Shown here piece after piece: positions 1 through 64,000 of a stretch of DNA of 64,000 bases; positions within the stretch are counted from its first letter, which is position 1, and each line of letters begins with the position of its first letter. Source of the stretch: Candidatus Hermodarchaeota archaeon (GTDB lineage: Archaea > Asgardarchaeota > Thorarchaeia > Thorarchaeales > Thorarchaeaceae); the NCBI GenBank assembly GCA_048885865.1, contig JBHLLF010000005.1:32001-96000 (forward strand). The letters are read 5' to 3'. The position numbers were made by a program, and so were the translations under genes. Under the pieces are notes generated by a model, which had not been told where the DNA came from, made no database searches, and was given only the letters and a program-made list of their open reading frames with translations.

Positions 1-134
1 ACAGAATCAAGGATCACGAATTCCACTCGTTGTTCCAGAATCGTTTCAGCCTCAGAGAAGACATCCACGCTAAACTGGGGGGGCACGGTGAGGAAGTTGG
101 TATCAACCACGACAAGAATGACCACTTTGTTCAC
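1..134 (-). CDS. PIN-domain protein (Fcf1/Utp24-like), N-terminal part; runs off window edge
   Basis: Hand translation of minus strand from GTG at 134: VNKVVILVVVDTNFLTVPPQFSVDVFSEAETILEQRVEFVILDS; VVDTNFL PIN motif; usual position downstream of aIF2-gamma. Confidence 0.8.
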   Translation of the reverse strand, partial: MNKVVILVVVDTNFLTVPPQFSVDVFSEAETILEQRVEFVILDS

Positions 135-145
135 GAGCTTTTCTT

Positions 146-1378
146 TCAAGTTTCTGCATACCCAATGAGTCGCCACTTGTTCTCGACTCTGCGTCCAATG
201 GCAATCCGTTGTCCTTTCTCCACAGCCACAGGTCTCTTGAGTTCAAGCTCGATCTCTTTTCCGTGAAGTCTAGTAATCACACCCACAGTGGCTGCAGTCC
301 CAACAACAAGCATGAGGGGCTCATTGTGTCTGAGATTCCCTACATCTCTCTCGGATTCCATTCCCACAACCCTCTCCATCAGAATGGGCTCGATCATTAG
401 CTTGTCAATGGTCTTTGGCATCTTGCCGGCTCTACCAACAACATTTCCTACAAGCCTGTCTGCGCGAGTAGACGCAGGGTCAAGAGCGGTTCCAACACCA
501 ATCAGGCCTCCCGGTCGAGCCTCAGATAGTTCATTTCCACTTCCTGAGAGCAGACTAGTTATCTTTGCTCGAATTGGCTGAAATCCTTTCTCTCCTCGAG
601 CTCCTGGCGCTATCTCTATCTCATCCCCTACCGACAAAACGCCCCTGACAATGGAACCACCAACTACGCCGCCTCGCAGCTGGTCTGGTAGACTTCCTGG
701 CTTGTTGATATCAAATGATCTGGCCACAAACATCTTTGGGACCGCATCTGCATCTCTTTCAGGAGTCGGAATCACTTCCTCTATCTTCTGGATTAGCAGG
801 TCTGTGTTTGCTCCAAACACCGCAGAAACAGGGACTATTGGTGCCTCTTCAGCTGTTGTACCCTTGACAAATGCCTTGATCTGATTGTAGTGGTCTATGG
901 CTTCTTCTTTCGAAACCAGTTCGATCTTGTTTTGAACGATGATTATCTTCTTAACGCCGACAATCTCCAGAGCGCGAAGGTGTTCAGAGGTCTGTGGCAT
1001 TGGACAGGGCTCATTGGCTGCTATAACAAGGATTGCGCCATCCATGAGGCTTGCTCCACTAAGACAGGTTGCCATCAAGGACTCGTGACCAGGACTGTCT
1101 ACAAACGATATCTCACGGATGGTTTCCAATTTTCCTTGACATTTCGGACACTCTCCATCCTTTGCTAAGTGGGATGTTGTGTATGCCTGTGGTTCTGAGC
1201 ATTTTGTACACTTCATGAGCGTGGTCGCTGCATACCCAAGCCTGATTGAGATTCCCCTTCTTACCTCGTCTGAATGACGATCCGTCCACTCTCCAGTGAG
1301 GTATTCCACAAGGGTCGTCTTACCATGGTCGACGTGGCCCAAGGTACCAATGCTTATCTCAGATTGTCCTTCATACAC
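146..1378 (-). CDS. eif2g: Translation initiation factor 2 subunit gamma
   Basis: GHVDHGKTT, RGISIRLGY, two CxxC, DSPGH, NKIEL, C-terminal WRLIGY. Confidence 0.97.
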   Translation of the reverse strand: MYEGQSEISIGTLGHVDHGKTTLVEYLTGEWTDRHSDEVRRGISIRLGYAATTLMKCTKCSEPQAYTTSHLAKDGECPKCQGKLETIREISFVDSPGHESLMATCLSGASLMDGAILVIAANEPCPMPQTSEHLRALEIVGVKKIIIVQNKIELVSKEEAIDHYNQIKAFVKGTTAEEAPIVPVSAVFGANTDLLIQKIEEVIPTPERDADAVPKMFVARSFDINKPGSLPDQLRGGVVGGSIVRGVLSVGDEIEIAPGARGEKGFQPIRAKITSLLSGSGNELSEARPGGLIGVGTALDPASTRADRLVGNVVGRAGKMPKTIDKLMIEPILMERVVGMESERDVGNLRHNEPLMLVVGTAATVGVITRLHGKEIELELKRPVAVEKGQRIAIGRRVENKWRLIGYAET

Positions 1379-1468
1379 CTAATCGTCACTTCCAAGTGTC
1401 CTGGTCTAATATGCTCTGAAACATCCGAAGGTGGTTTAAAGTCTGTGGTTGGCCCACAGTAAAACCCG

Positions 1469-1852
1469 TTATGCAGCCTTCATCACGAGCTCTTCGAGTG
1501 GAGTGCTGCCTTTCTCCTCAATTCTCATGTTGACCTGAGATATGTCCAAGTTAAGTTCTCTGCCCCGAACAGTCTTTCTCTTTGCCATTCCTTTTCTCTT
1601 GGACCTGAAACCCGGAGGGCCCTTAATCAAAATTCTCTTCTTTCCGCTACCATGAACATCTGGGCGTATCGGAAAGCCTGATGCATCACTCCCCCCAGTT
1701 ATCTTCAACTTGTATCCGGGGAGACCGAGCACATCACCTTCAACCACATCGCCCACACTCTTACCAACTAATGCGTTGGTCTTGGCATCATCTAGCTCAT
1801 ATTGGATTGCCTTTCCTTCTTCAGGGTCGGAGATTACTAACTTGAATGGCAA
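1469..1852 (-). CDS. rps6e: 30S ribosomal protein eS6
   Basis: FKLVISDP, GYKLKITGGSDASGFP, RKTVRG; upstream of aIF2g. Confidence 0.96.
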   Translation of the reverse strand: MPFKLVISDPEEGKAIQYELDDAKTNALVGKSVGDVVEGDVLGLPGYKLKITGGSDASGFPIRPDVHGSGKKRILIKGPPGFRSKRKGMAKRKTVRGRELNLDISQVNMRIEEKGSTPLEELVMKAA

Positions 1853-1888
1853 CTAACTGTTCGCCTACCTTGAAACTATACTAGGATG

Positions 1889-1999
1889 GTCCTAGGCCTG
1901 TTCGGCGGCGTAGCCAGAGTGCATCACTTTATGAGGATTGTGGTCGAACCCAGTAGAATGCGACTTGACCCAGCCTTGTTGTAATTGGCCTAGGACACA
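1889..1999 (+). ncRNA. Candidate structured small RNA (H/ACA-like hairpin)
   Basis: 10-bp closing stem GTCCTAGGCC(1889-98)/GGCCTAGGAC(1987-96), G-U-rich extension, followed directly by ACA. Confidence 0.3.
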
Positions 2000-2048
2000 A
2001 CCATTATAACCTCCACCCCTCCTGACCCAAAGAACCACCCCACGAGAC

Positions 2049-3233
2049 TTGAACAGCATGGACCCCCTCATCTTTCTAGCAATTGCAGCAGTCATCTGGA
2101 TTCTCGTCTTCATCCTCGCTCAGTATATTGGTTTTGAGAAGCTCAACCAACGGGGTATTGAGGCTAGCACACCGTTCTTCCTCCTCATCAAGACAGAGAG
2201 ATTGAATGCATTTCTCACAAAGTGGGGGAAGAAGTTCCCACGAGTCTTTTGGAATGCCGGGATAGTTGTTGGCTTCGGAGGAATGATTGTCGGTTTCTAC
2301 ATCTTTGCTGATAACTTCATCAAGTTCTTCATCCAGCCTGCCCAGGCTGGCGGGGTTGTGCCAATCATTCCTGGAGTGACAATCACTGGTCTTCCTCTAA
2401 TCTACATGCTGATCGGCCTTGCTGTGACTCTTATCACCCACGAGTTCGCTCATGGACTGGCTTCATCGCGTGAAGACATTCCGATAAAGAGCTCAGGCCT
2501 TCTCTTCTTCTATGTGATATTTGGAGGATTCGTCGAGCCTGACGAAGAAACGTTTGAGCAAAAGGCTGGACCAAAGTCAAGGATGCGAATGCTTGCCGCA
2601 GGGTCCTTTGCCAACCTAATCACCGGACTCATAGTCTTCATACTGATAGCTAACTTCAATCCTATAGCGTCGATTGCCTATAATCCACCAAACGGAGCTT
2701 ACATCTATGAAACGCAGGCAGGGTCACCAGGGGCTGCAGCTCTACAGATTGGTGATGTCATTGTCGGGCTTAATGACACAGAGATAGCCACATGGGGTGA
2801 CGTTGATCGATTCATGGATAATGCGACATCCGGGTCTTTGCTTACCATATATACCACGAACCCGTTGACGAATGACACGACGATAATTCTTGCTGAAAAT
2901 CCTTCCAATGCATCGCAGGGTTATATCGGAATCTTTGGCGCAGACTATTGGGAACCAAAGCCGGGCTGGGATGTGATACTCACGCCTCTCACTGTATTCC
3001 ATGCGCAACAGATTCTCATCTGGCTGTGGATCATTCTGGTTTCCATAGGGTTGCTCAATCTTCTCCCAATACCTGCGTTTGATGGGGACAAGCTGCTGAG
3101 CAATGCGCTGAGTCTTGTCACCGATGATGAGAAGAAGATTAAGTACGTGATGTGGCCGGCACGAATACTCTCTATCACAATTCTCCTCGGCAGCATTATC
3201 CTCAGTCTAGTCTTAGGGAAGGCAATATTCTAG
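2049..3233 (+). CDS. Site-2 protease (M50) with PDZ domain
   Basis: HEFAH, GGFVEPDE, AAGSFAN, NLLPIPAFDG; multiple TM segments; ATG at 2058 is the likely start. Confidence 0.93.
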   Translation: MNSMDPLIFLAIAAVIWILVFILAQYIGFEKLNQRGIEASTPFFLLIKTERLNAFLTKWGKKFPRVFWNAGIVVGFGGMIVGFYIFADNFIKFFIQPAQAGGVVPIIPGVTITGLPLIYMLIGLAVTLITHEFAHGLASSREDIPIKSSGLLFFYVIFGGFVEPDEETFEQKAGPKSRMRMLAAGSFANLITGLIVFILIANFNPIASIAYNPPNGAYIYETQAGSPGAAALQIGDVIVGLNDTEIATWGDVDRFMDNATSGSLLTIYTTNPLTNDTTIILAENPSNASQGYIGIFGADYWEPKPGWDVILTPLTVFHAQQILIWLWIILVSIGLLNLLPIPAFDGDKLLSNALSLVTDDEKKIKYVMWPARILSITILLGSIILSLVLGKAIF

Positions 3234-3302
3234 GTCAGTTTATGTACAGAATCTAATTATCGGACCTAAAAAGGGACCATTTGGACAATTCACCGATGCA
3301 AT

Positions 3303-3728
3303 ATGATTTCAGCACAGATAGGTACAATGCAAAATGTTCGTGAGAAGGCCCGTAAGGCACTAACTGACTATCTCACAATGTATCTTCCAGGTACTTGGAC
3401 TGAAGCCCTCGCAAGATTGAAGCTGCTCCTTCAATCAAATTCTGATATTGACTGGGAAGCCCTCAAAGGTCATGCTTTGTTCTTCTTCGATGAGAAACGA
3501 CTCTCAAATGACAGAGTGGAGTGCCTTGCTCGAGTTGAGCGGTTGGGCGAGGCCCTCAAAGAGATACATGGTGCACTTTCGCCAGCGGAATGGCACAAGA
3601 CGGTTGATGACATAGCTCACGCAGCAAACTTCAGGGTCTCAAAGGCCGCAATTCAAGCTACCAAACTACATGGGGTAGAAGAGCCAAAGGAAAAGGATAC
3701 AAAGAGGCCTGAACGACCCAAAGCCTGA
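3303..3728 (+). CDS. Hypothetical helical protein
   Basis: Clean 141-aa ORF filling the gap between genes; no motif recognised. Confidence 0.7.
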   Translation: MISAQIGTMQNVREKARKALTDYLTMYLPGTWTEALARLKLLLQSNSDIDWEALKGHALFFFDEKRLSNDRVECLARVERLGEALKEIHGALSPAEWHKTVDDIAHAANFRVSKAAIQATKLHGVEEPKEKDTKRPERPKA

Positions 3729-3864
3729 TTATAACCCACTCAAAAGCCAGGTCAAACGGATGGCTATTAGCCGAGAAAACCAATAGATGGCACTATAGCA
3801 GCCTGTCTCTAGATGAGAGTCTTTAACTGCGATTCCTGTCACAGTCTGCTAGGAGTACCCATAC

Positions 3865-4794
3865 ATGTCTGTCAAGTGCTCGAAGTGTGGAAAGCCTGCA
3901 GTATATCTGAGAAGGTACACCGCCGAGCGGCTTTGCAAGGCTTGTCTGACATCTACAACACTACAAAGAGTAAGACGGACTATAAACAGAGAGAAAATGT
4001 TACTTGAAGATGATCGAATAGCTGTTGCGATCTCAGGGGGGAAGGACAGCGCAGTTCTATTGGACGTCTTGTCCCGAATCGAACAAGATTTTCCCAGTGT
4101 TGAACTAGTTCCCATTACAATTGACGAAGGAATACAGGGATATCGTGACAAAGCACTAGTAGCTGCTAAGGAATTAACAGCCAAACTGAACCTGAAACTT
4201 GAAGTGCAGGACTTTTCAAGTATCTTTGGTCGGTCATTGGATGAGATTGTGACCAGTCGTGATGATAACTCAGTGGGTCCATGCTCATACTGTGGTGTTC
4301 TAAGAAGAAGAGCTATAAACACAACAGCGAAAGAACTGGCGGCTGATGTTGTCGTTACGGGACACAATTTGGACGACGAGGCACAGACAATCATGATGAA
4401 CATGATGCGCGGTGACAGCCGTAGAATAGCTCGTACCAATAGGTCCAGAGCGAATCCAATAGATGGCCTTGTTCCTCGCGTCAAGCCCATCAAGGAGCTC
4501 TCTGAGAGGGACATCGTTGCTTATACTCATCATCTCTCACTTCCATACCATGATGTACCCTGTCCATATGCTGTAGAGGCCTATCGAAACGATATTCGTG
4601 AGTTTCTGAATCGGATGGAGCATAAGCGTCCCGGTACGCTTCTAGCGATTCTGCGATCATCTGAATCAATAGCTGAGGCATTTGAACAGAGTGCTGACGA
4701 GTCGAATCTCCAGACATGCGATACATGTGGAGATCCAAGTTCTTCAAGAATCTGCAAAGTTTGCTCAATGCTTGATGCTCTAAGAGCTGAGTGA
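3865..4794 (+). CDS. ncsA: tRNA 2-thiolation protein (NcsA/Ncs6/TtuA family)
   Basis: N- and C-terminal CxxC pairs, PP-loop SGGKDS, CSYC, GHNLDD, CPY. Confidence 0.92.
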   Translation: MSVKCSKCGKPAVYLRRYTAERLCKACLTSTTLQRVRRTINREKMLLEDDRIAVAISGGKDSAVLLDVLSRIEQDFPSVELVPITIDEGIQGYRDKALVAAKELTAKLNLKLEVQDFSSIFGRSLDEIVTSRDDNSVGPCSYCGVLRRRAINTTAKELAADVVVTGHNLDDEAQTIMMNMMRGDSRRIARTNRSRANPIDGLVPRVKPIKELSERDIVAYTHHLSLPYHDVPCPYAVEAYRNDIREFLNRMEHKRPGTLLAILRSSESIAEAFEQSADESNLQTCDTCGDPSSSRICKVCSMLDALRAE

Positions 4795-4795
4795 A

Positions 4796-5497
4796 ATGAC
4801 AAAACGACCTGAAACCCTGCATGAAACTCGAGAGGTTGTCTACGATGAAGATCACTGGAGTCTGCTAGGATCGTTGCGCGAGAAGGCATTGAAGGTTATG
4901 CAGAAGCTTGATGATGCAGGTATGAGATCTTTCACCTATGGGTCTATTGCACGCGGAGATGTACACAAGTCTTCAGACATCGACGTGATTGTGCCATATC
5001 CCGTATCAAGCTATAAAATCGAAGTGAGTATCGGGAGAGGAGTCCATAGAGAACTTGTGCAGGCAACCCCCTCAACAGTGATCAAGGGTCATATTCATCT
5101 AAGTAATGATTTGGTTGTGACTTTTCCACTCTTCAAGCTCATGCCTAGGGAAGAGGAGTTCTATCAGTGGGGTGGGCAGGTGAATATTGACCAGATTCAT
5201 GATGAGGTTCGTGTGCCAGGTGTCGACAAACGACTGGTCCTGATAGACCCTACGGAAACTGGTCATATCGAACATGGTGTCATTGGCTACGAACATGAAG
5301 TTGCCAAGAGAATTGGGGTAAGCATCGCAATTGCTCAGGAGCGTGTACGTGTGCTGAGGAGACGCAATAATGTGGGAAGAACTGGAGTGTACCTCACTAG
5401 ACCACTCTCTGAGGACGAGAGCTTTGAAACTGTGGCTAAGAGTCTGAAGGACAGTGATCCAGCTATAAGACGAACAATAGGGCGAAGAGGGGAATAG
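4796..5497 (+). CDS. Archaeal nucleotidyltransferase-domain protein
   Basis: YGSIARGD..SDID motif; RVPGVDKRL; GRTGVY. Confidence 0.85.
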   Translation: MTKRPETLHETREVVYDEDHWSLLGSLREKALKVMQKLDDAGMRSFTYGSIARGDVHKSSDIDVIVPYPVSSYKIEVSIGRGVHRELVQATPSTVIKGHIHLSNDLVVTFPLFKLMPREEEFYQWGGQVNIDQIHDEVRVPGVDKRLVLIDPTETGHIEHGVIGYEHEVAKRIGVSIAIAQERVRVLRRRNNVGRTGVYLTRPLSEDESFETVAKSLKDSDPAIRRTIGRRGE

Positions 5498-5510
5498 AGG
5501 TGCCACACTG

Positions 5511-6623
5511 ATGCGTTCAGTTCACAAGACCAAGGGAGAATCATTGCTTGTAGGCAAGATGCCAGCTGGCTGCAAAATGTGCGCTCTAGGCACCAAGATG
5601 GTCCTGTTTGTCACTGGCTTATGCGAAAGTGCCTGTTTCTACTGTCCATTATCCCAAGATAAGGCGGGAAATGATGTTGTGTTTGCTGATGAAATGCCGG
5701 TACATAATGACAATGATATCCTTGAAGAATTGGAGGCGATAGGTGCTGAAGGGGCAGGTTTTAGCGGAGGCGATCCACTCTGTCGATTACAAAGAACGCT
5801 AGGATACATTTCACTCCTAAAGGACTCTCAGGGCGATGATTTCCATATACACCTCTATACCTCTCAGTCTGATGCTGATATGCAGCAAATCAAGAACCTA
5901 TATGAAGCCGGCTTGGACGAGATTAGATTCCATCCAATGACCGATAATTGGTCTGCTGTCGAAACAGCCGTGAGTCTTGGAATGGAAGTAGGGATTGAAG
6001 TTCCAGCTATTCCAGGTGAGATTGAATTACTGAAGAAGACAGCTAAGAGAGCAGAAGCAATTGGAGTTTCATATCTAAATATCAATGAACTGGAGAGCAG
6101 TGAGACCAACTTCGAATCGCTCAGTTCCCTTGGACTAAGATTAAGAAACATGGAGTCTGCATCTATTGCAGGGAGCGCGGAGTTAGCTGAGGAAATCATC
6201 AAGTGGTCTGCAGAAGAGCTGGAAACGATTTCAGTCCACTACTGTTCAGCCCATTTCAAAGATGCTATACAGATGCGTAATCGTCTGGAACGCCGTCTTG
6301 AGAGAACCGCGAGAGAGTTTGAAGAACGTGCAGACGACGACCCTCTCCTGATACTTGGAGTGATCAGAGCGCCTTTTGGAGAAGAACTAGACAATGAAAT
6401 GCTGAGTCAGATAAGAAACGTCCTGGAATCACAATTTGATGTTCCATCAACTCAGTTGAATATCGACTTACCTAGAAGGAGAATCGAGATGGCTGGATGG
6501 ATACTTGCAGAGATTGCACAAGATCTCAGGTCATCTGTGAAGAATGGCGATGCTCTAGAGATTGGTATTGCATACGAGTATCCATCATGGGACCGTCTTC
6601 AGACGCTTTTCGACCCTCTATGA
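5511..6623 (+). CDS. Radical SAM protein (conserved archaeal family)
   Basis: CESACFYC (Cx3Cx2C), extra GCKMC, SGGDP, LDEIRFHP. Confidence 0.9.
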   Translation: MRSVHKTKGESLLVGKMPAGCKMCALGTKMVLFVTGLCESACFYCPLSQDKAGNDVVFADEMPVHNDNDILEELEAIGAEGAGFSGGDPLCRLQRTLGYISLLKDSQGDDFHIHLYTSQSDADMQQIKNLYEAGLDEIRFHPMTDNWSAVETAVSLGMEVGIEVPAIPGEIELLKKTAKRAEAIGVSYLNINELESSETNFESLSSLGLRLRNMESASIAGSAELAEEIIKWSAEELETISVHYCSAHFKDAIQMRNRLERRLERTAREFEERADDDPLLILGVIRAPFGEELDNEMLSQIRNVLESQFDVPSTQLNIDLPRRRIEMAGWILAEIAQDLRSSVKNGDALEIGIAYEYPSWDRLQTLFDPL

Positions 6624-7709
6624 TTGGTCAATCTTGAATCTCAAAATGGCAGCAACACCTCCAAGATTCTGGAGTTGGTCGCCAGCTGGATGGTCTGTGG
6701 ACACGATATGGAATTGACCGCGTGTTTTCTCGGTGTTTCGAATTAGATTGTCCATCCAATGTCGCTGCTCCTCATCGCCTTCTCTTAGCCTCTTGTCTGT
6801 AATCAGGAGATGTTCTACTGCTCCATACTGGACTGCGGCTCTTACTTCCTTATCACCATAGGCCCCAAGGCCGTCACCCTTTGCAATGTGCTCTATTAAT
6901 CCCTCAATAAGCTGCGTTTCAACCTCGAGTTTCAGACCCTCTATAGCTTTTGAGATCACTCCTCTGAACAGAATCTCTTTTGCACCTGGATATCCTATCG
7001 AGTTCAAGCTCTCAACAGATACAGGTGGTTGGTCTTTAATCTTCATTCCACGAAGGAACTCGCTAAAGTGGTCTTTCACAAATCCTGGTCCTGCAATTAT
7101 GATGATTGCTATCTCATTCTGCTCCAATTGGGAACGGATAGCAACTCCTACATTTGAGAAGAAATCCCGCATGGTGGCATCATACGCCTTCTGGTCTCCA
7201 CGCTTTCTAGATATGCTTGTTCGCACGCGAACAGCCTCTCGTATTCCAAAATCTGCAACAAGGAACAGCTCGGCAACTCCATCCTCTATTGTCACCAGCA
7301 GAGCAACCGGACTCTGAGCTTTCTTCTCTGCCTCCTTTATTCGTTCCAGCATGAAATGGGGCCAGTGCTCCTTGATTATCGTCAGGGTACTTCCTTCTTC
7401 CACATTGAATGTGTGATACGAGCCTATGTTGACTAAATCTCCGGGCCCCTCCAGAATGATGCCCTTTAGCCTCACGCGATTGGAGAATGCATGAAACATG
7501 ACATCCTCGACCTTCAAGACTAGTGTCATCGGCTTGCGCACACTATCCTGTTTTCTAGCATCCTCATCGCCAACTTTGACCCTTCGAGTCGTTCTGGAAA
7601 CAACGGTATCACCAGGACTGACTAGATTATACAAATGCCAGAGATCATCAAGGGTCTCTATCTTGAGGGCGATTTTTCCCTCTTTCAGATTGCGCTTCAA
7701 TACCTTCAC
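6618..7709 (-). CDS. pelA: mRNA surveillance protein pelota
   Basis: DDLWHLYN, YHTFNV, AGPGFVK, AYG..EV, LGGVAAILRF. Confidence 0.96.
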   Translation of the reverse strand: MKVLKRNLKEGKIALKIETLDDLWHLYNLVSPGDTVVSRTTRRVKVGDEDARKQDSVRKPMTLVLKVEDVMFHAFSNRVRLKGIILEGPGDLVNIGSYHTFNVEEGSTLTIIKEHWPHFMLERIKEAEKKAQSPVALLVTIEDGVAELFLVADFGIREAVRVRTSISRKRGDQKAYDATMRDFFSNVGVAIRSQLEQNEIAIIIIAGPGFVKDHFSEFLRGMKIKDQPPVSVESLNSIGYPGAKEILFRGVISKAIEGLKLEVETQLIEGLIEHIAKGDGLGAYGDKEVRAAVQYGAVEHLLITDKRLREGDEEQRHWMDNLIRNTEKTRGQFHIVSTDHPAGDQLQNLGGVAAILRFKIDQS

Positions 7710-7736
7710 GGTGACACCATCAAAGGAACATCTGTT

Positions 7737-9194
7737 TCAGAAGAAATAGTCTCCGTAGTTACTTTGAGAAATATTATCTCCCTGACCAACACCACGAGGA
7801 TTGTACGAATCCAAGCCCTTTGTCAATGATTCAGCTCTCTTGATATGCAACGGTTTCACGTATTCCGAGGATTCCTGGACGGCTAGGTCTCCCGCAACGC
7901 GAATCAGTCCTCCAAGCTCACGAAGTCTAAGAGTCAAAGCACTACTCGCCCCATCCAGCTTCTGTGCCATAGACTCAGCAGCTTTCAAGACCGAGATAAT
8001 CGCCTCTGTGTTTAGATGAGGAATCCTAGCATCTTCTCTCACTGTCTGAGCCATGAACCTCACGATATCTCTCGTAGTTTCCGGTGTCTTTGCCATCCAT
8101 GAGTCAAGCATAATCTCGTAGCCGTAGCCCCGTATTCGCGACCTCAGAGGTACCAATATCTTGTGCAAGTCTTCCACATTGCACGCTCCAAACAAGACAA
8201 ACCTGCAGGGCACGTCGTCCACACGGACAGCAGCTCCGGAGCTGTGAGGATTTCGTCCAGCAATTGGAAAGGTGCCATCTTGCATCGCCGTGAGCAAATG
8301 CTTTTGATACTGACCTAAGGCAGCAATCTCATCCACGTATAGAATTCCCTCGTGCGCCTCGTGAATTGCACCAGGAATCACTCTGAGATATGGTGCTTTT
8401 CCCAATGACTCTGCGCTTCCATATGGATCATGTTCAACATCACCAAGTAGCTCCACAGGACTAGCTCCGCTAGCCCTCACAAAACGGCTGGAGGCATGTG
8501 AAACCAATACATGATTTGGGGAATCTCCTGGGGGGGCCTGGGGACTAGTTGAATCGTGCACATATTGGACACTGATGGTGTCGTCCTGGGTTCTTTCATA
8601 TGTGGCAACCATAGATACTCCTTTGATTACCTCATGTTGCACAACTGTTGTTAGCGCAGGGTCATCTAACAAATCCAAGGTTCGAAAGAGTCCAGAGAAA
8701 GACGTACTGTCTGTTTCTCCAAAAGTCCAGTCACAACGTTTTATCGCATCGCACTCCATGCATACGCTCTGACTGGGCAGAGAAAGGCTTCCACATCTTG
8801 AACATCGATACCCCATCTTTACCGCTACTTCAAAAGGCGCGTTGTCTGGTCTGATGTAAATCGAGTCTAGCACAGTAGTCGGAATTCCTTCGTCCTGATT
8901 CTCGTCAATCCGCTCAATAACAACTTCCGGGCGATTAGGGCGAGAAGGATTGTGCCGCAGCGATATTTGCTCTTCAGGCTGAGGCAGGAGTGAGGCTGCA
9001 GCATTTGCTAGCATCGATTTTCCGACGCCAGGCACACCACAGAGCAAAACATGTCTCCGTTGTTTCACTGCAGAGCGCACAAGTACTACAGCCCGTTCTT
9101 GGCCTATAATCCTCTCAAAAGGGTCACTCGGCGTTGAAACTTCCTCCGTCGAGTCGATATCCTCAACTATGGCTATGTCTTCATTGAGCCTCAA
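7737..9194 (-). CDS. LonB-type AAA+ ATPase lacking the protease domain
   Basis: IIGQE, Walker A GVPGVGKS, GDVEHDPY, GAIHEAHEGILYVDE, LRSRIRGYG, LRLRELGGLIR; ORF ends with no Ser-Lys protease domain. Confidence 0.88.
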   Translation of the reverse strand: MRLNEDIAIVEDIDSTEEVSTPSDPFERIIGQERAVVLVRSAVKQRRHVLLCGVPGVGKSMLANAAASLLPQPEEQISLRHNPSRPNRPEVVIERIDENQDEGIPTTVLDSIYIRPDNAPFEVAVKMGYRCSRCGSLSLPSQSVCMECDAIKRCDWTFGETDSTSFSGLFRTLDLLDDPALTTVVQHEVIKGVSMVATYERTQDDTISVQYVHDSTSPQAPPGDSPNHVLVSHASSRFVRASGASPVELLGDVEHDPYGSAESLGKAPYLRVIPGAIHEAHEGILYVDEIAALGQYQKHLLTAMQDGTFPIAGRNPHSSGAAVRVDDVPCRFVLFGACNVEDLHKILVPLRSRIRGYGYEIMLDSWMAKTPETTRDIVRFMAQTVREDARIPHLNTEAIISVLKAAESMAQKLDGASSALTLRLRELGGLIRVAGDLAVQESSEYVKPLHIKRAESLTKGLDSYNPRGVGQGDNISQSNYGDYFF

Positions 9195-9241
9195 GTCTCT
9201 CCTGATACCGTCCTAGATGCAAATGATAACAGTGAGTATTA

Positions 9242-10525
9242 CTATTCCATCAGGTCATCGAATGTGGCTATCTGAAGACCGCGTGGGCGCTTATCGAGGT
9301 CTGCAACAGCAGCTCCAATGAGAAGTTTGACATTCTTCGTGGAAGCTGAGTCCGCAAGACGCTGGGTCACTACACCATCGAACACAATAGCATCAGCATT
9401 GTCGATGCTCTCAAGAGTCTTTGCAAGGTCTGCGACACTGCACTCTGCTACAATATTCTTTTCAGCATCAAAGACCACAGCCTTGAAGGTTTCCTTTATC
9501 TCGTCTATCTGACCCAGATACGTATCGTCTACCTCAAGTACAGGTCTACGTGGAGGCTTTTCTCTTCTCGGCTCTCGATATACCGGTCTTTCATACTCTT
9601 CGCTGGGTCGACGGTCTTCTCTTCTTGTTCTCGGTTCTCTTTTTGGTCTCTTGACGGATGTCTTCTTTCTCTCTGAGGGCTTCCTGTCGCTTACCAATGC
9701 CAATGCTTGATCAGCTGGAATCCGTGTCTGAAGAGCCTTATCAACCTCCAGCCGAGAAAGTTCTTCCACCTCTTTACCTTCCGGAGCTCTTGCTATATAG
9801 TCAATCTTGGCAACTTGCATCAGTTCTCGCAGAATCAGGTCTCCCCCTCTATCCCCGTCAAGGAATGCGATGACCTTCTTGCCACGTTTCCTTGTCAGGT
9901 CTGCAATGCTCTTTGGAATATGGGTTCCTTCCACAGCAACTGTGTTATTAATCCCATATTTCATGAGATTGAGAATATCGGCTCTTCCCTCAACAATGAT
10001 TATCTCTTTGCTTTTGGCTAGTTCTGGGCCAGCTGGGAGATTGTCAGGCCCAAACTTGGCAACGCCTCCCTTCCTTCCCTTTGTCACTGCAGTTGTAATT
10101 TCGGTAGCTCCTGGTGCAATATCCTCTTCCCATCCCTTCAGAATGCTGATTGCTCTGCTGACAACCTTCCGCCGCTTTGCGCCTCGGATATCTTCCACTT
10201 TTTCTAGGGTCACCTTAGCCGTGCAGGGTCCTACTCTGTCTACGGTTTCCAGTGACGCTGCGAGTATAGCTGTTGCTGTCTTGTTGAGAGAAACTGGAAT
10301 GACAATCTCGCCGCGACTGTGTCCGCCCTGCGACTTGATGGCAATCTGGATTCTACCAATTCTCCCTGTTCGTTGTAGCTCCCGCAGATCAAGATCCTCT
10401 CCCAAGAGGCCCTCTGTCTGTCCGAATACTGCTCCCACAACATCTGGTTTGTCTACTACACCATCGATGTCAATTTTTGCTCTTATGACGTATTTTGCAG
10501 TACTTGAATCGAAATCTGTTCCCAA
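9242..10525 (-). CDS. dnaG: Archaeal DnaG (primase-like, exosome-associated)
   Basis: GAVFGQTEGLLG, RELQRTGRIGRI, TOPRIM VEGRAD, DGDRGG; TTG start preceded by AGGAG. Confidence 0.96.
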   Translation of the reverse strand: MGTDFDSSTAKYVIRAKIDIDGVVDKPDVVGAVFGQTEGLLGEDLDLRELQRTGRIGRIQIAIKSQGGHSRGEIVIPVSLNKTATAILAASLETVDRVGPCTAKVTLEKVEDIRGAKRRKVVSRAISILKGWEEDIAPGATEITTAVTKGRKGGVAKFGPDNLPAGPELAKSKEIIIVEGRADILNLMKYGINNTVAVEGTHIPKSIADLTRKRGKKVIAFLDGDRGGDLILRELMQVAKIDYIARAPEGKEVEELSRLEVDKALQTRIPADQALALVSDRKPSERKKTSVKRPKREPRTRREDRRPSEEYERPVYREPRREKPPRRPVLEVDDTYLGQIDEIKETFKAVVFDAEKNIVAECSVADLAKTLESIDNADAIVFDGVVTQRLADSASTKNVKLLIGAAVADLDKRPRGLQIATFDDLME

Positions 10526-10529
10526 TGAT

Positions 10530-10840
10530 GGTATCTCCTATGTCATACTGCCCGGTGCTTTTGCCCCTCATAATGAGATGCACTCTTCGCGCACCATCAT
10601 GGTACAGGTACCTATCTCCAACCTCTTCATGTTCGACTAGGAATGGACCCACAGAGTCGGCTTTCTCCCATGCCCTTTTTGTGCAATGATGATTAGATGA
10701 TTCTGATGATTTTGTGATTGATAAACGTCTTATGACGCGCGCGACGGCACCTCACTTCAGGAGGTCAAGCCGTGGCTTGTGATATGATGATATGATGATC
10801 GTAAAGCACACCCGATTCCTTTAGGGTGTGACTCCTTACA
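10530..10840 (-). promoter_or_regulatory. Long structured leader or ncRNA upstream of dnaG with AUC-repeat linkers
   Basis: Several hairpins separated by two ATC-rich tracts; TATA-like TTCAAATA on minus at 10862-10869. Confidence 0.45.
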
Positions 10841-11271
10841 TGGTTGGTCTGAACTGATGCGTATTTGAAGCTGTCGTTAGCACCATCAGGTTGGCCTGTT
10901 TCTCCACAAATGCCCGAGAATCGCGCCAATTGACAACGCTAATAACCATTGATTCCAAATTCTATACGTTCAGGAGAAATGACCCATTCACGAGGGCACA
11001 CAGAGGCTTTGCCTATGAGGTGTTGCGCAAGGGATGGGTGACAGCCTGGACGATGCCTGTCGAAAACCGTTTGGACGAGTCATAACGGACTCATATGATG
11101 AAACTTAGTTTCAGATGAAATGTGGGTCACCCAGACTTCGTACATTGACAGGCCGGTCGATGCCAATATGCCCAGCACGAGACAACTCGGTGGAGCCAGA
11201 TGCATTTCTGATGCTGTGATGCTGGGAGTTAGTGGTATGGGACACAGGCATCGGCCCCCTCTGATTTGGAC

Positions 11272-11472
11272 CTAATTACCAGATGACGAATCAGGTTCTG
11301 ACCATAACTGAATGAAACCGCATTCTGGACATCGAAAGGCAGAAACCTTGGAAGCTTCTCTGCTGAAGATACCAGTTCTTTGGCCTTTCCATAAGACAGC
11401 CATCTCTCCGGGGGATCCAAGATGTCCGGATGTCATCATCCCGCCACAATTGGAACATGTCCTAGACTCCAA
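11272..11472 (-). CDS. Small Zn-ribbon protein
   Basis: CSNCGGMM..G and AFRCPECG knuckles. Confidence 0.7.
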   Translation of the reverse strand: MESRTCSNCGGMMTSGHLGSPGEMAVLWKGQRTGIFSREASKVSAFRCPECGFIQLWSEPDSSSGN

Positions 11473-11580
11473 GTAATATCACCTACTTAATCCAAGAAAC
11501 AGAATAGTCTCTTATCGAGTTCAATTTGGCGGCTCATCTTATAAGCTAGAAGCTGCGAGTCGTCAACAGTACACCAAAAC

Positions 11581-12255
11581 TCAAAACTTGAGTTCACGAC
11601 TATCTCCAGGATTCATGACTTCTACTTTCACATCAGATGCCATCTTAGAAACAAGCACTTCGAATTCCTTTGGATCTTGTTCAATTGCAGGAAATGTGTT
11701 GTAATGCATTGGGATGACAGTCTTTGGTCTGACAAGCTTTGTTGCCCATGCAGCTTCTTCTAGTCCACACGTGTAGTACGAGCCTATGGGAATGAAGAGT
11801 AATTCTATGCCATGCATCTTTCCAAGCAATTCCATATCTAGGAACACTCCTGTGTCACCAGTATGATAGACTATACCACATGGAAGATTGACAATGAATC
11901 CTGTTGGAGCACCTATCCCGCATGAATGAAACGCATGAACCAGAGTGACTCTGATGTCACCGATATCTACGCTACCACCAATGTTGAGCGTGTGCACGTT
12001 CTCAACCCCTGCACTCTGTGCCTGCAGTGCAAGCTCGTTGATTGCAACAAAGTATGCACCCGTCTTCTTGCAAATCTCAATAGCTTCTGTATAACCATGA
12101 TCCCCATGGTCATGTGTAACCATGACAATGTCTGCCTTTTCAACGTCTTCCGCCTTCAATGGTGAAGTCGGCCCACTCAACCATGGGTCTATGAAGGCAA
12201 TTCTCTCTCCGCACTCGATTTTGAAGGATGCGTGACCAAGATATGTGACTCTCAT
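11581..12255 (-). CDS. Metal-dependent hydrolase (metallo-beta-lactamase fold, UPF0173-like)
   Basis: MRVTYLGHASF, THDHGDH, YHTGDT, IPMHYNTF; start trimmed to MRVT. Confidence 0.9.
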   Translation of the reverse strand: MRVTYLGHASFKIECGERIAFIDPWLSGPTSPLKAEDVEKADIVMVTHDHGDHGYTEAIEICKKTGAYFVAINELALQAQSAGVENVHTLNIGGSVDIGDIRVTLVHAFHSCGIGAPTGFIVNLPCGIVYHTGDTGVFLDMELLGKMHGIELLFIPIGSYYTCGLEEAAWATKLVRPKTVIPMHYNTFPAIEQDPKEFEVLVSKMASDVKVEVMNPGDSRELKF

Positions 12256-12365
12256 CTCATATTTCCCCTGTTGATGATTTGCTGTAACTTGGGAAAGCAG
12301 GAGCGTCGTCACTTAAATCAGTCACTTCTGCGGGCAGGTATTTCTTTGCTATGACGCCAGGTGGC

Positions 12366-12827
12366 TTAGATGGTTGACTGCAAATTCTGTCTAAGCACAA
12401 GAAGACCAATGAGGGCAACAACCGATGGGGCTGGAAGAGGAATTACAAAAACTGCCGGAGGTCCACCCAGCAAAAGAATCGGTGCTGATACCTGCAATAT
12501 TAGAGTGAATAGGACCCCAACTATTGCCTGCCAAAAGCGTGTTCTAAGGAGAAGGAGAACTGCTAGGAATATTGCAGCCAATATCCATATGGCAGCTAAA
12601 GCCAAGAACGAATCGAATCGGGGGTCATAGACCGGCCACCTGTAATGGAATGTGCCTGAATAGAAGTTGACACAACCAAATATGAAAGTCCATCCCGAGA
12701 TTGGATATGTCAACATCAAAGGCACAGCGCCAAGCTCGATGAATGCCATTGGAGTTGCGATAGTCACTGCTATGACAAGAGAGATGAAAATCCCCTGAAC
12801 TGACGGCATTCTATCCCTGAGATTCAT
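12366..12827 (-). CDS. Hypothetical membrane protein
   Basis: About four hydrophobic segments. Confidence 0.65.
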   Translation of the reverse strand: MNLRDRMPSVQGIFISLVIAVTIATPMAFIELGAVPLMLTYPISGWTFIFGCVNFYSGTFHYRWPVYDPRFDSFLALAAIWILAAIFLAVLLLLRTRFWQAIVGVLFTLILQVSAPILLLGGPPAVFVIPLPAPSVVALIGLLVLRQNLQSTI

Positions 12828-12952
12828 TCCAACTCTTTCCTAAGATGATTATAGGAAGAATCACATATCAATGATACAGGCTGGACCAAGATGTAGGTTG
12901 AAGAAATGGACTGTATAGAACTCCTTAAGATTACAATCTACAGCCCTCGTAA

Positions 12953-13852
12953 GTGACAATGACCTCTCCTCATCCTGATTTCATTAAGGCTGGCCGAATT
13001 GCAGCAAGAGTCCTAAAGGAAATGAGCCCTCAAGTCAAGCCTGGAGTCAAGGTTTTGAGAATCTGCACCCTTACAGAGAAGAAGATACTGGAGTATGGAG
13101 GGGGCCTAGCCTTTCCCTGTAATGTTTCTCTGAATGAGGAAGCTGCACATTATACCAGTCCCCATAATGATAGCAGGGTGTTTCCAAAAAAGGGCTTGGT
13201 CAAACTGGATATTGGTGCTCATGTCAATGGTCACCTAGTGGATACAGCTGTCACTATTGATCTAGATGGGTCCTATGAGAACTTCATCGCGGCATCAAGT
13301 TCTGCACTGGACGCCGCTATAGAAGTGATTCAGCCAGGAGTCCGTGTAGGAGAGGTTGGTGCTGCAATCGAACGAGCCATCAAGAAGCATGGTTTGCGCC
13401 CCATTCATCAGCTCTCAGGTCACCAGCTCAAACAGTGGAATCTTCATGCAGGAACGACTGTTCCCAATGTTGGTACACGCAGAGGCGCGAAGATGAATCT
13501 AGGTGAAACCTTCGCAGTGGAACCTTTCGCAACTGATGGCAATGGAACAGTGAAATCGTCACCAGAATCCTACATCTTCGCGAATGTGCTGACCAACAAG
13601 AAAAAACTGGATCGACTGACAAACCAGGTTCGCACCGCCGCACGCAAGAAGTTTGGTCCACTTCCTTGGGCATCAAGATGGCTTAGTAAGTCCCGAGTCG
13701 ATGTTGCGGCAGCACTTCATACTCTTCTCAGAGCAGGTGCAATCAGAAGCTATCCTGTGCTCATTGAGGGCAAGGGTGGTATGGTGTCTCAGTTTGAACA
13801 CAGTCTATTTGTTGGAGAAAAGGGAGCCATAGTTACAACCCTGCGCGATTAA
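12953..13852 (+). CDS. map: Type 2 methionine aminopeptidase, copy 1
   Basis: AFPCNVS, AAHYT, DIGAHVNGHLVDTA, GH..LHAG, AVEPF, QFEHS. Confidence 0.93.
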   Translation: MTMTSPHPDFIKAGRIAARVLKEMSPQVKPGVKVLRICTLTEKKILEYGGGLAFPCNVSLNEEAAHYTSPHNDSRVFPKKGLVKLDIGAHVNGHLVDTAVTIDLDGSYENFIAASSSALDAAIEVIQPGVRVGEVGAAIERAIKKHGLRPIHQLSGHQLKQWNLHAGTTVPNVGTRRGAKMNLGETFAVEPFATDGNGTVKSSPESYIFANVLTNKKKLDRLTNQVRTAARKKFGPLPWASRWLSKSRVDVAAALHTLLRAGAIRSYPVLIEGKGGMVSQFEHSLFVGEKGAIVTTLRD

Positions 13853-13916
13853 TTCTCCTGAAAGCGTGTATGAAACGTCTTAAGAACAGACATGTCAAGC
13901 AAATTCGTGATGCGTC

Positions 13917-14822
13917 ATGACGCTTGGTCCTCATCCTGACTATGTGAAGGCGGGGAAAATTGCAGCCCGTGTGCTGGATGAGGTGAGTCAAGCGGCTGTG
14001 CCCAAGACCAAGGTCATTAAACTCTGTACAATGGCTGAAAGGAAGATTGTCGACTACGGCGGTCGTCCTGCTTTTCCCTGTAACATTTGCATTGATCATA
14101 TCGCCGCTCATCGCACTTCCCCTTTGAATGATGACGCAGCAATTCCTGCCTTTGGGTTGGTGAAGATTGACATAGGTGTGCATATTGACGGACATATAGT
14201 CGATACTGCATTGACTAAGGACATGGATGGCACTCTTGAGGGATTTATCACAGCCACAGAAGATGCACTTGACGATGCTTTGGACTTGATGCGACCTGGC
14301 ATCGAACTCAGTGAAGTTGGAAAGTCAATCGAGAAAGTCATCAAGGCATATGGCCTAAGACCGATCAAGAACCTCACTGGTCATAACATTAAACGCTACA
14401 AGCTACATGGGGGGAAGACGCTTCCCAATACCAAGACACGAAGTCGAGGAAGGATAGAAGCGGGTGAATACTATGCTATCGAACCCTATGCCACAACTGG
14501 CTTCGGTGAGGTATTGGATACGGATTTCGTCTATATATTCACCAATTCCGTTCTAGATGAGCCATCGAAAGGAACCACTGAGAAACTCAGAGTGTATCTC
14601 AGAAAGAAGTATGGTCCATTACCTTTTACTGCACGCTGGATAAAATCAACGAGTTCCGAAGTGAGTCTCCTAGACGAGTTTAAGCTGCTAGTCAAATCTA
14701 AGGCAATCATCGGTCATCCGATGCAGGTAGAGAAAGGAACGCGACCTGTGAGCGTATCGGAGCATACTGTCTTCATCTCTGACAAGAAGCCCATTATTCT
14801 TACAAAGCTTAGAGAAGACTGA
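13917..14822 (+). CDS. map: Type 2 methionine aminopeptidase, copy 2
   Basis: AFPCNIC, AAHRT, DIGVHIDGHIVDTA, GH..LHGG, AIEPY, VSEHT. Confidence 0.92.
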   Translation: MTLGPHPDYVKAGKIAARVLDEVSQAAVPKTKVIKLCTMAERKIVDYGGRPAFPCNICIDHIAAHRTSPLNDDAAIPAFGLVKIDIGVHIDGHIVDTALTKDMDGTLEGFITATEDALDDALDLMRPGIELSEVGKSIEKVIKAYGLRPIKNLTGHNIKRYKLHGGKTLPNTKTRSRGRIEAGEYYAIEPYATTGFGEVLDTDFVYIFTNSVLDEPSKGTTEKLRVYLRKKYGPLPFTARWIKSTSSEVSLLDEFKLLVKSKAIIGHPMQVEKGTRPVSVSEHTVFISDKKPIILTKLRED

Positions 14823-14827
14823 GCCGT

Positions 14828-15181
14828 CTATTCTGGCTCCTCTTCTCTGACAACATACACTCCATGGATTGTCATGGTGCTGTGACAAGTCGGGCATTGA
14901 GTTTCCATGGGCTTTAGGATATAGTCGCCTGCCTGGAAATCTCTGATTTCCTTGAATGTGCAGTCCGGATTGTCACATCTTATCTCTGTCACAGTTGGTG
15001 GCGGTGGTTTCTTCTCTCCAGCCGTGCTTCTTGAGGTGACCAATGTCAGTCCTACAGACATCAGTATGAGGCCTAGTATGTAGTAACCAAAGGACCAGAC
15101 AGGATCTGACGACCCAAAGAACAGGATTGCTATCCCTGACCCAGCGATGATGATTCCAAATAGTCTGCTAACTAATCCCAT
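14828..15181 (-). CDS. Membrane-anchored Zn-ribbon protein
   Basis: Two TM helices, polyPro linker, CDNPDC...CPTC. Confidence 0.75.
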   Translation of the reverse strand: MGLVSRLFGIIIAGSGIAILFFGSSDPVWSFGYYILGLILMSVGLTLVTSRSTAGEKKPPPPTVTEIRCDNPDCTFKEIRDFQAGDYILKPMETQCPTCHSTMTIHGVYVVREEEPE

Positions 15182-15193
15182 ATTTCTGTCACC

Positions 15194-16354
15194 TCAGAGT
15201 CCAATTCCAATAGTGTTTCCAATTCCAGCTAGGATGACTTTGTCACCGGGTTTTGTTCTCTTCAGAATCGATGTCTTGATTCTCTCTATGACCTCGGGTA
15301 CGGAGTCAAGAATTTTCTTGTCCATCACGCCGACGGCTGCAGCCTCATCCTCTTTAATGACAATGGCCTCGATGCCGATATCATTCTCTGTTGCAGTCTG
15401 CTCCATGGCATGCTTCTCAGGACCTGGGTCTCCAATTGCTGCACCAGTGCCTTCTGACACCCGTCCTAAGTCCTCTCCCTCAAGTTTCAGAGCTGCATCA
15501 ATCGTAATGATTCTCGCAATCTTGCCCTTGTTATCGTCCACGAGTTTCTTGACCGCAAAGCCTGGTTTGCCTACAGTACCGCCTGGACCGGTGGCTCTGA
15601 GTGCATAGACAGTGCGGCCCTCGACCTCTATAGGATAGTAGCCAACTTCTCTGCTTATTTCATGGACATAATTGTCGGGAGTTCCGCCATATTCACGAGC
15701 GAACCGAGTGATTACCAATGGTCCGATTCCATCTCCAATAGGCTTGCCCTCTGCAAACGCATCGAGGGCATCGAAGTATGCTTTTGCTAGTCGCATGATA
15801 TCCGGGAGCTGCATGTGAATCTGCATGATCATGATTTGACTTCCAGTCTTCTTCCCAATCAGGTAGAAGTGTCGAACGATTCGGAAGATCAGGTCTAGAA
15901 CCTGAGTTACTTCAAGGGTATTCTCCAATGATTGATGTTCAGCTGAAACACCCTCTGGCGCAAGCTCCGAAACGAATTCTTGGAAGCGGTCTCTTCGTTC
16001 ATCCAGAAGATGGTCTAACCGTTTCAGTATCCCAGCTGGGTCTAGGTCCACAGGCATTATTGTGAAGTAGTCCAACCAGCGAGCTAGCTCCTTCTCAACC
16101 TCTTCCTCAGGCCTACCGTATTTCTTGAATGTGTCTGTAGCTTTCTGAGTTGATTCCTTTTTCATCTGCTCAAGTTCAGCGAGGCTCGCCTCTATCTGCT
16201 TGAGCCACTGCCACATCTGGATTCTGGCGCCATAGAGACTCATCATGATAATGAACACGAGGAATACAATATTGATGAGCCCTGTGAAGTCGCCTTCTAG
16301 ACCTGGAAACTGCATTTGTATCATCTCGAAAAACTCGAGTTCTCCTTTAACCAT
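15194..16354 (-). CDS. DUF1512 family protein
   Basis: PIGDGIGPL, GPGGTVG, IITIDAALKLEGE, GIGNTIGIG; N-terminal TM. Confidence 0.85.
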   Translation of the reverse strand: MVKGELEFFEMIQMQFPGLEGDFTGLINIVFLVFIIMMSLYGARIQMWQWLKQIEASLAELEQMKKESTQKATDTFKKYGRPEEEVEKELARWLDYFTIMPVDLDPAGILKRLDHLLDERRDRFQEFVSELAPEGVSAEHQSLENTLEVTQVLDLIFRIVRHFYLIGKKTGSQIMIMQIHMQLPDIMRLAKAYFDALDAFAEGKPIGDGIGPLVITRFAREYGGTPDNYVHEISREVGYYPIEVEGRTVYALRATGPGGTVGKPGFAVKKLVDDNKGKIARIITIDAALKLEGEDLGRVSEGTGAAIGDPGPEKHAMEQTATENDIGIEAIVIKEDEAAAVGVMDKKILDSVPEVIERIKTSILKRTKPGDKVILAGIGNTIGIGL

Positions 16355-16416
16355 TACTCATTGGGCATATGATTGCGCATGTTGCCCTGTTGGTGAAAGC
16401 CTTGGAATAAGGAGAA

Positions 16417-16536
16417 TGTGGCAGCTTGCAGGCCTGTCACGCGCTCGCGCAGCGCACATCTCCTGCAACGACACCGGGCTTAATTTCCGAGATCGGAACG
16501 GGATCGGATGGACCCCGGCGCCTATGGCCGCCATCA
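16417..16536 (-). rRNA. rrf: 5S rRNA (stand-alone)
   Basis: Minus strand GATGGCGGCCATAGGCGCCGGGGTCCATCCGATCCCGTTCCGATCTCGGAAATTAAGCCCGG...AAGCTGCCAC; ends approximate. Confidence 0.92.
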
Positions 16537-16638
16537 AGTTCCGTGGTCTGATACTTTGGGTTTTAAACATTGTCCTCTGGCAGGGTTTCTTCTAGAGGCC
16601 CACAAGCTGGCACATTCTCTCTTCCATACTTCTCACTG

Positions 16639-17526
16639 CTATACGAATCCAATATGGCTGGCAAGGCTCTGTTTCAGAATTCTCTCAGCCTCTTCATGTT
16701 TGGTCAGGTCTGTAGCCGCCAGTGGATGAACTTCCATGTTGAAGACCTTCTCAACCACTGATGGTGCTAGGGCATTAGGCAGGTCCTGTTTATTGGCTAT
16801 CACTGTCAGAGAAGCTGTTTCTGCACAGCTCATGACTTCAGACGCCAGCTTTTGAGACTCCAAGACGTTCTTCAGAGTTGAGTCTGTCACCAACAGTATG
16901 ACATCAACATTGACTAAGCATGATTCCCAGACCTTGTTGACTTCGTCATCTCCTCCGAGATCCCATAGATCAACAGTGCAGTTTGAAATGTCCATTCCAT
17001 CAAGGCTCTCAGTGTTCATACCCATTGTGGGAATATAGACCTCGGGAGGTCTTTGTCCAAGCAGCAAGTGCATGGTGGTGGTCTTTCCTACGCCCCTAGT
17101 CCCTACTAGAGCGACCACGAGCTTAGACTCTAAGAATGGTGTCACAATCTCGGTGTATTTCTTGAACACCTTTGTGACTGACTGGTTTTCCAGTTCGCTC
17201 CTTACTGCACGACCTGCCCGGCGTATTCTATCTGTGATTATCTTGTCTGACTCTTTGCCGTCTGTGATGAGGATGACAAATAGGTCATCAGTGCACTCGT
17301 ATGCATACCATCTGCTACTATTGAAATTCCGCCGTAGCACAGATCCCTTTCTGAGTTTGGACTTTCGCTCAATGATCCACGGAGTCAGCTTTGATAGTAT
17401 CTCCTTCTCGCCATCGATTGGCCAAATTCTAGCCCACGCCTTCTTGATTTTCGGGGCAACCTTTAGCAAGATACTACCCAGGATCAATAGAATACCTTCT
17501 GTGCCATCAGATTTTTCATTCAACAT
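16639..17526 (-). CDS. Small Arf/Rab-like GTPase with N-terminal longin-like domain
   Basis: G1 GTRGVGKTT, G2 YIPT, G3 WDLGG, G4 NKQD; ~130-aa N-terminal alpha/beta domain. Confidence 0.85.
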   Translation of the reverse strand: MLNEKSDGTEGILLILGSILLKVAPKIKKAWARIWPIDGEKEILSKLTPWIIERKSKLRKGSVLRRNFNSSRWYAYECTDDLFVILITDGKESDKIITDRIRRAGRAVRSELENQSVTKVFKKYTEIVTPFLESKLVVALVGTRGVGKTTTMHLLLGQRPPEVYIPTMGMNTESLDGMDISNCTVDLWDLGGDDEVNKVWESCLVNVDVILLVTDSTLKNVLESQKLASEVMSCAETASLTVIANKQDLPNALAPSVVEKVFNMEVHPLAATDLTKHEEAERILKQSLASHIGFV

Positions 17527-17604
17527 CAGGCAGTTACAGAGAATGTATTTCTAACATTGTGTGACACATGGCATGGAACTTCGAATCTGTCATTCACAAG
17601 ACAC

Positions 17605-19641
17605 CTACTCCCCCTCCCCTGACAAGGCCTTCTTCATTGATCTCACCTGTGACAGAAAACCAGTGACATCATCGTTCCAAGTCCCATCGTCAGACAGTAG
17701 ACGTTGATACAGAGTTCTGGTGTAGTTCCATAATGCCCTTGGCTGGAGGCACCGAATTGTAAGCCCCTCTTCCTGCCCCCTTGCAGGCAACTCGGCCATT
17801 AAACTATAAACGTCTTCATTTGGCATTCTGGAGAAGACAATCAGCATCTTCCCTTCATCATCAATCATTACCAGTGAAATGGGAGTGTACTCAAGGAACG
17901 CATTTGCAAGAGCATATACACTTCCAGGTGATCCCTGAACAACGGTGAACAGAGAAATAAGACTAGGCTCATCTGGTTGATACGCAATATTCACTATCTC
18001 CTTCTCCGAGAACCGCGTCAGGACTGATTTTACCTTAGCCCTAGTCAGACCCAAATAATCCATGAGCTTCTTGTCCTCAAAATCGGCTAAGTAGAAAGTG
18101 CTAGCAGCAGTATCAAGTACCTTGGCCTCATCATGATTGATTTGATGAATCTGTGTACCCTTCCATTTTCCGTGGCGTGATTTGAGCTTCCGAATTGTAC
18201 TTTTCCTTGCAACAGACTCCACAATCTTGGTTGTGGAGGTCTTCCATCCCTCATTGCTATCGAAAAGTTGGTGATTCACAACTCTTGCAGACCACGCAAC
18301 GTCCGTCACACTGGGTAGCGCTCTTCGAACACGCTCTGCAGAGTGTGGCGGCATATGCATGATCTGTAGATAAGGAGGACTCTCTCCCAATTCTCCCAGT
18401 CTGGTAATCCATGCCATATGTTTGTGGGGCCACCTATGGGCCGAACCGAAATATGCCAGAGTATGAAGGCCAATTGCACGCGTCTTGATATGTGCTCGTA
18501 GTTGTACGCCAGAACTTAGCAGAGCAAAACGGTTTATCCATGCTTTTGTGCTGCGTTTTGCAGCTGATCTACTCACAGGCAACGAATTGGCGACACTGTC
18601 AGCCTGATTGAGGTCAATAATGAATTTCCTAACACGACCATACCAACTAGGAAACATTGCGTATACTTTCTCCCAGAATATCAACCAAGGTGTTCTCTCA
18701 GCTAGTGTCGGTGAGGGGCGATCTGGGAGTTCCAGCTGTCTTCTCTCAGCCATGTTCATTAGTCGAACATACTGCGGAGGGTCCACGCCATCGATAATGC
18801 ACTGAATATGTCCCATGACGAGTGCTCGTAGAGTTGGAGTGGCATTTAGTCCTCCAAAGAAATCAACCGGATCAGATTTGGGAATCTCTCTCTTTGTAAT
18901 CCATGCAAGAAATGCCATTAGTTCTTCTCGAACATCTGATGGGAAAGATAGAGGCACCAAGGGCTCTAACGACTCCTGCATATCTCTTCCAATTTTCAGG
19001 TCTGGTATAACAACGCCCTTTATCAGCTCCGCAATCTTCTCTAGGGGAGGCGATGGTGCTTTGAGCATCCGTAGCGCATTCTCTCTAGCTCTTTCGGGAT
19101 CCTCTTGACCAAAGTATCTATTCACAGACTCGATTAGTTCCCAATCCTCCTGCAGTTCCAGGATCCCACCCTCATATTTCTGAATCATGTGACTCTCGTA
19201 TATCGTTTCTGAGCTGCTATCAGAAATCGTAAGCCAATAATTCTGGCTATCCTTTACAGGCTGCACTATGAAGATTGCCTCCTCCTTGCCGCCCAAAACC
19301 CTGCCATACCATCCCACTGTGGCTGGAGGCCAAAATGGGTCTGGCATCTGTCCCATCCCTCGTGAGTATGGTTTCTTTGTCACAAGTATCGGCTTGAGGA
19401 ATACCTCGAGCTTCTGGTCGAGCGGTTCAGCCTGACTCCTTCCATCCTTTCCGACAACGATTGTAGTCAATGGGGTGAAGTATTCGTCACCAGAACCGGC
19501 ATGGAGTACTTCTCCGGTGATGGATCTTATCATCACGCCGTCTTTTGATACTACTAGGTCTCCCTTATCTCCTGAACTACAGTAGACGGGCAAGCTTGTG
19601 AACCTAGTCCACTCTCTCAACCAGCTGCACACTCTTCCCAA
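17605..19641 (-). CDS. Large hypothetical protein with possible C-terminal wHTH/Lrp-like region
   Basis: 678-aa ORF; LMDYLGLTRAKVKSVLTRFSEKEIV looks like an HTH; start uncertain. Confidence 0.7.
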   Translation of the reverse strand: MGRVCSWLREWTRFTSLPVYCSSGDKGDLVVSKDGVMIRSITGEVLHAGSGDEYFTPLTTIVVGKDGRSQAEPLDQKLEVFLKPILVTKKPYSRGMGQMPDPFWPPATVGWYGRVLGGKEEAIFIVQPVKDSQNYWLTISDSSSETIYESHMIQKYEGGILELQEDWELIESVNRYFGQEDPERARENALRMLKAPSPPLEKIAELIKGVVIPDLKIGRDMQESLEPLVPLSFPSDVREELMAFLAWITKREIPKSDPVDFFGGLNATPTLRALVMGHIQCIIDGVDPPQYVRLMNMAERRQLELPDRPSPTLAERTPWLIFWEKVYAMFPSWYGRVRKFIIDLNQADSVANSLPVSRSAAKRSTKAWINRFALLSSGVQLRAHIKTRAIGLHTLAYFGSAHRWPHKHMAWITRLGELGESPPYLQIMHMPPHSAERVRRALPSVTDVAWSARVVNHQLFDSNEGWKTSTTKIVESVARKSTIRKLKSRHGKWKGTQIHQINHDEAKVLDTAASTFYLADFEDKKLMDYLGLTRAKVKSVLTRFSEKEIVNIAYQPDEPSLISLFTVVQGSPGSVYALANAFLEYTPISLVMIDDEGKMLIVFSRMPNEDVYSLMAELPARGQEEGLTIRCLQPRALWNYTRTLYQRLLSDDGTWNDDVTGFLSQVRSMKKALSGEGE

Positions 19642-19686
19642 TCAGACTTTGGGTCGAATATTAGATTATCCATGCATGTATAGGAG

Positions 19687-19807
19687 TGAGTAGCGGGCAG
19701 TGAGTTCTTGGCTTGATAGCTAGATCAAAAAGCCTGATTGCTACCAAGGTTCAGGGTAAAATGGTCTACCTGGATGCTTTGATTTCATTGACTTGCTCAC
19801 CTACTCA
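19687..19807 (+). ncRNA. Candidate multi-branch structured RNA
   Basis: Closing stem TGAGTAG/CTACTCA plus two internal hairpins in a gene-free gap. Confidence 0.3.
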
Positions 19808-19968
19808 GCCGTCGTGTTCCTTGAACGTTAACTTCCAATAGGCGAGTTTTACATTCGGGCCCTCATGATCTGTCGAAAACTGGCATCTAGAAGCTTCATC
19901 ATAGCATCTTCATGAGTGGTCTTTATTACACTCATAATGAAAATGACTTGTTTGCCACACAGAATACT

Positions 19969-20835
19969 CTAAGAACTGGCATCCTTGCTTACGAGAAGGC
20001 CTCTCAATTTATGCAATGGTAGCCTGATTTTCCCCTTGATATGTAAAATTGTCAATATAATTGACAGGAAAAATGATCCCCAAAGAAGAATCGCCACAGC
20101 TGCATCAAAGGCCACAAACCATGGTGCTATGCCATCCAAGGTTGCTGTGAGATAATTCGAATCAAATGTATATGTCGTACTACCTGCATTCTGAAGAACA
20201 GATGCACTCGGATCGATCTCATTATTGTATTTCTCTATCCTTATCTGGATATCCTCTTCCGAGAGGAGGAATTCAGAACCATCATCCATGACAAATGTGA
20301 GTCCTGAGAAAACGAATGTGCCTCCGTACTCAGCGATATGAGACGTCACTGCGTCGTCATCTAAGATGGATGTTGTGACTACCAATTGACCGTCCTTAAT
20401 TGTATCATTGAGCATGAACATCGAATGAATCGAAAGCAGGTCATGTGGAAATCCTGCACTATCATGCCACTTGGGGTAGAATGCAATATAGTCAGCCAAT
20501 ACGTTTCTAACCACTGGTCTTCCCAACATAGTCCTCCCATAATAGAACCCTACAAGGAGGTTCAAGGAGTGCTTACTGTAGTATAGACTACCTCCTATGT
20601 TTTCCAGCGAATATGTGTATGTGACTTTGAATGTAGCACGAATTAAGAATAGCTCCACGCCGTCCTCGAGTTGGAATGACAGTCTGTAACCAAACTTGTC
20701 TATGGTCCTCATCCTTAGGGCTGGAACAAAATCACGACCTTGAATATCAGCAGCATGAGCAGAAGGCAGCATGACTCCAGGAATCACCATTAGAAGGATA
20801 AGGGCCCATGTCAAGGGACGTCCAGCCCGAGTCAT
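19969..20835 (-). CDS. Hypothetical exported protein with C-terminal TM anchor
   Basis: Signal-peptide-like N-terminus (..SAHA), beta-rich middle, C-terminal TM and basic tail. Confidence 0.75.
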   Translation of the reverse strand: MTRAGRPLTWALILLMVIPGVMLPSAHAADIQGRDFVPALRMRTIDKFGYRLSFQLEDGVELFLIRATFKVTYTYSLENIGGSLYYSKHSLNLLVGFYYGRTMLGRPVVRNVLADYIAFYPKWHDSAGFPHDLLSIHSMFMLNDTIKDGQLVVTTSILDDDAVTSHIAEYGGTFVFSGLTFVMDDGSEFLLSEEDIQIRIEKYNNEIDPSASVLQNAGSTTYTFDSNYLTATLDGIAPWFVAFDAAVAILLWGSFFLSIILTILHIKGKIRLPLHKLRGLLVSKDASS

Positions 20836-20985
20836 GATGATGCTACAACTCCGAATTGTGTGAAAACAGACTACCTGTAGCTAAAAAGTGGTTGCTATAT
20901 CAGCAATTGCGGCAAATTAGAGAACCTTATGGAACCTGATTGACGAAAGGTTCTTAACTCGTTCCAGCATCCTGCCCCTCGATTC

Positions 20986-21123
20986 GGGGCGGTGGCCTAG
21001 TCCGGTATGGCGACGGGCTCCAGATCTAGATGCATTTCGCGTCTGAATAGCGGGGTCAAAACGCTGACCGTCGTCGTAGAAGACACTCGTCGATCGTGGG
21101 TTCGAATCCCATCCGCCCCACCA
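20986..21123 (+). tRNA. tRNA-Trp(CCA) with 61-nt intron at 37/38 (21024-21084)
   Basis: GGGGCGG/CCGCCCC acceptor stem, ACGGG-CTCCAG|A-CTCGT anticodon arm, GTTCGAATC, encoded CCA; relaxed BHB. Confidence 0.92.
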
Positions 21124-21182
21124 CTTTCAATTCTACGCGAGCTGTCGAGTATACAATAAGCAAGATGGAACGGTCCCAGAAC

Positions 21183-21872
21183 ATGAGCAATAAGGGGGAA
21201 GTCTTGAGAGGAGTGGCAGGGATTGACGAGGCAGGCCGAGGGCCAATGATAGGGCCCCTGGTTGTCGCTGGAGTCTTGGTTCGCGAAGATAAGCTACCAG
21301 GGCTTGAAGCCAGTGGAGTGAGAGATTCAAAGACACTCTCTCCAAAACGGAGGGGCATCTTGGCAGAAGTGATTACTGGGCTTGTTGATAGGACTGAGAT
21401 AAGTGTCATAACGGCAGCTGAGATAGATGGTCTTAGAGGCAGAGGAGTTTCTCTCAATGAGATTGAGGTTCAGCAGTTCGTTTCAGTCCTCTCAAAGCTG
21501 CGTCCAAAGACTGCTTATCTTGATGCAGCAGATGTCAAAGCAGATAGATTCGGGGACATCATTGGAAACCGGAGTGGGCTAACAGCCCTTGGCTGCAAGA
21601 TCATATCAGAACATAAGGCTGACTCGAAGTTTCCAATCGTGTCTGCTGCATCGATTATTGCGAAAGAAGAACGAGAACGCATAATTGCTAGTCTACATCA
21701 AGAATATGGCAACTTTGGTTCTGGCTATCCCTCAGATCCAACTTCTATAGATTTCATCCGCAGGCTCATTGAAGATGGAGAAAAACTCCCCCCGATTGTG
21801 AGAAAGAGTTGGGAGTCCGTTAGAAGACTTCAGGATGATGCAGAAACAACACAAAAGAAACTAGGTGTCTAG
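21183..21872 (+). CDS. rnhB: Ribonuclease HII
   Basis: GIDEAGRG, DSKTL, HKAD, VSAASIIAK, GSGYPSDP; start trimmed to avoid the tRNA. Confidence 0.96.
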   Translation: MSNKGEVLRGVAGIDEAGRGPMIGPLVVAGVLVREDKLPGLEASGVRDSKTLSPKRRGILAEVITGLVDRTEISVITAAEIDGLRGRGVSLNEIEVQQFVSVLSKLRPKTAYLDAADVKADRFGDIIGNRSGLTALGCKIISEHKADSKFPIVSAASIIAKEERERIIASLHQEYGNFGSGYPSDPTSIDFIRRLIEDGEKLPPIVRKSWESVRRLQDDAETTQKKLGV

Positions 21873-21875
21873 GCT

Positions 21876-22835
21876 TCATTCAGACCTCTCGCTGATTATC
21901 TTCTTCAGCTCATGAGGTTCGTCAATATCTTCGAGTTCTATCTGTCTAATAACAGGCAAATCTGAAACAGCCTGTTCGGTTTGCCCCTCCTCCACAATGA
22001 GCACAGCATCTGACTCTGTGACCTCGGACACACTCTTGAGAATCTCCACTCGCCTTTTCAGAGCCTTGCTCTTGATTGAACCCACACCTGTCATCAGAGG
22101 CGGGCCTTCTTCTTTTGCGATTACATGGAATGGAGCTCTATCGGTCCATAACACACTCATCTCCAGCTTCTCAAAGAAGTCTTTCACTCGTTTGGCTAGG
22201 TCAAGGTTTTCTATCGATGCTGCTGTCTGAGGCTGTTCATCAGGAATTACTACGGAACTTAGCAGGTCCACAGGAATAACCAGGTCGGTCTTCAATTCTC
22301 TCTCAAGTTTGCCTGCTGCGTCAACACTGACCGCCATCTCATTCTTCTCATAGGCCAAGACAGCCCTTGCAGAGACCTGAATGCAATCGGCCAGTTCCTC
22401 CTGAGTCATGTTGAGGGAGAGCCTGACCTCCTTCAGTTTCTCGCCATCTATGGACACGAATCGCCCTCCACGCTGGATAAACTGTCGAGGCTGCTGCTCT
22501 TCGACGATCATCCTCTCAAAACTGTGAGGTGCAATGGTTGGGACACCATACCTCTTGTACACAACGCCATCGTCAAGAGCTCCTCTTCGAGTAGTCTTGC
22601 CCACAATCAATGGAATGGCATCGAAGAACTGAGCTACGAGCTGCAATATAATGGCATCGTCCTTCTTGAATGCATCAATATTAGCGAGGGTCTTAATCAA
22701 AATGATCTTGTCGTCCCTGCGGGCAACCATGTCAAAACAGCTTGGTCTGACATCGCAATGCGATGATATATCGAACCCAGCCTCCACTAGATGTGATGTG
22801 ACTTCTTGCATCAGCTGAGTTCGGGCTTTTGTCAT
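21876..22835 (-). CDS. Archaeal Cro/C1-type HTH transcriptional regulator
   Basis: SCFDMVARR N-domain, RGGRFVSIDGE, HTH MTQEELADCIQVSARAVLAYE. Confidence 0.85.
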   Translation of the reverse strand: MTKARTQLMQEVTSHLVEAGFDISSHCDVRPSCFDMVARRDDKIILIKTLANIDAFKKDDAIILQLVAQFFDAIPLIVGKTTRRGALDDGVVYKRYGVPTIAPHSFERMIVEEQQPRQFIQRGGRFVSIDGEKLKEVRLSLNMTQEELADCIQVSARAVLAYEKNEMAVSVDAAGKLERELKTDLVIPVDLLSSVVIPDEQPQTAASIENLDLAKRVKDFFEKLEMSVLWTDRAPFHVIAKEEGPPLMTGVGSIKSKALKRRVEILKSVSEVTESDAVLIVEEGQTEQAVSDLPVIRQIELEDIDEPHELKKIISERSE

Positions 22836-22906
22836 TATTACTCGGACCTAAGGACTCATCTGCCTTTGAAGGTTTTTAGCCATTGCTGATTGTGAAAAAT
22901 GCTAGA

Positions 22907-23365
22907 CTACTGAAGCGCTTCATCATTATTCTGCGTAGAGGTAACAAAGCCAATGCATGATGTAGAGGGCAATTTCCGTCTTATTGCCTGCACTTGGGGG
23001 CGCATGAGCTTCTCAATGGGTTTCCATTTCTGAAAATCCTCCCATTCTAGGTCAACATATCCTAGCAGATGGTGAACCATAAAGAGTTCTGCTTTGCCTC
23101 CTGCTATAGTGTAGATTCCAGTGCCATAGTCCATTCTACGTAGAATCACTACAGGAAGTCTGATTTCATTATGGAATTTCGAGGGTACCAGCTTCAAGAG
23201 TGCAGCTATCTCCTCCTTCTTGAGGATAGACTTCTCCCCATTTCTTGTCATATAATGTGGGTCTTCTAATTCAGCCAATTCACTCAGAGTGAATCTATTG
23301 GTGGGCATGTGGTCATTTATGGAATCAATCTCATGCTGAACAATCTTGTCGATTGGCGGAGTCAC
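22907..23365 (-). CDS. DUF61-like protein
   Basis: IN.H.P....L.EL, LPVVILR; in the nop5-fibrillarin operon. Confidence 0.7.
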   Translation of the reverse strand: MTPPIDKIVQHEIDSINDHMPTNRFTLSELAELEDPHYMTRNGEKSILKKEEIAALLKLVPSKFHNEIRLPVVILRRMDYGTGIYTIAGGKAELFMVHHLLGYVDLEWEDFQKWKPIEKLMRPQVQAIRRKLPSTSCIGFVTSTQNNDEALQ

Positions 23366-24063
23366 TTTTGCCCCTCCGTGACACGACAGACTAAGAATCG
23401 ATGGTCTTTCTCCAAGGGATCAAGGTTCACATTCTCAATCACCTCAAGACCTTGGGAGTCCAATATGGCTATCTCGTTGCTGTAGATCTCATCAATCGGT
23501 GCAGTCGAGTCTATGCTTCTTGCTTTAAGAGCAATCAATCCCCATGCACCGAATCCGCAAAAAATCCTGATGTTATCGCTGAGAATACGTGCCTGATTCG
23601 GCTGTGCAATGTCTTGATAGACTACATCAATAGGTCCAGCTATGAATGGAGCATACTTCGTCGGGTGTCTTGCGTCCTCAATGATTGGTATGATGTTATT
23701 CCGTGATTCAGCTAGTTGGAGGAGTCCTCGAGCCGTGCGTGCTGAGAACTCAACAGCATAAACGATTCCTTGGTCGCCCACAATATCTGAACAGTGACTA
23801 ACGGTGGTTCCTGATGCTGCACCAAGATACAGGACTCTGGACCCTGGCTGGATTGGCATCTCCATGACCCCCTTTTGGATTGCTGCAGCCAGCTTGGACC
23901 TTCGAGGATTCCATAGCCGAAATTCTCCTTTTCCCTCAATATTCAGGATCCTTTCCCCATAGACGCTCTGTCCGGAAACAATACTCCGCGTAGCAAGGGA
24001 TGATTTGGATTTGTCAACGACTTGGAAGACGCCTGGAAACTTGTGACTCTTTACTTCTGTCAT
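23362..24063 (-). CDS. flpA: Fibrillarin-like 2'-O-methyltransferase
   Basis: WNPRRSKLAA, LYLGAASGTTVSH, DARHP, DIAQPNQ. Confidence 0.97.
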   Translation of the reverse strand: MTEVKSHKFPGVFQVVDKSKSSLATRSIVSGQSVYGERILNIEGKGEFRLWNPRRSKLAAAIQKGVMEMPIQPGSRVLYLGAASGTTVSHCSDIVGDQGIVYAVEFSARTARGLLQLAESRNNIIPIIEDARHPTKYAPFIAGPIDVVYQDIAQPNQARILSDNIRIFCGFGAWGLIALKARSIDSTAPIDEIYSNEIAILDSQGLEVIENVNLDPLEKDHRFLVCRVTEGQK

Positions 24064-25310
24064 TTCTTCTTCGCACCTCGTTTCCTATTCTGCCTAGTAC
24101 GGTCTCTCCCGCGCTTTGCTGGTTTCTTGGTGACTTTTTTCACAGGCTTTGGCGGTGGTTCCTCCGCATTCTGTCTCTGAATCTCATCAACTCTCTGAAG
24201 GAATTTCTTCTTGAGATCTGTTCCTATGTTTCTCTTGGAATACGCATCGATACGCGCAGCAATGGCTATTTTCCCTGCCAGCGCTCTTGCGATTTTTCCT
24301 CTTTGCCAATATGGGGCACTATGAACTTCAGGGACTTGATAGATGATTCCATGCTTCGGTGGATCTGTTCCAGTCTTCAGACTTCTAAACAGTGCCTTTT
24401 CCGCGCCATAGATTTGGACTGTGCTTGACGGCTTCTGAGCAAGACCCTTCAACGATCCAGCGAGGCTGATTAAGCGAGCCCCTACCATCGGACCAACGAG
24501 AGCGGTGATGTTAGGTGCAACAGATTCCATCATCTGACCAACATATTCCTCAATCTCGCGTCTCTTCGCATAGAGCGTCTGAACGGTATTTGCTAGACTT
24601 TGTGCGATAGACAGATCGTTTGCTTCGAAAGGTGCCCCTAGGTCTCTTGGCACTGCACTCATAATACTCTCAATCTGTTGTGCCGAGCATCCGGCTTCTG
24701 ATAGGCATTCAGAATCGATGCTTGAACGGCCTCCACATATGCTCACCACATTTGCAAACACTTCGTGGTCTTCTACTAGGTCGTTCAATGAAGGGTGATG
24801 AAGCGAATACCATTCTCTCAGCCTCATTGCTAGAATGTTGATGGACCTATCAACCTCACTGATTGCATCTATTGCATGTTTCACAAGAAGGTCCTTTTCT
24901 TCACTAGCGGCCGTGATTGTTGCTCGAGCGATACGGACAGCCACCTCCCGTCTAAATGATACAACATCTTCCTTCTCTTTCGCAAGGTCTGATTTCAATA
25001 AGTATGAGTCCTGAGCATCTCGGAAGGTCTTGAACATAGCTGATGTTTCCTTGACACTTACAGGGATTTGAGTTAGGCCAGACAATGCCCGACCCATCAT
25101 TCCATTCTCAACCACAACAGTATCGACGCCAAGCTTCGCAAATTCCTCTGCCATGTCCTCCAAGAGTTCTGTGGGCTGTCCTTCCCCAAGCACTGTGAAC
25201 TGGGAAGACATCTTTTCCACATCGGGGTACACGATCTGTTCTGAGATGACCTTCCCTCTCTCATTAAGCAAGAAGAGACCAAAGCTAGTGAGGACCAAAT
25301 GAGCTTCCAA
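24060..25310 (-). CDS. nop5: C/D box RNP subunit Nop5
   Basis: RLREWY, GARLISLAG, STVQIYGAEKALF, PKHGIIY, ARID. Confidence 0.96.
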   Translation of the reverse strand: MEAHLVLTSFGLFLLNERGKVISEQIVYPDVEKMSSQFTVLGEGQPTELLEDMAEEFAKLGVDTVVVENGMMGRALSGLTQIPVSVKETSAMFKTFRDAQDSYLLKSDLAKEKEDVVSFRREVAVRIARATITAASEEKDLLVKHAIDAISEVDRSINILAMRLREWYSLHHPSLNDLVEDHEVFANVVSICGGRSSIDSECLSEAGCSAQQIESIMSAVPRDLGAPFEANDLSIAQSLANTVQTLYAKRREIEEYVGQMMESVAPNITALVGPMVGARLISLAGSLKGLAQKPSSTVQIYGAEKALFRSLKTGTDPPKHGIIYQVPEVHSAPYWQRGKIARALAGKIAIAARIDAYSKRNIGTDLKKKFLQRVDEIQRQNAEEPPPKPVKKVTKKPAKRGRDRTRQNRKRGAKKK

Positions 25311-25373
25311 ACTATTCTACCCCGAGCTTGATTCACTGCTTGTGAGTCGGATAAGTTTAGTGCTAGACGACGT

Positions 25374-26300
25374 TTGTCAGCAGCCGTCTACCTTATTACG
25401 AGTTGGCTGCCAAATTGCCGCCTAGGTGCTCTCTTGAAGATACAAGGATATTGGCTTGCTTCAGGGATTCTGGGAGTCACCAGTTCTACTCTGCGCCGCG
25501 TTCATGAGTCGGGAGCAGATGCTGTTGTGACAAAATCCATTGGTTCTGTGCCAAGAAAGGGCCATCCAGGACCAATCCTTGCTACTTCTCATGGAGGATT
25601 GATCAATGCAGTGGGTCTTACGAATCCTGGCATTGAATCTTTTGTGGACGAGATGGCTGCACTAAAGGAGAGTGGTGTTCCAGTTGTCCTCAGCATCTTT
25701 GGGAACTCACCCAAGGAGTTAGCTGATGTAGCATCAAAAGGCATAGAGATGAAGCCGGAAGCCATTGAGCTGAATCTGTCCTGCCCTCATGCTGAAATTG
25801 CACAGATTGCTCATGACCCCGATCTCACATACCAATTTGTGAAAGCTGTGAAAGGAGTCGTAGATTGTCCGATATTCGCTAAGATTACTCCCAATGCTTC
25901 TGATATTGTCGCAGTAGGAATGGCAGCCGAGCGGGCCGAGGCTGATGCCGTCGTTGCAATCAACACTGTTCGAGCAATGAAGATCGACATTCATCAAAAG
26001 CGTCCTATTCTGGGTAACAGAGTCGGTGGTCTATCTGGCCCTCCCATATTTCCAATTGCTGTAAGGTGCATATACGACCTTCATAATGCACTCTCAATAC
26101 CCATCATAGGTGTGGGCGGAGTGACCACATGGCAGGATGCCGTAGAGATGCATCTTGCTGGTGCTAGGGCGATCCAAATTGGAACTGCAATGATGGATGG
26201 AATTGGTGTCTTTAGACATATCAAGGCGGGCATTCAGAATTATCTCCAAGATGAGGGATTCTCAGAGGTGTCGGAAATAGTGGGTTTAGCTGGGAGGTAG
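25374..26300 (+). CDS. pyrD: Dihydroorotate dehydrogenase type 1B catalytic subunit
   Basis: LASGILG, NAVGLTNPG, ELNLSCPH, INT, GGLSG; true start possibly ~25435. Confidence 0.93.
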   Translation: MSAAVYLITSWLPNCRLGALLKIQGYWLASGILGVTSSTLRRVHESGADAVVTKSIGSVPRKGHPGPILATSHGGLINAVGLTNPGIESFVDEMAALKESGVPVVLSIFGNSPKELADVASKGIEMKPEAIELNLSCPHAEIAQIAHDPDLTYQFVKAVKGVVDCPIFAKITPNASDIVAVGMAAERAEADAVVAINTVRAMKIDIHQKRPILGNRVGGLSGPPIFPIAVRCIYDLHNALSIPIIGVGGVTTWQDAVEMHLAGARAIQIGTAMMDGIGVFRHIKAGIQNYLQDEGFSEVSEIVGLAGR

Positions 26301-26305
26301 GCGTC

Positions 26306-27130
26306 TTGGATCTTGATAGACTAATGGGCCGTCCGATATCTGTAAGAGTCACCAACGTAATCGATGAGAGCGATACCACTCGAACAATCAATTTCAACTA
26401 TCCATTTAGTGACACTCATTTCCAATCCGGCCAATTCATGATGATCTGGGTTCCAGGTGTTGATGAGATTCCAATGAGTGTGTCATACTGGAATCCTCCC
26501 GATGCTGGAGTAACAGTGGCACCTATCGGTGAAGCAACCAATGCTTTGGCCTCATTGAGTGTTGGTCAGCTAATTGGAATTCGTGGACCATTTGGTACTG
26601 CTTTCAATACAGATGCCAAGAAGGCACTTGTAGTTGGTGGTGGCATAGGGATGGCACCATTGAAACCACTCACGTACGAATTACTCGACAAAGAGGCGCA
26701 TGTCACATTGCTGATTGCCGCTAGGACAAAAGGAGAAATCGTGTATTTGAATGAGTTTAAGGGTCTTGGAGGCGATAAATTCCGGCTCCAGACATCTACT
26801 GATGATGGATCTATGGGTTACAAAGGACTTGCAACCGATGCCGTCAAGGAAATTCTGGAGGGAGAAACTCCGGATACAATCTATACATGCGGTCCTGAAC
26901 TGATGATGTTGGGCCTCTACGAGCTGGCAAAGGAACACGATATCTACTTTCAAGCCTCACTAGAGCGTTTCATGAAGTGCGGATGTGGAATCTGTGGGAC
27001 TTGTGCCCTTGATCCTACGGGTGATCTCGTCTGTATCGAAGGTCCTGTCTTTGACGGTGACCAACTATCAAATATCACTGAGTTTGGAAAGTTCCATCGT
27101 GATTCAATGGGCTTAAAGAAACAGTGCTGA
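26306..27130 (+). CDS. pyrK: Dihydroorotate dehydrogenase electron transfer subunit
   Basis: GQFMMIW, RGPFG, GGGIG, CGP, MKCGCGICGTC. Confidence 0.93.
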   Translation: MDLDRLMGRPISVRVTNVIDESDTTRTINFNYPFSDTHFQSGQFMMIWVPGVDEIPMSVSYWNPPDAGVTVAPIGEATNALASLSVGQLIGIRGPFGTAFNTDAKKALVVGGGIGMAPLKPLTYELLDKEAHVTLLIAARTKGEIVYLNEFKGLGGDKFRLQTSTDDGSMGYKGLATDAVKEILEGETPDTIYTCGPELMMLGLYELAKEHDIYFQASLERFMKCGCGICGTCALDPTGDLVCIEGPVFDGDQLSNITEFGKFHRDSMGLKKQC

Positions 27131-27132
27131 TA

Positions 27133-27300
27133 CTACCTAGTCTTGGCCTGTCCGACCAACTTCCCTTTAACAAATCGCTTTGTGAAGTTCCTCTTATTGC
27201 GAACTCGAGGAATAGGTGTGTGGCGTTCACGCCCTTTGACCTTTGGAGTTGACTCTCGGACCTTTCCAGCCTTTGTCAATGAACCATGTGAACCAGGCAT
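27133..27300 (-). CDS. rps30e: 30S ribosomal protein eS30 (absent from the ORF track)
   Basis: Hand translation: [55 protein letters not shown]. Confidence 0.95.
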
Positions 27301-27431
27301 ATTGTTTACCTCTCCGGTTGTATATCTGGAAAACTTGTTGTTGTTTTAAGGATTACCTTGTGGAATGGCATCTGCAACGCGCTTTGGCAGACCGCATCCT
27401 TTAACCGGATACTGGGGTCTAGCTTCTTGGA

Positions 27432-29030
27432 ATGCCTCTTTCAGATGACTATGCATTGTATAGAGAGATCATCGAATCCCTTCTTAGTTCGGAAAAGGTA
27501 CTTGACCGACGTGAGATAAATCGGATCAAGAGCAGAATCTGTGGATTGCATAAGGCATCCCGTGTCCCATCAAATGCAGATGTGTTGCAAGCGGCAATTC
27601 CTGAAGAACTAGAAATACTTCAACCCCTGATGCAGAAGCGACCTGTTCGTACAGTTTCTGGGGTCGCTGTTGTAGCTGTGATGACAGAGCCCCATAAGTG
27701 TCCTCATGGGGAGTGTGCCTATTGTCCAGGTGGACCTGATGCTGGAGTTCCACAGAGCTATACAGGTCATGAACCTGCCACAATGAGAGGATTGCAAAAC
27801 GATTTTGATTCATTTAGGCAGGTAGAGAGCAGATTAAATCAGTTAGACGCGATTGGCCACTCTGTTCAGAAGGTGGAACTAATAGTCATGGGTGGCGACT
27901 GGTGCTCAAAGGAGCCCGTCTACAGGGAGTCATTTGTCAAGGGCTGTTTCGATGCAATGAACGGAACAGTCAGCGAGAGTTTGAATGAATCACAGAAGAG
28001 GAATGAAACAGCGGAGGTTCGCAACGTAGGACTCACATTCGAAACTCGACCAGACTGGGTGAATCCCGAAAGCATCGATAGCATGCTGGAAATGGGTGCT
28101 ACCCGTGTGGAAATAGGTGTTCAAACGCTCTCGGATGAGGTTCTAGAACATGTGCAGAGAGGACATCTGCTTGAACAGACCATCGAAGCCACAAAGACGC
28201 TCAGAGATAGCGGACTGAAAGTATGCTACCATATGATGCCTGGTCTACCTGGAAATACTCCAGACTCTGACCTCGCAGACTTTGAAGCATTATTCACTGA
28301 CTCTAGGTTTCGACCAGACATGCTAAAGATCTATCCTACGCTTGTGGTGAAGAATACAAAGCTGTTCGAGTGGTGGGAACAGGGAATATACAGTCCCTAT
28401 TCTGATGATCAAGTCGTGGAACTCGTTTCTAATGCAGTCAGCAAGATGCCCGAGTATGTTCGTATCCAGAGGATGCAGAGGGACATCCCACTCCATCAGA
28501 TAGAGGCTGGTTTCAGCAAAGGAAACCTGCGAGAGCTGGTGCATGATCGAATGAGTGAGAAAGGGCTGAGAAACCCAACGATTCGATACAGAGAGATTGG
28601 CCACTTTCAGATGCGGACCGGACAAAAGGTGAGTTTTGAAGGCATTGAGCTGGTACGACGTGATTATGAGGCTGCAGATGGCCTAGAGATTTTTCTTTCC
28701 TTCGAGGAGCAAAGTCAAGATATCATCTTTGGATTCCTCAGACTTCGCATGCCCAGTGACCAGGCTCACCGTCCCGAGATCAATAGGAGTCCCTGCGTCA
28801 TTATTAGAGAGCTCAGAGTTTATGGTCCTGTTGTGGAGATAGGCGAGAGGAATCCGGATGCGTGGCAGCATTTGGGTCTAGGAGACCGCATGCTCAAAGA
28901 GGCAGAGCGAATCGCGCTCGAGGATTTCCAAGTCAACAGATTGATTGTGAACAGCGGAATTGGAGTCAAAGAATACTATCGCGCTCTTGGATTCAACGAT
29001 ACAGGACCCTACCTTGAGAAGAGAATTTAG
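27432..29030 (+). CDS. elp3: Elp3 tRNA U34 carboxymethylation enzyme (radical SAM + KAT)
   Basis: CPHGECAYCPGG, QSYTGHEP, ETRPD, KIYPT, WQHLGLG. Confidence 0.96.
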   Translation: MPLSDDYALYREIIESLLSSEKVLDRREINRIKSRICGLHKASRVPSNADVLQAAIPEELEILQPLMQKRPVRTVSGVAVVAVMTEPHKCPHGECAYCPGGPDAGVPQSYTGHEPATMRGLQNDFDSFRQVESRLNQLDAIGHSVQKVELIVMGGDWCSKEPVYRESFVKGCFDAMNGTVSESLNESQKRNETAEVRNVGLTFETRPDWVNPESIDSMLEMGATRVEIGVQTLSDEVLEHVQRGHLLEQTIEATKTLRDSGLKVCYHMMPGLPGNTPDSDLADFEALFTDSRFRPDMLKIYPTLVVKNTKLFEWWEQGIYSPYSDDQVVELVSNAVSKMPEYVRIQRMQRDIPLHQIEAGFSKGNLRELVHDRMSEKGLRNPTIRYREIGHFQMRTGQKVSFEGIELVRRDYEAADGLEIFLSFEEQSQDIIFGFLRLRMPSDQAHRPEINRSPCVIIRELRVYGPVVEIGERNPDAWQHLGLGDRMLKEAERIALEDFQVNRLIVNSGIGVKEYYRALGFNDTGPYLEKRI

Positions 29031-29815
29031 AACACGTGTTCCAAGAACTCACCTAGCACTCGATTGAACTCGGCGGGATTCTCTAGATTGGAGGCATGTC
29101 CAGCATCCGAAATGATAACCCTCTTTGAGCCCTCAATCAGCTCTATCATCTTGTCTGCATGCGGGAAGACCGACTTGCGCTCATTTTCACCCACTACCAC
29201 CAGCGTTGGCACTTTGATGCTGGCAAGGTCAAGCAGCTTGAAGCCATAGATGGCATCCATCAGCTTAAGGAACTCGGTCTGATTCATCCGGAGTTGTTCC
29301 TGAATCAGATACTCTCTCACATCCTCCTTCATGTCGAAGTACTTGAATGACCATCTCGCATAATCTTCAGGAGTCTTTCTTCGAATATACCATTTAATCA
29401 GACTAGCTGGGAACATCAATTTCTGAAGCTTATCTGAGAGAGTCAGGGCGGAGGCTACAGCGGTGTCCGCCAGCACAAGTCCAGCAAGCTTGGATTGATG
29501 CCTCACGGCATACTGCTGGGCTATCATCCCTCCAAGAGAGAGTCCACAGACCACGGGTCGTTCTAGCTCGAGTGCGGTTATCAGACCACTCAGATCATCT
29601 GCGAAGAGTTCACAGCTATATTTTCTGTCAGACCCACCTGACTTTCCGTGTCCCCTTATGTCGTATGTCACGACTTTGAAGCGGTCGGAGAGGTGCTTAA
29701 CCTGAGGGTGCCAGTTATCATGAGAACCAGCTGCGCCGTGGACAAACAAGATTGGTTCCCCTTCGCCAGTTATTTCATAGAAGGTTTCAATGTCATCTGT
29801 CGGGACTGAGGGCAT
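29027..29815 (-). CDS. Alpha/beta hydrolase
   Basis: HG oxyanion motif, DIRGHG, GLSLGG nucleophile elbow, AGH; start trimmed to MPSV. Confidence 0.9.
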   Translation of the reverse strand: MPSVPTDDIETFYEITGEGEPILFVHGAAGSHDNWHPQVKHLSDRFKVVTYDIRGHGKSGGSDRKYSCELFADDLSGLITALELERPVVCGLSLGGMIAQQYAVRHQSKLAGLVLADTAVASALTLSDKLQKLMFPASLIKWYIRRKTPEDYARWSFKYFDMKEDVREYLIQEQLRMNQTEFLKLMDAIYGFKLLDLASIKVPTLVVVGENERKSVFPHADKMIELIEGSKRVIISDAGHASNLENPAEFNRVLGEFLEHVF

Positions 29816-29905
29816 GAACTGCTTGAGGATACCCTGTGAGATAAATCCTCTTTCATACAACACTTGAAAGAAGAGTTAAAACTCAGGAGCCCTTCTGAGG
29901 AAATC

Positions 29906-31177
29906 ATGAAAGAAGCTTGGCTGGTCGATTATGCGCGTACTCCTTTCTCACGATCACGTCCCAATAAGCCAGAAACTGACGTGTTCGGTGAGATCCGGGG
30001 AGATGAGCTCCTATCACGGTTACTGATGAGGTTCTTTGATGGGTCTCTAGCAAGTAAAGGAATTGAGAAGAAGGACATCGATGAGATTACCGTCGGCGTG
30101 GCCTCCGGAGTCCTTGAGAACTGGACCTATGGGGGCAAGATTCCTGCCTTCCTGTCAGGATTTCCACATGATGTTCCCTCTATCTTTGTTGACCGTCAGT
30201 GTGGGTCTGCAGGCTCTGGAATGCATATTGGTATCATGGAGATTATGACAGGATACAGCAAAACAGTGCTATCGACGGGGTTTGAGCATATGACCCGAGT
30301 GAGGGGAACGGGCGTCGAACCCAACCTATCTTTTGGCGACGAGTCGTCAGAGTTCTACCGACCCGGCCTGGATGTCGCGACTGTATTCAACATGTTGCAG
30401 ACGGCCCAAAAGCTATACGAAGAAGAGGTTCCCACCTTTACCAAGGAGGACATGGACAAATTCGGCGTCAGAAGTCATAATTTAACCGTGAAGAACCAGG
30501 AGAGCGGATGGTTCAAGGGGGAGATTATCCCTATGGAGGGACATGCGCCCGGCAATGTAGATGAACCCCTTCTAGTTGACAGGGATTTGAGTGCACGACC
30601 TTCAACGCTTGAGAAGGTCTCTACCCTGCCGAGAGTATCAACCCCCTTCTTCCTTGAGAAAAATGGTGGAAAAGAGGGCTATATCAAAAGAGAAGGTACT
30701 GATGAGGGAGTGATTACACCGGGCAATGCCTCGCCTCTCAATGCAGGTGCCACAGCCGCAGTCTTAATGGAGGCAAAGGAGGCCGAAAAGCGAGGTCTGG
30801 AACCCATGGCAAGAATAGTTTCCATGGGGTGGGCTGGAGTTGATCCAACTGTAATGGGTCGTGGTCCTGTTCCTGCAACCAAAAAGGCTCTCAAGCATGC
30901 AGGATTAAGCGTCGAAGATATAGACTACTGGGAAATAAATGAGGCCTTCTGCATTGTTGCCCTCAATTGCATGGACAAACTGAACATTCCAGAGGAGAAA
31001 GTGAATGTGATGGGTGGTTCTACTGCGATTGGACATCCTCTGGGTTCAACCATGATTAGGCTGACTGGTACTCTGGCGAGAATTCTCAAAGATAAGAAAG
31101 CGAAATACGGAGTTGCCAATGCCTGTGTGGGCGGCGGACAGGGTGTCGCCACAGTCATTGAGAATCCAGACGCCTAG
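29906..31177 (+). CDS. Acetyl-CoA C-acyltransferase (thiolase)
   Basis: RQCGS, NEAF, GHPLG, CVGGG; start trimmed to MKEAW. Confidence 0.94.
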   Translation: MKEAWLVDYARTPFSRSRPNKPETDVFGEIRGDELLSRLLMRFFDGSLASKGIEKKDIDEITVGVASGVLENWTYGGKIPAFLSGFPHDVPSIFVDRQCGSAGSGMHIGIMEIMTGYSKTVLSTGFEHMTRVRGTGVEPNLSFGDESSEFYRPGLDVATVFNMLQTAQKLYEEEVPTFTKEDMDKFGVRSHNLTVKNQESGWFKGEIIPMEGHAPGNVDEPLLVDRDLSARPSTLEKVSTLPRVSTPFFLEKNGGKEGYIKREGTDEGVITPGNASPLNAGATAAVLMEAKEAEKRGLEPMARIVSMGWAGVDPTVMGRGPVPATKKALKHAGLSVEDIDYWEINEAFCIVALNCMDKLNIPEEKVNVMGGSTAIGHPLGSTMIRLTGTLARILKDKKAKYGVANACVGGGQGVATVIENPDA

Positions 31178-31205
31178 TGTGAGCACAGCATTAAGTACGG
31201 GTTGG

Positions 31206-31823
31206 ATGATAGTCATGAATCTATTTCAAATTCTAGCAATCTGCGGAATGCTGAGTCCAATAATCTATACTCTGATGTGGATTATCGGAGGAATCATCCA
31301 ACCGGATTACAGTCATGTTCGAGATGATGTAAGTTCACTCATGGCCGTTGATGCACCTAACAAGAAGCTGTTTGACAAGTTCATCATTACGTCTAGCACT
31401 CTCCTTTTCTTCTTCTACCTTGGTCTTCATTGGGGAGTGAATAATGGAGTAGGCTCAATTATCGGGCCTATTCTATTCATAATCAGTGGCCTCTTTGGAG
31501 TGCTTGTTGCCCTTTTCTTCCCTCTTGATGCTGGCGGTGAGATTGTTACTACCCGTGGAAAGATGCACCTCATCCTGATTGTAATATCTGGGATTTTGAC
31601 AACAGCAGGGATGGTGGCAATGTGGTTTCGTTTGGAATCAGTAGTCGAGTGGAACACATTTGCTACATTTTCATTGATTACAGCAATAGTTTCCCTGATT
31701 CTTGTCATTATCTCGTCATTTACAGCCACAAGCAGATACTTCGGTCTGATTGAGAGGCTTATGGTCAGTTGCTATCAGATCTACTACTTTGCCTTGGCCT
31801 TGATGGTATTTCTGACCAATTAG
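31206..31823 (+). CDS. DUF998-like membrane protein
   Basis: PDYSHVRDDVSSL, MH, GLIERL; about six TM segments. Confidence 0.75.
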   Translation: MIVMNLFQILAICGMLSPIIYTLMWIIGGIIQPDYSHVRDDVSSLMAVDAPNKKLFDKFIITSSTLLFFFYLGLHWGVNNGVGSIIGPILFIISGLFGVLVALFFPLDAGGEIVTTRGKMHLILIVISGILTTAGMVAMWFRLESVVEWNTFATFSLITAIVSLILVIISSFTATSRYFGLIERLMVSCYQIYYFALALMVFLTN

Positions 31824-31888
31824 TAGCAAGGATTGCTGCTGCCTTACTCGGACTATGCGAGATTCCAATGCCACAGGAAATGTGTTAT

Positions 31889-32260
31889 CTACCGAGAGTA
31901 GTCTTGTATAGCACTTGGTCTGTCGTGGGCCCTCAGACGAACCATCTCGGTTTCTAACTCAGCATCTTCCCAATTGCCTGCCTGAGTAATCATATTGCTC
32001 CGCACCCAAAGAACAAGCTCGGCTTCATCCTGAATTCTTCCAACCAAAGCAATCTCAGCAGGAAGCACCAAAATCACTAATCCGGGTAGCACTGTAAGAG
32101 GCAGAAGTAGCAAGAATGCTAGAGCTACGCAAACTGCGCAACGCATCGACCTCAAAATGATGAAGCGTTTCAGGAGCGGCTTTGGTACCACAGCATATCT
32201 CATGTGCTCAGGTACAGCTTTCGTTCGCTGAAACTTATCCATTGTAAAACCACCACGCAA
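31889..32260 (-). CDS. Hypothetical membrane protein
   Basis: Hydrophobic hairpin; no motif. Confidence 0.5.
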   Translation of the reverse strand: MRGGFTMDKFQRTKAVPEHMRYAVVPKPLLKRFIILRSMRCAVCVALAFLLLLPLTVLPGLVILVLPAEIALVGRIQDEAELVLWVRSNMITQAGNWEDAELETEMVRLRAHDRPSAIQDYSR

Positions 32261-32380
32261 TAATCACCATGGATGAATTGATTATATAGCTCTACGTTCA
32301 ACGCAATGGTTTGCCTATTCAGCACCAATCCGTTTCTATTCCGACAGACTTACATTTGAATGCCAGTTGCCTTCTAGGAA

Positions 32381-32779
32381 GTGAAGCCTTTGACTTCTCT
32401 TGAAAAACTCAATGAAACACTGGGAAGAATTCTGTTAATCTGGAGTATCGCAAGTGTCGTAGCTGGCATTGCACTGTTTTTTCTCTCTTTCAACCCACTA
32501 ATCCAAGGAATAGGCCTCCAGGCTATGCTCTGGGGTTTTATTAACCTCGCACTCGCGCTCACACTTTTAAAACGAAAAGAGCACACTCTAGAGAAAACCA
32601 GACGAGAACTATCCGCAAGCCTTGCTCTCGATTTCATCTACCCAATCATCGGTCTACCACTTATTCTCTTGGGGCAAGATGCATATCTCGTAGGGAATGG
32701 ATATGGAATCATCATCCAAGGAGCGTTTCTCCTTGTGCTAGACCTCTCCTTTTTCAGGAGATTCAGACAACTCTCCTGA
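32381..32779 (+). CDS. Hypothetical four-TM membrane protein
   Basis: LLIWS, QAMLWGFINL, GYGIIIQGAFLLVLD. Confidence 0.7.
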   Translation: MKPLTSLEKLNETLGRILLIWSIASVVAGIALFFLSFNPLIQGIGLQAMLWGFINLALALTLLKRKEHTLEKTRRELSASLALDFIYPIIGLPLILLGQDAYLVGNGYGIIIQGAFLLVLDLSFFRRFRQLS

Positions 32780-32961
32780 CCCCTGATGATTCATTCTTTT
32801 AACCTGTCCGTGAATCATGACACATCTAAGTATAGCGAGCTAATCCACTTTCAGTAGAACATACAAAGCTATTATCGGAAAAGTGGCGCCGAGGGTGAGA
32901 GAGGAATCTAAGAAGGGGCAGTTGCTGGCCGCTCAATAGATTCTACCAAGTGCCCTAGTCC

Positions 32962-33951
32962 TTATCGAGGCTTGAATTTCCCTCCCCACTCAACCATGTC
33001 TCTGACTGTGGTTTCTAGGTTCCACCTCGGTTTATACCCCAACTCTTGGCGCGCCTTTGAGTCATCAACTACATAGTCACTGCCCAAGTACTTCACGCGA
33101 AAAGCTGTCAGGAATGGGCTGTCCTTACGGTGAAAGGCTCGAAACAGACCTGAGGTCATCTTTCCGATAGCAAGTGCAGCTTTGTAGGGAACACTCCGGA
33201 AGTCCTTTGGTACTCTAAGCTCGTCAGCAAGAGCCTCTATGAAGACCCGCATCTCAACAATGAAGGATGTGACATTGTATGCATTTTCATGGGCTTTTCC
33301 AAAGTTTTCTGCAGCCAAGATTAGACACCGTGCTACATCTTCACCATGCACAATGCTTTGACGATTCTTCCCACCATCGAAGTGCACATATGTTCCAGAT
33401 CTCACTGCTTCAATAAGTGTCGGACCTAGGTACATATCGCCATGGCCCACTACCGTTGGTGGTCTAACCGCCGTAGCGCTGATTCCGTAGTCCTGTGAAT
33501 ACTTCCATACCAATTCCTCTGCTGCAAGCTTTGACTGCTGGTACGACTCGTATGGCTTCTTCGGAGAGTCCTCTGTCATCGGCTTTCCAGGAAACCCATA
33601 GAGGGCGGTCGATGAGGTATAGATGAACTGTGGGACGTCTTTTCTTCGGGCGACTTCTAGAGCGTTACGTGTTCCATCCACATTGACCGGCCAGTTTCTT
33701 GCTTTCCCTCCCCATTCCGACATTCGGGCTGCATTATGGAAGAACCATTCTGTGTCATTCGTTGTTCCACTCAGCATGCTGTCAATATCCGTGATATCTC
33801 CCACGACTTTAGAAACCGGTAGATTCTCAATCAATTCCATGTTCGATGTCTTGCGTACTAGCATATTGACGTGGTGGCCCTTTTCAGTCAGTAGGCGGAC
33901 AATGTGACTCCCAATGAATCCGGTGCCTCCTGTCACAAAACACTCGACCAT
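32962..33951 (-). CDS. NAD-dependent epimerase/dehydratase (extended SDR, 3-beta-HSD-like)
   Basis: TGGTGFIG, YTSS, YQQSK, VRP. Confidence 0.9.
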   Translation of the reverse strand: MVECFVTGGTGFIGSHIVRLLTEKGHHVNMLVRKTSNMELIENLPVSKVVGDITDIDSMLSGTTNDTEWFFHNAARMSEWGGKARNWPVNVDGTRNALEVARRKDVPQFIYTSSTALYGFPGKPMTEDSPKKPYESYQQSKLAAEELVWKYSQDYGISATAVRPPTVVGHGDMYLGPTLIEAVRSGTYVHFDGGKNRQSIVHGEDVARCLILAAENFGKAHENAYNVTSFIVEMRVFIEALADELRVPKDFRSVPYKAALAIGKMTSGLFRAFHRKDSPFLTAFRVKYLGSDYVVDDSKARQELGYKPRWNLETTVRDMVEWGGKFKPR

Positions 33952-34125
33952 CCAAACACCAATTATCTTCTACATCTCTGTAAAATCAAGCTTTCGAGAG
34001 AATGAAGTCATCGATGATGTAAAGTCTAGATGGCTTTCTATCTTACGCAGGATAGAACGATTATATGTCCGAAATTACTGGACTTGCATTAAAGGTCGGA
34101 GAGTTTGAGCAATCTTGGAGTTTCA

Positions 34126-34713
34126 CTATGACTTTACAGAATCAGGGCTACTCTGCTCGGGTGGAACTGGAGAATGATATCCAAGCCTTTTGAGAGTCTT
34201 ATATAGAAACTCGCTGGAGTCGAGCGATTCTGATGATCTCCAACGCTTTGCAAGATCTGCCTGAATAGGTTCAATCTTCTCCCACCATATCATTGCTATT
34301 GCTGCCATTGCTTCAGGTAATAGCTCTGCATCAGTGATATTCTCTTCGAGAAGTTTTCCCATCGAGTCAAAAAAGGAGCTAACGTGGATGAATTTTGCCC
34401 AGTTTTTGGGATTTGTTGGTCCGTATTTAGCTAGAAACTCTTCATAGTCGCTCCAGTTCCACTCCCCAACCACTTCTTCAATGTCTTCAAGGAACTCTTG
34501 GTCGGCCTGTTTGTGAAAATCCAAGAATATGGAGGCTCGTCTTGACTTTGCTAAATTTCTAATAGAAAGCACACTCATGATTACTCCTATCAAGACGCTC
34601 ATTGCCGCTATTACTATCGAAACAGTCTGTAAATCTAGCTCCTGCATGAATACCGCCCCGAATCTCTTGCTTAATTTCAAAGGAAGATTATCCCATATAA
34701 AAGACCTATCCAA
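34126..34713 (-). CDS. Hypothetical protein with N-terminal TM (DUF4760-like)
   Basis: TM then FFDSMGKLL...WWEKIEP...EFLY pattern; likely start at MQELD. Confidence 0.65.
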   Translation of the reverse strand: MDRSFIWDNLPLKLSKRFGAVFMQELDLQTVSIVIAAMSVLIGVIMSVLSIRNLAKSRRASIFLDFHKQADQEFLEDIEEVVGEWNWSDYEEFLAKYGPTNPKNWAKFIHVSSFFDSMGKLLEENITDAELLPEAMAAIAMIWWEKIEPIQADLAKRWRSSESLDSSEFLYKTLKRLGYHSPVPPEQSSPDSVKS

Positions 34714-34752
34714 TTCTTGAGCCGCTTGCGATATTCTAGAGCAATTAGAAAA

Positions 34753-34873
34753 TGGCGCCGAGGGTGAGATTTGAACTCACGCGTGACAAAGCACACTGGT
34801 TGGCTTGGCTTCAGAGTCCACAGGACACTGGTTTTCAAGACCAGCGCCGTGATCCAGGCTTGGCTACCTCGGC
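34753..34873 (-). tRNA. tRNA-Ser(TGA) with 32-nt intron at 37/38 (34802-34833)
   Basis: GCCGAGG/CCTCGGC, CTGGT-CTTGAA|A-ACCAG, long variable arm, GTTCAAATC, G73-CCA; BHB helix CTTG/CAAG. Confidence 0.92.
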
Positions 34874-34961
34874 TCAATTGTCAATCCCTAACTGGGTGTG
34901 ACGGCTGCAAACGGTTGGAAACGCCTTTTAAGCTTCTTGTAGTGGTGAGCGCTAGAGAAGA

Positions 34962-35399
34962 ATGACAGCCGAGCGCGGATACAAGTATCATGATCACACA
35001 GCCGATATTACTGTCGAGTGCTGGGCTCCAACTCTGGAAGAGGCATTTGAGGAGGCGGCACTTGGAGCATTAGAGGTGATATTGGACACATCGACAGTTT
35101 ATCCTGTTGAATCCATAGATGTCACAGTGCATGGAATCGATCTCGAAGAGCTGCTAGTTGAGTGGATTGGCCACTTGATTGCACTTATTGACATGAACTC
35201 GCAATTCTACTCAAAATTCGAGATATTAGAAATCTCCAAGAACGCCGAGGGCTTCACTCTGAATTCTCGTGTATGGGGTGAAGACATTGACCTTCAGCGC
35301 CATGATACGCGAACCGAGGTAAAGGCTATGACATATGCAGATATGAGCATTGAACAGGGAGTGAATCGCACCACGCTCAGATTCACATTGGACCTCTAG
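34962..35399 (+). CDS. Archease
   Basis: YKYHDHTADI, EVKAMTY, C-terminal LDL. Confidence 0.95.
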   Translation: MTAERGYKYHDHTADITVECWAPTLEEAFEEAALGALEVILDTSTVYPVESIDVTVHGIDLEELLVEWIGHLIALIDMNSQFYSKFEILEISKNAEGFTLNSRVWGEDIDLQRHDTRTEVKAMTYADMSIEQGVNRTTLRFTLDL

Positions 35400-35411
35400 A
35401 GGGATGCAATA

Positions 35412-36269
35412 TTGGGTCTTCAAGTCGCGATTCCTGACACATCGCTTATAGACTGTTCTGATTTACGTCAGAAGACAGTGAAAGCTGGTGTTCTTGCCAG
35501 GGCGATGGCGGTCTTTCGTGTGGAGCGCGTGATTGTGTACGAAACCGGAAACCTGCGCTCAAAGGCAAAGAGAGACTCTGACCTATTGGTGAGGCTGCTT
35601 GAGTTCATGGACACTCCTCAGTATCTTCGCAGGCGTATTTTCCCCAAGACACCATCGTTGAAGTTCACGGGTCTTCTTCCGCCACTGAGAATTCGAAGCC
35701 ACCCACTAGACTCAGAACCCTCTGAATTGTCAGTAGGAATGATAAGGTGGGGAGTCCAAGTTCGTTTCGGCAAAATGGATATCGGTGTTGGTGAGCTTAT
35801 TGACCATTCTGAAGCACTGAGTGAAAGGACTCCCACACTCCTTCGCATCATCGAAACCAAGCCCAAAATACGTGTTGAACCCATCAATCGGTCTGAAATT
35901 GAGAGATACTGGGGGTTCGAGGTAGAGAGAATCACCAATCTTGTAGATAGACTAAGTGAATCTTCTCATATGACTCGAATCATCTTCTCGAGAAACGCAC
36001 CACCTTACAGTCGACTTGAGAACGAGATTGTATCCACCGTGTCTAACACTAAATCCATCCTTGCAGTCTTTGGCGGTCCCATGCATGGCGTCGCTGAGCT
36101 CTTATCGAATGAAAAGGATGCAGTCAAAAAGAACTCGGACTTCTGGGTGAACACCATCATGGGACAAGGTACTGAAACTGTACGTTTGGAGGAGGCAGTC
36201 CTAGCGAGTCTTGCACTGATCAACAAATCAGTCGGGAATATTGTATCTCCTCCTGGCTATCATGACTAG
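35412..36269 (+). CDS. SPOUT-family RNA methyltransferase (SPOUT1/MTH1-like)
   Basis: TPQYLR, GLLPPL, FGGP, QGTETVRLEEA. Confidence 0.92.
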   Translation: MGLQVAIPDTSLIDCSDLRQKTVKAGVLARAMAVFRVERVIVYETGNLRSKAKRDSDLLVRLLEFMDTPQYLRRRIFPKTPSLKFTGLLPPLRIRSHPLDSEPSELSVGMIRWGVQVRFGKMDIGVGELIDHSEALSERTPTLLRIIETKPKIRVEPINRSEIERYWGFEVERITNLVDRLSESSHMTRIIFSRNAPPYSRLENEIVSTVSNTKSILAVFGGPMHGVAELLSNEKDAVKKNSDFWVNTIMGQGTETVRLEEAVLASLALINKSVGNIVSPPGYHD

Positions 36270-36346
36270 CGTCCCTATCCGTGGGTTTTATAGAAACAAG
36301 ATGCTTGACACAGGCCAGTCCAATTATCTCGTAGAGGTGTTAATGC

Positions 36347-38713
36347 GTGACCACAGAGAGAGTCCGGCGCCTAAGAGAACAGAGTATCAGGACAAGCCCA
36401 TACATCTCCACAGAAAGGGCTGAGTTAGTCACAGATTTCTATCAGAGTGGTGGCGCCGATAATCTCTCTTATCCTGTGGCACGCGCCAGAGCCTTTCGAT
36501 ATGTCCTTCTCAACAAAGAGATCTACATAGGCGAAGACGAACTCATTGTTGGCGAGCGTGGTCCAAGTCCAAGAGCGACTCCAACGTATCCAGAGCTTTG
36601 TTGTCACACAATATCTGACTTGGAGGTCTGCAATAACCGTGTCAGATCTCGATTCATAGTCAGTGATGACACAAAGGAGGTCTACCGCGAGGACATTATC
36701 CCGTTTTGGCATGGACGGACCATGCGCGAACGTGTGTTTGCAGCAATGTCGGAGGAGTGGCTGAAAGCATTCAAGGCGGGCGTCTATACAGAGTTCATGG
36801 AACAACGCGCCCCTGGTCATGCAATCCTCGATGACAAGATTTACCGAAGGGGAATCAATGACTTCATTCAGGATATCGATGAGCAATTGGACAAGATTGA
36901 CTTCTATAATGACAAAGAAGCCTATTCCAAGGAACAAGAGCTCACAGCAATTCGCATAGTCGCAGAGGCCATCATCGAGTTCGCACATCGTCATGCTGAC
37001 AAAGCCAAGGAGCTAGCAGAATCGGAGAGAAATTCCGAGAGAAGGAAGGAGCTCGAGAAGATAGCTGAGGTATGTAGCCACGTTCCTGCGAATGCCCCCC
37101 GCAATTTCTGGGAAGCATTGCAGACATACTGGTTTGTGCATCTTGGCGTGATTATTGAACTGAATGTCTGGGACTCTTTCAATCCCGGACGGCTCGATGT
37201 CAACCTATTTCCTTTCTATAAGAACGATCTTGATGAAAAACTGATGACCCGGGACTTTGCGAAGGAACTACTGCAGTGTTTCTGGGTCAAATTTCATAAT
37301 CAGCCCGCACCCCCAAAGGTGGAAATCACAGAGGAACAGAGTGGCACCTACCAAGACTTTACTCTCATAAACACAGGCGGTCTCACAATAAATGGCACCG
37401 ATGCAGTGAACGACCTCTCCTATCTTCTGCTTGAGGTCTGCGAAGAGATGCAGCTTGTCATGCCTAGCATGTGTATCCAAATCAGCGAGGAGAATCCTGA
37501 GGACTTCCTACTGAGAGCTATTGATGTAGTGAGCACAGGGCTTGGTCAGCCCTCCATGTTCAACACTGATGTGATAATCAAAGAGTTTCTGCGGATGGGC
37601 AAATCTGTTGAAGATGCACGAATGGGTGGACCCAGTGGATGCGTCACGATAGGCGCGTTCGGAAAAGAGAGCGTCATCCTCACAGGATATCTAAACTGGC
37701 CAAAGATTCTAGAGATCACATTGAACAATGGAATAGATCCCGCATCTGGAAAATTGGTGGGAATCGAAACCGGAAATCCTGAGGATTTTGGTTCCTATGA
37801 CGAGCTGTTTGAAGCCTTCAAGAAGCAGTTGAAGTACTTCGTAGACCTAAAGATCAAAGGCAACAACATCATCGAACGACTCTATGCGCAATACATGCCA
37901 TCCCCCTTCATGTCCCTTCTGATGGATGACTGTATAAAACAGGCTAAGGACTACCACGATGGAGGGTCTAGATACAACTCCACCTATATCCAAGGCGTGG
38001 GGATGGGCACACTAACAGACTCACTCTCAGCCATGAAATACCACATCTATGACAGGAAGACACTACCAATGGCAGAGCTGCTCAAGGCAATGAAGGACGA
38101 CTTCGAGGGACATGAACCCATCCGTCAGATGCTTGTGAACAAAAGCCCGGCCTACGGTAACGATGATGACTATGCTGACAGCATTGCGCAGTCCGTTTTC
38201 GATGGGTATTTCGACATTCTAGACGGTCGGCCCAACACTAAAGGTGGAGAATATCGTGTAAACCTTCTCCCAACGACTGTTCATATCTACTTTGGACAGG
38301 TCACTGGAGCCACTCCCAATGGGCGCAAATCTGGCAAGCCGCTCTCTGATGGTGTTTCTCCATCTCATGGTGCTGATACCAACGGGCCAACAGCAGTGAT
38401 TAAATCCGTCGCAAAGATTGATCATTCAAGAACGGGTGGAACCCTGCTGAATCAGAAGCTTATGCCCGACATAGTGGCTGATGAAGAAGGCAAGTCTAAA
38501 CTTGCTCATCTGGTCCGAGCATACTTCAAGCTGGGTGGCCACCATATTCAATTCAACGTGATTGAGAGGAGCACCTTACTTGAAGCGCAACAGAATCCGG
38601 AGAAATATCGTGACCTCATCGTGAGAGTGGCAGGTTACAGCGATTATTTCGTCAATCTTGGCAAGCCGCTGCAGGATGAGATCATCTCTAGAACAGAACA
38701 TCAGGGTCTCTAA
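36347..38713 (+). CDS. Glycyl radical enzyme, HypD-like with variant Cys loop
   Basis: C-terminal RVAGY; EQRAPGH, WDSFNPGR, SGTYQDF, SGCVT, LPTT. Confidence 0.9.
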   Translation: MTTERVRRLREQSIRTSPYISTERAELVTDFYQSGGADNLSYPVARARAFRYVLLNKEIYIGEDELIVGERGPSPRATPTYPELCCHTISDLEVCNNRVRSRFIVSDDTKEVYREDIIPFWHGRTMRERVFAAMSEEWLKAFKAGVYTEFMEQRAPGHAILDDKIYRRGINDFIQDIDEQLDKIDFYNDKEAYSKEQELTAIRIVAEAIIEFAHRHADKAKELAESERNSERRKELEKIAEVCSHVPANAPRNFWEALQTYWFVHLGVIIELNVWDSFNPGRLDVNLFPFYKNDLDEKLMTRDFAKELLQCFWVKFHNQPAPPKVEITEEQSGTYQDFTLINTGGLTINGTDAVNDLSYLLLEVCEEMQLVMPSMCIQISEENPEDFLLRAIDVVSTGLGQPSMFNTDVIIKEFLRMGKSVEDARMGGPSGCVTIGAFGKESVILTGYLNWPKILEITLNNGIDPASGKLVGIETGNPEDFGSYDELFEAFKKQLKYFVDLKIKGNNIIERLYAQYMPSPFMSLLMDDCIKQAKDYHDGGSRYNSTYIQGVGMGTLTDSLSAMKYHIYDRKTLPMAELLKAMKDDFEGHEPIRQMLVNKSPAYGNDDDYADSIAQSVFDGYFDILDGRPNTKGGEYRVNLLPTTVHIYFGQVTGATPNGRKSGKPLSDGVSPSHGADTNGPTAVIKSVAKIDHSRTGGTLLNQKLMPDIVADEEGKSKLAHLVRAYFKLGGHHIQFNVIERSTLLEAQQNPEKYRDLIVRVAGYSDYFVNLGKPLQDEIISRTEHQGL

Positions 38714-38869
38714 GCCGCAAATCTTTACTATTTGACATAGGGCAATGTTAAAAAGGATATCAAAAAGCGGAAATGACCGTAGTAAGAAATGCCTAGTATC
38801 GAGACCATTCATCTATCAGACGATTCAGAATTTTGATTACTGGGCTGCAAAACTACAGGTGAACATATA

Positions 38870-39877
38870 ATGGCACATAGAAAGAAACATGCGCCAAGAC
38901 GAGGAAGTCTTGCTTATCTTCCTCGAGGAAGGGCATCAAAATTCTTGCCCAGAATTAAGAACTGGCCCGAGCATGATGGTTCCGATGCGAAACTACTTGG
39001 TTTTGTAGGATTCAAAGCTGGAATGTCTCACGCAGTAATGACTGTCCAAAACCCAAACAGTCCGTTTAAGGGGCAGGAGAGGGTCATCCCTATCACGATT
39101 GTCGATACTCCCCCCATTAGGCCTTTCTCCATCCGTGGATACAGGGCTACAGCCTATGGTCGGAAACTTGTTGCAGAAGTCTTGGCAGAGAATCTCTCTG
39201 AAGATTTGCGAAAAGCAATGCCGTTGCCGAAGAAATACAAGCATAAGGCAAAGATGAAGGAGTTCGAATCACAGCTCAATGCATTTGATGAGATTCGCGT
39301 ACTAGTCCATACCCAACCACGGCTTGCTGGGGTGTCAAAGAAGAAACCTGACATCTCGGAATACAAGGTAGGGGCTTCTAATGTTCAAGAAGCATTTGAG
39401 TATGCAAAAAGTGTGTTGGGCAATGACGTACGTGTCGCTGACATCCTTCGAGAAGGGACTCTCGTTGACACAATTGCTGTTACAAAGGGACATGGATTCC
39501 AAGGACCAGTACGACGCTGGGGAGTCAGGATTCTACAACACAAATCGCGTAAGACAAAGCGTGGAGTAGGTTGTATAGGTCCATGGTCTCCGACGAACAT
39601 TCGCTACAGTGTTCCCCGTCCTGGACAGACAGGTTTCCATACACGTACCAGCTTCAACAATGAAGTACTCAAGATGGGCGAGCGTGGTGAGGAAATCACG
39701 CCGTCAGGTGGCTTTGTGAACTATGGTGTGATACGAGGTGACTATGTCATCCTCTGGGGCTCAATTCCAGGCCCTGTCAAGAGACCAGTCCGTCTCAGAA
39801 TGGCAATTCGACCCAAGAGGTCGCATCTCGGTCAAGTGACTCAGGTGAATTACATCAGTACCACATCCAAACAATGA
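38870..39877 (+). CDS. rpl3: 50S ribosomal protein uL3
   Basis: PRRGSL, GFKAGMSH, TKGHGFQG, GQTGFHTRT. Confidence 0.97.
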   Translation: MAHRKKHAPRRGSLAYLPRGRASKFLPRIKNWPEHDGSDAKLLGFVGFKAGMSHAVMTVQNPNSPFKGQERVIPITIVDTPPIRPFSIRGYRATAYGRKLVAEVLAENLSEDLRKAMPLPKKYKHKAKMKEFESQLNAFDEIRVLVHTQPRLAGVSKKKPDISEYKVGASNVQEAFEYAKSVLGNDVRVADILREGTLVDTIAVTKGHGFQGPVRRWGVRILQHKSRKTKRGVGCIGPWSPTNIRYSVPRPGQTGFHTRTSFNNEVLKMGERGEEITPSGGFVNYGVIRGDYVILWGSIPGPVKRPVRLRMAIRPKRSHLGQVTQVNYISTTSKQ

Positions 39878-39894
39878 CAGGAGGTTGAAAGGAA

Positions 39895-40683
39895 ATGGCG
39901 AGTGTAAAGACATATTCGTTGAAAGGAAAAGCTGGTCCTACGATCAAGCTACCTGTTCAGTTTGAAACTGCCTATCGGCCGGACATCATCAAACGAGCTG
40001 TGCTTGCAGTCCAGTCAAAGAGGCGTCAGCCTCATGGTGTAGATGAGTTTGCTGGAAAACGAAACACAGCACAGAGCTGGCAGACAGGTCACGGAAGATC
40101 AAGGATGCCTCGAATCAAAGGCAGTGGAACTCCAGCGGCTAATAAGGCAGGTTTCGCTCCGGGGACAGTTGGTGGCAGAGTTGCTCATCCGCCCGAGGCC
40201 CGGAAAGTCATCATTGAGAGGGTCAATAAGAAGGAGAACCGTCTTGCCATTCGTTCTGCTATTGCAGCCACGGCTAGCAAGGAAATTGTGGAACGGAGAG
40301 GTCACAAGACTGAGTCAGTACCCTCAGTGCCTCTCGTAGTCAGTGACAAGCTCGAAACATTACAGACCACAAAGCAGGTCCGTGAGGTAGTCACAGCACT
40401 GGGACTTGAAGATGACCTGATGCGGGCTATAAATGGCCGTGGAGTGAGAGCAGGCAAGGGGAAAATGCGTGGCAGAAAGATGAAGACCCCAAAGTCCTTC
40501 CTGATTGTGGTAGGACAGGACAAGGGGATCGTCAAGGCTGCCCGGAATCTCCCGGGTGTAGACATCGCTGAAGTTCACGGACTGAACGCAGACTTGTTGG
40601 CACCAGGGACACATCCAGGCCGACTTGTGCTATGGACAACATCCGCCATAGAGCGGCTTGAGAAGGAGTCCCTGTTTCTGTGA
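39895..40683 (+). CDS. rpl4: 50S ribosomal protein uL4
   Basis: RPDIIKRAV, RAGKGKMRGR, LAPGTHPGRL. Confidence 0.97.
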   Translation: MASVKTYSLKGKAGPTIKLPVQFETAYRPDIIKRAVLAVQSKRRQPHGVDEFAGKRNTAQSWQTGHGRSRMPRIKGSGTPAANKAGFAPGTVGGRVAHPPEARKVIIERVNKKENRLAIRSAIAATASKEIVERRGHKTESVPSVPLVVSDKLETLQTTKQVREVVTALGLEDDLMRAINGRGVRAGKGKMRGRKMKTPKSFLIVVGQDKGIVKAARNLPGVDIAEVHGLNADLLAPGTHPGRLVLWTTSAIERLEKESLFL

Positions 40684-40694
40684 GGTGAGATGAG

Positions 40695-40955
40695 ATGGAT
40701 CCGAATCAAGTCATCATTCGACCAGTTGTCACAGAAGCAAGCCTAGAGGCTGTGGACAGCCATAACAAGCTCACCTTCTATGTGGACCGGAGAGCAAACA
40801 AGAACACTATTCGATGGGCTGTAGAATCCCTCTACGATGTGGTAGTGGATAACGTCAACACGCTGATACTGCCTGATGGAAAGAAGAAGGCATTCGTGCG
40901 TCTGGCACCTGAATATAGTGCCGCAGAGGTTGCAACTAACCTCGGGATATTCTAA
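40695..40955 (+). CDS. rpl23: 50S ribosomal protein uL23
   Basis: PVVTE, NKLTFYVD, VNTLI, KKAFVRL. Confidence 0.97.
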   Translation: MDPNQVIIRPVVTEASLEAVDSHNKLTFYVDRRANKNTIRWAVESLYDVVVDNVNTLILPDGKKKAFVRLAPEYSAAEVATNLGIF

Positions 40956-40967
40956 GGAGGTTATGAT

Positions 40968-41687
40968 ATGGGTAGACGTGTACTCGTGCAACGAAAGGGA
41001 AGAGGCACAACTCAGTGGAGGAGTCCAAGTCACAAGAAGATTGCACCGGCTAGGCACCCTAAGTGGGCGCCAGACAAGACCTACGTTGGCAAGGTCATAA
41101 ATCTACAACATGAGGCTGGTCGAGGTGCTCCTCTTGCACATGTCAAGTATGAGGGAGAGTCCAAGATTCACTATATGATTGCTCCAGAAGGCGTTCAAGT
41201 GGGTCAAATTGTAGAGTGTGGCGAAGACGCAGCACTGCAAAACGGCAACACGATGATGCTTCAACACATTCCAGAAGGTACGCCCGTCTACAATATCGAG
41301 GGCAATCCTGGAGATGGTGGCAAATATGTCCGTTCCTCTGGACTGACGGCAACAATCGTGTCAATCGACAAGTCCAAGGCCATGGTGCGCCTGCCGAGTG
41401 GCAAGCAGAAGGCGTTTAGTCCAAGGTGCAGAGCAACCATTGGGATAGTGGCCGGAGGAGGAAGGACAGAGAAGCCATTCCTCAAAGCTGGTGCTGTGTG
41501 GCATCATGTTCGAGGCAAAGCTCGAAAGTGGCCAGTGACCCGTGGTGCAGCTATGAATGCAGCTAGCCACCCACACGGTGGTGGATCACATCAGTCCCCT
41601 GGTAGGCCAACGACCGTGAGCAGACATGCTCCTCCTGGCCGTAAGGTAGGGAACATCGCAGCTAGACGTACAGGCCGCAAGAAGTAG
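40968..41687 (+). CDS. rpl2: 50S ribosomal protein uL2
   Basis: QRKGRG, AMNAASHPHGGG, PPGRKVG. Confidence 0.97.
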   Translation: MGRRVLVQRKGRGTTQWRSPSHKKIAPARHPKWAPDKTYVGKVINLQHEAGRGAPLAHVKYEGESKIHYMIAPEGVQVGQIVECGEDAALQNGNTMMLQHIPEGTPVYNIEGNPGDGGKYVRSSGLTATIVSIDKSKAMVRLPSGKQKAFSPRCRATIGIVAGGGRTEKPFLKAGAVWHHVRGKARKWPVTRGAAMNAASHPHGGGSHQSPGRPTTVSRHAPPGRKVGNIAARRTGRKK

Positions 41688-41691
41688 AATT

Positions 41692-41730
41692 GAGAGGAGG
41701 CTAGCCCTCTTCTCCAACCTTCCTTTTTCT
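41692..41730 (+). terminator. Hairpin plus pyrimidine tract after rpl2
   Basis: GAGAGGAGG-CTAGC-CCTCTTCTC followed by CCTTCCTTTTTCT. Confidence 0.55.
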
Positions 41731-41816
41731 ATTCCTAGAATGCTCTGGGAAACTAACACCTGAGTAATATCCACATTCATATCTCGAGATTAGGTCTTCT
41801 GTACAGAGGTCTAGTT

Positions 41817-42002
41817 ATGCGTCTCATTGCTGTGCACCTCCCCGAGAGGATAATCGAAGACATTCAACGACTAGTGAATCGTGGACTCTATCCCAATCGT
41901 TCTGAGGCCATAAGAATCGCAATCAGGGATTTGCTCAAGCGTGAGCTTTGGGAGCGCAGCATGAAAAGTAGTGTGAGCGCTGGCGAGGTCGTAGGACAAT
42001 GA
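41817..42002 (+). CDS. cdrS: Ribbon-helix-helix cell division regulator CdrS
   Basis: G.YPNRSEAIR.AIRDLL motif; overlaps the ftsZ start (ATGA). Confidence 0.88.
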   Translation: MRLIAVHLPERIIEDIQRLVNRGLYPNRSEAIRIAIRDLLKRELWERSMKSSVSAGEVVGQ

Positions 42003-43267
42003 AATCACTGATTGATTCAGCAAGAGAACACAGTCGCACTGAGAGGAGCGGCATTGCCCAGCGTGACATGGGCCAGGCACGGATAGTGGTGGTTGGCTGT
42101 GGTGGCGCAGGCAACAATACAGTAAAACGGCTGATGACAATTGGAGTCCAAGGTGCCGAGTGCGTTGCCATCAATACAGACCGCCAGCACCTTGCAGTGA
42201 CCACCGCCCATCGAAAGCTCTTGATTGGTGAGAGGATTACCCGAGGTCTTGGTGCCGGGGGGTATCCACATGTTGGTCGGGCTGCTGCTGAGGAGTCAAC
42301 CCATCAGCTCACTGAGCTTCTTCGTGATGCAGACCTCGTGTTTATTGCAGCAGGTATGGGTGGCGGTACTGGAACAGGAAGTGCACCTGTGGTTGCTGAG
42401 ATTGCGAAGAAGAATGACGCCATTGTCGTCGGAGTCATCACAATGCCGTTCAGCTTGGAACGGACTCGTATTGATAAAGCAACAGCTGGTCTTGCACGAC
42501 TCCAGGAGAACGTTGATACAGCGGTAGTCATAGACAATCAGAAACTCATGGAGCTAGTGCCCGACCTGCCACTTGAGGAAGCATTTGGAGTTGCTGACGA
42601 AGTCCTTGCGAACATGGTGAAAGGAATCACAGAAACTATCACAATGCCTAGTCTCATTAACTTGGACTATGCAGATGTTCGCTCAATAATATGTAATGGC
42701 GGTGTGGCACTTGTTGGCCTAGGAGAGGCCACTGGATCGGACAGGGCGAATGACGCGATACGAAACTCCCTGAACAGTCCTCTTCTTGAAGTGGAGTGGA
42801 CTGGAGCCACAGGAGCTCTGATACACATCACTGGCGGCCCAGACATGTCCCTGGCTGAGGCAAACAAGGTTGGAGAGCTGGTATCAGAAAAGATGAGCAC
42901 AGATGCAAATGTGATCTGGGGTGCACGAGTGGATCCGCGTCTGAGTGGAGTTCTACGTGTCATGTTGATTCTCACAGGCGTGAAGAGTCCCCAGCTACTT
43001 CCCCGTTCAAAGGAAGAGTCCTCAGCATCAAAGCTGCTTGGCAGGGCTCGTCTTTCTGAGCTCGGTATTTTGGCATCACATGTGAGTGCAACAGCCACAA
43101 AGTCGGCCTCTGAGAAGGCACGAAACTTCGGGAAAGTCCCGCCCATCACAGGGCGCCCCTCATGGGAGGATCGACTGAAGCCTCTTGAGAGGAAGCTGAT
43201 GCAGCGCAAGCCGCCTGAAGAAAGACAGAAGGACTTGAAAGACCTCGGTCTCCGAAGAATTCTGTAA
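41999..43267 (+). CDS. ftsZ: Cell division protein FtsZ (FtsZ2-type context)
   Basis: GCGGAGNN, GGGTGTG, INLDYAD, IWGA. Confidence 0.96.
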   Translation: MKSLIDSAREHSRTERSGIAQRDMGQARIVVVGCGGAGNNTVKRLMTIGVQGAECVAINTDRQHLAVTTAHRKLLIGERITRGLGAGGYPHVGRAAAEESTHQLTELLRDADLVFIAAGMGGGTGTGSAPVVAEIAKKNDAIVVGVITMPFSLERTRIDKATAGLARLQENVDTAVVIDNQKLMELVPDLPLEEAFGVADEVLANMVKGITETITMPSLINLDYADVRSIICNGGVALVGLGEATGSDRANDAIRNSLNSPLLEVEWTGATGALIHITGGPDMSLAEANKVGELVSEKMSTDANVIWGARVDPRLSGVLRVMLILTGVKSPQLLPRSKEESSASKLLGRARLSELGILASHVSATATKSASEKARNFGKVPPITGRPSWEDRLKPLERKLMQRKPPEERQKDLKDLGLRRIL

Positions 43268-43365
43268 AAGCCTGTCGAAAAGTCCAGAGTCGCAGCAGAG
43301 AACCTAGTTTGGACTAGTTTGAACTGGGAGAGCAATCAGCATTTCTTGAATCTGCATATTCTATA

Positions 43366-43794
43366 TCAGTCTAGACCATGTTCCTTGAACCATTCGTCCG
43401 CAATCTGTGCCACACGTTCATAGAGTGGACCAGTCCCATCGACGCCTTCAGGGGTAATTCTGATTTTGTTCATGACCAAGATTAAGGGCTGTTCGGCGAA
43501 GTACTGTACACCACCGGGTGGGAATGCTTTCTCAAGTTCCTTCACGAGACCTTCCAGACTGACCTCTCTCTCTGCAACGGAGAATGAAACAATGCTACTA
43601 CCATAGAGAAAGATTCGGGGAATCGGGCCCTTCTTGGACTCAACATCTGAGAGCACTATGCTCAGACTATTCTGATCAATTCCTCTCAGAGTACCAACAT
43701 ATGTGTCACCAGTGTTGATGACAACCTCTACTGTCGCACCTATAACCGAAGCCAGTTCGCGGTTAAAGGCACGCATTGCTGCGACATCTGACAT
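43366..43794 (-). CDS. Sm-like protein with C-terminal domain (SmAP3-type)
   Basis: Sm1 (YVGTLRGID..L.IVLSDV) and Sm2, plus ~65-aa tail (GVDGTGPLYER). Confidence 0.85.
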   Translation of the reverse strand: MSDVAAMRAFNRELASVIGATVEVVINTGDTYVGTLRGIDQNSLSIVLSDVESKKGPIPRIFLYGSSIVSFSVAEREVSLEGLVKELEKAFPPGGVQYFAEQPLILVMNKIRITPEGVDGTGPLYERVAQIADEWFKEHGLD

Positions 43795-43915
43795 TCTAAT
43801 ATCACCTTAGAGTGTAATCTCTGCGAATCAACGCCTCTTGCCATGTCGTTTTAAGCGTGATGCTTTGACGGAATGCGGAGTGCTTCCCTAGAGAATGTGT
43901 TATTAGTCTCTATCT

Positions 43916-44761
43916 TTGAAATCCGAATTGGTGAACAAATTGACAGTCACCAACAAACACTTTGCTCGGCAATTCCTACGTGAAGAGTGTCTTCCAGATC
44001 CCTTCTGCCCTGGATGCGGTAATATGGAAACAGGCTCGGCGTTCCTTAAGGCAGTGAAGGACTTGGGTCATGAAGACCTCAGTAAGTTCGCTTTTGTATC
44101 AGGCATTGGTTGTGGTGCTTGGATAGTTTCCCCACACTTTCGTGCAGACACTCTGCATACGACTCATGGACGTGCAATCGCGTTTGCAACTGGTCTGAAG
44201 CTGGCGATACCTGAGCAAGAGGTCGTTGTGATAAGTGGTGACGGAGACCTGGCTGCAATTGGAGGGAATCACCTCATCCATGCTGCAAGGCGCAACATGG
44301 ATCTCACAGTCATTTGTTCGAATAACTGGATTTACGGAATGACAGGTGGGCAAGTTGGACCCACAACGTTCACTGGAGACCGAACAAGCACAACACCTTA
44401 TGGTAATCCAGAGCGGCCGTTCGACATTGCGCGACTAGTCGCAGCAGCGGGGGCCAATTATGTTGCAAGATGGACAACAGCACACCCGTTTCAGGCATCA
44501 CGAGCTATGAAGACAGCTCTGGAGAGGAAGGGATTCACATTTGTAGAGATGCTCAGCCAGTGTCCGACTGCCTACGGCCGAAGAACCAAGGCAGGTGGTC
44601 CTGTTGAGATGCTGAAGTGGATGAAAAAGCTACCAGTTCGGAAGAAAGGCGATTCGATGGACTACATAACACCAAAGCATGATACTATAGACCTTGGAGT
44701 CTTTGTGGATCGGAATGAACCCTCCTTCTTGGAATCATTGAAAGCGATAGTTGGCCAGTGA
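43916..44761 (+). CDS. korB: 2-oxoacid:ferredoxin oxidoreductase beta subunit
   Basis: FCPGCG, SGIGC, HGRA, GDGD..N, YGMTGGQ. Confidence 0.9.
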   Translation: MKSELVNKLTVTNKHFARQFLREECLPDPFCPGCGNMETGSAFLKAVKDLGHEDLSKFAFVSGIGCGAWIVSPHFRADTLHTTHGRAIAFATGLKLAIPEQEVVVISGDGDLAAIGGNHLIHAARRNMDLTVICSNNWIYGMTGGQVGPTTFTGDRTSTTPYGNPERPFDIARLVAAAGANYVARWTTAHPFQASRAMKTALERKGFTFVEMLSQCPTAYGRRTKAGGPVEMLKWMKKLPVRKKGDSMDYITPKHDTIDLGVFVDRNEPSFLESLKAIVGQ

Positions 44762-44772
44762 GCTGAGGTGCC

Positions 44773-45300
44773 ATGAGGAAAGAGTTTCGCATAGCTGGGA
44801 CTGGTGGAATGGGTGTTGTGCTCGCTGGTGTAATCCTAGGACATGCCGCTGTTGTGCATGCAGGACTTGAGTCTGTTCAGACTCAGAGCTATGGTTCAGA
44901 GGCTAGGGGAACCGCAGCAAAGAGTGAAGTAATCATCAGTGATGAGCAGATACGTTATCCAAAGGTCCGCGAGGCAGACTACAGTGTCTTGATGTCACAG
45001 AAGGCCTTTGAGTTGTATCTCTCAGGGGCTAAGAAAGGAGGGGTCTTATTGATAGATCCGGACCTAGTCAATCCCCAGGAGGCTGGAGATGACTTTGAGA
45101 TAGTCAATATTCCAGCAATGAAGACAGCTGACGATTTGGGATTGCGTCTTGTTTCAAATATGATCATGCTAGGAGCATTAGTGAAAAAATCTGATGTGTT
45201 TCCTGTCGAGGCTCTTGAGAACGCACTGAGGGATCTTGTGAAATCAAAAACACTGCAACTTGATATTGATGCAGTCAGAGCTGGAACTGAGTTTGTCTAG
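44773..45300 (+). CDS. korC: 2-oxoacid:ferredoxin oxidoreductase gamma subunit
   Basis: AGTGGMG, QSYGSEARG, NMIMLG. Confidence 0.9.
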   Translation: MRKEFRIAGTGGMGVVLAGVILGHAAVVHAGLESVQTQSYGSEARGTAAKSEVIISDEQIRYPKVREADYSVLMSQKAFELYLSGAKKGGVLLIDPDLVNPQEAGDDFEIVNIPAMKTADDLGLRLVSNMIMLGALVKKSDVFPVEALENALRDLVKSKTLQLDIDAVRAGTEFV

Positions 45301-45575
45301 CCGCCATGTACCAATGGCAGTATTACAATCTTGTCGCCATCTTCTAGCACAGTGTCGAGACCGCCTGTAAGACCGACATCAGCGTCGTTCCTTAGAATCA
45401 GTGCTTCACGGTCAATTCTGTTTGTATCTCTCCAGACCTTCTCAACTTCTTCCTCTGATTTTATGAGGCTCCTGAGAGTCATTTCCAGACTTGCCCCCTC
45501 ATCTATCTCCACATGAAAGACATGTAAGCCCCTCATTGATGCAAGAGGCCCTCGAAATCGTATCTCGACTCTCAT
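45297..45575 (-). CDS. Ubiquitin-like SAMP/MoaD/Urm1 protein
   Basis: Beta-grasp pattern, LDT.LEDGD, C-terminal VHGG. Confidence 0.9.
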   Translation of the reverse strand: MRVEIRFRGPLASMRGLHVFHVEIDEGASLEMTLRSLIKSEEEVEKVWRDTNRIDREALILRNDADVGLTGGLDTVLEDGDKIVILPLVHGG

Positions 45576-45634
45576 TCCAATCGGGGCTTTAGATTTCCTT
45601 CAACAGATAAAGGGCACGGAAACGGTCATCAATT

Positions 45635-46618
45635 CTATCCATCTACTCTCAGTCTAGTCCACCAATTTGTGATTCGATGCCAGTGATTCTGTACATCCTC
45701 GATACGGTACTTGTATGCCGCGAATGTTAGCACAACGAACGTAATCAGGAATAATCCTATTGTCAGACCCAGTAGAATCGGTGACCCGTAGAAATAATCT
45801 GGACCCTGTACAAGCGGGTCTGAACCTACCTTGAAGTTCTCGTTAATGAAATTCATGAATGTGTGTGCTGTTATGGTCCCAACTAGAGTGCGACGACTCG
45901 AGAAGTTCTCATAATAATAGCCATAGAATAACGCGAATATCGTAGAGAATACCACTAGTGAGATTGCCTGTCCAACAGAGAAGCCACTATCAAGTCCATT
46001 CACTATTGGCCAAGTGACATGCCATATGCCAAATAGTAGTCCCGAGAGGAAAATTGCACCAAAGGTCGATGTTCTCTCTCTGAAAGTGTTCTGTAAGAGA
46101 CCTCTGAAAAGGACCTCTTCTAGGAACCCATTTGTGAGGAAGAAGAGGAACAGGTACCATAGAATATCTACATTGAGAATCACGAATGAAACATTGTAAG
46201 TTGGGTCCAGGGCTCCATAGATGATCTTGGGAAACACATTCAGCATGAGATGCCATGCCGCAAAGATGCCAATTCCCAACACAATTTGGGTCCGAAAATA
46301 GGGTCCCTTGGCTAGACCAAGAACAGAACTGAACTCAGTCCTTCTATATTTCCAAAACACTCCAGCTATAATGAGCAATGGGAACAGCTTGGAGGGCATG
46401 ATGTTTATCCATGTGTCCCCTAAACCGAGGACAAAGATGTCTACGATTCGCCAGACTACCGCTACAAGGAAAAGAAGCCCGGCAAGGGGCAAAAGCCCTA
46501 TCTTTGAGAGAGGGTGCTCAGAAATCTGTTCCTTGCTTTGAGGTTCCTGAGCCACTTCAGTAATTGTCATTTGAGATACCTCTAGTGTTGTATCGCTTCC
46601 AGTTGAGAGTCCTATCAT
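45635..46618 (-). CDS. CPBP (CAAX/Abi) intramembrane protease
   Basis: EEVLFRG, FGIWH, AHTFMN. Confidence 0.88.
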   Translation of the reverse strand: MIGLSTGSDTTLEVSQMTITEVAQEPQSKEQISEHPLSKIGLLPLAGLLFLVAVVWRIVDIFVLGLGDTWINIMPSKLFPLLIIAGVFWKYRRTEFSSVLGLAKGPYFRTQIVLGIGIFAAWHLMLNVFPKIIYGALDPTYNVSFVILNVDILWYLFLFFLTNGFLEEVLFRGLLQNTFRERTSTFGAIFLSGLLFGIWHVTWPIVNGLDSGFSVGQAISLVVFSTIFALFYGYYYENFSSRRTLVGTITAHTFMNFINENFKVGSDPLVQGPDYFYGSPILLGLTIGLFLITFVVLTFAAYKYRIEDVQNHWHRITNWWTRLRVDG

Positions 46619-46666
46619 TGGAATTTAAAGACCGAAAAACGTCGAGTTTCTGAAAAAGGGTGGCTG

Positions 46667-46691
46667 AGATTCCTCGAGGCTGGAGGAATCT
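46667..46691 (-). terminator. Inverted repeat downstream of the 7-TM gene
   Basis: AGATTCCTC/GAGGAATCT, followed on minus by CCCTTTTT. Confidence 0.5.
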
Positions 46692-46709
46692 TCAATTCAC
46701 CGCACAATG

Positions 46710-47429
46710 CTAGTAAGCCGCTGTTGCTACTTCAACGGCATGAGCAGTGGCCTGTTCCCGTTTGTACCATGGATTCACCATAGCTACTGTATAGGTGATG
46801 ACACTTATCGCAGTGATAATATCTGCGACAAAGCCTATTCCCATGGCCATCATGGCGACTTTACCACCCTGACTTATGATAGAGAGAATGGTAGCGAATA
46901 CCATGAGGTCACTTCGAACCTCCTTGAGTCTACCAGTTTTCCAAGTTATGGTGAACATGACGAGCCAGCCCACCATCAGTACTAGCAGAAAGGGGATTAC
47001 CATTGTCATGATTTGCTCTCGGCTTGTGCCAAGAAGAGTGGCTGCAATCCAATAGATTGCAAATGCCGCAGTGATTTTGTTGTAATGTCGTTTCAACCTT
47101 GGAGCTAGAACGGTAAGAAGCACAATCACCATTGGGATGACCATCACCAATACCACAAATGCACGTATACGAAACATCTCAACAGAATCTCCGATTACGC
47201 CTAGCAAAGGTAAGGCCTGAAGAACTTGGCTTACTGCTGAGCTGATGAAGATTATACTGAACATCAATGGAAGATCAGTATAGAGCCTGTTTTCTTGCTT
47301 TCTCCACAGAAAATAGAGGTACGTGGACAGACAGAAAGACAGGAAAGCAGTCGTTAGACTAGAGATTACTGTTGGATCCAGAATAGTCTGCAAAGTCATC
47401 GGAACTCCTTGATATGGACAAACTTTCAT
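46710..47429 (-). CDS. Hypothetical 7-TM membrane protein
   Basis: Seven hydrophobic segments with basic loops; likely start at MTLQ. Confidence 0.75.
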   Translation of the reverse strand: MKVCPYQGVPMTLQTILDPTVISSLTTAFLSFCLSTYLYFLWRKQENRLYTDLPLMFSIIFISSAVSQVLQALPLLGVIGDSVEMFRIRAFVVLVMVIPMVIVLLTVLAPRLKRHYNKITAAFAIYWIAATLLGTSREQIMTMVIPFLLVLMVGWLVMFTITWKTGRLKEVRSDLMVFATILSIISQGGKVAMMAMGIGFVADIITAISVITYTVAMVNPWYKREQATAHAVEVATAAY

Positions 47430-47546
47430 GCGGATGTTGATTATTAAGGACCCCAGAATTCTTTCAGATGGGATATTCTCTCATTTTTGCATCAAATCTG
47501 CTCCCTATCATCGGGTTGCTACTGTGAACAAAATGTGTATCCAGTG

Positions 47547-48518
47547 CTACATACCAAATGACTGTTTCAAAACCTCTGCATTTACGTAACCTGCTTTGTA
47601 GGTCTTACCCTTGACAATGTCATTAAGGGTGATTTCTGCAGGACTGAAGAGAAGCGGATCGACTTTATAGAAGTCGAATTCGAAACTCTTGAACAGCTTG
47701 AAGAAGGGCTGACCATACTGCTTAGATGCTGAAGACGGTGCTTTCTCTACGAGGTCTGCAAGGTCATCCTCCTCATCCGGTCTGATGAAGTAGAACGTGC
47801 GCCCAGCATATAGAATACAGTCATTGGTGACCCCCATCGCCTTATTGTCATTCTTGGCTACTGGCCCTATAGGCGCAACACCATGTCCAGCTCGAATCTT
47901 GCTTGGGTCGAACTTCAGTTCGTGCAGTTTGTGTACACCCACTTCCACAACCCTCGCCGAGATTTGCACCGAACCAGCGACACAAGCGGTCGGCGTCATT
48001 ACACAATAGAGGTCTGAAGTTGAGATTCCACATTTCTCAGCAATGAAATTGGTGGCAAACTCGGGCGGTGGAGTTCGTGTTTCAAGCACAATCACACCAA
48101 CCTTGGCCTTGTCTTTATAGTCAAGCTCCTTGTAGAGCTTCTTCTCAACAACCGCCAGGGCTCTGGCCGGACCTGAGCCCATTGCAAAGTACTTCCCCTC
48201 GTCGCCCTTGATATCAACAAGCCATCCTGCAAATTGCGATCCCATTGTTGCAATCTTAGGATGATCAGTACTGACCACGACAGCGGGAAAGGTCATGTCG
48301 CCGACATGCTGGTGGGTTATCCTAACGGTTCCAAGACCTCCGAGACATATCTCCCCGACGAGTCTTCCAGCTTCAATTCCTCCGGACGCGTCAATGCCTG
48401 CATCAATCAGGGTTGCTCCATTACCCTGTTCCGTCACAGTGCAATTGAGTTGTTCCTTCTTATCCATCATCTCCTTGACAATCTCGAATGCCTTCTCGTT
48501 AACGCTTGGATCTTTCAT
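47547..48518 (-). CDS. mch: Methenyl-H4MPT cyclohydrolase
   Basis: ICLGGLG, SQFAGW, AMGSGPARAL, GSVQISARVVE, TNDCILY, DPLLFSPA. Confidence 0.96.
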   Translation of the reverse strand: MKDPSVNEKAFEIVKEMMDKKEQLNCTVTEQGNGATLIDAGIDASGGIEAGRLVGEICLGGLGTVRITHQHVGDMTFPAVVVSTDHPKIATMGSQFAGWLVDIKGDEGKYFAMGSGPARALAVVEKKLYKELDYKDKAKVGVIVLETRTPPPEFATNFIAEKCGISTSDLYCVMTPTACVAGSVQISARVVEVGVHKLHELKFDPSKIRAGHGVAPIGPVAKNDNKAMGVTNDCILYAGRTFYFIRPDEEDDLADLVEKAPSSASKQYGQPFFKLFKSFEFDFYKVDPLLFSPAEITLNDIVKGKTYKAGYVNAEVLKQSFGM

Positions 48519-48530
48519 ACTCTTCTCTCC

Positions 48531-49385
48531 TCAGAGCAAGTGTTGATTTGCTGCTTCACGCAGATAGATCTCCTGTTTCGGGTCGCCCTCTGCAAAGTCG
48601 CCCATGAACTTCGCCCATTTCTCAGCAAAGTCTAGATCTTCACTGATGAAGTCTGGTCTCCGAGACTTCAAGTATTTCAGGTAGTAGTTCGTGAACTCCC
48701 TCTCAGAACTGCCGCTGAACTTGTAGGTGGGTAGCAGCGAGTCCACCTTTCCAAGGCAGAATATCATGCCTTTCGTGGCTTCAACACCAAGACGGTCTGC
48801 GATATTCCCCACAACTATGATTGTTCCACCCTTCATTCTGACTCCTGCAAGCGTGTCTACATCGCCTTTCACTGCAATGAAGCCCTTTCTCATATGGGCG
48901 CCCATCTCACGTCCTACATTGCCTGCGACATAGACCCGGCCTCCTTTCATCCCATCTGGACTGCCACGATACCCCGCACAGAGATAATCCCCAGCATCTC
49001 CTTCTATCTGGATGTTTCCGCCCTCCATCTCTGCAGCGGCCCATGAGCCTACGGAGCCCTTGACATGTATTCTGCCTGCTATCATCTCAGCACCTAGATA
49101 CATGCCAACATCTCCTTCTACCGTGATCCTCCCACCATTCATGCCTTTGCCTATCATCTTGACATCTTTCAAATTGCCCCTCACAACGATCTCGGTCTCG
49201 TCGGCGGTGGCACCTGCATCTCCGGAGATATCAAAGAAGGTCGCAAGGTCCAGGGTCTGATTTCCTTGAAGAACTGACAACTTTCCTATCTCCGCAGCGC
49301 TCTTCCCTGCAAAATGAGTCGGAGTTATTGTGTCAGCCTCTAGAGGGATGTCCGGTTGTTTGGTCAACTTCAGATGCACAGTCAT
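48531..49385 (-). CDS. fwdC: Formylmethanofuran dehydrogenase subunit C
   Basis: Repeated G..M.GG.I.V.G beta-helix, YRG...GMKGG. Confidence 0.93.
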   Translation of the reverse strand: MTVHLKLTKQPDIPLEADTITPTHFAGKSAAEIGKLSVLQGNQTLDLATFFDISGDAGATADETEIVVRGNLKDVKMIGKGMNGGRITVEGDVGMYLGAEMIAGRIHVKGSVGSWAAAEMEGGNIQIEGDAGDYLCAGYRGSPDGMKGGRVYVAGNVGREMGAHMRKGFIAVKGDVDTLAGVRMKGGTIIVVGNIADRLGVEATKGMIFCLGKVDSLLPTYKFSGSSEREFTNYYLKYLKSRRPDFISEDLDFAEKWAKFMGDFAEGDPKQEIYLREAANQHLL

Positions 49386-49522
49386 AAGTCAGACCATCCT
49401 AATGACGATTTTCGAATCCTTACCTCCTCTTAAAACCTCTGAACGGCTGACCTACGCAAATAGGTAAGAAAGAAATAGCACAAGTGTTGCCCGTACTCAC
49501 ACCAAATACAGCGGTGTGTGAG

Positions 49523-50419
49523 ATGGAGATCAACGGTGTACCAGTCGAGGACACATTTGCAGAAGCATTTAGTATGCATATGAACAGGACTATCATCACA
49601 GCCTATGATCAGGAATGGGCCTATACGACTGCATTGGAAACAACAGGTTTTGGCACTTCAGTAATTATGGCTCCCGCAGAGGCGGGAATTGAGTACTTGC
49701 TTGGACCCGATGAAACCCCAGATGGCCGTCCAGGAGTCCGCGTGATCTTTGCAGTTGGATCAAAGAAGGCACTTGAGCCGCAACTGTTAGCTAGACTGGG
49801 TCAGTGTGTCCTTACAAGTCCAACAGCGAGCGCTTTCGATGACACACCTAATCCCAAGGACCTCTATGAGATAGGGAAAAAGGTTTCCTTGTTTGGAGAT
49901 GGCTATCAGACCAAGAAGGGCCCAATCGATGGAAGAGTTCTATGGCTCATCCCAAGAATGAGTGGAACATGCGTCATGCAGAATATGTTCGGTCGTGTGA
50001 AGGGAGTCGCTGGTGGCAATATTATCTACACCTGCAAGGACGTAAAGAGTGGCATGGAAAGTGGAAAGGCCGCGGTCAAGGCAATAGAGAAGGTTGAAGG
50101 CGCATACACACCATTCCCAGGAGGGCTTGTAGGCTCAGGATCAAAACCATCGTCGCGATATAAGGTCCTCTTTGCTTCGACAAACGAGAAGTTCTGTCCC
50201 ACATTACGTGCACTGGTACCTGATACAATGGTGCCCAAAGGAAGTGAGTTTGTTCAAGAGATAGTGATCAATGGCTTGACAAAAGAAGCTGTTGCCAAAG
50301 CGACCAAGGTCGCCATAGAAGAGGTCTGCAAGCATCCTGGCATCACAAAAATGACTGCAGGCAATTATGGCGGAAAGCTGGGAGAGCATCAGATTCATCT
50401 TCACGAGCTCTTCAAATAG
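49523..50419 (+). CDS. ftr: Formylmethanofuran-H4MPT formyltransferase
   Basis: MEINGV.VEDTFAEAF, TPDGRPG, RLGQCVLT, GSGSK, AGNYGGKLG. Confidence 0.96.
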   Translation: MEINGVPVEDTFAEAFSMHMNRTIITAYDQEWAYTTALETTGFGTSVIMAPAEAGIEYLLGPDETPDGRPGVRVIFAVGSKKALEPQLLARLGQCVLTSPTASAFDDTPNPKDLYEIGKKVSLFGDGYQTKKGPIDGRVLWLIPRMSGTCVMQNMFGRVKGVAGGNIIYTCKDVKSGMESGKAAVKAIEKVEGAYTPFPGGLVGSGSKPSSRYKVLFASTNEKFCPTLRALVPDTMVPKGSEFVQEIVINGLTKEAVAKATKVAIEEVCKHPGITKMTAGNYGGKLGEHQIHLHELFK

Positions 50420-50529
50420 GGCATTACAAAAACAAAGCGCACACACCCTGCTTCACGTCGAAAGCTTTATGTCCAAACTCAGTGCGGACTGCGAAATGAC
50501 ATCGCTCTAAGAGGGTTGTCATGACGGAT

Positions 50530-50607
50530 GCCTCAGTAGCTCAGACTGGTTAGATCGCCTCCTTGGTAAGGAGGAGGCCGAGGGTTCGAATCCCTCCTGG
50601 GGCTCCA
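50530..50607 (+). tRNA. tRNA-Thr(GGT), intronless
   Basis: GCCTCAG/CTGGGGC, CCTCC-TTGGTAA-GGAGG, GTTCGAATC, U73-CCA. Confidence 0.94.
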
Positions 50608-50625
50608 CTTCCTTCTATTCAGAAC

Positions 50626-50937
50626 TTACTTTGCCTCCATCTTTTCTATCTTGAAGATGACCGTTCTCATTCCATCGCCGCATGGCTGATAGGTGATCCC
50701 AGGTTCAGGATAGTTATAGTCTCCACCAAAATAGTAAATCATCAGCGTCGTATAGAGGTCTTGCCAAGCTTGTCCACAGAAATCCTTTGGCCTGTTCAAA
50801 TGATGGTCCACGATGAACTCCTCGCCCAGTTCATAGCTACATGGTTTTATCGGTTCTCCATCTCGCGAGATTTCGTGACCGAAAATCTCCTCTGGACTGA
50901 ATTTCCTCATCACAGTGACTTTCAGCTTTATTGTCAT
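50626..50937 (-). CDS. TIGR04076-like small Cys-containing protein
   Basis: PC...G.EF, P.DFC..AW, CGDGMRTVIFKIEK. Confidence 0.8.
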   Translation of the reverse strand: MTIKLKVTVMRKFSPEEIFGHEISRDGEPIKPCSYELGEEFIVDHHLNRPKDFCGQAWQDLYTTLMIYYFGGDYNYPEPGITYQPCGDGMRTVIFKIEKMEAK

Positions 50938-51031
50938 CTCTCGTTCCCCAATAGCCTTGAGTAGTAGAAAGTAGCACTCTGAAAGTATATGACTTATCCA
51001 CAGCGCAAAATGTGTTGGTATCGGCCCTCTA

Positions 51032-51665
51032 CTAATCATCATCATGGTTGTTGAATTCTGCCACTAGATATGAGAGGTCATCACATGCCGCTCGAAGGCG
51101 GTTGTCTCCACGTATCCTTCTAAAAGATGTAAACACTAGATAAGAGCCTATCAGAAGAAGGATGACTATACCAATAATGAGGCCAGTTATGAGTGGCAGA
51201 ACTTCACCTACTGAATAATAGCTTGAGGTCGCAATCAGAATGGTCAACAGAGACATCGGTATCGTCAGTATTCCGATTCCTGTTCGCAGTTCAGCCAAGT
51301 GCGTTCTCTTCTCTGCATCAATTGTGCGAATGAATGCCAGAGAGGTTCTCAAATTGCTCATTTGTGTTCGTTCATCAAGCTCGTCAGTATATGCTGTCAA
51401 TATAGTCCCTTCATTGGTCTTCGAGTAGAGGGTCTTTAGGTCTCGATTTTCCAGTGTGTTTTCGCCGTCTAGCAAACAAGCGGGTGGCTTCCTCTGGACC
51501 CACCAACTCTGATACTCTCCTAAAAGCCTCAGGATCGTCCTCCTTGTCCAGCCACTTTTCAATCTCCTTCGCAATCGAAGGAGCCAAGTCCTTTGCAAGC
51601 TTCTTCTTACGACCTTTTCTATCTAGGTCGAAATCATCTGGACCAAGAAGGCTCATCTTACTCAT
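51032..51665 (-). pseudogene. Membrane protein apparently split by a 1-nt frameshift (or two small genes)
   Basis: Overlapping ORFs 51411-51665 and 51032-51598 join if one T is removed at 51474-51476; 3' part is DUF202-like (RTHLAELRTG plus two TM). Confidence 0.45.
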
Positions 51666-51777
51666 AATCGACTACCTACTCGACAGTTAAGACCTTATGC
51701 CTTACTGACATTTTCAAAACTGTGAATTGAGAAAAGAAAAGAGGGGGTTATGAGCCGAGTGTCAAGAGGAATCCTGA

Positions 51778-53466
51778 GTGCCAGAGAGAAATTCTGGAAA
51801 CCTTCCGTGGTGGAAAAAGACTACTGTGTATCAGATTTACCCCCGCAGTTTCAGGGACAGCTCGGGCAATGGAATCGGAGACATTCCTGGAATAATCTCA
51901 AAGCTGGACTATTTGCGGCATTTGGGAATTGAAACCATCTGGTTTTCGCCCTTCTTCTCAAGCCCTCAAGCCGATCACGGATATGATGTAAGCAACTATC
52001 GAAACATCGCACCAGAGTATGGCACGATGGCTGATTGTGACAGTCTCATTCAGGAGATTCACCATCGGGGCATGTACGTTGTGTTTGATATGGTTCTCAA
52101 CCACACCAGTAATCAGCATTCATGGTTCCTGGAATCTCGTTCAAGTCGAGAGAATCCAAAGCGTGATTGGTACATCTGGCGTGACGGTCGAAAACCAGGG
52201 GGCAAGAAGCCCCCGAATAACTGGAAATCCATGGTAGGAGGTTCAGGATGGCATTATGATGGACTGACCGAGCAATGGTATTGGGCTCAATTTCTCCCTT
52301 TCCAGCCAGACCTCAATTATCGTAATCCTGAGGTCAAGAGGGAGATGTTTGATACAATGCGATTCTGGTTGGACAAGGGAGTGGATGGATTTCGCCTCGA
52401 CATCATCAATACAATCTACGAGGATGAACAGCTCAGAAACAATCCGTTTGCATTCTCTCTCTTACCGTCTGATGAAGACGCGAGGAGTATGTTCCAGAAC
52501 AATATCCACACAATCAACCACCCTGAGAACTATGCCTTCGTGAAGGAATTGAGGCGCATCACAGATGAATACTCCAACCCTGAACGATTCCTGGTTGGAG
52601 AAGTCACGTCCTCGCTTGAAGTATTGAAGAAATATTCCGGTGAGATTGTAGATTCTACAACAGATGGCCTTCACCTGACTTTTCAATTCCAATCACTCAA
52701 TGTCAAACCAGCTGCAGAAGCGATACGAAATTTGATTGAAGAATATGAACGATTCTTCCCCGAACCATACATGCCAACATGGGTATTCTCCAATCATGAT
52801 CAGACACGTCGGATCAGTAAAATTCGTAATGATATTGCACTGGCAAAGCTCAATGTCATGATACAACTGACTGCCCGGGGAATTCCTTTCATCTATTACG
52901 GTGAAGAGATTGGTATGCCCAGCCACAAAATTCCACTAAAGAGAGGACAGGATCCTGTAGCTAAGAAATTCAGTAGGATCCCTCAGTTTGTTGCTAATCT
53001 CCTGACAAGAAGCGGGAGGATCACTCTTAATCGGGATGAATGCAGAACCCCAATGCAATGGGACACATCACCAAATGCAGGCTTCTGTCCAGAAGATTCT
53101 GACCCATGGCTACCGATAGCACCGGGTTTCGAAGAAATCAATGTAGAGATTGAGAAGGCAGATGGCAATTCACTGTTTCATTTCTACAGGGAATTGTTGC
53201 ATCTTCGTAGAAACACACCGGCACTTCATTCAGGCACACTGAATTTGATTGAATTGCAAACCAATCGAAAGAATGTTCTCGCCTTTGAACGGAAATTCGA
53301 CAGACAGATAGTGCAGGTCTGGTTGAATATGTCTAGGAAGAGCATTTCAGTTGAGAAACCGCAAGCTCCACCCAAGATTTTATTCTCTGCATTGAGCGGC
53401 TCACACACAATTGGAGATGATATTATCCGATTGGAACCACTTCAGGGAATCATCCTTGAGTTGTAG
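51778..53466 (+). CDS. GH13 alpha-glucosidase/oligo-1,6-glucosidase
   Basis: WWK..VYQIYPRSF, DMVLNH, QPDLN, DGFRLD, GE, SNHD, YYGEE. Confidence 0.93.
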   Translation: MPERNSGNLPWWKKTTVYQIYPRSFRDSSGNGIGDIPGIISKLDYLRHLGIETIWFSPFFSSPQADHGYDVSNYRNIAPEYGTMADCDSLIQEIHHRGMYVVFDMVLNHTSNQHSWFLESRSSRENPKRDWYIWRDGRKPGGKKPPNNWKSMVGGSGWHYDGLTEQWYWAQFLPFQPDLNYRNPEVKREMFDTMRFWLDKGVDGFRLDIINTIYEDEQLRNNPFAFSLLPSDEDARSMFQNNIHTINHPENYAFVKELRRITDEYSNPERFLVGEVTSSLEVLKKYSGEIVDSTTDGLHLTFQFQSLNVKPAAEAIRNLIEEYERFFPEPYMPTWVFSNHDQTRRISKIRNDIALAKLNVMIQLTARGIPFIYYGEEIGMPSHKIPLKRGQDPVAKKFSRIPQFVANLLTRSGRITLNRDECRTPMQWDTSPNAGFCPEDSDPWLPIAPGFEEINVEIEKADGNSLFHFYRELLHLRRNTPALHSGTLNLIELQTNRKNVLAFERKFDRQIVQVWLNMSRKSISVEKPQAPPKILFSALSGSHTIGDDIIRLEPLQGIILEL

Positions 53467-53524
53467 TCAAATGTGGGCTCCGCTATTCTTATAACCGTAA
53501 GTAAGGACCCTCCGTCTACCAACA

Positions 53525-53634
53525 GGGTCGGTGGTCTAGCTTGGCTATGATTCCTGGTTTGGGACTTGCTGACCATCAGGGTCTGCGAGCAAGTCTCCAG
53601 GGGATCAGGAGTTCGAATCTCCTCCGGCCCACCA
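53525..53634 (+). tRNA. tRNA-Pro(TGG) with 32-nt intron at 37/38 (53564-53595)
   Basis: GGGTCGG/CCGGCCC, CCTGG-TTTGGG|T-CCAGG, BHB helix TTTG/CAAG, encoded CCA. Confidence 0.93.
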
Positions 53635-53719
53635 CTTTTGGAAGGCTTGATTCGATACTTTCCCTGATAGATGTTTTAGAAGCGACTTCGGCAATAGTCG
53701 AAATCCTTATCACTGAAAT

Positions 53720-54460
53720 GTGAGAGGGCTTGCTATGTCAATGCAGTCGTCTGTCAGAGAGAGACTTGCACGACGCATTGCCGGCGAGATAGCATTGTCT
53801 AATCACCCTGGGCAGACAATGCGTGTCTGGAGAGAACGCTTTCGACTTCCTCAAATCGAGCTTGCTGACTACATTGGTATAAGTCCGAGTGTCATCAGTG
53901 ATTATGAATCAGGGCGGAGGAAATCGCCGGGGACATCAACTATACGACGTTTTGTGATGGCACTGATATCTCTTGACGAACGTAATGGAGGTCAAGTGAT
54001 TGCTGCATTTGTTCGACTCATGGATGTAAGTCTGGTTGACCTCAACATAGTCTTGGCCATGAGCGATTTCCTTTCCCCTATTACTATGGACGATTTCTGC
54101 AAGCGGTTGAAATGCAGTGTCAAAACTGGGATGAATCTCCTAAGCAAGGAGATCTATGGATACACTTTGGTTGACGTTGAGCGGGCTGTGAAAGAGCTTA
54201 GCAGTGAAGGGTTCTTGAAGCTCTTTGGTGCTACAACTGAACGATGCCTAATATTCACAAAGGCAAATACCGGACGCGCTCCAATGATTGCGATCAAATC
54301 TCAAGAATTCAAGCCAACTCTAGTAATCCTTCATGGCGTAGATGAGGTTGATAGACTTGCGCTTGAGCTCTCAGAACAGATGAGAATTCCTCTGGCAGTC
54401 AGTAAGATCAGCTCAATTGATGCGCTTGTTCGAGAACTCCGCAGCATCGATCCAGATTAG
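53720..54460 (+). CDS. Archaeal HTH transcriptional regulator
   Basis: IAGEI, WRERF, SPSVISDYESGRRKSPG, TGRAPMIAIK. Confidence 0.88.
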   Translation: MRGLAMSMQSSVRERLARRIAGEIALSNHPGQTMRVWRERFRLPQIELADYIGISPSVISDYESGRRKSPGTSTIRRFVMALISLDERNGGQVIAAFVRLMDVSLVDLNIVLAMSDFLSPITMDDFCKRLKCSVKTGMNLLSKEIYGYTLVDVERAVKELSSEGFLKLFGATTERCLIFTKANTGRAPMIAIKSQEFKPTLVILHGVDEVDRLALELSEQMRIPLAVSKISSIDALVRELRSIDPD

Positions 54461-55371
54461 CCAAGTATCATTTTCAAGATGGCCATCCTAGTGACCACGC
54501 CATTGTATACCTGGTCGAAGTATTTGGCATGTGGAGTGGTGTCAATATCTGGAGATAGCTCATCCACACGGGGAAGGGGGTGCAAGACAATTGCGTCCTC
54601 ACGCATCAGTTTGAGGTCATTAGCTGTGATTCGGAACTTGCCTCTAACCTCGTCATACTCATTGACATCAGGAAAGCGCTCCTTCTGAATGCGCGTCATA
54701 TAGACCACATCCACGTCGCTAATGGCGTCTTCAACAGATTCGACTTCGGTGACCTTTATGCCTGACTTCTTCATTTCCTCAACAATTGCTGGTTTCATTC
54801 TCAACGTGGGAGGAGCAGCCAGCTTGACATTGACATCGTAGTATGAGAGGGCCATCCCAAGAGAATGAACAGTTCTGCCGTACCTCAAATCTCCGCAGAG
54901 CGAGATTGATAGACCATCTATTTTGCCTTTTATCTTCTTGATGGAATATAGATCGAGGAGGGCTTGCGTCGGATGCTCTTCAGAACCACTGCCCGCATTG
55001 ATTATGGGAACGCTTGAGAACTCTGCTGCGACTCTTGCTGAACCATCTAAGGGGTGTCGTATCACAATGATGTCTGCGTATCTTTCAACTGTGCGGATGG
55101 TATCTGCAAGAGTTTCACCCTTACCTCCAGCCGATGAAGAGATGACATCTGCAAATCCAAGAACGCGACCGCCTAATCTGATCATTGCACTCTCAAATGA
55201 AAGCCGAGTTCTAGTTGAAGGTTCAAAGAAGAGTGTCGCCATGATTTTGCTACTCAGTTCGTTTGACCTCTCGACAGCAACAGACTCCATCTCCCCCGCG
55301 GTCTTGAGAATTCTGTCTATCGTTTCCCGGTCAAGGTCATGAATGCTGATTAGATTGTGAAGCCTTCCCAT
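54457..55371 (-). CDS. pyrB: Aspartate carbamoyltransferase catalytic subunit
   Basis: FFEPSTRTRLSF, HPTQALLD, RIQKER, HPLP. Confidence 0.97.
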   Translation of the reverse strand: MGRLHNLISIHDLDRETIDRILKTAGEMESVAVERSNELSSKIMATLFFEPSTRTRLSFESAMIRLGGRVLGFADVISSSAGGKGETLADTIRTVERYADIIVIRHPLDGSARVAAEFSSVPIINAGSGSEEHPTQALLDLYSIKKIKGKIDGLSISLCGDLRYGRTVHSLGMALSYYDVNVKLAAPPTLRMKPAIVEEMKKSGIKVTEVESVEDAISDVDVVYMTRIQKERFPDVNEYDEVRGKFRITANDLKLMREDAIVLHPLPRVDELSPDIDTTPHAKYFDQVYNGVVTRMAILKMILG

Positions 55372-55463
55372 CAGTTTCCGCTCCAGTTATTGGCCGATGT
55401 GCAACTGACGACGTACTTTAAGCTTTCCAGGGAATAGTTCCTCCTCCGAAGTTGGCGCGCATA

Positions 55464-55940
55464 CTAATCGGAAGAATTCCTCCCATATTTTCGAGGAATC
55501 TCGACTTGTCTTATTTTGAGTCCTGCTTCATCAATAAGCTGGGCTGCAAGCTTGTCCTCATAATGCTCGATGTACACTATCTCCTTGATTCCTGCATTGA
55601 TTAGGATCTTGGTGCAAATACTACAGGGCTTTGTTGTGCAGAATATCATAGCCCCATTCACACTCACACCATGATACGCAGCCTGTATGACGGCGTTCTG
55701 TTCTGCGTGAAGTCCTCGACACAGCTCATGTCGTTCACCTGGTTTGACGCCAAGCTCCTCACGCATACAGCCAACTTCTTCACAATGCTTCAGACCTTTT
55801 GGCGCTCCATTGTATCCGGTACTGAGAATCTGTGCCTCCTTTACGATAACGGCTCCTACTTGGTTTCTTAGGCAAGTGCTTCTCGATGATACCAAGTCTG
55901 CAATCTCGCAGAAGTAGACGTCCTTGCTTTTCCTTGCCAA
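55464..55940 (-). CDS. dCMP deaminase family protein
   Basis: RSTC, TGYNG, HAEQN, PCSIC; start trimmed to TTG 55940. Confidence 0.92.
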
Positions 55941-56080
55941 TATCAGAACAGCTCCTTGATTCTTGAGCAGACCGTTCGCTCTTATGAAGGTCTTTGTCCA
56001 TCCATCGTGGAATGGGAAAGGTAAAAAGAGCACTGGTCCTGTGAGCGCCTGTCCACGGAACTAAGGAGAATCTCGCAGTA

Positions 56081-56443
56081 ATGAGGAAACGCGGTGGAAT
56101 GGTCATTGTTTGGCCCGCATACTTGGATTCCAACTTAAGTAGAGCACAAGGACGAAGGGTGCCAAAGAACCTTGGCGCACCTGAGGTCACAGTTGAAATC
56201 CTCCAAAAGGCTGCAGAATCTGCAGGCTTTGAGTATGATTTGGAGCCAGACAAGCAATATCCTCGCAATTGGAGTAACGCGAGCGGTTATTTGGTCTTGG
56301 AGAATCCTGAAGGACACAAGAAGAAGCGGCTATTGCTAATGTTAGCCAAGGGTGTTAGACGTATAGTTGCACAGCGTGAATCCTCGAAAAAAGAGGCGGA
56401 AACGAAGAAAAGCAAGAAGAAGCGAAAGGGCAAGAAGCGATAG
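56081..56443 (+). CDS. srp19: Signal recognition particle protein SRP19
   Basis: VWPAYLDS..SRAQGRRVPK, YPR. Confidence 0.95.
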   Translation: MRKRGGMVIVWPAYLDSNLSRAQGRRVPKNLGAPEVTVEILQKAAESAGFEYDLEPDKQYPRNWSNASGYLVLENPEGHKKKRLLLMLAKGVRRIVAQRESSKKEAETKKSKKKRKGKKR

Positions 56444-56470
56444 TCCTTATAGGGTCTTGGGAGGGTTCTG

Positions 56471-56713
56471 ATGAAACGACTCGGAAAAGTGTTGCATGTT
56501 TCCAAACGGGGGTCTCTCATCCTCAAAACAGACAAGACTCCTGCTATGGGTGACAGATCCGTCGTTGTGAATAAGAAAGCCGAGAAGATTGGAACCATTG
56601 TTGATGTGTTTGGACCTGTAAAAACACCATATGTGGCCGTTCGACCCTTGGACAAGAAGAGCGCAGAGAAGCTTGTAGGTCAGGTCTTATACCTCTATAA
56701 ACGCTCAAAATAA
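56471..56713 (+). CDS. gar1: H/ACA RNP protein Gar1
   Basis: MKRLGKVLH, IGTIVDVFGPVKTPY. Confidence 0.94.
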   Translation: MKRLGKVLHVSKRGSLILKTDKTPAMGDRSVVVNKKAEKIGTIVDVFGPVKTPYVAVRPLDKKSAEKLVGQVLYLYKRSK

Positions 56714-56746
56714 TGTACACTTCTGTACATTAATTGTCATTAATGT
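56711..56746. repeat. Two overlapping inverted repeats upstream of the TFE-beta-like gene
   Basis: TAATGTACA-CTTC-TGTACATTA (56711-32) and ACATTAAT-TGTC-ATTAATGT (56727-46). Confidence 0.6.
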
Positions 56747-56823
56747 GGAGCCTCTTCCGAAATTTAAATATCAATCCGTGTTGAATGTCGAGTGTTGCCA
56801 TGTGTTAGCCAAAGGTCATCCAA

Positions 56824-57177
56824 ATGAACGATGAAACTGACCCAATTCTGGACGCTCTTAGAGCGGTAGGGGAGAGTGGTCTTCTCATCAATGAACTAGC
56901 GACTAGCCTTGGTATAAAACCAAAGAAACTGACCGAAAAAGTCGAGCAACTTGTATCAAAGGGGCTAATCAAAGTGCAGAAACTAGAACAAAAGGAAGAG
57001 AAGTATATGCTGAGAGCGGACATCAGCGATGAGGCTGACCATGGTAGTCTGTCCGATATGAACGGTTGTCCCTGTTTTCATTGTCTGAAGATTAGTAGAT
57101 GTGGTGTCAGACAGCCTGACTCGCCTGTTAGCTGCAGGGAAATTGAAGATTGGATGATAAGTACACAGGCGAATTAG
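56824..57177 (+). CDS. TFE-beta/RPC34-like wHTH plus FeS-domain protein
   Basis: N-terminal wHTH; C-terminal PCFHC-x5-C-x10-C...W. Confidence 0.8.
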   Translation: MNDETDPILDALRAVGESGLLINELATSLGIKPKKLTEKVEQLVSKGLIKVQKLEQKEEKYMLRADISDEADHGSLSDMNGCPCFHCLKISRCGVRQPDSPVSCREIEDWMISTQAN

Positions 57178-57794
57178 TCCTTAGTTTCATCGTCTGGCTG
57201 TCCCATCGGTCCTATTGCAACTAGATAGATCTCCGCACTAGTATGACGTGATGCTGCAGGTTTTACCAGTTTAACAGAACGGTATTTCTTCCTGGTTGCT
57301 TTAAGAAATTCTTGGAATCCACTGCCTTGGAAGACCTTAGTGAGTACCTTTCCCTTAGAATCCAATAGCTTCAATCCTATGTCCAGAGTGCCCTCAGCCA
57401 ATGAGAGCTGTCTGAAGACGTCCAAGTCCCAGTTTCCAGAAACCTTCGGGGAACAGTCGGATATGACCAGATCAACGGTTCCACGGGTTACAGCCTTAAT
57501 CTGGTCTAATATCTTTAGTTCCAAGATATCTCCTTGAATGAAAGTGACTCCTTCAATTGGTGCCATTGGATTGAGGTCAACGGCCACAATTTCCAGACCA
57601 CGGTCCATCTCCCGAAGAACCTGAGTCCATCCGCCCGGACTACTACAGAGTTCAACTACAGTATTAACACCGTCAAGCAGCTTGTGCTTTTGCGCAATCT
57701 GTCTGAGCTTGTATGCGCTTCTAGCCCTGTATCCATGAGCCTTGGCAGACTTGTAATAGTGCTCTTTAGTCCGAGGTTTCTTTGGTCTAGGCAC
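57174..57794 (-). CDS. rlmE: 23S rRNA 2'-O-methyltransferase RlmE/FtsJ
   Basis: YRARSAYKL, SSPGGW, VISD, KP.ASR..S.EIY. Confidence 0.94.
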   Translation of the reverse strand: MPRPKKPRTKEHYYKSAKAHGYRARSAYKLRQIAQKHKLLDGVNTVVELCSSPGGWTQVLREMDRGLEIVAVDLNPMAPIEGVTFIQGDILELKILDQIKAVTRGTVDLVISDCSPKVSGNWDLDVFRQLSLAEGTLDIGLKLLDSKGKVLTKVFQGSGFQEFLKATRKKYRSVKLVKPAASRHTSAEIYLVAIGPMGQPDDETKD

Positions 57795-57796
57795 GT

Positions 57797-59002
57797 CTAC
57801 TTCCTCCCTGAAAGGGCGGCTACAACCTCAGTCACTTCTCTGACTGCAGCATTTGTTCGTATCGCTGTTGGTTTGAAATGAGTCCGCTCCACAATATTAC
57901 CTGCCTCTCGAAGGGTGGAGATGATTTCTGATAGCTTCGGAGGGACGAGGTTATGAAGGTCACAGAGCGCGTGGATATCAATAAACGGATGAGTATCCAA
58001 CACACTCTCATTAATCATCATCCTCAACATCTTTGTGACTCGTTTCTCAAACACATCTTCCATTTCTGGAACAATGCGTTCCGCAGCGTCTAAGATGCCT
58101 GCATCATAAAGGCTGCCAATCCAGAGTGGACCCGCGGTGAACGTCTTTCCAGAGCAATCATCCTTCTGATGCTCGATTTTGCTGTATTCCTGTCTAGATC
58201 TCAAAGTAATGACTTCAGCATGCATACATTCCGGACAATACATGACTAATCCCATGTCATCTACCTGGCGATTCGCTTCGTTTCTGTCAGCTTTAATCTG
58301 GAGCCAGATCCTGATGTAATGATCAGTACTAAGTGCCGCAAGTGGTGTCACTGAGTAATCGTTAGCTCCTGCGACATTGAAAGAATGCCCAATCACAAGT
58401 CTCACAGCGAGCTCGTGTGAGAATGGAGTCCGAGTCGAGAGACCACCATATTTCCTGAGAGCCACTCTGGGATAGACGCCATAGAGTGCTGCCATATCAG
58501 TAGCCGTTAGGGCAAGAAGGCCTCCCTTAGGACTCATTGATTGAATTGCCGCATTCATGTACGGAGCAGGCGTTCCAAATGGATCGACATCTACATAGTC
58601 GAATCTCTTCTCTCTCGATTCAGTCAATAGAAGGACCTTGGCATCTCCTTGCTTTGCCCTAGCCCTCTCGGAGAGCCCTAGAAGCTGTATGTTCCTATTT
58701 ATGGTTTCAATGGCATTTGGATTTGCATCAAACATCAATGCATCAAATGTCCCTTGACATTCTTTGAGATAGCGGAGCGTTCTAACACCGCATCCTGCAA
58801 GCGGTTCGCACATCAGTTCTATCGGATTATTATCCAAGTACGCAGCGAGAAAGAGAACAGAGAAGTCACGATTGAGGCGCATACGTGGATTCATGAAGAC
58901 TGGCATGTCAGCAGTCGGCTGTTTCTTATTCTCACTATAATAGTCCACATCAGCGGTGACGAAGGTGATTCTACCTTCTTTGTACTCCTTCTCTACTATC
59001 AT
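57797..59002 (-). CDS. trm1: tRNA G26 dimethyltransferase Trm1
   Basis: PVFMNP..RLNRD, G.RTLRY, DVDPFGTP, TATD, GPLWIG. Confidence 0.94.
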   Translation of the reverse strand: MIVEKEYKEGRITFVTADVDYYSENKKQPTADMPVFMNPRMRLNRDFSVLFLAAYLDNNPIELMCEPLAGCGVRTLRYLKECQGTFDALMFDANPNAIETINRNIQLLGLSERARAKQGDAKVLLLTESREKRFDYVDVDPFGTPAPYMNAAIQSMSPKGGLLALTATDMAALYGVYPRVALRKYGGLSTRTPFSHELAVRLVIGHSFNVAGANDYSVTPLAALSTDHYIRIWLQIKADRNEANRQVDDMGLVMYCPECMHAEVITLRSRQEYSKIEHQKDDCSGKTFTAGPLWIGSLYDAGILDAAERIVPEMEDVFEKRVTKMLRMMINESVLDTHPFIDIHALCDLHNLVPPKLSEIISTLREAGNIVERTHFKPTAIRTNAAVREVTEVVAALSGRK

Positions 59003-59128
59003 GACCGCGACGGAGTCGTTTGGTGTGCTTAAGAATGATGAGCATCATGCCAATGACCACTTCGCAACCTCTAAGAGGGGGTCCTATTGTGGAAAGATAA
59101 CTGGCAGTAAGGCTGGTCAGCAATTGTT

Positions 59129-59617
59129 ATGGTGATATCTTTGGCAACTAAGATTAAGATTCAGACAAACAAGGGTGACATAGTCGCTGAGTTTTGGTCA
59201 GATGACGCTATCAACACAGTCAAGAACTTCGTCACTCTGGCCCAAAGCGGCTATTATGATGGTCTCACGTTTCATCGTGTTGTGCCTGACTTCGTGATTC
59301 AAGGTGGTGACCCAACAGGAACGGGCTCAGGGGGTCCAGGGTATAGAATCCCCTGCGAAACAAATGGGCATAGGCAGAAGCACAATGATGGAGCTTTTTC
59401 CATGGCTCATGCAGGGCGCGACACAGGCGGATCACAGTTCTTTGTAGTCCTGAATGGCAATAACTGCAAGCATCTCGATGGCAAGCACACAGTGTTTGGT
59501 CAGACGATCGAGGGCTTTGATGTTGTCAAACAGATACGTCAAGGTGACAAGATGCTGAAGGTTGAAGTCTTGGAGCTTGACCCAGTTATTGAGAATCACC
59601 AGCTTCGAAAACTCTAG
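59129..59617 (+). CDS. ppiA: Cyclophilin-type peptidyl-prolyl isomerase
   Basis: FHRVVPDFVIQGGDP, SMAHAG, GSQFF, HLDGKHTVFG. Confidence 0.95.
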   Translation: MVISLATKIKIQTNKGDIVAEFWSDDAINTVKNFVTLAQSGYYDGLTFHRVVPDFVIQGGDPTGTGSGGPGYRIPCETNGHRQKHNDGAFSMAHAGRDTGGSQFFVVLNGNNCKHLDGKHTVFGQTIEGFDVVKQIRQGDKMLKVEVLELDPVIENHQLRKL

Positions 59618-59694
59618 TCTTTGAATCTATTTGTACTGCGACTAGAGGAGAGTCTATATACAGGACATTTCACGAAAAACAAGGAGCATACAAA

Positions 59695-61869
59695 ATGTCG
59701 GCCCCGCTTTTCTTAGGAACAAGCATTGCATCGGGTGTGCTATCAATACTTGTTGCCTTCTTCATCTACTATCAGGTCAAGAAGGAAGACCAAGGCAGCG
59801 AAAAAATGCGCGAGGTCAGTGCTTTGGTTGAAAAAGGCGCATACTCTTTCATCAATGTCCAATACAGAATTCTCACGATATTCACCCTCATTCTTGCGAT
59901 ACTCATCGCAATTCTATTTCGAGACTTTGGCATACAAATTGCTATTTCCTACATTCTTGGCTCAGGAGCCAGCATGGCTGCAGGATATGTTGGAATAGTA
60001 GTTGCCACTAAGGCAAACCGTCGGACAGCTGCAGCCGCCGAGTCTGGAGGGCTCGGGCCTGCCTTCAAAGTTGCGTTCCGGGCAGGATCCGTAATGGGCC
60101 TGATGATTGCTGGAATCGCACTAGTTGGACTGGGCACATTATACCTGCTCTGGAATACTGTTATTCCTGTGGGGGTCTTTGATGCACTTGGCTTAGAGCC
60201 CGCTGTTGGTCTTTGGGAAATCATAACAGGCTTCTCATTTGGAGCTAGCACAGTGGCTCTGTTCGCGAAAGCTGGTGGTGGCATATACACAAAAACAGCC
60301 GACCTATCAGCAGATCTTGTTGGCAAGATAGAACATCATATTCCTGAAGATGACCCTAGAAATCCTGCTGCTGTTGCTGACGCGGTTGGTGATAATGTTG
60401 GAGATGTAGCTGGGACTGGAGCAGATCTGTATGACAGTAATGTAGCAGCTATTCTAGCAGCCGCAATTCTTGGTGCCGGCATTGACTTGCATATGGATGG
60501 TGTCCAGTTATTTGGACTATTACCTCTCATGATTGCTGCACTTGGGACCATCGCTTCAGTAATCGGCGTCTTCTTGGTCAGAGCAAAACCAGACCAAGAT
60601 CCAGGGCCTGCATTAAATCGAGGGACCTATATCACGACGATTCTATTTGCCGTTTTTACAGTGTCCATGGTACTGCTTCTACAGCTCGACCTTACAATCG
60701 CACTGGCAGCAATTGTCGGTCTTCTGGCTGGTGTGTTCATCGGCTTTACAAGTGATGTGTTTACTAGCGACCGAGGGCTCGGTGGTTTCACCCCTGTACA
60801 GAAAATGGTCGAGTCAGCAGACAAGAGTTCCGCAAATCTGATTCTATCAGGCTACGCATATGGGCTGCTGAGTGCAGTTCCATCTGTGGTTGGTATTGGC
60901 GCTGCCATGGTGGTTTCATTCCTGCTTGGCTCTGGAGCTACAACCTTGGGTCCAGTGATGTGGGAGAACGGAATTTACTGCGTAGCGATTGCGGCGGTTG
61001 GCCTGCTGTCAACTAATGGAATGATTATGAGTTCAGATGCGTATGGACCCATTGTGGATAATGCACGAGGCGTTATTGAACAAGCTCAAGCACCTGAGGA
61101 AGCGATTATTGTCTGTGACAAACTGGATGCCAGTGGCAACACCACTAAAGCAATCACAAAGGGATTTGCCATTGGTGCGTCAGCGGTTTCAGTTCTTGCT
61201 CTTTTTGCAGCTTTCCTTGAGTCCACTGAAACACTTCGCATTCCTGGTGTAGTGGCATTGACCGATGTGAATCTTGCTGCACCTGTGGTGCTAGCTGGAG
61301 CACTAATTGGTGCATTGGTTCCCGTGACCTTCTCTGCAATACTGATTCTTGGTGTGGAGCGAAACTCTGAGCGGATGATTACAGAGATACGCAGACAGTT
61401 CAGAGAGGACCCCGGCATTCTCGAGGGCACGTCCCAACCTGACTACGACGCATGCATCTCAATAGCAACCTCGGGTGCAATAAGGGAGCTAATGCCTGGT
61501 ACGCTCATTGCTATACTAGTCACCATAGCATCGGGTGTCTTTCTTGGACTAGAAGCACTTGCAGGCTATCTAGGCGGTGCTGTCCTGTCTGGTCTGATAA
61601 TGGCACTCCTGATGGACAATGCAGGAGGAGCCTGGGACAATACCAAGAAGATCATAGAGTCACCTGAGTACACAAAATACGAGAAGGGGACTGAAGATTG
61701 GCATCGAGTTCATGACACGAGTGTCACGGGCGATATGGTAGGCGATCCCTTCAAGGACACGGCAGGGCCATCCATCAATACATTACTTGTCGTGATCACA
61801 CTGACAGCAACTCTATTCCTCCCGTTGATTGCAGCCGCAAACGCTTGGTTTGTGTTCATATTAGGATGA
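59695..61869 (+). CDS. hppA: Membrane ion-pumping pyrophosphatase, K+-independent signature
   Basis: GGIYTKTAD..ADLVGK, EDDPRN, GDNVGD, GNTTKA, GGAWDN, GDPFKDT. Confidence 0.95.
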   Translation: MSAPLFLGTSIASGVLSILVAFFIYYQVKKEDQGSEKMREVSALVEKGAYSFINVQYRILTIFTLILAILIAILFRDFGIQIAISYILGSGASMAAGYVGIVVATKANRRTAAAAESGGLGPAFKVAFRAGSVMGLMIAGIALVGLGTLYLLWNTVIPVGVFDALGLEPAVGLWEIITGFSFGASTVALFAKAGGGIYTKTADLSADLVGKIEHHIPEDDPRNPAAVADAVGDNVGDVAGTGADLYDSNVAAILAAAILGAGIDLHMDGVQLFGLLPLMIAALGTIASVIGVFLVRAKPDQDPGPALNRGTYITTILFAVFTVSMVLLLQLDLTIALAAIVGLLAGVFIGFTSDVFTSDRGLGGFTPVQKMVESADKSSANLILSGYAYGLLSAVPSVVGIGAAMVVSFLLGSGATTLGPVMWENGIYCVAIAAVGLLSTNGMIMSSDAYGPIVDNARGVIEQAQAPEEAIIVCDKLDASGNTTKAITKGFAIGASAVSVLALFAAFLESTETLRIPGVVALTDVNLAAPVVLAGALIGALVPVTFSAILILGVERNSERMITEIRRQFREDPGILEGTSQPDYDACISIATSGAIRELMPGTLIAILVTIASGVFLGLEALAGYLGGAVLSGLIMALLMDNAGGAWDNTKKIIESPEYTKYEKGTEDWHRVHDTSVTGDMVGDPFKDTAGPSINTLLVVITLTATLFLPLIAAANAWFVFILG

Positions 61870-61884
61870 GGTGAGTCTATCAAG

Positions 61885-62766
61885 TTGCGGTTTGGAGCCG
61901 TCGCAATCGAGTTTCTGCCAGCAGTACAGAAAATCATAGCAAACGGCGTTCCAGACTTCTTCCGCATTAATCTAGTAGACATTGTCAGGGAAGTCGTGGC
62001 GATAGAACACATCGAAGTAATCGAGTTCACCATTGAGATGGAGCACATGGTGCCCGGTTCTATCACACCCGAGATCATATCTCGGCTTGTAGACCTGAAG
62101 GATGAGCTTGGGCATTCCTATACAATCCATTTGCCTATCTGGTCAATCGAACTGGCTTCTTTCAATCCCTTCATCAGGTCGGGCGGTGTCGAGAGCATCT
62201 GCCACTCAATCAAGACGGCAGAGCCGCTGGAGCCCGAGGCTTATGTCCTTCATTCATCCGGTTCACTGGCTGCTGAATTTCTCAGGGATAACGCCTCTGA
62301 ACCCATGAACCTTCTTGTCTGTGGATACATGACTGAGTTTTCGATGAAGAGTGTGGAGGAAATCATCAGCAAGACAGAGATAGACCCACGAAAGCTGGCT
62401 ATCGAGAATGTCGAGTTTCCGTTCGAGTTCACTCGCGACATAGTGGATGAACACAATACAGGAATCTGTTTTGACACTGGACATGCACTTACAAAACAGT
62501 CAGGGGATGAGTCAGTCCTCGATTTCTATAGGCAGCATAGGGATAGAATAGTTGAAGTGCATCTCAATGATGGCATCGATATCAAGACTCCAGGGAAATA
62601 TGAAGACCATCTTGTCATTGGGAAAGGAGAACTACCAGTCAGGGAGTTTCTCCTTGAGCTGAAGAAAGATGGTTTCAAGGGCCCCCTCATATTCGAGTTG
62701 ACGACTGAGGAAGTCATCGAGTCACTTCAGACAATCAAAGAAGTCGTCCCTGAATCTCTTGGCTAG
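61885..62766 (+). CDS. Xylose-isomerase/AP-endonuclease TIM-barrel protein (CbiR-like)
   Basis: TIHLP, VLH, IEN, CFDTGH, HLND, DH, FEL. Confidence 0.75.
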   Translation: MRFGAVAIEFLPAVQKIIANGVPDFFRINLVDIVREVVAIEHIEVIEFTIEMEHMVPGSITPEIISRLVDLKDELGHSYTIHLPIWSIELASFNPFIRSGGVESICHSIKTAEPLEPEAYVLHSSGSLAAEFLRDNASEPMNLLVCGYMTEFSMKSVEEIISKTEIDPRKLAIENVEFPFEFTRDIVDEHNTGICFDTGHALTKQSGDESVLDFYRQHRDRIVEVHLNDGIDIKTPGKYEDHLVIGKGELPVREFLLELKKDGFKGPLIFELTTEEVIESLQTIKEVVPESLG

Positions 62767-62781
62767 TTTTGGGTTGGCTAG

Positions 62782-63186
62782 CTACTCATCTTTTGAACCT
62801 AGGAGCCACCTGATTCGCTCATGAGCCAGTATGTAGTGAATGATGGTAAGAACTCCAAATATTAGACTAGGATAGAGTAATCCCTCTACAAACATTGCTA
62901 GGAATGCAAAACCAAGAACCAGGAATTCAAGCAAGAGACGAACAGCTCCTGGAACAGGAACCGGAGCACCTCCAGATCGACTTGGATCGTTTGGAACTGC
63001 AAAGATGCCCCAGATCGCAGCTGCGGTTATTGGAAGTATCAGCATTAGCGCATAATTGAGTAGCCCGAAATCCTGGTTCAACCCCCAGTATCCAAAAGCA
63101 ACAAGGGCCCAAAGCTCTAGAATGAAGCGCAATGCGTCATTGGCACCAATACTCTTCTTCTCTCTGATATTACTCATAGCAATCAT
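62782..63186 (-). CDS. YrdB/DUF2568-like membrane protein
   Basis: LRFILEL, WG, WGIFAVP. Confidence 0.8.
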   Translation of the reverse strand: MIAMSNIREKKSIGANDALRFILELWALVAFGYWGLNQDFGLLNYALMLILPITAAAIWGIFAVPNDPSRSGGAPVPVPGAVRLLLEFLVLGFAFLAMFVEGLLYPSLIFGVLTIIHYILAHERIRWLLGSKDE

Positions 63187-63357
63187 CCCAAGACAGCCTG
63201 GAGATTAACTATAGTAAATATATTTACGGGTAGCAGAGCTCCCATGTCGGATGGGCGTCATGAGGGGGCGTGAAACGGGTTCTAAATACTTCCGAGGATT
63301 ATTGATGGTTCTCGGCCAATACGTTTTTATCCAGACCCATGTGCAGACTAAAGCGCG

Positions 63358-63466
63358 GGGCCCGTGGCATAGCCTGGTTATTGCGCCGCTCTGATAAGGC
63401 GGATGTCGGGTGTTCAAAAGCCACGGTACATTGCGACCGTGACTGAGTGTCACCCCGGGCCCACCA
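63358..63466 (+). tRNA. tRNA-Ile(GAT) with 31-nt non-canonical intron at 59/60 (63419-63449)
   Basis: GGGCCCG/CGGGCCC, CCGCT-CTGATAA-GGCGG, T arm GGGTG-TTCAAA|T-CACCC interrupted by a BHB intron, encoded CCA. Confidence 0.9.
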
Positions 63467-63573
63467 CTTTTTCTTCTTCCTTGATTGAATCTCCATCAAG
63501 CGAGTTAGAGCTATCCAAACCACAAATAAGGGATTAGCAACGAAGTTACAATTGATAGGTGGATGGAGGAATC

Positions 63574-64000
63574 ATGGCGCGCTATACTGATTCTGACGAC
63601 CCAGAAGTCTGGTATTCCAGAGCCAAGAAAGCGCTTTCAGCATACGATATGGAGAGCGCAATCTATTGTCTTGAAAGAGGAATCGCACTAAAGGACATAG
63701 GTCCGGATATGCTGACTAAGATGGCTCATATGTTTATACCAACAGGAAGGGTAGCACAGGCTTTCAATACGATGAGGAAGGTAGAAGCACCTATTGATGA
63801 GATATTCAAGAAATGGTGTGATTTGGCGTATGATTTTGCACATGCTGGGCATGGAAAACTCGCTTTGAAGGCAATGAATGAAGCAGCTAAAAACCAACAT
63901 GATTGCGCTAATGAATGGTATCACCTGTCGAGTATTCTAGCTGAGTCAGATAATCCTCATCCAGCTATTCATGCATTGAAGAATGCAATTTCCATTGAGA
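63574..64000 (+). CDS. TPR-repeat protein, runs off window edge
   Basis: Hand translation open to the edge: MARYTDSDDPEVWYSRAKKAL...AIYCLERG...EWYHLSSILA...AIHALKNAISIE. Confidence 0.75.
   Translation, partial: MARYTDSDDPEVWYSRAKKALSAYDMESAIYCLERGIALKDIGPDMLTKMAHMFIPTGRVAQAFNTMRKVEAPIDEIFKKWCDLAYDFAHAGHGKLALKAMNEAAKNQHDCANEWYHLSSILAESDNPHPAIHALKNAISIE

Follow-up and report, generated by a model that had tools for sequence, protein, structure and literature searches.

The middle gene of a three-gene cluster in the window, the 64,000-nucleotide stretch of Thorarchaeia (Asgard) DNA analysed here, encodes a soluble LonB-type motor without a protease of its own. The aromatic C-terminal ends of this ATPase and its relatives point to a possible, so far overlooked regulator of the proteasome, and we rate as about even the chance that the ATPase acts as an extra regulator and unfoldase of the 20S proteasome, derived from an ancient LonB paralogue.

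Gene organization

Three co-oriented open reading frames were found on the minus strand with gaps of 47 and 27 nt, just as the initial annotation had described: an archaeal DnaG, which is a TOPRIM protein of 427 aa (9242..10525), the LonB-type AAA+ ATPase of 485 aa, without protease or membrane anchor (7737..9194), and pelota, with 363 aa (6618..7709). DnaG passes the NCBIfam profile NF003108 (483 bits; cut-off 300) and pelota passes TIGR00111 (290 bits; cut-off 178). Elsewhere, archaeal DnaG is an RNA-binding subunit associated with the exosome.

A putative Shine-Dalgarno-like AGGAG was read 4 nt upstream of the TTG start of the ATPase (9199..9203, minus strand), and the 27-nt spacer between the ATPase and pelota genes (7710..7736, minus strand) carries a similar GGTG ahead of the pelota start. 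A promoter and terminator scan gave matches at chance level, its consensus being of the sigma-70 type and unsuited to archaea.

ATPase core and insertion

All the motifs of a complete LonB-type ATPase were located in the product of 7737..9194, in agreement with the initial annotation. On the minus strand, the Walker A motif (residues 53-60; 9015..9038) is invariant in alignments A1 and A2, and alignment also places the Walker B motif with D288 and E289 (8328..8348), sensor-1 at N339, the LRSRI arginine-finger motif (residues 350-354; 8133..8147) and the LRELGGLIR sensor-2 region (residues 424-432; 7899..7925). Pore loop-1 (HDPYG; 8379..8444, minus strand) was identified by alignment to 4zpx; in Thermococcus onnurineus LonB this loop comprises residues 209-232 (PMC9569914), and Tyr258 of our protein aligns with its Phe216, so that the aromatic residue is kept.

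The AAA+ core is shared with archaeal LonB (T. onnurineus, PDB 3k1j and 4zpx; TIGR00764) at an E-value of 2.6e-73, as are the insertion site that follows Walker A, pore loop-1, the arginine finger and sensor-2. LonB, however, has membrane helices and a Ser-Lys protease domain, and the ATPase has neither; it differs further in its zinc-ribbon insert, its flexible aromatic tail, its separate clade and its dnaG neighbour. The claim that the gene stops before any protease domain was borne out, as the match to the LonB profile TIGR00764 falls below the cut-off and ends at profile position 395 of 608, and a domain profile search of the product gave no Lon_C match. We rejected a frameshift or an assembly truncation as the cause of the stop because the 120 closest homologs share the ending and have lengths of 325-513 aa, nearly all of them 470-500 aa.

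Within the insertion that holds the membrane helices in LonB, the zinc ribbon reported earlier was indeed found as CxxC-x10-CxxC (residues 131-148; 8751..8804, minus strand). Its four cysteines, invariant in alignments A2, A3 and A6, form a putative zinc site, and the region has a weak match to Pfam zf-ChsH2 (E 0.015). The predicted structure of the insert consists of strands and the zinc ribbon, and its composition is acidic (9 K/R vs 21 D/E). No membrane helix was detected in the ATPase, where the best 19-residue hydropathy was 1.29 against 2.15-2.96 in the 15 full-length Asgard LonB proteins used for comparison. When the insert was searched by itself against the ESM Atlas, nothing usable was retrieved.

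The ATPase is absent from the 16 above-cut-off matches of a genome scan with PF00004, the profile for the classical AAA clade, and matches that profile only over 22 residues at Walker A. Its nearest relatives in sequence and fold searches were LonB, Mg-chelatase, ComM and MCM. A nucleic-acid motor resembling MCM or ComM, coupled to DnaG as a primase-helicase pair, would accommodate the zinc ribbon, the dnaG linkage and the presence of MCM and ComM in the fold search. Both share the helix-2-insert AAA+ clade and have zinc fingers. DnaG of S. solfataricus binds MCM weakly (PMC4227792), and dnaG has been linked to DNA-transaction genes (Berthon 2008, PMC2643942). We consider this quite unlikely, as LonB is far closer in both sequence and fold (fold search E 1.7e-32 vs 2.7e-8 for ComM), the LonB pore loop is kept and the insert is acidic. 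A PIP box for PCNA binding (Q-x-x-[LIM]-x-x-aromatic-aromatic, close to the C-terminus) was tried and rejected as not conserved, with 0/120 strict and 20/120 relaxed matches among the closest homologs and none in all other groups.

The C-terminal tail

The protein ends in YGDYFF, as first noted, and the same kind of ending occurs in all of the 120 closest homologs. Residues 463-485 (7740..7808, minus strand), ending D-Y-F-F, form a linker predicted to be disordered and a candidate 20S-docking tail; the last 23 residues have a pLDDT below 50 in the predicted structure, as do the last 17 in the model of a Thermoplasmatota ortholog. Among Thorarchaeia, the entropy of the last four positions is 0-0.5 bits and that of the linker exceeds 3 bits. 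The aromatic C-terminus is thus conserved: although the linker varies, every one of the 120 tails ends in Y-[FY]-[FL], with an invariant Tyr at the third position from the end and only F or L at the last.

The earlier description of this tail as HbYX-like stands in part. The penultimate residue is Phe in this protein and in 88% of the Thorarchaeia homologs, so that the strict HbYX motif is lacking, whereas the wider archaeal docking pattern [LVIMGAPFYW][FY]x (Forouzan 2012, PMC3493965) is matched because these tails end in Y-[FY]-[FL]. In the same study, PAN-A of M. mazei has a natural Phe and Trp was usable at the last position, and the tails also fit a Y-F/Y motif that has been defined on the human 20S (10.1101/2021.04.28.441858). 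The strict HbYX motif is present in Thermoplasmatota, where 119 of 120 homologs fit the signature small/hydrophobic-[YF]-X, the penultimate residue is Tyr in 97% and the last residue is free (2.2 bits); variants include G-Y-x, M-F-x and A-Y-x. Tails in Freyarchaeia end in L-Y-G (5/5), in Korarchaeota in Y-F-A and in Iainarchaeota in Y-F-I. The motif is missing in Heimdallarchaeia family f27 (W-N-[GS]; 0/7), Anstonellales (D-V-R) and family f7 (R-Y-G). As controls, the pattern was found in one of 20 full-length LonB proteins and in 69 of the 2618 proteins of the genome (2.6%). The homolog counts overstate the support, because related proteins are not independent.

A second aromatic motif, P-Y-x-Y-W-N, occurs in Thermoplasmatota about 12 residues from the C-terminus (119/120) and in family f27 (7/7), with 0/3 in family f7 and 0/5 in family f19. 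Judged by sequence, the ends in Thorarchaeia and f27 may correspond to this internal motif rather than to HbYX; two alignments placed the Thorarchaeia tail differently, a profile alignment was likewise indecisive, and the strict internal pattern was found in 0/120 Thorarchaeia tails.

Conservation of the neighbouring genes

The expected synteny held for dnaG over a wide range and for pelota only inside Thorarchaeia. The dnaG gene adjoins the ATPase gene at 68 of 71 loci in Thermoplasmatota, 26 of 30 in Thorarchaeia and 6 of 6 in f27. The two genes overlap by 4 nt in Aciduliprofundum boonei, a TOPRIM gene lies upstream of the ATPase in a distant family member, and no full-length LonB was found beside dnaG at 14 loci.

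These observations also fit a stand-alone remodeller or chaperone which works with DnaG on the exosome cap or on RNA-protein complexes, and whose aromatic tail binds DnaG or another partner instead of the 20S, the YFF of Thorarchaeia being a remnant of the internal motif. The adjacency spans Asgard archaea and Thermoplasmatota, the internal motif tracks it (present in Thermoplasmatota and f27, absent in f7 and f19), and f27 combines dnaG and the aromatic motif without HbYX. Only few independent lineages are involved, however, and this reading leaves unexplained why Thermoplasmatota and Freyarchaeia have Tyr or Phe at the penultimate position followed by an unconstrained last residue. The lack of the strict internal pattern in Thorarchaeia also speaks against it, as does one Thorarchaeia genus in which dnaG lies about 9 kb away from the ATPase gene, with other genes in between, and the tail is the same. 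We regard this reading as doubtful; it and docking on the 20S are not mutually exclusive.

Pelota adjoins the ATPase at 32 of 33 Thorarchaeia loci and at 0 of 86 loci outside, so that we find no support for the proposed coupling to no-go decay. The neighbour conserved at depth is dnaG, and pelota most likely travels in the operon as a passenger specific to this lineage. A three-gene module joining ribosome rescue by pelota, decay by the exosome and proteasomal clearance of nascent chains would draw on this adjacency, on the spacer of 26-28 nt at 29 of 33 Thorarchaeia loci, which with its Shine-Dalgarno-like motif suggests co-transcription, and on the exosome core genes, which in this genome have SBDS and a gene for a 20S alpha subunit as neighbours. 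The module seems unlikely to us: it is confined to Thorarchaeia, an opposite-strand radical SAM gene is equally conserved there (30/33) within an entirely syntenic block, and one genome carries an IS200/IS605-like insertion in the ATPase-pelota spacer.

Distribution and Lon protease partners

By sequence, the protease-less ATPase belongs to an ancient archaeal clade apart from full-length LonB, a separation drawn from a quick tree. Members were found in Thorarchaeia, Freyarchaeia, some Heimdallarchaeia, Thermoplasmatota and some DPANN, including the cultured A. boonei and Methanomassiliicoccales, and the ATPase is kept in 72 of the 76 genomes of the Thorarchaeia family.

A separately encoded Lon protease was looked for and none was found in most Thorarchaeia genomes. 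Lon_C was absent from a profile scan of the source genome, which is 87% complete, from 70 of 85 family genomes and from all five genomes of the Asgard families f7 and f19, which have the short form; in the other 15 of the 85, it lies in frames of about 800 aa of the bacterial LonC type. We therefore rejected for Thorarchaeia the reading of the ATPase as one half of a split Lon partnered by a separate protease domain or by full-length LonB. Full-length LonB does occur as well in Thermoplasmatota (5/5 genomes tested) and f27, and overall this reading is very improbable.

Proposed docking on the 20S proteasome

The docking part of the initial proposal gained support at the sequence level, because distant orthologs have canonical HbYX ends, and none of the sequence findings listed against it appeared. 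The LonB paralogue would have kept its ATP-driven threading ring and lost the protease and the membrane anchor. It would form a hexamer like that of LonB, with substrates presumably entering at the zinc-ribbon face, which is the membrane face in LonB, and the tails leaving at the face of the former protease chamber, where their carboxyl ends could insert in the pockets between 20S alpha subunits. A putative co-transcription with dnaG weakly suggests that substrates or an adaptor may relate to DnaG or exosome ribonucleoproteins.

The 20S genes are present in the genome, and both alpha subunits keep the equivalents of the pocket residues Pro17, Gly19, Glu25 and Lys66. Against docking, two motors with canonical tails, PAN and Cdc48, are already encoded in the genome, and PAN tails are of the Hb-Y-C type (20/20), unlike the tail of the Thorarchaeia ATPase. 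A complex prediction that combined the 36 C-terminal residues and three alpha subunits of the 20S scored 0.00, which counts neither for nor against docking.

To our knowledge, the described archaeal 20S ATPases all belong to the classical AAA clade. In bacteria, the Lon-related ATPase HslU docks by a hydrophobic C-terminal tail on HslV, a separate proteasome-like protease, and binds its beta-type ring directly. PAN, Cdc48/VAT, AMA (Forouzan 2012, PMC3493965) and PAN-2/MJ1494 (PMC11475706) are also protease-less ring ATPases with a flexible tail of the HbYX pattern; these, however, are classical-clade AAA proteins with N-domains, whereas our ATPase is Lon-derived (helix-2-insert) and its docking is predicted. 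Lon-like-Ms (Msm_1754) of Methanobrevibacter smithii is likewise a soluble archaeal Lon-like protein, of 77 kDa and with less than 20% identity to LonB (PMC4864567), and was rejected as a member of this family since it has a protease domain and bacterial relatives.

It is possible, and we put it forward tentatively, that the family represents a further, fourth class among the proteasome ATPases of archaea, Lon-derived and so of another AAA+ clade than PAN, Cdc48 and AMA, using the 20S in place of a built-in protease, tied physically through DnaG to the RNA exosome, replacing LonB in Thorarchaeia and having a tail of the Y-F/Y preference of the human 20S. If docking holds, a motor can switch proteases by giving up a domain and acquiring a tail of three residues, and the archaeal proteasome network gains a widespread missing member, Asgard archaea included. 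Through the conserved pairing with dnaG, both the role of archaeal DnaG and the connection long suspected between exosome and proteasome become concretely testable.

Previous annotation of the family

A literature search, with most subscription journals outside it, gave no paper on the function, tail or dnaG link of this family, and the main text of ProEnd (PMC11475706) does not mention a protease-less Lon ATPase. The architecture is already labelled in databases, with a label that gives no function: an ESM Atlas cluster of the same architecture is named ‘LonB like ATP-ase no protease domain’, and the NCBI names for the family are ‘putative lon protease’ or ‘ATP-binding protein’.

Architecture and family of the Lon-like ATPase

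The genome of the window (3.58 Mb, 87% complete) carries three co-oriented minus-strand genes, dnaG (9242-10525), an ATPase gene (7737-9194, 485 aa) and pelota (6618-7709); their orientation and the gaps of 47 and 27 nt match the initial annotation, which had been read from sequence. The nearest homologs bear the label Candidatus Thorarchaeota, which places the window in an Asgard genome. DnaG and pelota both pass their NCBIfam cut-offs. The middle gene had been described as a complete LonB-type ATPase without a protease domain, with a zinc-ribbon insert replacing the LonB membrane helices, and both descriptions hold: every ATPase motif is intact, the LonB profile match stops at position 395 of 608, and the insertion site of the helices is occupied by an acidic, soluble segment with four invariant cysteines. 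In the alignment, pore loop-1 Tyr258 pairs with Phe216 of T. onnurineus LonB (loop limits from PMC9569914). LonB was also the top structural match of the AlphaFold2 model (mean pLDDT 82), in which the final 23 residues are disordered.

Of 76 genomes in the same family, 72 carry the gene, in single copy and as the sole LonB-type gene. The short zinc-ribbon form also occurs in Freyarchaeia, one Heimdallarchaeia family, 86 of the 201 Thermoplasmatota genomes searched, and single records of Anstonellales, Korarchaeota and Iainarchaeota. A quick AAA+ core tree with 43 short forms and full-length LonB places 42 of the short forms in a cluster apart from LonB (SH-aLRT 95); all 43 as one group reach a support of only 75. 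The ATPase gene thus belongs to a family and the reading as a fragment does not hold. Two proteins (P0139 and P0161) form a degenerate branch that retains the zinc ribbon but lacks the tail and deviates in the Walker B and arginine-finger motifs; these are probably inactive ATPases.

As ESM Atlas clusters have been automatically named 'LonB like ATP-ase no protease domain', the protease-less architecture is already catalogued. No published description of the function, tail or dnaG link was found in the literature searched. For Thorarchaeia, the new points are that this is the sole LonB-type gene, that its tail is atypical and that the link to pelota breaks down in other lineages.

Absence of a partner protease

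A split Lon, with the protease encoded separately, is highly improbable. Searches for a Lon protease domain came up empty in this genome, in 70 of the 85 genomes of its family and in five genomes from two further Asgard families that have the short form; although the genomes are incomplete, this pattern is too broad for an assembly gap. The fifteen positive genomes contain frames of about 800 residues, and those inspected are bacterial LonC-type proteins. These genes (L051-L060) are patchy, occurring in 15 of 85 Thorarchaeia genomes. Thermoplasmatota have the short form and full-length LonB together.

C-terminal tail and the 20S proteasome

The aromatic C-terminus is conserved, although the tail counts, taken over related proteins and top hits, exaggerate independence: the 120 closest homologs all end in YFF (102), YYF (10), YFL (4) or YYL (4) after a non-conserved linker, and 119 of 120 Thermoplasmatota orthologs terminate in small/hydrophobic-[YF]-X, with penultimate Tyr in 97% and a freely varying last residue. 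The latter ends alternate among G-Y-x, M-F-x and A-Y-x, and Freyarchaeia short forms terminate in L-Y-G. Among controls, full-length LonB matched the pattern in 1 case out of 20, and the long ORFs of this genome did so in 2.6%. One full-length LonB, from Aciduliprofundum sp. (L226), likewise terminates in G-Y-E.

The Thorarchaeia tails satisfy the pattern of Forouzan et al. for archaeal proteasome ATPases, which permits penultimate Phe, a residue natural in M. mazei PAN-A and giving weaker activation than Tyr (PMC3493965). They also fit the Tyr-Phe/Tyr motif known for human 20S (10.1101/2021.04.28.441858). Thorarchaeia PAN, however, has an ordinary Hb-[YF]-X end in 20/20, whereas in the Lon-like tail the third residue from the end is always Tyr and the final one F or L. 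In Thermoplasmatota members a further aromatic motif lies some 12 residues before the C-terminus; the proteins of the Heimdallarchaeia family f27 stop directly after this motif and have no HbYX, and the Thorarchaeia terminus may be its counterpart. The Anstonellales protein terminates in D-V-R. The tails of the distant orthologs are the stronger signal. Given the atypical Thorarchaeia tail and the f27 and Anstonellales ends, docking by the tail is probably an ancestral trait that many but not all family members share, and the case for it is weaker in this member than in those of Thermoplasmatota.

Alongside PAN and Cdc48, genes for two 20S alpha and two beta subunits are present in the genome. 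The alpha subunits (L141:1092-1844 and L142:1006-1761, on contigs C3 and C4) are 42% identical and retain their pocket residues. Of the two, the one next to SBDS and the exosome genes has diverged further: its gate-region motifs are altered (YDMSTS, IFAAEY), and close relatives share these changes. A mixed alpha ring is possible. A second Cdc48 paralogue (C9:83314-85515) ends in G-Y-I and the first in D-L-Y-V.

The most likely reading, to which we give an even chance, is a soluble ring unfoldase that would take substrates at its zinc-ribbon face and thread them into the 20S through its tails. The analysis establishes the motor motifs, the protease loss, the tail conservation and the gene context; we infer the oligomer, activity, docking and substrates. 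From the LonB layout, the tail would exit on the face of the former protease chamber, which a docked 20S would need to occupy. Failing two defining features of LonB, the ATPase is not a LonB member, and it belongs to a different clade from PAN, Cdc48 and AMA, although it probably works in their manner. A DnaG-linked remodeller whose tail binds a non-proteasomal partner is rather unlikely, and is partly compatible with the 20S-unfoldase reading.

Conservation of the gene neighbourhood

Deep synteny holds for dnaG and not for pelota. Immediately upstream on the same strand, dnaG was found in 26/30 Thorarchaeia, 6/6 f27 and 68/71 Thermoplasmatota loci, and in none of eight loci of the Asgard families f7 and f19 or of fourteen full-length LonB loci. 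In A. boonei the two genes overlap by 4 nt. In one Thorarchaeia genus about 9 kb of genes (L264:4941-13655, genome G046) separates them, with heterodisulfide-reductase-like and oxidoreductase ORFs recognized by eye. Sulfolobus DnaG is an exosome-bound RNA-binding protein (PMC4227792), and exosome core genes were found in this genome. These observations make the dnaG pairing a real lead. A nucleic-acid motor is quite improbable. A third RNase PH-family gene (C18:2053-2430) is separate from the Rrp41/Rrp42 pair of C4.

Pelota lies downstream in 32 of 33 Thorarchaeia loci and in none of 86 elsewhere. The 26-28-nt spacer with its SD-like motif suggests one transcript in Thorarchaeia; in one locus (L024:2938-4330, genome G293) it holds a ~1.36-kb insertion, IS200/IS605 (TnpB)-like by eye. 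The entire block is syntenic inside Thorarchaeia, and a radical SAM gene on the opposite strand is retained nearly as frequently as pelota (30/33 loci). The pelota pairing amounts to a gene order particular to this lineage, and a full ribosome-rescue module is unlikely.

The radical SAM gene, an NcsA/TtuA-like tRNA thiolation gene and a minimal nucleotidyltransferase (3865-6623, plus strand) form a tight run converging on pelota, their ends overlapping by 6 nt. Elsewhere in the window are two tandem methionine aminopeptidase (M24) paralogues (12953-14822), a pair conserved in related genomes, and an N-terminally extended Arf-like small GTPase (16639-17526), a type typical of Asgard genomes, adjoined by a 678-aa ORF without a Pfam match (17605-19641).

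Follow-up and report, generated by a model that had tools for sequence, protein, structure and literature searches.

A conserved AUCAY-repeat leader upstream of dnaG, probably a control element for DnaG synthesis, and a divergent H/ACA guide RNA at the same Asgard locus

The stretch of DNA analysed here (the window) comprises 64,000 nucleotides from Candidatus Hermodarchaeota archaeon (GCA_048885865.1 JBHLLF010000005.1:32001-96000). The window contains, on the minus strand at 9242-10525, the gene dnaG, which encodes a protein of 427 aa with a Toprim domain identified by Pfam matches and which heads the gene row dnaG, Lon-like AAA+ and pelota; 80 public records encode an archaeal DnaG at 40-90% identity to its product, and the closest of them are labelled Thorarchaeota. 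Upstream of dnaG is a non-coding gap of 746 nt, whose G+C content of 0.47-0.52 equals the level of coding sequence. On the far side of the gap, also on the minus strand, are a 66-aa zinc-ribbon ORF (CxxC...CPEC, 11272-11472) and, upstream of that ORF, an MBL-fold gene (11581-12312). The order MBL gene, about 750 nt of non-coding DNA, dnaG was found in 24/24 family genomes in a first sample examined by DNA search. A coding gene in the gap, including one in which the TGA at 11082-11080 would be read as selenocysteine, was considered and ruled out, since no ORF in the gap is conserved among the family relatives. A tblastn search detected the zinc-ribbon ORF, whose place is between the MBL gene and the H/ACA gene's 3' end (see below), only in the window and at a single relative's locus, present in two copies (L006, L038); among the remaining relatives checked, the MBL gene stops 10-30 nt from the H/ACA RNA.

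Alignments of the gap reveal two halves of differing conservation, of which the dnaG-proximal half is the leader of dnaG and the other half is a separate gene. A single 750-nt leader or large non-coding RNA on the dnaG strand was ruled out by plus-strand folding with 56 sequences. Specifically, a fold of 20 sequences favoured the dnaG strand, whereas 56 non-identical sequences gave -62.2 kcal/mol for the plus strand vs -19.2 kcal/mol for the minus strand. The original prediction had placed a leader of about 310 nt before dnaG; the leader is put here at about 313 nt and the non-coding gap at 746 nt, of which the part past the TATA box belongs to the gene on the opposite strand.

The separate gene occupies positions 10968-11260 on the plus strand and is read away from dnaG. 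Its promoter consists of TTGACAA at 10930-10936 and CTAATAAC at 10939-10946, followed 21 nt on by GTTCAGG at 10968, and its RNA ends at about 11260, ahead of a T-rich stretch. The segment 10926-11259 is the best-conserved DNA of the locus, with 67-81% identity in all genera, and the block is present in 78/86 family genomes and 16/16 genera, at one locus per genome in nearly all of them. The plus-strand structure contains 96.6% standard pairs, with compensatory change at 46/64 pairs; this pairing is matched by 0/500 shuffles, and slid controls reach 33-46%. Four studies (mangrove, salt marsh, wetland and sediment) contribute RNA-library contigs on 10983-11256, from four runs in all, and the contigs of two of these studies begin at 10983 or 10984, a weak hint of an RNA end. 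RNase P RNA was ruled out as the identity of the conserved block because it is found elsewhere in relatives and in this genome, and SRP RNA was ruled out because it is found elsewhere in relatives; a search for SRP RNA in this 87%-complete assembly did not find it.

The copy of this RNA in the window has no match in Rfam. A covariance model built from its two 3' domains (R1) gives full-length matches in 49/151 genomes of the phylum. Several of the homologues found with R1 match the full model of RF00064 (HgcG/Pab40) at 23.8-43.2 bits (E = 1.6e-8 to 0.014), and two family members match RF00064 directly, at 25 and 23 bits, scores that lie below the RF00064 gathering score of 77 bits, which is reached by neither the window copy nor the relatives tested. 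ACA trinucleotides are positioned at 11041-11043, 11142-11144 and 11244-11246, each 3' of a covarying stem and each invariant or nearly so. For archaeal H/ACA RNAs, published criteria (PMC4652768) place the ACA 14-16 nt from the pair that closes the pocket, set the lower stem at 7-9 bp, and call for a K-turn or K-loop 8-11 bp above the pocket in the upper stem. In hairpin 2, as read by hand from the alignment, there is a pocket of 8+8 nt, with the ACA 13-15 nt from the pocket-closing pair, depending on the pair chosen; the lower stem, ACGAG/UUCGU, has 5 bp only, with an extra basal helix past an internal loop. The K-turn of hairpin 2 comprises a C stem GAAAC/GUUUC and a 3-nt bulge AGA, followed by U.U, A.G and G.A, and its GA stem measures about 9-11 bp.

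In view of the RF00064 matches of relatives, the ACA boxes and the K-turn of hairpin 2, we file the RNA as an H/ACA guide RNA of the HgcG/Pab40 kind; judged from its sequence and covariation, the RNA at 10968-11260 (plus strand) is a divergent, three-hairpin member of that kind. Like HgcG/Pab40, it has several hairpins, each followed by an ACA, a pseudouridylation-pocket layout and a K-turn, and its relatives match the full model. Unlike Pab40 of P. abyssi, which has two motifs (PMC4652768), the window RNA has three hairpins and extra basal helices. The identification of an H/ACA RNA that Rfam misses in Thorarchaeota fills an annotation gap of Asgard genomes. Hairpin 1 is absent or replaced by unrelated sequence in L067-L070 (genus g28) and in L076 and L077 (genus g4), in all of which hairpins 2 and 3 are intact. 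The position of the RNA relative to dnaG also varies. In L094 (f8) and L103 (f15), it lies between the MBL gene and dnaG and is co-directional with dnaG, thus inverted relative to Thorarchaeota; in L153, a Methanobacteriota record, it lies upstream of dnaG in the same inverted, co-directional orientation; and in L101 (f22), it is found downstream of dnaG, in convergent orientation. Among the non-Thor loci, R1 matches within 1.2 kb of dnaG in 1/64 only (L153), indicating that the linkage between the H/ACA RNA and dnaG is patchy across archaea.

The other half of the gap opens, on the minus strand, with the conserved sequence TAACGACAnC-TTCAAATA. In the window, a BRE-like element, TAACGACA, at 10879-10872 is followed, after 2 nt, by the TATA-like box TTCAAATA at 10869-10862. 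The BRE/TATA pair lies at the same position in the family relatives fetched, with about 7 exceptions; an alignment of 20 sequences has GACA and TTCAAA as invariant columns; and the box is similar to the boxes that precede the tRNA and RNase P RNA genes of the same genome. The dnaG and H/ACA promoters are arranged back to back, about 70 nt apart, and have a common layout: GACA, two nucleotides, the TATA box, 21 or 22 nt, and GT. From this promoter spacing and a conserved YGT, the transcription start is predicted at 10839, the G of TGTAAGG, 22 nt past the TATA box. The TATA-like box, the three hairpins, both AUCA tracts and the TTG start listed in the original prediction are all found on the minus strand where it had placed them.

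We observe no run of at least 5 T from the predicted start to +300 in 49/49 leaders, and in the window sequence no TATA-like box is seen in the approximately 40 nt before the Shine-Dalgarno sequence of dnaG. From these two observations together, we infer that 10879-10862 is the promoter of dnaG and that the gene has a genuine 5' UTR, about 313 nt long. In the four RNA-library runs, there is no contig on 10455-10964; contigs drop rare RNAs, and this observation is hence neutral. Sponge RNAs such as CsrB carry repeated motifs, and the strong promoter of its own, structured 5' end and repeats of the leader resemble those of such RNAs, as would be the case if the leader promoter produced a separate small RNA, either a sponge or a trans-acting sRNA, ending before dnaG. 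The same 49 leaders without an oligo-T terminator and the lack of a TATA-like box closer to dnaG, which would leave dnaG promoterless, make this reading very improbable, and the sponge RNA that had been put forward as one option becomes less likely.

Two short reading frames lie in the predicted transcript. Its start overlaps a minimal start-stop pair, AUG-UAA at 10840-10835 (minus strand), which in relatives reads GUG or UUG followed by UAA or UAG. A conserved RUGAAGAG word (10630-10610, minus strand) opens a short upstream frame of 3-20 codons and of variable length. Neither the start-stop pair nor the RUGAAGAG frame shows peptide conservation in relatives.

The leader has a layout common to all relatives fetched, from 16 family genera: promoter, 5' hairpin, G-free box, two hairpins, second box, Shine-Dalgarno sequence and start. 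The stems and the repeats are thus kept in related Asgard genomes, where the original prediction had named their loss beforehand as the outcome that would count against it. A family-wide RNAalifold prediction on a MAFFT alignment of the leader gives 0 kcal/mol for either strand, since sequence alignment fails to match such divergent hairpins; the hairpins were therefore judged by per-sequence folds and by alignment within the genus.

The leader opens with hairpin L1 (10801-10839; GTAAGG..CACACCC/GGGTGTG..CTTTAC). In 35/35 relatives this segment folds into one hairpin, with a mean of 13.7 bp, in sequences that share only 53% identity between representative genera. Its mean folding z is -3.7, with the sense (dnaG) strand the more stable in 24 sequences vs 11, and compensatory and G-U changes occur within the genus. 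L1 is followed by box 1 (10778-10799), which reads ATCATCAT-ATCATCAT-ATCACA in the DNA and AUCAUCAU-AUCAUCAU-AUCACA in the RNA, is G-free and is predicted to be single-stranded. Its family form, AUCAUCA-WAUCAUCAU-AUCAC, is conserved family-wide. Hairpin L2 (ACGGC/ACCTC..GAGGT/GCCGT) extends over 10744-10776, with its paired part at 10773-10744, and consists of a base, ACGG/CCGU, whose pairs are kept, and a variable top, which is longer in other clades. Hairpin L3 (10725-10738; GCGUC-AUAA-GACGU) has the consensus GUC-UUAG-GAC, which is recognisable between genera, and shows a CG to UA exchange of its closing pair. Taken together, L2 and L3 have weak fold support (mean z -1.5), and in 23/35 sequences the antisense strand of this segment folds slightly better. 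Box 2 (10685-10724) reads UUAUCA-AUCAC-AAAAUCAUCA-GAAUCAUC-UAAUCAUCAUU, and its core, UUAUCAWUCAY..AUCAUCA, is kept family-wide. The positions and order of the boxes are fixed in the family alignments, their composition is 44% A, and their depletion of G is limited to one strand. In the sequences folded, box 1 contains 1% G and has a predicted pairing probability of 0.18 vs 0.66 for the remaining 5' part, while box 2 has a predicted pairing probability of 0.50. By these predictions, box 1 is unpaired and half of box 2 is paired. The distal leader (10541-10684), about 140 nt long, is conserved within the genus only.

The distal leader leads into the start region of dnaG. An in-frame UAG stop is located at 10540-10538, and a Shine-Dalgarno sequence, GGAGA, at 10538-10534, with the start codon nine bases on, at 10525-10523. 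The sequence AUAGGAGA preceding the start is kept in the family. The start codon is UUG in the genus of the window; in other family genera (L017-L023, L046-L081), the aligned codon is AUA, and these genera have no ATG, GTG or TTG in the interval from the in-frame TAG to the conserved GGA ACA codons. UUG/AUA is a conserved non-canonical start, and presumably a weak initiation site, as in feedback-controlled genes. A conserved pairing of the Shine-Dalgarno/start region with box 1 was ruled out, as it is lost between genera.

The start region also bears on the possibility of an RNA-RNA device, in which the AUCAUCA boxes would pair either with an internal anti-box, AUGAUGG (10598-10592), that otherwise masks the start, or with a trans-acting RNA bearing UGAUGA-type boxes, such as a C/D or H/ACA sRNA. 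Within the genus, AUGAUGG is complementary to, and can pair with, the CCAUCAU directly before the UUG, and it can pair alternatively with the upstream boxes; minimum-free-energy folds often pair the start region with leader positions 39-53, but such pairings over 300 nt are unreliable. In other genera, the start-proximal sequence changes (GUGUAUAGAAAUA) and box 1 is unchanged, so that there is no co-variation, and the start-masking pairing of AUGAUGG is not retained there. As for a trans-acting partner, the neighbouring H/ACA RNA contains AUAUGAUGA, which is complementary to UCAUCAUAU of box 1, but this UGAUGA sits in the K-turn, which is normally occupied by L7Ae. The UGAUGA words of the H/ACA RNA thus appear to belong to its K-turn, with no sign of an action on the leader. 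Furthermore, the boxes of family f5, described below, read AUCAC and not AUCAU. Taken together, we regard an RNA-RNA device as unlikely.

The repeated word itself is exceptional in this genome. About 13 AUC triplets had been noted in the boxes, and the count is exact: there are 13 ATC, of which 12 are ATCA, in 10685-10800. With 12 ATCA in 110 nt, this is the densest ATCA cluster on either strand of the 3.58-Mb assembly, which extends the earlier remark that nothing similar occurs in the window to the whole genome. The next-best cluster contains 9 ATCA and, judged by its sequence alone, may be the antisense of codons for acidic residues; a point against a special role of the word is that ATCATC, being antisense to Asp codons, is frequent throughout this genome. 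Among 49 distinct leaders, which come from related genomes and are not independent samples, the first 200 nt contain 5-12 ATCA each, for which the mean z against shuffles is 7.

The clustering of direct repeats near a promoter would also suit an array of DNA operator sites, in which the ATCATCA repeats bind a transcription factor that acts as a roadblock downstream of the promoter. However, the sites are positioned at +40 to +155, not on the BRE/TATA or the start, the hairpins between them have kept pairing through sequence change, G is depleted on one strand only, and the period of 6-8 nt mismatches the helical repeat of DNA. We consider the operator array, which the original prediction had offered as an alternative, to be improbable.

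On the opposite strand, the repeats read UGAUGAU, which raises the question of one or more C/D box sRNA genes on the plus strand. An Rfam 15 search of the leader (10526-10870), one of the checks proposed at the outset, assigned it to no family; it returned an sR20 match on the plus strand at 10682-10726, which is weak (16.5 bits, E = 6.3), and a 13-bit pseudoknot match was obtained in 9000-13000. No Rfam match to the leader was found at E <= 1 in 12 relatives. C/D box sRNAs have a C box, RUGAUGA, and a D box, CUGA, near their ends, internal D' and C' boxes, and guides of about 12 nt. The plus strand here has no conserved CUGA D box, 12-nt C-to-D' spacing or terminal stem; its words vary by genus, for example AUGAUAA and GUGAUGA, and CUGUGA replaces CUGA; and no plus-strand promoter for such an sRNA was noticed in the alignments. 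A C/D box sRNA is accordingly scarcely credible.

The same word also forms clusters ahead of dnaG in further Asgard lineages. In the sister family f2, a stretch of about 230 nt upstream of dnaG contains 11 ATCA. Family f5 shows AUCAY clusters in 20 loci at -159 to -224 from the dnaG ATG, mostly with 4-8 words per 60 nt, whereas shuffles average 0.7 and the remainder of each locus has no more than 3; one of these loci is identical to a Heimdallarchaeota-labelled record. The f5 words are AUCAC rather than AUCAU, as exemplified by UAUCAC-AAUCAUCAC-UAAUCAC-UAUCAC-AUAUCAC-AAAUCAC-AAAUCAC. A Helarchaeota record has 5 AUCAY words upstream of dnaG. The AUCAY leader is not universal: in f8 and f15, genes lie directly before dnaG and there is no such leader, and in f19 and f14 there are no clear boxes.

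The conservation pattern bears on the simplest account of the leader, in which it is passive, with a 5' hairpin that stabilises the mRNA and G-poor tracts that are unstructured spacers or a translation-neutral low-complexity remnant, without a specific regulator. In favour of this account, 5'-terminal hairpins stabilise mRNAs, and the distal half of the leader is poorly conserved. Against this account, the AUCAY word itself, and not just a low content of G, is kept between families whose DnaG proteins are only 48-56% identical, the positions and order of the boxes are fixed, and the cluster is unique in the genome. A passive leader is, in our estimate, rather improbable.

In its general kind the leader, a cis element specific to one gene, is familiar. 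As in multi-site leaders, a short word predicted to be unpaired is repeated several times upstream of a start; the AUCAY element is restricted to the dnaG mRNA, being the only such cluster in the genome and recurring before dnaG in other families, which fits a regulator that acts only on dnaG, as in autoregulation. We propose that the leader regulates dnaG in cis, as a 5' UTR whose single-stranded boxes would offer several sites to a trans-acting factor, the leading candidate being DnaG/exosome in feedback, a reading for and against which we judge the scales to be evenly balanced; in broader terms, the leader is probably an undescribed control element for DnaG synthesis. The original view of a multi-site protein-binding RNA is upheld in part, namely as regards an RNA-level feature in a long leader, given the orientation and spacing of the promoter, the retained pairing of L1, the strand-specific G-free boxes, and the lack of a terminator or second promoter; the protein bound is a candidate only.

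In the proposed mechanism, transcription would start near 10839 from the archaeal BRE/TATA promoter, and the RNA would open with a stable hairpin and then expose two G-free, largely unpaired AUCA(U/C) arrays with two small hairpins between them. With no terminator, the RNA would continue into the Shine-Dalgarno sequence and the weak non-AUG start. The repeated words would most likely serve as a landing pad, with several sites, for a trans-acting RNA-binding factor, and the bound factor would set the translation or stability of the dnaG message. The leading candidate for this factor is the operon product DnaG itself, as an RNA-binding subunit of the exosome, acting in feedback. Because the array occurs at no other gene of the genome and reappears ahead of dnaG in distant Asgard lineages, the operon's own product would be the most economical choice.

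The proposed arrangement has parallels in two groups of known leaders. Autoregulatory 5' leaders precede genes of RNA-decay enzymes, as in E. coli pnp and rne, and the 5' UTR of archaeal L7Ae uses a K-turn for feedback. Like these, the dnaG leader is a long, structured 5' UTR before the gene for an RNA-binding component of RNA decay, with its motif at its own gene only. Unlike them, it has no likeness in sequence or structure: their elements are a hairpin for RNase III or RNase E, or else a K-turn, whereas those of the dnaG leader are arrays of AUCAY predicted to be single-stranded. Multi-repeat protein-binding leaders include those of TRAP/trp, with 11 GAG/UAG triplets, of HutP, and of CsrA, with GGA sites. 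These have in common with the dnaG leader many words of 3-5 nt in unpaired RNA, a spacing of a few bases, and a position upstream of the regulated start; the dnaG leader differs in that its word is AUCAY, it belongs to another domain of life, and it has no evident terminator/antiterminator pair. To our knowledge, post-transcriptional control in archaea has been described in very few cases, and we know of no account of what sets the amount of DnaG, the exosome subunit; searches of the literature yielded no relevant report either of such a non-coding RNA in Asgard archaea or Thorarchaeota or of a dnaG leader. The leader combines a simple repeated word, specificity for one gene, and conservation over Asgard lineages and perhaps beyond, and it poses a testable question, namely, whether DnaG, the exosome or another factor binds the AUCAY arrays.

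DnaG belongs to the exosome as an RNA-binding subunit, and its N-terminal RNA-binding domain is conserved; in Sulfolobus, it prefers A-rich RNA, poly(A), not AUCA, and it binds 3' fragments of 16S rRNA (PMC4227792). In this genome, the 16S rRNA 3' end is GGAUCACCUCC, of which the AUCAC part adjoins or precedes the anti-Shine-Dalgarno sequence. It is conceivable, if doubtful, that the AUCAY leader represents an ancient DnaG/exosome feedback site, widespread in archaea, that works by mimicry of a substrate, the 16S 3' end. If such mimicry occurs, free DnaG would reduce its own synthesis by binding to the leader of its message, and the level of DnaG would be coupled to the load of rRNA substrate.

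In genome G004, the promoter, leader and dnaG occur twice on one contig (L011, L024), as near-identical copies 1.7 Mb apart. Both copies are broken by masked N stretches and represent either a real duplication or an assembly artefact; the second copy, L024, is a near-duplicate with masked N and as such is uninformative.

Beyond the families with clear clusters, weaker runs of 3-5 WUCAY words precede dnaG in Methanothrix, Methanolobus, Methanoperedens, one Thermoplasmatota record and one Micrarchaeota record. Across 64 non-Thor records, at least 3 words per 60 nt are found in 11/64 on the sense strand vs 0/64 on the antisense strand of the same stretch, a statistic that is not clean, since 3 of those 11 best windows extend into the dnaG coding start and the genomes are related. 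Records L165, L170 and L189 (Methanobacteriota, Methanoperedens and Methanolobus records) have in common the pattern AAUCAUCY..GAAAAG..UUCAUAAYAUCAY at about -200 to -380 from dnaG, and this methanogen-lineage pattern may be a reduced version of the same element.
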